11,958 nt of DNA from Promethearchaeota archaeon (lineage in GTDB: Archaea > Asgardarchaeota > Lokiarchaeia > Sigyniarchaeales > SOKP01), in assembly GCA_016840165.1 (NCBI GenBank), contig JAEOSU010000005.1, positions 1 through 11,958 of the forward strand, read 5' to 3'. Within the stretch, counting starts at the first letter, position 1. Every line of letters begins with the position of its first letter. The notes beneath the pieces are model-generated. The model ran no database searches. It saw nothing but the letters and a program-made list of their open reading frames with translations, and was not told the DNA's origin. This document shows, in pieces, positions 1 to 11,958 of this stretch. Position numbers and translations under genes: made by a program.

Positions 1-342
1 GGGACTCAAATCTCTCCACATCATATTGAGGCATTAAATTCCCTTGGAGAAGAAAAAAAATTACAATTTTTTATGGAGTTAAGAAAACTCTTTCTATTGA
101 AAAATGTCTTTTTTCGTATAGATATTCAAAATTATCGTTACGAAATAAGTGATCAATTCTTCCTCAAACCAGTTTATAGCATTTCAAAAGATAAACTATT
201 CACGAGTGTCCGAAAAGTATTTAACTGTACAGCTTATAGCAACATCTTATTAAATGAATATTGCATGGAAAAGCTAAATCCAGATGACGTTGGTAAATTT
301 AAGGATTTTTCATCAGAATCGGATTTTTCTTTATACTCCTAA
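1..342 (+). CDS. Hypothetical protein, DUF2299-like; 5'-truncated by the window edge
   Basis: The frame of the listed 73..342 ORF is open back to base 1 (GTQISPHHIEALNSLGEEKKLQFFMELRKLFL...), so ATG73 is probably internal. The 'ISPHHIEALNSL..EKKLQFF.ELRK' segment recalls archaeal DUF2299 proteins; that family call is from memory. TAA stop at 340-342. Confidence 0.6.
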   Translation, partial: GTQISPHHIEALNSLGEEKKLQFFMELRKLFLLKNVFFRIDIQNYRYEISDQFFLKPVYSISKDKLFTSVRKVFNCTAYSNILLNEYCMEKLNPDDVGKFKDFSSESDFSLYS

Positions 343-358
343 TTCAGATCATTTCATA

Positions 359-366
359 AAGGTGAT
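359..366 (+). promoter_or_regulatory. Strong Shine-Dalgarno (AAGGTGAT) for the HIT gene
   Basis: Matches the archaeal GGAGGTGAT anti-16S-tail consensus and lies 5 nt before ATA372. It is identical to the site upstream of rps4. Confidence 0.7.
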
Positions 367-371
367 TAATT

Positions 372-890
372 ATATTTAATGATTGGCTTAGAGCATTAGG
401 AAAGTTAGATTACGTTCAAGGAAAATCAAAACCAAACGTTGACTGCATATTGTGTGCTGTACGCGACAACGATGAAAGAGTGGTGACACTTAAAATTTAT
501 GATGATGAATATATTTTTATTTCCTTAAATCTTTATCCGTATAATCCTGGTCATTTAATGATTATCCCAAATCGACATGTCGCTTCCTTTTTAGAGCTAA
601 CACGTGAAGAAATTATTCATATTAATCGAACTATTCAAGGAATTCAGCTCCTCTTAGATGATTTATATAGCCCAAAAGGATATAATATCGGAATTAACCA
701 AGGAATTATTGCGGGTGCAAGTATAGAGCACCTCCATATTCATATTGTACCTAGATATGGTGCTGAATTGGGGTATATAGATATTGTAGGGAAAACTAGA
801 ATAGTAGTTGAGGGCTTAGACTCTGTTAAACAAAAATTAACTGAAAATATACATAACTTTTTGAATAAAGAGTTTTACGAGAGCTTCTAA
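372..890 (+). CDS. HIT-family nucleotide hydrolase (Ap4A hydrolase/FHIT-like), probable non-AUG start
   Basis: Has the histidine triad HLHIHIVPR and the NLYPYNPGHLMIIP motif. The frame extends upstream of TTG450 as (I)FNDWLRALGKLDYVQGKSKPNVDCILC, which restores the family's N-terminal 'L.A..R..Y......CxxC' segment. The only in-frame candidates after the SD are ATT369 and ATA372, and an in-frame TGA lies at 363. Confidence 0.88.
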   Translation: MFNDWLRALGKLDYVQGKSKPNVDCILCAVRDNDERVVTLKIYDDEYIFISLNLYPYNPGHLMIIPNRHVASFLELTREEIIHINRTIQGIQLLLDDLYSPKGYNIGINQGIIAGASIEHLHIHIVPRYGAELGYIDIVGKTRIVVEGLDSVKQKLTENIHNFLNKEFYESF

Positions 891-944
891 TAAAAATAAA
901 TAAGAAAAAAAAGGATATACTGAATTTAAAACATTTTAAGCATA

Positions 945-1178
945 CTATCGGGTCGCATTTCTTACGTCAGCAGCAGTAATCCTCTTACGTTTGTCCTTTT
1001 TACAGATTGCTAGCGCATCTTTTGTAGCTGCGGCAGCTTTCTTTTCCAAGAAGCCTATTAACTTATCAAGAGCTTCTGCTGCGACTAAATCAGCACCTTC
1101 TTTTTTCATTAATCTTCTAATGGGTGCTTTTGCGATATAACTTTCTGCTTTCTTAGCTGGAGCTTTCTTTTTAGCCAT
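945..1178 (-). CDS. Archaeal histone (histone-fold protein) with a Lys-rich N-terminal extension
   Basis: Aligns without gaps to HMfB-type histones (APIRRLMKKEGA..V...A...L...LE; RKRI.AADV). GGAGG SD upstream on the minus strand. N-terminus is MAKKKAPAKKAES. Confidence 0.93.
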   Translation of the reverse strand: MAKKKAPAKKAESYIAKAPIRRLMKKEGADLVAAEALDKLIGFLEKKAAAATKDALAICKKDKRKRITAADVRNATR

Positions 1179-1259
1179 TTTTTATTCCTCCACTTAAAAT
1201 TTTTGAGATTAGTTTGTTTTAATATAGATTTATAATTAATAATAACTACTCATTTCTAT

Positions 1260-1267
1260 TATATAAA
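1260..1267 (-). promoter_or_regulatory. Candidate TATA box (TTTATATA) for the histone gene
   Basis: Archaeal TATA consensus on the minus strand about 80 nt upstream of the histone start. The region is very AT-rich, so specificity is low. Confidence 0.4.
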
Positions 1268-1854
1268 TATTATGGTTCGAAATGACTGTTTATGGAAATA
1301 TGATTGATTGAAATTTTTAGATCAGAAATTTGCTAAAAATACGTTGTCCGACAAAATAGCATTACTAAAATAAATTTTTAATTTTTATTAAATAGAAAAT
1401 AAAAAAACTAGTATCGTAGAGTTTAGCTCATTCACCAATTCAATAAGAATTTTCGAACTTTTCTTTTGGAATTATCATCCTTATTAACTTTCAGCCCTAA
1501 TCTACAAATTGAAAACTTAATTCCAAAAGGAAGCCCCTAAAAGATATTAAATCTGATTTAGTATGTTTATTTCCATGATAACACACTTTATATTTGCATA
1601 ATTTAGTAAATTGTAAATCCATATCACAAAACCTCCCTTTAGAACCTAATTTTCATAAATTTTGAAATATTAAATTCTCACTTAACTGTTTGGAAACTTG
1701 AAATAAAGATGAAAATTTTTAAATACTTAACCTTCTAAACTCCTTATAGTAAATTGAATATCCATTGAAATTTAATTTTCAAAAAACAACATTAAAATAT
1801 AACTGTTAAGATAAGATAGTTAATTGGTTGAATAATAGAGAATTGATTTAATTT

Positions 1855-2703
1855 TTGACAAATTCTAATCACGATACTGAGTTAAATGAGATTGGAATAG
1901 AGGATGGTTTACAAAATCTCGGTTTTACTAAAAATGATTCGAAAGTTTTACTTACACTCTCTAAATATAAAGTTTTAAGCCCTGCAGATATCGCCAAGTA
2001 TTCTGGTGTAGACCGAGCACGAGTTTATGACAGTTTGAATCGATTAATGGAAAGAGGTTTTATTCAGAAGGAACCAGTAAAAAGAGGAGCAAACTATCAA
2101 GTTATTCCAATTGAGAGAATCTTTAAATCTTTACGTGAAGAGTATAAACAAAAAATTAATGATACTATCCTCTTGGAGAAAGTTATTAGTGAATTGGAAA
2201 TTGATAAAGAAGAGTCTGAACCTAGAGTATGGTCTATTAATTCCAGAGATAAAATAAGGAAGAAAATAAGAGAATTGATAAATTCTTCGAAACGAAGAAT
2301 TTTTTTTATTATTACACCCGATCTCTTAATGGAAGAACTTGGGGGACATGAATGGATTCTCAATGAACTCTGGAATAAAAAGTTTTCAAATAACCTTCAA
2401 ATAGTTATTGCTTTAAAATATTTTGAGTCATTAAAAGAGGAGATTAAGAAACTTCTAAAAATCTCGATAAAAGTTCATTCGATCGAAGGAGATAATGTTA
2501 TCCCCTTTGGTTTACTTATCGCAGATAATGATTTCGTTTTAACTACTCTAGATCAGGTACAAGAAGCACCTGAATATACTTCTGGTTTATGGCTAGAAAA
2601 TGGGAGAAAAAAACAAATAGCTGGTTATGAACACTTATTCCGTCACTTCATCAGTTCTGAATGCAAGGAAATTGTATTAACTTCGCAAAAACCGGATCAA
2701 TAA
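1855..2703 (+). CDS. TrmB-family transcriptional regulator (N-terminal wHTH, C-terminal effector/PLD-like domain)
   Basis: LGFTKNDSKVLLTL...SPADIAKYSGVDRARVYDSLNRLMERGFI is a typical TrmB wHTH. It is followed by a coiled helix and 'VWSI....I...I.ELINSSKRRI'. The TTG start is uncertain. Confidence 0.88.
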   Translation: MTNSNHDTELNEIGIEDGLQNLGFTKNDSKVLLTLSKYKVLSPADIAKYSGVDRARVYDSLNRLMERGFIQKEPVKRGANYQVIPIERIFKSLREEYKQKINDTILLEKVISELEIDKEESEPRVWSINSRDKIRKKIRELINSSKRRIFFIITPDLLMEELGGHEWILNELWNKKFSNNLQIVIALKYFESLKEEIKKLLKISIKVHSIEGDNVIPFGLLIADNDFVLTTLDQVQEAPEYTSGLWLENGRKKQIAGYEHLFRHFISSECKEIVLTSQKPDQ

Positions 2704-2787
2704 TACAAATAATAAAATTTGGATAAAATAAAATCAAATTTAAATTGAAAGAAGAATAATATGAATTACAAAATCTAAGGGATAATT

Positions 2788-3345
2788 ATGTCATATCGGG
2801 GAAAAGTAATTCTTTGTGGTGATCCAGGAGTTGGAAAAACAAGTTTATTAGCTCGATATGTAGATAAGAAATTTAGTGAGGAATATCATCAGACTATTGG
2901 CGCTAATTTTCTTATCAAAGAAATTGACCTGGGCAAAATAATTGACAAATTAAAATTAAAAAACGAAGATTTAAAGGCAGATATTAAGGACAAGGGCTTT
3001 AAACTGTATTTCTGGGATATTGGGGGTCAAACGGATAAACTTTTCGCCAATGAATACTATTTTATTCAAGCTGTCGGCGCTATGATTATTTTTAGTTTAG
3101 GAAACTATGAATCCTTCAAAAATCTTGATTTTTGGATATCAAAACTCAAAGAATTGAGTGGGGATGTTCCTTATATTATTGTTGGAAATAAATCAGACTT
3201 AAAAAGAGAAGTTGATGTTGAGTTTATTAATGAGAAAACCTCGGAATTGAGCGTTGATTATTTAGAGACTTCAGCATTATTGAATAAAAATGTCAATGAA
3301 GCATTTGAACGATTATCAATTCACATTCTAAATAATATTAAGTGA
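2788..3345 (+). CDS. Ras-superfamily (Rab-like) small GTPase
   Basis: G1 GDPGVGKT, G2 YHQTIG, G3 WDIGGQ, G4 GNKSD, G5 ETSAL. No C-terminal Cys prenylation motif. Ends at a TGA stop. Confidence 0.95.
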   Translation: MSYRGKVILCGDPGVGKTSLLARYVDKKFSEEYHQTIGANFLIKEIDLGKIIDKLKLKNEDLKADIKDKGFKLYFWDIGGQTDKLFANEYYFIQAVGAMIIFSLGNYESFKNLDFWISKLKELSGDVPYIIVGNKSDLKREVDVEFINEKTSELSVDYLETSALLNKNVNEAFERLSIHILNNIK

Positions 3346-3387
3346 ATTAAATTTTAAAACTCTGTAACCTTAATATTTTGTAATTCT

Positions 3388-4107
3388 ATGAATATATTAT
3401 TAATTCCAATTGCTCCTCTTTCTAGAACGAAATCGAGGCTTAAGAAATGCTTTTCTAAAGAGCAACTTAAAGATTTGACTATTGCAATGTTTAAAGATCT
3501 TGCAGCTAAATTAACTAAGGTTAATTGCTTTGATCACATAATTGTTTACTGCAACAGTCCCGAAATACTCCAACTCACTAATAGTTATGGATTAATTGGA
3601 ATAAAAGAGCAATTAACAACTCCAAGAAAATCTTTTGACCAAGTTATTTCCGATTTAAATCAAATTGCAATTGATAAATATAAAGCAACATCAACTGTCT
3701 TTACTTTTTTAGATACTGTTTTAATTTCTGTTCAAAATTTCTATGATATCTATAAACTTATCCAAGATCATCAATTAGTTCTATGTCCTGCTATTTCATC
3801 AGCAGGAATTTCTGTGTTTGGGAGAAATCCGCCCCATACTCTTCACACTTTTTTCTCCAATAATACTATTCCATCTTTATTGGCAATGTATAATGCAGCG
3901 AAACAGGAAAATCTAAAGATAGCGATTTATGATTCCTTTCGGGCAGGATTTGACATTGATATTAAGCAAGATTTAGTATTAGCTTACCATTATCTAAAAA
4001 TATTCGGTTTGGAAGATACAGAAACTCACAATTTTCTTAAGACGCATTTAAATTTAACTACAATTAGAAAGAACCTTAAAGATAATCGTAAATTGACAAT
4101 AAGATAA
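3388..4107 (+). CDS. cofC: CofC-like 2-phospho-L-lactate/PEP guanylyltransferase (F420 biosynthesis)
   Basis: N-terminal 'LLIPI......KSRL', 'AMFKDL', 'LVLCPA...G' and C-terminal 'FDIDIKQDL' (DvDtpeDL motif) fit the CofC family. Somewhat divergent: the GGTN motif reads AGIS. Confidence 0.75.
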   Translation: MNILLIPIAPLSRTKSRLKKCFSKEQLKDLTIAMFKDLAAKLTKVNCFDHIIVYCNSPEILQLTNSYGLIGIKEQLTTPRKSFDQVISDLNQIAIDKYKATSTVFTFLDTVLISVQNFYDIYKLIQDHQLVLCPAISSAGISVFGRNPPHTLHTFFSNNTIPSLLAMYNAAKQENLKIAIYDSFRAGFDIDIKQDLVLAYHYLKIFGLEDTETHNFLKTHLNLTTIRKNLKDNRKLTIR

Positions 4108-4122
4108 GTAAGAAAAAGATAT

Positions 4123-5355
4123 TTAAAAAGAAAATTTAATATTCAGCTTTAATTCTTCTTGAATGACATCTGCTATTGATTTTTGGAAGTCTTCTCTTTC
4201 TTCTTTTAAGGATGATAAATAACGCATATAATCTTTATTTTTTCTCTCCAGATCGTTTTGTATATGTTCAAGTTTTACTGTATTTAGAGAAATATGGTTC
4301 TTAACATCATCTAATTTCGATGCTAAACCAGCTTCCTGTATCTTTTTTTCAATATTTTGAATTTCAGAGATTAATTCCTTAACTCCTTCAATTTCTTCGT
4401 TAATTGTTTTTTCTTCAAATATGGTATTAATTTGTTCTATTGTTTTCTCTTTTGTGTCAGATTTTAAATTAATTTGATTTTCTTCTAAGCTATGGCGTAA
4501 TTGGATCAATAAAGAAGAAAAATTGGGCAGATCTTTGCGTTCTTTTATCAATATTTTTATCGGATCTTTTAAATAATTTTTAAGAAATTCGGGATCAATA
4601 TTTACACCATGGATAGCATTTTTATCTAATTCAAATTTCAGCTTCTTCAAAGCCTTTTTGAATCCAAGTTTATCATTGATATCCATTCGCATCTTAAACA
4701 ATTGGTTTTTCTTTTTTTCTAGTTCGATGAAAAGCTCATTCTTCTCAAGTTCTAATAACTCTTTATTTAATTTTTCCTCTAATTCTTTTCTCTCCTTTAA
4801 TTCCTTTTCAAATTGATCTAGATCTTTTTTTGCGTTCTCTATATTTTCACGTAATGAAAACAATTTAGGTAATTTAATAAGAAGATGTTCGGCATCTCGT
4901 ACATCACCATACTTTTTTCTAAGAAAAGCATCTAAAGTTGCTTGCTTTTTTCCCAACTTTCGAGTGATGTAGTTAAGCTCCTTGATTTCTGATTGAACCT
5001 CTCTTTGAAATTTTGGCAGAGATTTGCGGGCAATTTCATTAATATTTGTAAATAATTTTTTTACAGAGTTTAATAATTGAGTAATTTTATCAAAAGTAAT
5101 ATCTTCTTCGGGAATCTCAACTTCATCTATCTCCTTTCGAATACGGTCTGAAAAGAAATGTAATGACTTTAAAGCTTTTTCCTCTATTTTGCCCTCTCCC
5201 GCTTCAATAAAATGATCCATACATACTTTAATTTCAACTAATCCGTCTCTGGTATCATCTACGAGTTTGCTAACACCTTTTTTTTGTTTGGCAAATAGTT
5301 CTTCAAGCTTCTGCTTATAAAAACTTTCAAAACCCTCTAATTCTATTTCAACCAT
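4123..5355 (-). CDS. Hypothetical long coiled-coil protein (410 aa)
   Basis: Long E/K/L-rich ORF with heptad character and no recognisable ATPase motif. Starts 14 nt downstream of serS, so probably co-transcribed. Confidence 0.85.
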   Translation of the reverse strand: MVEIELEGFESFYKQKLEELFAKQKKGVSKLVDDTRDGLVEIKVCMDHFIEAGEGKIEEKALKSLHFFSDRIRKEIDEVEIPEEDITFDKITQLLNSVKKLFTNINEIARKSLPKFQREVQSEIKELNYITRKLGKKQATLDAFLRKKYGDVRDAEHLLIKLPKLFSLRENIENAKKDLDQFEKELKERKELEEKLNKELLELEKNELFIELEKKKNQLFKMRMDINDKLGFKKALKKLKFELDKNAIHGVNIDPEFLKNYLKDPIKILIKERKDLPNFSSLLIQLRHSLEENQINLKSDTKEKTIEQINTIFEEKTINEEIEGVKELISEIQNIEKKIQEAGLASKLDDVKNHISLNTVKLEHIQNDLERKNKDYMRYLSSLKEEREDFQKSIADVIQEELKLNIKFSF

Positions 5356-5369
5356 AATCCATCTTAGTT

Positions 5370-6659
5370 TTATTTTTTAGCATTAATAACTTTTTTCCCG
5401 TTCATATATTTTTGAAGAACTTTTGGAATAGAAATTGAAAAATCCTCATTTTGATAGTTTTCAAGAATACAACATATAGTCCTTTCCGTTGCTATAGCTG
5501 TTGAATTTAATGTATGAACAATTTGTTTTTCTTCAGACGTACCCACTTTTCCCATTCGAATTTTTAGTTTCCTTGCTTGGTAATCCAAACAATTACTACA
5601 AGATACTAATTCTCGATATGATTTTGAAGCGGGAAACCATGCTTCTAAATCATACTTTTTGGCAGCATTATCATTTAACTCTCCTGAAGCAATGTTAGTT
5701 ATTCTATAAGGGATTTTCAAATCGTCATAGATTTCTTCTGCGTTATGAATGAGTTCTTCATGGTATTTCCATGATTCCTCTGGAGAACATAAAATATATT
5801 GTTCAACTTTTTCAAACTGGTGAACTCGGAATATTCCTAAAGTGTCTTTGCCGTGTGAGCCTGCCTCTCGTCGAAAACATGTTGATACTCCAGCATATTT
5901 AATTGGTAATTTTTCGGGATCGATTATTTCGTCATAATGATATGCTGCTATTGTTTGCTCGGAGGTTGCGATCATAAATAAATCTTCATCTTGAATCTTA
6001 TATAGCTGTTCTTCAAAATCAGCAAGTTCTGCGGCAGCTTTTATAACTTCATGCTTAATAAAAAATGGTGTCCATAATGGAAAATATGCTTTTTCTATTA
6101 ATTTATCTAAAGCAAATCTTAGCAATGCGAAATTAAGCATCACTAAGTCTCCCTTGAGATAATAAAATCTTGATCCTATTACTTCTGAAGCTTTTTTAGT
6201 ATCTGCTCCATCAATTAAGGTTATAAGATCAACATGTGATCGAGGTTCAAAATCAAATTTAATTGGTTTTCCAACGGTTCTTAATATCTCATTTGATTCT
6301 TCTGTTTCTCCAATAGGGACTGATTTATGGAGAATATTCCCAACAATATAGCGAAATTTTTCTCGTTCTTCTAAATATTCGATTTCTTTTTGTTCTAAAT
6401 TCTCAATAGCCTTTTTTATCTCAATTGATTTTTGTTTTGAAGCTTCAAATTCCTGAGTTTCTCCTGCTTTCTTTAATTTACCAATTTCCACTGAAATAAA
6501 ATTCCGTTGGTTTCGCAGATCTTGAAGTTCTTGTAGTACTTCACGCCATTTTTCATCATATTCTAAAACTCTTTCGGCATTTGAAGGATCTTTAAAGCGT
6601 TTTTTCTCCGATTCAATAATTTGGTCTAAATTTTTCCGATATAATTCAATGTCAAGCAA
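5370..6659 (-). CDS. serS: Seryl-tRNA synthetase (standard/bacterial-type class II)
   Basis: N-terminal MLDI and coiled arm, ATSEQ, motif 2 CFRREAGSHGKDTLGIFRVHQFEKVEQ, ELVSCSNCLDYQAR, and HTLNSTAIATER. TTG start with a GAGGG SD. Confidence 0.98.
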   Translation of the reverse strand: MLDIELYRKNLDQIIESEKKRFKDPSNAERVLEYDEKWREVLQELQDLRNQRNFISVEIGKLKKAGETQEFEASKQKSIEIKKAIENLEQKEIEYLEEREKFRYIVGNILHKSVPIGETEESNEILRTVGKPIKFDFEPRSHVDLITLIDGADTKKASEVIGSRFYYLKGDLVMLNFALLRFALDKLIEKAYFPLWTPFFIKHEVIKAAAELADFEEQLYKIQDEDLFMIATSEQTIAAYHYDEIIDPEKLPIKYAGVSTCFRREAGSHGKDTLGIFRVHQFEKVEQYILCSPEESWKYHEELIHNAEEIYDDLKIPYRITNIASGELNDNAAKKYDLEAWFPASKSYRELVSCSNCLDYQARKLKIRMGKVGTSEEKQIVHTLNSTAIATERTICCILENYQNEDFSISIPKVLQKYMNGKKVINAKK

Positions 6660-6764
6660 TTTTTTAGCCCTCTGAATTGTACTCTTTTTCTTTTAGATTG
6701 ATTATTACATTTTTCATAAAAACATTATGCAAATTTTAAAACAATTTTCATATATTAAAATATA

Positions 6765-6956
6765 TTATTCATGATTTATCCGTTCCTTAATCGTCGAACG
6801 GAGGAGAGCGATCTTTATTTTATTTTTATTGTATCCAACTTTATCTATTAATTTGATAATTTTTATTCGTTTCGCTTTCCCTTTTAGCCCCTCTTCAATC
6901 ATGAAATTTTTGGCAAACTCTTCTTTCTTACTTTCTTCTGAGTCAGACTCATCCAT
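6765..6956 (-). CDS. Small hypothetical protein (63 aa; acidic N-terminus, basic helical C-terminus)
   Basis: ATG start, protein-like composition, fills the gap upstream of serS in the same orientation. No family recognised. Confidence 0.6.
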   Translation of the reverse strand: MDESDSEESKKEEFAKNFMIEEGLKGKAKRIKIIKLIDKVGYNKNKIKIALLRSTIKERINHE

Positions 6957-7098
6957 AATGTAAAAAATTATTTCTGCTAAAAAAACTTAATTAGGAAATT
7001 GTTTTCCTTCAGAGGCTCCTATTAAATAATTTCATTTTGCGTTAAAAAATTCAATCAGAAAAAATAAATTCATTCCAATTTTTTCTAAAATAGAATAA

Positions 7099-7139
7099 AT
7101 GATATTTATTATTCAATTAATTTATGGTGATAAGTAGAA
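7099..7139 (+). promoter_or_regulatory. Candidate eukaryote-type SECIS element in the hdrA 5' leader
   Basis: AUGA (7099-7102), then an 11-bp stem UAUUUAUUAUU (7103-7113) / GGUGAUAAGUA (7126-7136) with 7 Watson-Crick and 4 G-U pairs, a loop CAAUUAAUUUAU, and GA (7137-7138) exactly opposite the 5' GA. Folded by eye only. Confidence 0.45.
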
Positions 7140-7150
7140 AGGTGGATTAG

Positions 7151-9145
7151 ATGTCTGATACTCAGACCAATGTTAGAATTGGCGTTTATATATGTAGGTG
7201 AGGAGTTAATATCGGTGCAACCGTTGATTGCGATGCGGTAAAAGAAGCTGTAGAATACCTTCCCAATGTGGTGGTAACGCGAACTAATGATTTTACGTGT
7301 AGTGATCCGGGGCAAAATATCATTAAAAATGATATTATCGAATTAGATTTAAACCGAGTGGTTGTTGCAGCATGTACTCCTAAGATTCATGAGCCAACAT
7401 ACCGTGCAGTTTTAACAGAAGCAGGTTTAAGTCCATATTTCTTTCAAATGGTAAATCTACGAGAGCAATGTGCCTTTGTCCATCCTGATAATAAAGAGGC
7501 TGCAACAAAAAAGGCGATACGATTGGTTCGAGCAGGAATCAACAGAGCTCGTGAATTAGAAAGAATCCCCCGTAAGCAAATACCTGTTGAACATGCAGTC
7601 CTCATAGTGGGTGCGGGAATTGCTGGTATGAATGCAGCTTTAGATTTAGCAAATCAAGGCATAGCCGTACATTTAATCGAGAAAGAACCCACCATTGGTG
7701 GAAAAATGGCACAATTAGACCGAATTTATCCTACTGATGACTGTGGGATCTGAGTTCTTGCTCCAATAATGGTGAATACTTCAAAACACCCCAATATTAC
7801 ATTATACACATATAGTGAAGTAGTGGAGTTTAGTGGTATACCAGGTAATTATCATGTTAAAATTAAAAAACATCCACGGTTTGTTGATGAGAAAAAATGT
7901 ACGGGCTGCGGATTATGTACGACTAAATGCCCTATTAATGTACCAAGCGAATTCAATCGTGGGATTGGTGAAAGGGAAGCCATATTTATACCATTCCCTC
8001 AGGCCGTTCCGAAATATGCGGTTATTGATAAGTCTGTTTGTATCGAATGTAAAAACTGCGAACGAATATGCCCTGCTGAAGCAATAAATTTCGAGCAGAA
8101 TGAAGAATTAATCGATATTTCAGTAGGAGCGATTATTGTAGCTACTGGATATGATGAATATCCAATTATTACATCTAATGAATATCATTATGGTCTCTTT
8201 CCCGATGTAATCACTCAGATAGAACTGGAACGATTGCTCAGCCCTATTGGTCCAACTGAAGGCCATGTTTACAGAATATCTGATGGGAAAATTCCAAAAA
8301 AGATAGCAATGATACAGTGTGTAGGCTCAAGAAGTTTACGAGGAAATCAATATTGCTCAGCAGTGTGCTGTAATGTTTCATTAAAGAATGCTCAATTGTT
8401 AAAACAAGAATACCCTAACATGCAAATCACTATTTTTTATATCGATATTCGTACAACAGATAAAGGTAATGAAGAATATTTCAGAAAAATTCGAGAACAA
8501 GGTATTAATTTTATTAAAGGGAAACCAGGTGATATTAAATTAAACAAAGATGGCAGCTTAAGATTATATTTTGATTATTCATTACTTGATGATGTTACAC
8601 ATATGGATTTTGATTTGGTAGTCCTCTCTACGGGAATGGTCCCGTCGAAAGGAACAGAACAAATCACTAAAATCATGGGTTTAAGCACTGGCCCTAATGG
8701 ATTTTTATCAGAAATACATGGCTGTTTAAGTCCCCAAGAAACGAAGAAAACTGGGATCTATATATGCGGTTGTGCATCAGGTCCTAAGAATATTCCCTAT
8801 TCAGTCTCTTCGGCTTTGGCAGCTGCGAGTAAGGCTTCCACTCTTTTATCTCACGATGTTATCAGCCAAGAATTAATTATTGCGGAAGTTGATGAGGAAT
8901 TATGTATGGGCTGTCATCGATGTGAAAAATTATGTGAATATGATGCGATAAAAGTAGATGAAAACGAGATTGCGAGGGTGGATGAGCTTACATGTAAAGG
9001 ATGTGGAGTCTGTGTGACCTCCTGTCCTGCAAGAGCAATCGATCTTAAATACTATCGAGAAAAACAATTTAAAGAAGAAATTAAAGGAATTGGAGCTGTT
9101 TTTCCAAAACCGAGGAAAGAACCGGCTGCAATCAAGGATAATTAA
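7151..9145 (+). CDS. hdrA: Heterodisulfide reductase subunit A (FAD/[4Fe-4S] flavoprotein), selenoprotein with two Sec (U17, U201), 664 aa
   Basis: ATG7151 follows the SD AAGGTGG. One frame reads MSDTQTNVRIGVYICR-UGA(7199-7201)-GVNIG...VVVAACTP...VNLREQC...IVGAGIAG...IYPTDDCGI-UGA(7751-7753)-VLAPIM... and joins the listed ORFs 7268..7753 and 7769..9145. Contains QCVGSR, YCSAVCC and four CxxCxxCxxxC ferredoxin motifs. Confidence 0.95.
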
Positions 9146-9165
9146 ACAATATGGGTGTAAAATTA

Positions 9166-9591
9166 ATGTCTGAACAAAATAAAAGTAGGAATATTATTGC
9201 TTTTGGATGTGAAAAATGAGGCTATTCGGTTGCAGACTTAACAGGTACTACAAGAAAATCCTATTCAACCAATTTTCACTTAATTCGTGTTAGATGCACT
9301 GGAAGAATTGGTATCCACTTGATTATGGAGTGTTTTCTGAATGGTGCAGACGGAGTTGCTATAATTTCTTGAAAAGAAAATGAATGTGAATTTGGAAACG
9401 GAAATTTAAACACATATAACCATGTACAATTTCTTCAAAAGTTATTTTCTCATCTTGGTATCTCCGAAAATAGAATTCAGCAATACTTCTGTTCTGCAGC
9501 TGAAGTTGAGAATTTTCTCCATTCAGTAGAAGATATAACCAAAAAAATCACAGCATTACCTCCTCTCCCCAAAAATATCATTTCCGAGTAG
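9166..9591 (+). CDS. mvhD: MvhD/VhuD [2Fe-2S] subunit, selenoprotein with two Sec (U18, U69), 141 aa; absent from the ORF track
   Basis: MSEQNKSRNIIAFGCEK-UGA(9217-9219)-GYSVADLTG...IRVRCTGRI...FLNGADGVAIIS-UGA(9370-9372)-KENECEFGNGN...LGISENRI...CSAAE...TAG. Matches the MvhD motifs CxxC-SY-ADxAG, IRVxCSGR, GADGV, GCxxGDCHY and SAxE. Alternative in-frame ATG at 9151; GGGTG upstream of 9166 favours 9166. Confidence 0.93.
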
Positions 9592-9655
9592 AATGATCTT
9601 TTCAAAAAAACAATAGTTGAAAGGAAACAAACTCTTTGTATGAGTTATCGGAAAT
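9580..9655 (+). promoter_or_regulatory. Structured RNA element at the mvhD stop/3' UTR; candidate SECIS
   Basis: Outer stem ATTTCCGA (9580-9587) / TCGGAAAT (9648-9655). AUGA at 9593-9596 is followed by a 9-bp stem TCTTTTCAA (9597-9605) / TTGAAAGGA (9617-9625) with an A-rich loop. Small hairpin AACTC (9630-9634) / GAGTT (9642-9646). Confidence 0.45.
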
Positions 9656-9706
9656 AAATCTATAATATTTAAATTAAGAATGTTAATAAAAAAAAAAAAC
9701 TTCAAT

Positions 9707-11200
9707 ATGAGTTTAGAAGGGAAAGTTTCTTGGGATTTATTAAAAAATATAGCAAATACCTTAGATTCATATAGAGTAAGAGTATTAATAGATGCGAAGG
9801 AAGAAATATTAAATACTAACATCTACAATGAAGAGCAGTATTATAATATCCTTTTTAAAATGTTTGAAGATGAAATGAGTAAATACTCTTTATATTATTA
9901 TCTAAACCAAAATGAAACTGGTAATTTAAAACTCTTAAAAGAATTCTCAAAACTCCATTCCCTCAATTTAGCAAAAACATTAAGTCTTTTAGAATTATTA
10001 TCTTCCGAAAATCTAGTAAAAGTGGAGTATCTTTATGATACTGTTAAGGATGAGGCAAATGAAACTGAAAATAAAATCTTCAAGGATCTTGCTATCCAAT
10101 CTACCAAGATCGCTCCCTCTGAAATTAAGTCTATATATGAACCTGTAAAGGTTATTTTTGATTCGAAAAATTGCTCGGGATGCGGATTATGCGTAGGATT
10201 ATGCCCCGTGAATTGTATTGAACTCAATAATGGTATTGGTAGAATTGATGATGATAAATGTATTCGCTGTGGATTATGCTATTATTTTTGTCCTCGAACC
10301 TATCTTCCAGTGAATTTATTAAACATGGTTCAAGAAAATACTTCTGAGATTCCATCGCCCTCTAAATTAGGGTTCTATTCGGAGGCATACTCGGCAAGAA
10401 CAAAAGTTAAAGAAATTTCTGAGCAATGTCAAGATGGAGGGATTTCGAGTACATGCCTTTATTATCTATTTGAACAATCAAAAATTGATTATGCATTAGG
10501 CGCATCAATGAGTAATAATCCATGGCGACCTGAACCAATATTAATGAAAAAAAGAGAAGATGTATTACTAACAACTGGTACTAAATATGTAAATAATCCT
10601 AGTTTAAGTTTGATGAATCAGTTAAATGGAAATACTTGTAGGCTGGCTATTGTAGGGGTACCATGCATGATGCAATCTCTCCTAAAATCAAAAATATATG
10701 ATTTACATATACCTTCCCAAAATAATGTAGTATATCGAATTGGGATTTTTTGTATGGAATCATTTTCCTATGAATCATTTTTAAAAATATGTGATCTACT
10801 CAATGTGAATGTGGATGATGTGAAGAAAACCGATATCAATAAAGGTAAATTCTTTATCTATACCAACAGTGGTAAAGAATTAACTATTCCTATAAAAGAA
10901 ATTACCCATCTTGCACGAGAAGATTGCGAAGTCTGTTATGATTTAACTTCAGAATCTGCAGACATCTCCATTGGTTCCGTCGGCTCTCCATCGGGATGGA
11001 ATACTGTTTTAATACGAACGGAAAAAGGAAAGGAGCTTTATGAAGCGCTTCTTAAAAACGACTTAATTGAATCAAAGAGTTTAAAGGCAGTAAAACCGGG
11101 TTTACCCCTATTAGAAAAAGTTGCGGCTTCTAAAAAAAAGAAATGTTCAACTCATGTTGCGAAAAAAAAGACCGAACATATAAGAACTCCCTCGTATTAA
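9707..11200 (+). CDS. F420 oxidoreductase beta subunit (FrhB/FdhB/FpoF family) fused to a 2x[4Fe-4S] ferredoxin and an extra N-terminal domain
   Basis: Ferredoxin motifs CSGCGLCVGLCP and CIRCGLCYYFCP. FrhB motifs QDGG, GTKY, VGVPC, IGIFCMESF and CEVCYDLTSESADISIGSVG. Start is ATG9707 or ATG9680; the latter reads through a 12-A run. Confidence 0.9.
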   Translation: MSLEGKVSWDLLKNIANTLDSYRVRVLIDAKEEILNTNIYNEEQYYNILFKMFEDEMSKYSLYYYLNQNETGNLKLLKEFSKLHSLNLAKTLSLLELLSSENLVKVEYLYDTVKDEANETENKIFKDLAIQSTKIAPSEIKSIYEPVKVIFDSKNCSGCGLCVGLCPVNCIELNNGIGRIDDDKCIRCGLCYYFCPRTYLPVNLLNMVQENTSEIPSPSKLGFYSEAYSARTKVKEISEQCQDGGISSTCLYYLFEQSKIDYALGASMSNNPWRPEPILMKKREDVLLTTGTKYVNNPSLSLMNQLNGNTCRLAIVGVPCMMQSLLKSKIYDLHIPSQNNVVYRIGIFCMESFSYESFLKICDLLNVNVDDVKKTDINKGKFFIYTNSGKELTIPIKEITHLAREDCEVCYDLTSESADISIGSVGSPSGWNTVLIRTEKGKELYEALLKNDLIESKSLKAVKPGLPLLEKVAASKKKKCSTHVAKKKTEHIRTPSY

Positions 11201-11315
11201 CGCTCTAAATTCTTAACTTTCGCATAATTGGTATCTTATTCTTTTCTAAACCAAAAAGTTAATATTAAATTTTATATTAAAAATCATATCATAAACAAGC
11301 TAATTGATTGTAAAA

Positions 11316-11810
11316 ATGAGTTCTTTAACTCCGATTCGACCAAAAAATTTTCGTGAAAAGGTTTTTTTCCGTAATCTTCGCTCTCAAGTTGATGGAAATG
11401 CTAAAATCGAGCATGGACTAACTCAAATTAGAGGTGTGGGCAGAAGGTTCGCCCAAGCTGTAGTCAAAGTTGCTAAGATAGATCCTAATATCCGTGTTGG
11501 AGTCATTTCCGAAAAAGATATCGCTCGAATCGAAGAAATTATATTAAAACCCGTAGAAAATGGGATTCCCGAGTGGATGGTCAACCGAAAAAAAGATTTA
11601 AGAACCGGAGAAAATCTCCATCTTATCGGAAATACGCTTGAAATCACCGTTAAACGCGATATTGACCGAATGAAACGAATTAAAAGCTATAAAGGAGTCC
11701 GCCATCATCTAGGATTAAAAGTACGAGGACAAAAAACGAAAAGTACGGGTAGACACGGTCTTGTTATCGGAGTTATTCGTAAAAAACTTAAAAAAACAAA
11801 ACAACAATAA
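11316..11810 (+). CDS. rps13: 30S ribosomal protein uS13
   Basis: GLTQIRGVGRRFA, IPEWMVNRKKD..TGE..HL, SYKGVRHHLGLKVRGQKTKSTGR. ATG11316 is preferred over TTG11304. Confidence 0.97.
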   Translation: MSSLTPIRPKNFREKVFFRNLRSQVDGNAKIEHGLTQIRGVGRRFAQAVVKVAKIDPNIRVGVISEKDIARIEEIILKPVENGIPEWMVNRKKDLRTGENLHLIGNTLEITVKRDIDRMKRIKSYKGVRHHLGLKVRGQKTKSTGRHGLVIGVIRKKLKKTKQQ

Positions 11811-11816
11811 GGTGAT
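11809..11816 (+). promoter_or_regulatory. Strong Shine-Dalgarno (AAGGTGAT) for rps4, overlapping the rps13 stop
   Basis: TAAGGTGAT overlaps the rps13 TAA and lies 5 nt before ATC11822. Confidence 0.75.
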
Positions 11817-11821
11817 TAATT

Positions 11822-11958
11822 ATCGGAGATCCACGCCGCTTAAAAAAGAAATTTAAAAAACCAAAAAATCCGTTCGAAAAAGAACGACAAAGGGAAGAAC
11901 TGGAGTTCATAGGAAAATACGGGCTCCGCAACAAACGAGAATTCTGGAAAGCACGAAC
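11822..11958 (+). CDS. rps4: 30S ribosomal protein uS4, 3'-truncated; apparent ATC start
   Basis: ATC-GGA-GAT-CCA... translates as (M)GDPRRLKKKFKKPKNPFEKERQREELEFIGKYGLRNKREFWKAR, the classic archaeal uS4 N-terminus (MGDP, YGLRNKRE). Sits in the canonical rps13-rps4 order. Confidence 0.93.
   Translation, partial: MGDPRRLKKKFKKPKNPFEKERQREELEFIGKYGLRNKREFWKAR

Follow-up and report, generated by a model that had tools for sequence, protein, structure and literature searches.

Putative AUA and AUC start codons behind precisely spaced Shine-Dalgarno sequences in a Lokiarchaeial genome

Asgard archaea possess a eukaryote-like initiation machinery that is thought to be strict about AUG. ATT, ATC and ATA are formally allowed as start codons in NCBI translation table 11, as rare exceptions, and in bacteria a few genes are known to start at AUU or AUA behind strong or extended Shine-Dalgarno (SD) sequences: infC and pcnB of E. 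coli (AUU), and infC (AUA), cvfC1 (AUU) and ccpN (AUA) of S. aureus. The AUU and AUA starts of S. aureus behind extended SD sequences give about 10-30% of the reporter output of AUG (PMC13009471). Canonical SD-led initiation in archaea is exemplified by the aEF1A mRNA of P. abyssi, in which GGAGGUGAU is followed by AUG and whose model mRNA reads GGAGGUGAUUUAAAUG (PMC6237735). The aIF1 of S. solfataricus is reported, in the account given by the citing text of PMC6237735, to discriminate against non-canonical starts, so that tolerance of AUH (AUA, AUC or AUU; ATH in the DNA) would be unexpected here. On this subject a 2026 review says only that Lokiarchaea rarely have SD sequences, and a full-text literature search turned up no paper that describes AUH starts for Asgard archaea.

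We analysed a window, meaning the whole stretch of DNA, that is one entire contig of 11,958 bp from a Lokiarchaeial genome of 3.6 Mb (31.6% GC, 105 contigs). All genomes used were metagenome bins (MAGs), the relatives being non-independent samples, and the source genome has an estimated contamination of 6.3%. From sequence comparison, a HIT-family gene and the gene of ribosomal protein uS4 in this window very probably start at ATA and ATC, respectively, six bases behind a GGTGA ribosome-binding site. They resemble the bacterial infC/pcnB/ccpN type in that a near-cognate AUH codon stands at a homology-defined N-terminus, is conserved and follows a strong SD at proper spacing. They also share with canonical archaeal SD-led initiation, as in P. 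abyssi aEF1A, the same anti-SD, the GGUGAU core and a similar spacing, and differ from it in having AUA or AUC instead of AUG, GUG or UUG. Unlike in the bacterial cases, an essential ribosomal protein is included, and the machinery is of the archaeal/eukaryotic type (aIF1, aIF1A, aIF2 and a Met-tRNAi with A1:U72), not IF3 and fMet-tRNA.

An earlier note on this DNA had pointed to one 15-mer shared by the two starts. An exact pattern search agreed, finding AAGGTGATTAATTAT at 359-373 and at 11809-11823, both on the + strand; the match between the two loci ends at exactly 15 nt, and the flanking bases differ. The 15-mer was also said to end in the first two bases of an ATH codon at the expected start, and in both genes the N-terminal Met of the homologues indeed aligns there. 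It consists of the 7-nt SD AGGTGAT and, after 5 nt of AT spacer, the opening two bases of the non-AUG start codon. At its 3' end, located where contig C49 ends, the 16S rRNA of this genome has the canonical sequence ...GGATCACCTCCT; AGGTGAT pairs with the AUCACCU in it and is therefore a 7-bp SD. The features are listed in Table 1.

Table 1. Features of the two initiation regions in the window, and further genes of the genome with a predicted ATH start.
Feature	Positions	Strand	Remarks
15-mer, copy 1	359..373	+	exact match; 1 of only 2 in genome
Shine-Dalgarno AGGTGAT of HIT-family gene	360..366	+	7-nt complement of own 16S 3' end
AT-rich spacer TAATT	367..371	+	6 nt from end of GGTGA core; spacing is the genome-wide optimum
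Putative ATA start, HIT-family gene	372..374	+	aligned start codon of 80 orthologues
HIT-family (ATP adenylyltransferase-like) CDS, 172 aa	372..890	+	Pfam HIT and DcpS_C matches
uS13 CDS	11316..11810	+	NCBIfam uS13_arch and Pfam Ribosomal_S13; ATG is codon 5 of open frame
15-mer, copy 2	11809..11823	+	exact match, between uS13 and uS4
Shine-Dalgarno AGGTGAT of uS4	11810..11816	+	complementary to own 16S 3' end
Putative ATC start, uS4	11822..11824	+	position 1 of profile TIGR01018/PRK04051
uS4 CDS, N-terminal 45 codons, gene cut by contig end	11822..11958	+	NCBIfam uS4_arch, E 1.6e-13
Ras-family GTPase			Pfam domain from residue 9; next canonical codon 84
GFO_IDH_MocA oxidoreductase			Pfam domain from residue 2; next canonical codon 42
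NAPRTase (NAPRTase_N)			Pfam domain from residue 8; next canonical codon 15
GDPD			Pfam domain from residue 7; next canonical codon 10
AMP-binding enzyme			Pfam domain from residue 33; next canonical codon 36

Alignment to the archaeal uS4 profile TIGR01018 pairs its position 2 with the Gly codon directly after ATC 11822, which puts the ATC at the Met position, and none of the 45 uS4 codons on the contig is ATG, GTG or TTG. The codon before GDPRRLKKK was then compared between the window and 29 relatives. For the genus, counting the window, it was ATC in 10 cases, ATA in 2 and ATG in 9; all eight genomes of another family of the order had ATG, which brings the ATG total to 17. A full GGTGA lay 5-6 nt upstream in 12/12 ATH uS4 genes (window included) versus 9/17 ATG uS4 genes. 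In a uS13 tree, which was built on one short protein and has limited resolution, the non-AUG uS4 starts were restricted to a 15-species clade (12/15 ATC or ATA, 3/15 ATG), and three start-codon changes accounted for all uS4 start codons. As a start, ATC is rare genome-wide, heading only 1-2 of 85 GGTGA-N6 ORFs, so that uS4 is atypical even among ATH-led genes.

The HIT-family protein, which the NCBIfam ATP adenylyltransferase model matched weakly, has 785 homologues, many of them full length with the N-terminus MF..WL.ALGKLDYVQG. The alignment of its orthologues (80 loci) begins at residue 1, that is, at ATA 372. The next ATG, GTG or TTG of the gene is TTG 450, which lies 26 codons downstream within a conserved CxxC motif, and a start there would drop the conserved N-terminal segment together with the first Cys of that motif. 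Among 80 species-level genomes the start codon was ATT in 57, ATA in 3, ATC in 2, ATG in 15, TTG in 2 and CTG in 1, a count that allows a start one codon upstream where present; non-AUG starts of the ATT/ATA/ATC type were thus found in 62/80 species. A full GGTGA was present 5-7 nt upstream in 46 of these 62 genes and none of the 62 lacked an SD-like motif, whereas among the ATG or TTG genes a full GGTGA was seen in 1/17 and no SD-like motif in 10/17. The relatives are non-independent samples, but the trend ran the same way throughout. The spacer sequence was not conserved among the orthologues. In other families of the order (three single-contig genomes among them), the HIT orthologues are about 50% identical and N-terminally extended, with an upstream in-frame ATG or TTG usable as a start. 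The ATT start is therefore seen only among the close orthologues (at least 65% identity), which we take to be this Lokiarchaeial family.

Both copies of the 15-mer read TGA TTA ATT ATH in frame, the TGA (within GGTGA) lying two codons 5' of the proposed start, and the real start in both genes might accordingly be the preceding codon, ATT (369-371 and 11819-11821), so that the proteins would be one residue longer. ATT is the commonest non-AUG start genome-wide, and the NCBI start of one HIT orthologue (P0006) is placed two codons upstream of the aligned position. With this ATT, however, the spacing from GGTGA would shrink to 3 nt, below the 5-7 nt that is optimal genome-wide, and the uS4 profile puts Met at the ATC. 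Furthermore, the orthologues always have a start-like codon at the aligned position but not at the one before it, where gta, aag, aaa, gaa and others occur. A start at the upstream ATT is thus improbable in our judgement. Even less can be said for the idea that ATA and ATC stand for an ATG that was misread in sequencing, misassembled or lost in a pseudogene. Each differs from ATG by one base, and the contamination of the metagenome bin is estimated at 6.3%, but the same aligned codon is non-AUG in dozens of independently assembled genomes, which effectively refutes this idea; the earlier note had argued against sequencing error from the two cases alone. The proteins are otherwise intact and conserved, and the uS4 N-terminus is single copy in the genome. 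We give an error practically no weight.

The genome as a whole was scanned by taking all GGTG sites and asking which codons open an ORF of 100 codons or more that has an in-frame stop at most 15 codons upstream. ATG, TTG, ATT and ATA all peaked at a distance d of 10-12 from the first G of GGTG, where the control AT-rich codons TAT, TTA and TTT dropped to about zero. Both window sites, with GGTGA plus 6 nt (d = 11), lie within this optimum. ATT and ATA together accounted for 52/243 at d = 10-11 versus 117/1309 at control distances (OR 2.8, p = 1.3e-7). When the full pattern was considered, as the earlier note had proposed for gene starts against background, GGTGAT-N5-ATH was found to be enriched: 13 of its 122 sites head an ORF of at least 100 codons, compared with 7/1142 for other sense codons (OR 19, p = 1.5e-9). 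The same arrangement with ATG, GTG or TTG heads a long ORF at 12/72 sites. A looser test, which took any 5-mer complementary to the anti-SD 3-15 nt upstream of every pre-canonical-zone codon in 2726 ORFs, gave 6.5% for ATT versus a background of 4.5%, and no excess for ATA; it was too noisy and was replaced by the position-specific scans.

After background subtraction, roughly 38 excess ATH starts were obtained behind GGTG versus about 107 excess ATG, TTG or GTG starts. ATH codons appear to make up about a quarter of the GGTG-led starts, slightly less without ATH-ATG doublets. In this genome the ATH-led genes with 100 codons or more may number roughly 40, compared with a handful per bacterial genome, although GGTGA-N6 puts a TGA in frame and read-through or a Sec codon, not a start, could account for some of the candidates across the genome. 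In five further predicted ATH-led genes (Table 1) the Pfam domain begins before any canonical start, and three more, two ABC ATPases and an HTH_34 protein, are borderline. The Ras-family GTPase gene of this set (contig C78:13204-13728, - strand; locus L111) begins at ATT behind GGTGG plus 7 nt, and its P-loop lies upstream of codon 84.

The above findings led us to a common reading of the two window loci. At neither gene is there an ATG, GTG or TTG between the upstream TGA and the conserved N-terminus, the start position being occupied by ATA 372 and ATC 11822. Both N-termini are defined by homology, have no canonical alternative, are kept across species and follow a strong SD; in the orthologues of uS4 as well as HIT, ATG and ATH interchange at one aligned codon. 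We are confident that both 15-mers would be ordinary translation initiation regions with an unusual AUH start, and that the habit would be lineage-wide in this Lokiarchaeial family. The earlier proposal, a strong SD with a fixed spacing that allows AUH codons to serve as starts in this lineage, is supported by these swaps between ATG and ATH, with the GGTGA kept 5-7 nt upstream, with the scan and with the Pfam domains.

The position of the two starts relative to upstream frames raises another reading, in which ribosomes that end an upstream ORF restart at the nearby AUH by termination-reinitiation, with no de novo start, and the SD mainly tethers the post-termination ribosome. The uS13 stop TAA (11808-11810) abuts the uS4 SD, 11 nt before the ATC; the HIT start comes 30 nt after the end of an open frame at 342; and the spacers are rich in TAA and TGA. 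The frame upstream of HIT, however, has no family match and hence is only a putative gene, and many ATH starts genome-wide, as well as HIT orthologues, follow long AT-rich non-coding stretches. Decoding of AUH by the initiator would still be required, so that reinitiation would modify the main explanation and not replace it. We consider reinitiation unlikely as the account of these starts, if somewhat less so than a start at the upstream ATT, and retain SD-led initiation at the AUH codon.

A separate question is what the exact identity of the two 15-mers means. All 15 nt are the same, both copies sit on one 12-kb contig, and no third exact copy of AAGGTGATTAATTAT was found on either strand of the whole 3.6 Mb genome; within the window, no further copy turned up at two or fewer mismatches (0.15 expected from shuffles). 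Such a pair could be a discrete cis-element that co-regulates both genes beyond SD and start, whether a protein or small-RNA site, a mobile unit or a repeat. Yet the identity stops at 15 nt and no additional copies exist to form a family. From position frequencies, 0.075 pairs identical across the 15-mer are expected among the 25 GGTGA-N6-ATH sites of the genome, and 0.35 among all 58 start-like GGTGA-N6 sites. Moreover, the spacer and the two 5' bases of the 15-mer vary even in the nearest relatives at both loci; for instance, the uS4 site of relative L002 is GGTGATTAAA-ATC and the HIT site of relative L031 is GAGGTAGATAATT-ATA. With two genomic copies only, and the whole unit not kept at orthologous sites, the 15-mer does not behave as a dispersed repeat or a shared cis-element. 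Because the spacer is unconserved and 0.075-0.35 pairs are expected, we regard the identity as coincidental and a discrete cis-element as very improbable. The 15-mer is not a special element: its exact identity is a mild coincidence atop a real common architecture.

In the mechanism that we propose, the SD duplex at a fixed distance (GGUGA plus 6 nt) would place the AUH codon in the P site, and a normal Met-tRNAi with its CAU anticodon would be accepted there despite the third-position mismatch. Initiation from AUH would probably be lower than from AUG, tunable and dependent on the stringency of aIF1, and AUH starts may have a regulatory role. The initiator tRNA-Met gene (contig C49:11031-11168, + strand), which was located by a pattern search and then read by eye through its two introns, is canonical in its CAU anticodon, its three G:C pairs (G29-31:C39-41) and A1:U72. 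No fidelity-altering change, for which inspection had been suggested, was found in this tRNA, and nothing in it would account for relaxed selection. Start selection by the initiation factors may be relaxed. ARAGORN, run with or without intron mode, found 11-22 tRNAs and no CAU tRNA among them, and an Rfam tRNA search of the genome gave 20 matches. The two introns of the initiator gene lie after position 37 and in the T-loop region, and the gene shares contig C49 with the 16S 3' end and aIF1.

The aIF1 (SUI1) open frame (C49:34399-34737, - strand; locus L130:1462-1800) contains no ATG, GTG or TTG before codon 57, which falls inside the SUI1 domain (residues 29-100). The arrangement "GGTTGTGA, nine bases, then ATT AAA GA" is kept in aIF1 of 18 genus members, and the conserved ATT lies four codons after an in-frame TGA. 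In the genomes of other families aIF1 has ATG, GTG or TTG, except for two that have no canonical start before the zinc knuckle. In bacteria the fidelity-factor gene with a non-canonical start is infC; aIF1 may be a similar case, and its putative weak start would suggest a possible infC-like feedback. Tentatively, and with less than even expectation that it holds, we propose that aIF1, encoded by an AUU-led mRNA, might set start stringency in a feedback loop, and that an AUH regulon comprising uS4, the HIT enzyme, small GTPases and about 40 others might be tuned by the aIF1 level. Such a loop would be convergent with bacterial infC/IF3 and with the poor-context autoregulation of eukaryotic eIF1. 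If this is true, the archaea closest to eukaryotes would use near-cognate initiation as a programmed level of gene control.

With an essential ribosomal protein, a proofreading factor and dozens of enzymes predicted to use AUA, AUU or AUC as start codons at a precise distance from an SD, practical as well as mechanistic issues arise. The family would offer a natural system for asking how SD anchoring overrides the fidelity of aIF1, aIF1A and aIF2, and whether the lineage closest to eukaryotes uses weak starts for regulation. On the practical side, the codons found here are likewise allowed by table 11, and gene callers limited to ATG, GTG and TTG truncate these genes. The protein on record for this contig (P0015) has 146 aa from TTG 450 and misses the first 26 residues, which are conserved and contain the first Cys of the CxxC, a Cys of the zinc-ligand type; records of relatives include 161-aa HIT calls that begin inside KLDYVQG. 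Several NCBI records of relatives already begin the HIT protein at ATT (P0044 and P0045, compared with loci L040 and L037), so mis-annotation depends on the gene caller. The mis-annotation of starts that the earlier note had expected to be systematic is borne out by the 146-aa call on this contig but is not universal. Removal of N-termini by ATG/GTG/TTG-only gene finders affects domain and structure predictions for Asgard proteomes, which are widely mined for eukaryotic signature proteins.

A third apparent ATC start in the window, at 7211 behind GGTGA 7197-7201, was rejected, because this TGA lies in the reading frame of an HdrA-like gene as a codon of the Sec type. This heterodisulfide reductase gene (7151-9145, + strand) starts at ATG 7151 and has in-frame TGA codons at 7199-7201 and 7751-7753, the first of them sitting within the SD-mimicking GGTGA. 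Both fall at Cys positions of HdrA homologues (CR-U-GVNIG and DDCGI-U-VLAP), and the predicted product is therefore probably a two-selenocysteine protein. Elsewhere in the window, an archaeal histone-fold protein (PF00808; 945-1181, - strand) has a Lys/Ala-rich N-terminal tail (MAKKKAPAKKAES...) and starts at an ATG behind GGAGG, and a Ras/Roc-family small GTPase (2779-3345, + strand; Pfam Ras, E 1.4e-36), typical of Asgard genomes, starts at ATG 2788.

Follow-up and report, generated by a model that had tools for sequence, protein, structure and literature searches.

The window analysed here is an entire contig of 11,958 bp (G000:C105) from the source assembly G000, Promethearchaeota archaeon GCA_016840165.1, a Loki-type Asgard archaeon. 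G000 is a 3.6-Mb metagenome-assembled genome in 105 contigs, with an estimated contamination of 6.3%. The last genes of the window encode ribosomal proteins uS13 (rps13) and uS4 (rps4), in an order that is kept in all 29 genomes of the genus with a locatable uS13 stop. The features of this junction, and of a HIT-family gene taken up further below, are the following.

372-890 (359-890 with the Shine-Dalgarno region), plus strand: HIT-family gene with an ATA start at 372, from PF01230 (E=3.6e-19) and the census of start codons
11316..11810, plus strand: rps13 (uS13) coding sequence, from the open reading frame, PF00416 (E=3.3e-39) and NF003140 (180.9 bits, above cut-off)
11810..11816, plus strand: Shine-Dalgarno AGGTGAT, sharing the last A of the uS13 stop, from 7 nt of complementarity to the 16S 3' end
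11813..11815, plus strand: TGA within the Shine-Dalgarno, in the uS4 frame, closing that frame 3 codons ahead of ATC
11822..11824, plus strand: ATC, inferred start codon of rps4 (uS4), aligned with Met1 of TIGR01018 and NF003139 and conserved
11822..11958, plus strand: 5' part of rps4, 45 complete codons, from the TIGR01018/NF003139 match, cut by the contig end

The uS13 frame opens at ATG 11316, with an in-frame TTG at 11304 as the alternative, and closes with TAA at 11808-11810. The end of this stop is overlaid by AAGGTGAT at 11809-11816, after which the uS4 frame reads TTA (11816), ATT (11819), ATC (11822) and then GGA GAT CCA CGC CGC; translated from TTA this gives L I I G D P R R L K K K F. 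The initial annotation had placed ATC at the Met of the conserved MGDP N-terminus, and the placement is exact. Residues 2-44 of uS4 align to positions 2-44 of both TIGR01018 and NF003139 with an E of about 1e-13, so that ATC falls on model position 1 (Met) and the predicted N-terminus, with ATC read as Met, is (M)GDPRRLKKKFKKPKNPFE. The initial annotation was equally correct in finding no ATG, GTG or TTG between TGA 11813 and ATC, where there are only TTA, ATT and ATC; none occurs either in the 45 codons that run to the contig end at 11958. The match of G000 uS4 scores 51 bits, under the whole-protein cut-off, for the sole reason that the contig ends after 45 codons, and full-length orthologs of the genus score 186-211 bits, above it. 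The remainder of rps4 was not found anywhere in the 105-contig assembly. Contigs of many genus assemblies end within rps4 (the window at 11958, G007:C126, G053:C61, G018:C21, G044:C20, G001:C265, G050:C141 and G051:C199), with breaks at model positions of about 44, 69, 84 and 104-108. These may reflect assembly collapse where co-occurring relatives are highly conserved.

The 16S rRNA gene is absent from the G000 assembly, and the 16S 3' end was taken from 10 genus genomes covering ATC, ATA and ATG species. It reads ...GGATCACCTCCT, with the terminal form GGATCACCTCC(T/C) in the 10 genomes, and is complementary to AGGTGAT over 7 nt. A strong Shine-Dalgarno (SD) at the right spacing had been claimed from the start, and both parts of that claim are borne out: at uS4 the distance is GTGA plus 6 nt, the one most frequent among ATG starts in G000. 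The motif enriched upstream of G000 ATG starts is (G/A)GTGA with G at -9. GGTGA is kept at uS4 in all 19 species with ATC or ATA. The spacing is exactly 6 in 15 of the 16 ATC species; ATG species have spacings of 4-6 and two degenerate SDs, a difference that we read only as a trend.

Other genes of the window include an HdrA-like gene at 7151-9145, which matches NF040770 with E=2.6e-254 on read-through and is split in two by open reading frame finders. It holds in-frame TGA codons at 7199-7201 (motif ICR-U-GVNIG) and 7751-7753 (DCGI-U-VLAP). These positions carry Cys or Sec in HdrA, which makes both TGA probable selenocysteine codons. The gene at 2788-3345 encodes a Ras-family small GTPase (PF00071, E=1.3e-36) and belongs to the 'eukaryotic signature' genes typical of Asgard archaea; it adjoins a CofC-like gene, a seryl-tRNA synthetase gene and an FrhB-like gene.

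Conservation of the uS4 start position

We located uS4 in 41 relatives and then in all 42 genus genomes, and read the start regions; the 5' end was readable in 30 genus genomes. The initial annotation had pointed to rps4 starts across relatives as the comparison to make, and the relatives are not all ATG: the aligned codon is ATC in 16 of the 30 readable species (G000 and 15 of the 29 others), ATA in 3 and ATG in 11. Outgroup genomes from three other families of the same order have ATG in 12 of 12 cases, giving ATG at the same column in 23 other genomes (11 genus members and 12 outgroups). Of 85 genomes in the remaining genera of the family, 83 have a match that begins at model position 1 and thus carry ATG. 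The two exceptions are a partial match and G252 (L068, genus g22, a sister genus), in which uS4 has ATA behind GGTGA+6. A model match that begins at position 2, used here as a proxy for ATH (ATT, ATA or ATC), also catches TTG and GTG, and every case was read from the DNA. Other non-ATG cases read in the phylum sample are TTG (f6, f7, f27) and GTG (f26). The uS4 Met position is ACG in 4 of 6 genomes of the Asgard genus g58 (G176-G179; L055-L057, L060), with a GTG in frame 3 codons upstream. The ACG of g58 and the ATA of G252 are, on their sequences, evidently independent losses of ATG at uS4.

A maximum-likelihood tree was built from about 1 kb of the uS13-uS4 locus itself, with the start region excluded. 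In it the ATC species form a 14-species clade (support 90/92) and the pair G000/G007 (100/99). AU tests do not reject a single origin of ATC (p=0.35) and reject ATC and ATA as one clade (p=4e-6). From these tests and the phylum cases, it follows that uS4 lost ATG at least twice within the genus, with a further loss elsewhere in the phylum sample.

Several features of the ATC species bear on whether this codon begins the protein. The TGA of GGTGA lies in frame 3 codons upstream of ATC in 15 of 16 ATC species, and in three of them a second stop stands right after it (TAA in G005 and G053, TGA in G044). Such tandem stops, present in several species, rule out readthrough of the TGA or a uS13-uS4 fusion. 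The two codons between TGA and ATC are variable (AAA, GAA, AAC, ATT and others), and ATC alone is constant, in 16 of 16. When codons 1-45 are compared among the 16 ATC species, 33 degenerate columns have an invariant amino acid, and 27 of these vary synonymously, which indicates that the N-terminus is translated and under purifying selection. The ATC is one of 6 codon-invariant columns and the only one with a non-preferred codon: Ile codon usage is 0.51 for ATT, 0.31 for ATA and 0.19 for ATC, the rarest. The next in-frame canonical codon in other ATC species is codon 22-23 or 43, and no canonical in-frame codon follows ATC in the 45 codons of G000 or the 106 codons of G007. G007 and the ATA subclade have a GTG within the SD that lies in the uS4 frame, 3 codons upstream, and may be the start in these genomes. 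With the N-terminus conserved, the frame stopped upstream and ATC the sole conserved codon in between, the initial proposal of AUC initiation gains support, and it would seem to be the only reading that fits.

Public annotation of the gene is inconsistent. The closest database homologs of uS4 share 92-98% identity and are 145 aa long, with MAEELEF or LAEELEF at the N-terminus, as in NCBI, JGI and ENA calls of sister genomes (P0007, P0016, P0051, P0058). By their sequences, these records are evidently truncated, having been called from the TTG at codon 23; P0051 and P0058 represent the G021 gene shortened in this way. However, P0040 (NCBI/nr, '30S ribosomal protein S4 [Candidatus Lokiarchaeota archaeon]', 167 aa) is identical to the G048 uS4 over its whole length and has M where the gene has ATC, and so an automated pipeline has accepted ATC at least once. 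Callers limited to ATG, GTG and TTG cut uS4 by 22 residues in the inspected records; where codon 43 is the next canonical one, the loss would reach 43. Truncation of this kind would affect dozens of other proteins encoded by these genomes, distorting families built from Asgard metagenome-assembled genomes.

Probable near-cognate starts across the genome

The HIT-family gene in the same window has the same arrangement as uS4. AAGGTGAT at 359-366 is followed, at +5, by ATA 372, which lies six nt after GGTGA with the TGA of the SD in frame. At the aligned GGTGA+6 position the codon is ATT in ten genus species and ATG in six, and an in-frame GTG lies a few codons upstream in four others; ATT or ATA stands at the ATG position in 11 species. 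The open reading frame finder calls this gene from TTG 450, with a loss of 26 residues.

A census of G000 covered every triplet 0-14 nt past each GTGA that opens an open reading frame of at least 100 codons. Each such frame had to have a stop no more than 8 codons upstream and to lack a canonical start both in that interval and in the following 20 codons. This census replaced a preliminary GGTGA census that had no filter on open reading frames being opened and was swamped by coding GGTGA. At a spacing of 6 nt after GTGA there are 68 ATG, 25 TTG, 7 GTG, 12 ATT and 9 ATA, and at 7 nt there are 45 ATG, 7 TTG, 2 GTG, 3 ATT and 3 ATA. ATH codons at spacing 6 open long frames at 21 of 1412 sites, versus 17 of 12167 for other non-canonical codons (OR 10.8, p=1e-11). 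At spacing 7 they do so at 6 of 1499 sites, versus 6 of 12832 (p=7e-4). The control codons AAA and AAT give 1 and 2 cases at spacing 6 despite being commoner at such sites. ATG and TTG both peak at 6-7 nt, and the ATH peak coincides with that of ATG.

After subtraction of about 3 expected by chance, about 24 of about 180 GTGA-led starts (about 13%) are ATT or ATA. SD-led ATH starts at spacings 6-7 comprise 15 ATT and 12 ATA, with uS4 as the only ATC case; rps4 is thus an outlier even inside this habit. The stronger GGTGA form precedes 18 of 28 ATH starts versus 31 of 113 ATG starts (OR 4.8, p=6e-4), an excess that fits a strong SD offsetting a weak codon.

One candidate from the window itself, at 7208/7211 (AAT ATC after GGTGA), is false: its TGA is one of the in-frame probable selenocysteine codons of the HdrA-like gene, which starts at ATG 7151. 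A separate observation concerns G000:C102 (minus strand, 0-based offset 1513 on the reverse-complemented contig), where an open reading frame opens at ACG six nt past GGTGA. By eye it looks like imidazoleglycerol-phosphate dehydratase (TERKTELARKTKETKV...), and its next canonical codon is 98 codons downstream.

We also looked at two components of the initiation machinery. An initiator-type tRNA-Met gene was located by motif search on G000:C49 at about 11030-11200 (plus strand). It has the anticodon CAT, A1:U72 and a GGG/CCC anticodon stem. Two introns interrupt it, one of 28 nt after position 37 and one of 34 nt within the T-loop; once spliced, it folds into a cloverleaf. Both aragorn (11-13 tRNAs in G000) and the Rfam tRNA model (20) miss it, and their low counts arise because many tRNAs carry introns. 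An altered anticodon does not explain the reading of AUC, as far as the gene sequence goes, a modification of C34 being invisible in DNA. The second component is aIF1 (SUI1), at G000:C49:34438-34653 (minus strand) and upstream (PF01253, E=3.6e-15). Its frame in G000 has no ATG, GTG or TTG anywhere, and after GTGA come ATA AGG AGT ATT, so that aIF1 must likewise begin at a near-cognate codon. In Sulfolobus, aIF1 is reported to discriminate against non-canonical starts (as cited in PMC6237735). A near-cognate start of aIF1 itself is suggestive of relaxed or self-tuned stringency.

Proposed initiation at AUC and its alternatives

We put the probability that translation of uS4 begins at AUC, as a near-cognate start codon, at roughly 85%. 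In the initiation that we propose, the 30S subunit would be anchored by the 7-nt pairing of AGGUGAU to the 16S 3' end, which would set AUC, 6 nt past GGUGA, in the P site. An ordinary initiator Met-tRNA (CAU) would then pair with AUC despite a third-position mismatch, and the protein would begin Met-Gly-Asp-Pro. The strong SD presumably compensates for the weak start codon, and further initiation may come from ribosomes that leave uS13 at its stop, 11 nt upstream. The same scheme would apply across the lineage, with ATT, ATA and, at uS4, ATC used as starts behind strong, precisely spaced SDs. What speaks against an AUC start is the efficiency known from E. coli, which seems low for a stoichiometric ribosomal protein: AUH codons there initiate at well under 1% of AUG, with ATT at about 0.3% (Hecht 2017, as cited in PMC10666635).

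The closest alternative is that AUC works only by termination-reinitiation, in which ribosomes end uS13 at UAA, are caught by the SD and restart, and no uS4 is made otherwise. In its favour, the distance from the uS13 stop to the uS4 start is 2-18 nt (mostly 10-11) in each of the 29 genus genomes in which the stop was located, and short distances allow reinitiation in Haloferax (PMC10666635). Genome-wide, an upstream gene ends within 40 nt of 11 of 28 ATH starts versus 24 of 113 ATG starts, a trend (p=0.09). However, ATG species are equally close, so the spacing is ancestral and not specific to ATC, and for 17 of the 28 ATH starts no gene ends in the 40 nt upstream. Reinitiation in Haloferax is already reduced by 60% at a gap of 13 nt, and where an SD accompanies a gap of +10-11 nt, initiation was taken there to be probably independent (PMC10666635). 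That study treats gaps of +11 to +20 nt as gene-specific and sets them aside; coupled pairs overlap or lie at about -8 to +10 nt, and the uS13-uS4 gap is +11 nt. We find it decidedly unlikely that reinitiation is the whole explanation. Coupling may contribute at uS4, compatible with initiation at AUC as the main explanation, and is not the general basis of ATH starts.

Initiation could instead begin at the GUG inside the SD (11812-11814) and reach the uS4 frame by a +1 frameshift. GTG is a canonical start, and in G007 and the ATA subclade this one lies in frame 3 codons upstream of ATC or ATA. In G000 and 14 other ATC species, however, it is 10 nt upstream and out of frame, and the GTG frame stops after 2 codons in G002 (TGA) and G014 (TAA). 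No conserved slippery site is present and the GTG has no SD of its own, leaving this route very improbable.

A start elsewhere in the uS4 frame fares no better. ATT is the commonest ATH start genome-wide, and the initial annotation had offered AUU at 11819 as a second choice. This did not hold up: the ATT is unique to G000, other species having AAA, GAA or AAC there, and it is merely 3 nt past GGTGA, against a peak at 6-7 nt. A downstream canonical codon would give the shortened uS4 of most public calls, such as those of 145 aa that begin at the TTG of codon 23, but neither G000 (45 codons) nor G007 (106) offers one, and the 22-43 N-terminal residues that would be lost are conserved with synonymous variation. 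We regard both starts together as just as improbable as the frameshift. An error in base calling or assembly that hides a true ATG, raised by the contamination estimate of G000 and by the beginning of rps4 137 nt from a contig end, has next to no chance of being correct: chance or error is excluded because ATC stands in 16 separately assembled species, whose flanking synonymous differences show that the sequences are independent.

Initiation at AUC could be part of something broader. The lineage might select start codons at relaxed stringency, in an SD-guided equivalent of the near-cognate initiation of eukaryotes, with aIF1 itself made from AUU or AUA and the strictly conserved AUC of uS4 acting as a regulatory valve that ties small-subunit production to the level or fidelity of the initiation factor. 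We offer this as speculation and consider it rather unlikely in its full form.

Comparison with known systems

A non-exhaustive literature search found no description of AUC or AUH starts in Asgard archaea. A 2020 review gives archaeal starts as AUG, GUG and UUG (PMC7531240), and ribosome profiling in Haloferax detected near-cognate alternative sites and set them aside (PMC7261190). An essential, stoichiometric protein that would depend on AUC across at least 16 species, together with about 13% of AUH starts, suggests efficient near-cognate initiation, unlike the sub-percent values of E. coli. Asgard archaea are the archaeal sister of eukaryotes and share the aIF1/aIF2 core of start selection, and near-cognate starts are widespread in eukaryotes. 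The lineage may thus offer a natural system for how start-codon stringency is set.

The bacterial infC gene, encoding IF3, is an essential translation gene that starts at AUU, an Ile-family near-cognate codon conserved behind an SD. As in infC and the few AUH starts of NCBI table 11, the near-cognate codon of uS4 is the sole possible start, has an SD ahead and is missed by gene finders restricted to ATG, GTG and TTG. The uS4 codon is AUC and not AUU, however, and the machinery is archaeal (aIF1, aIF1A, aIF2). Whereas the bacterial habit concerns two or three genes, that of G000 extends to about 13% of GTGA-led starts. Autoregulation of the infC type involves a proofreader of the start codon or a fidelity factor; uS4 is a structural 30S protein, for which such control would have no evident foundation. 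The aIF1 gene of G000, likewise devoid of canonical starts, is a separate case.

In mitochondria the mRNAs are leaderless and there is only one tRNA-Met, whose C34 is modified; G000 instead has an SD and a distinct initiator tRNA, whose gene reads plain CAU at the anticodon. The likeness to mitochondria is that AUH codons are routine starts (PMC11775629). The junction also resembles archaeal termination-reinitiation, with ribosomal subunit genes in series, a very short gap and an SD overlapping the upstream stop (PMC10666635). It differs from the coupled pairs of that study in its gap, +11 nt and not an overlap of -4 or -1, and most G000 ATH starts are not so placed. With eukaryotic near-cognate initiation (PMC5666671), uS4 would share a Met-tRNAi on a codon one base off AUG and a stringency set by eIF1/aIF1. 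In contrast to eukaryotes, uS4 would be positioned by an SD at fixed spacing and not by scanning and a Kozak context, and AUC would be the sole start of a main open reading frame and not an alternative start or that of a uORF. Taken together, the AUC of uS4 appears to be a well-conserved case of the known near-cognate AUH starts, in a lineage where such starts are unusually common.
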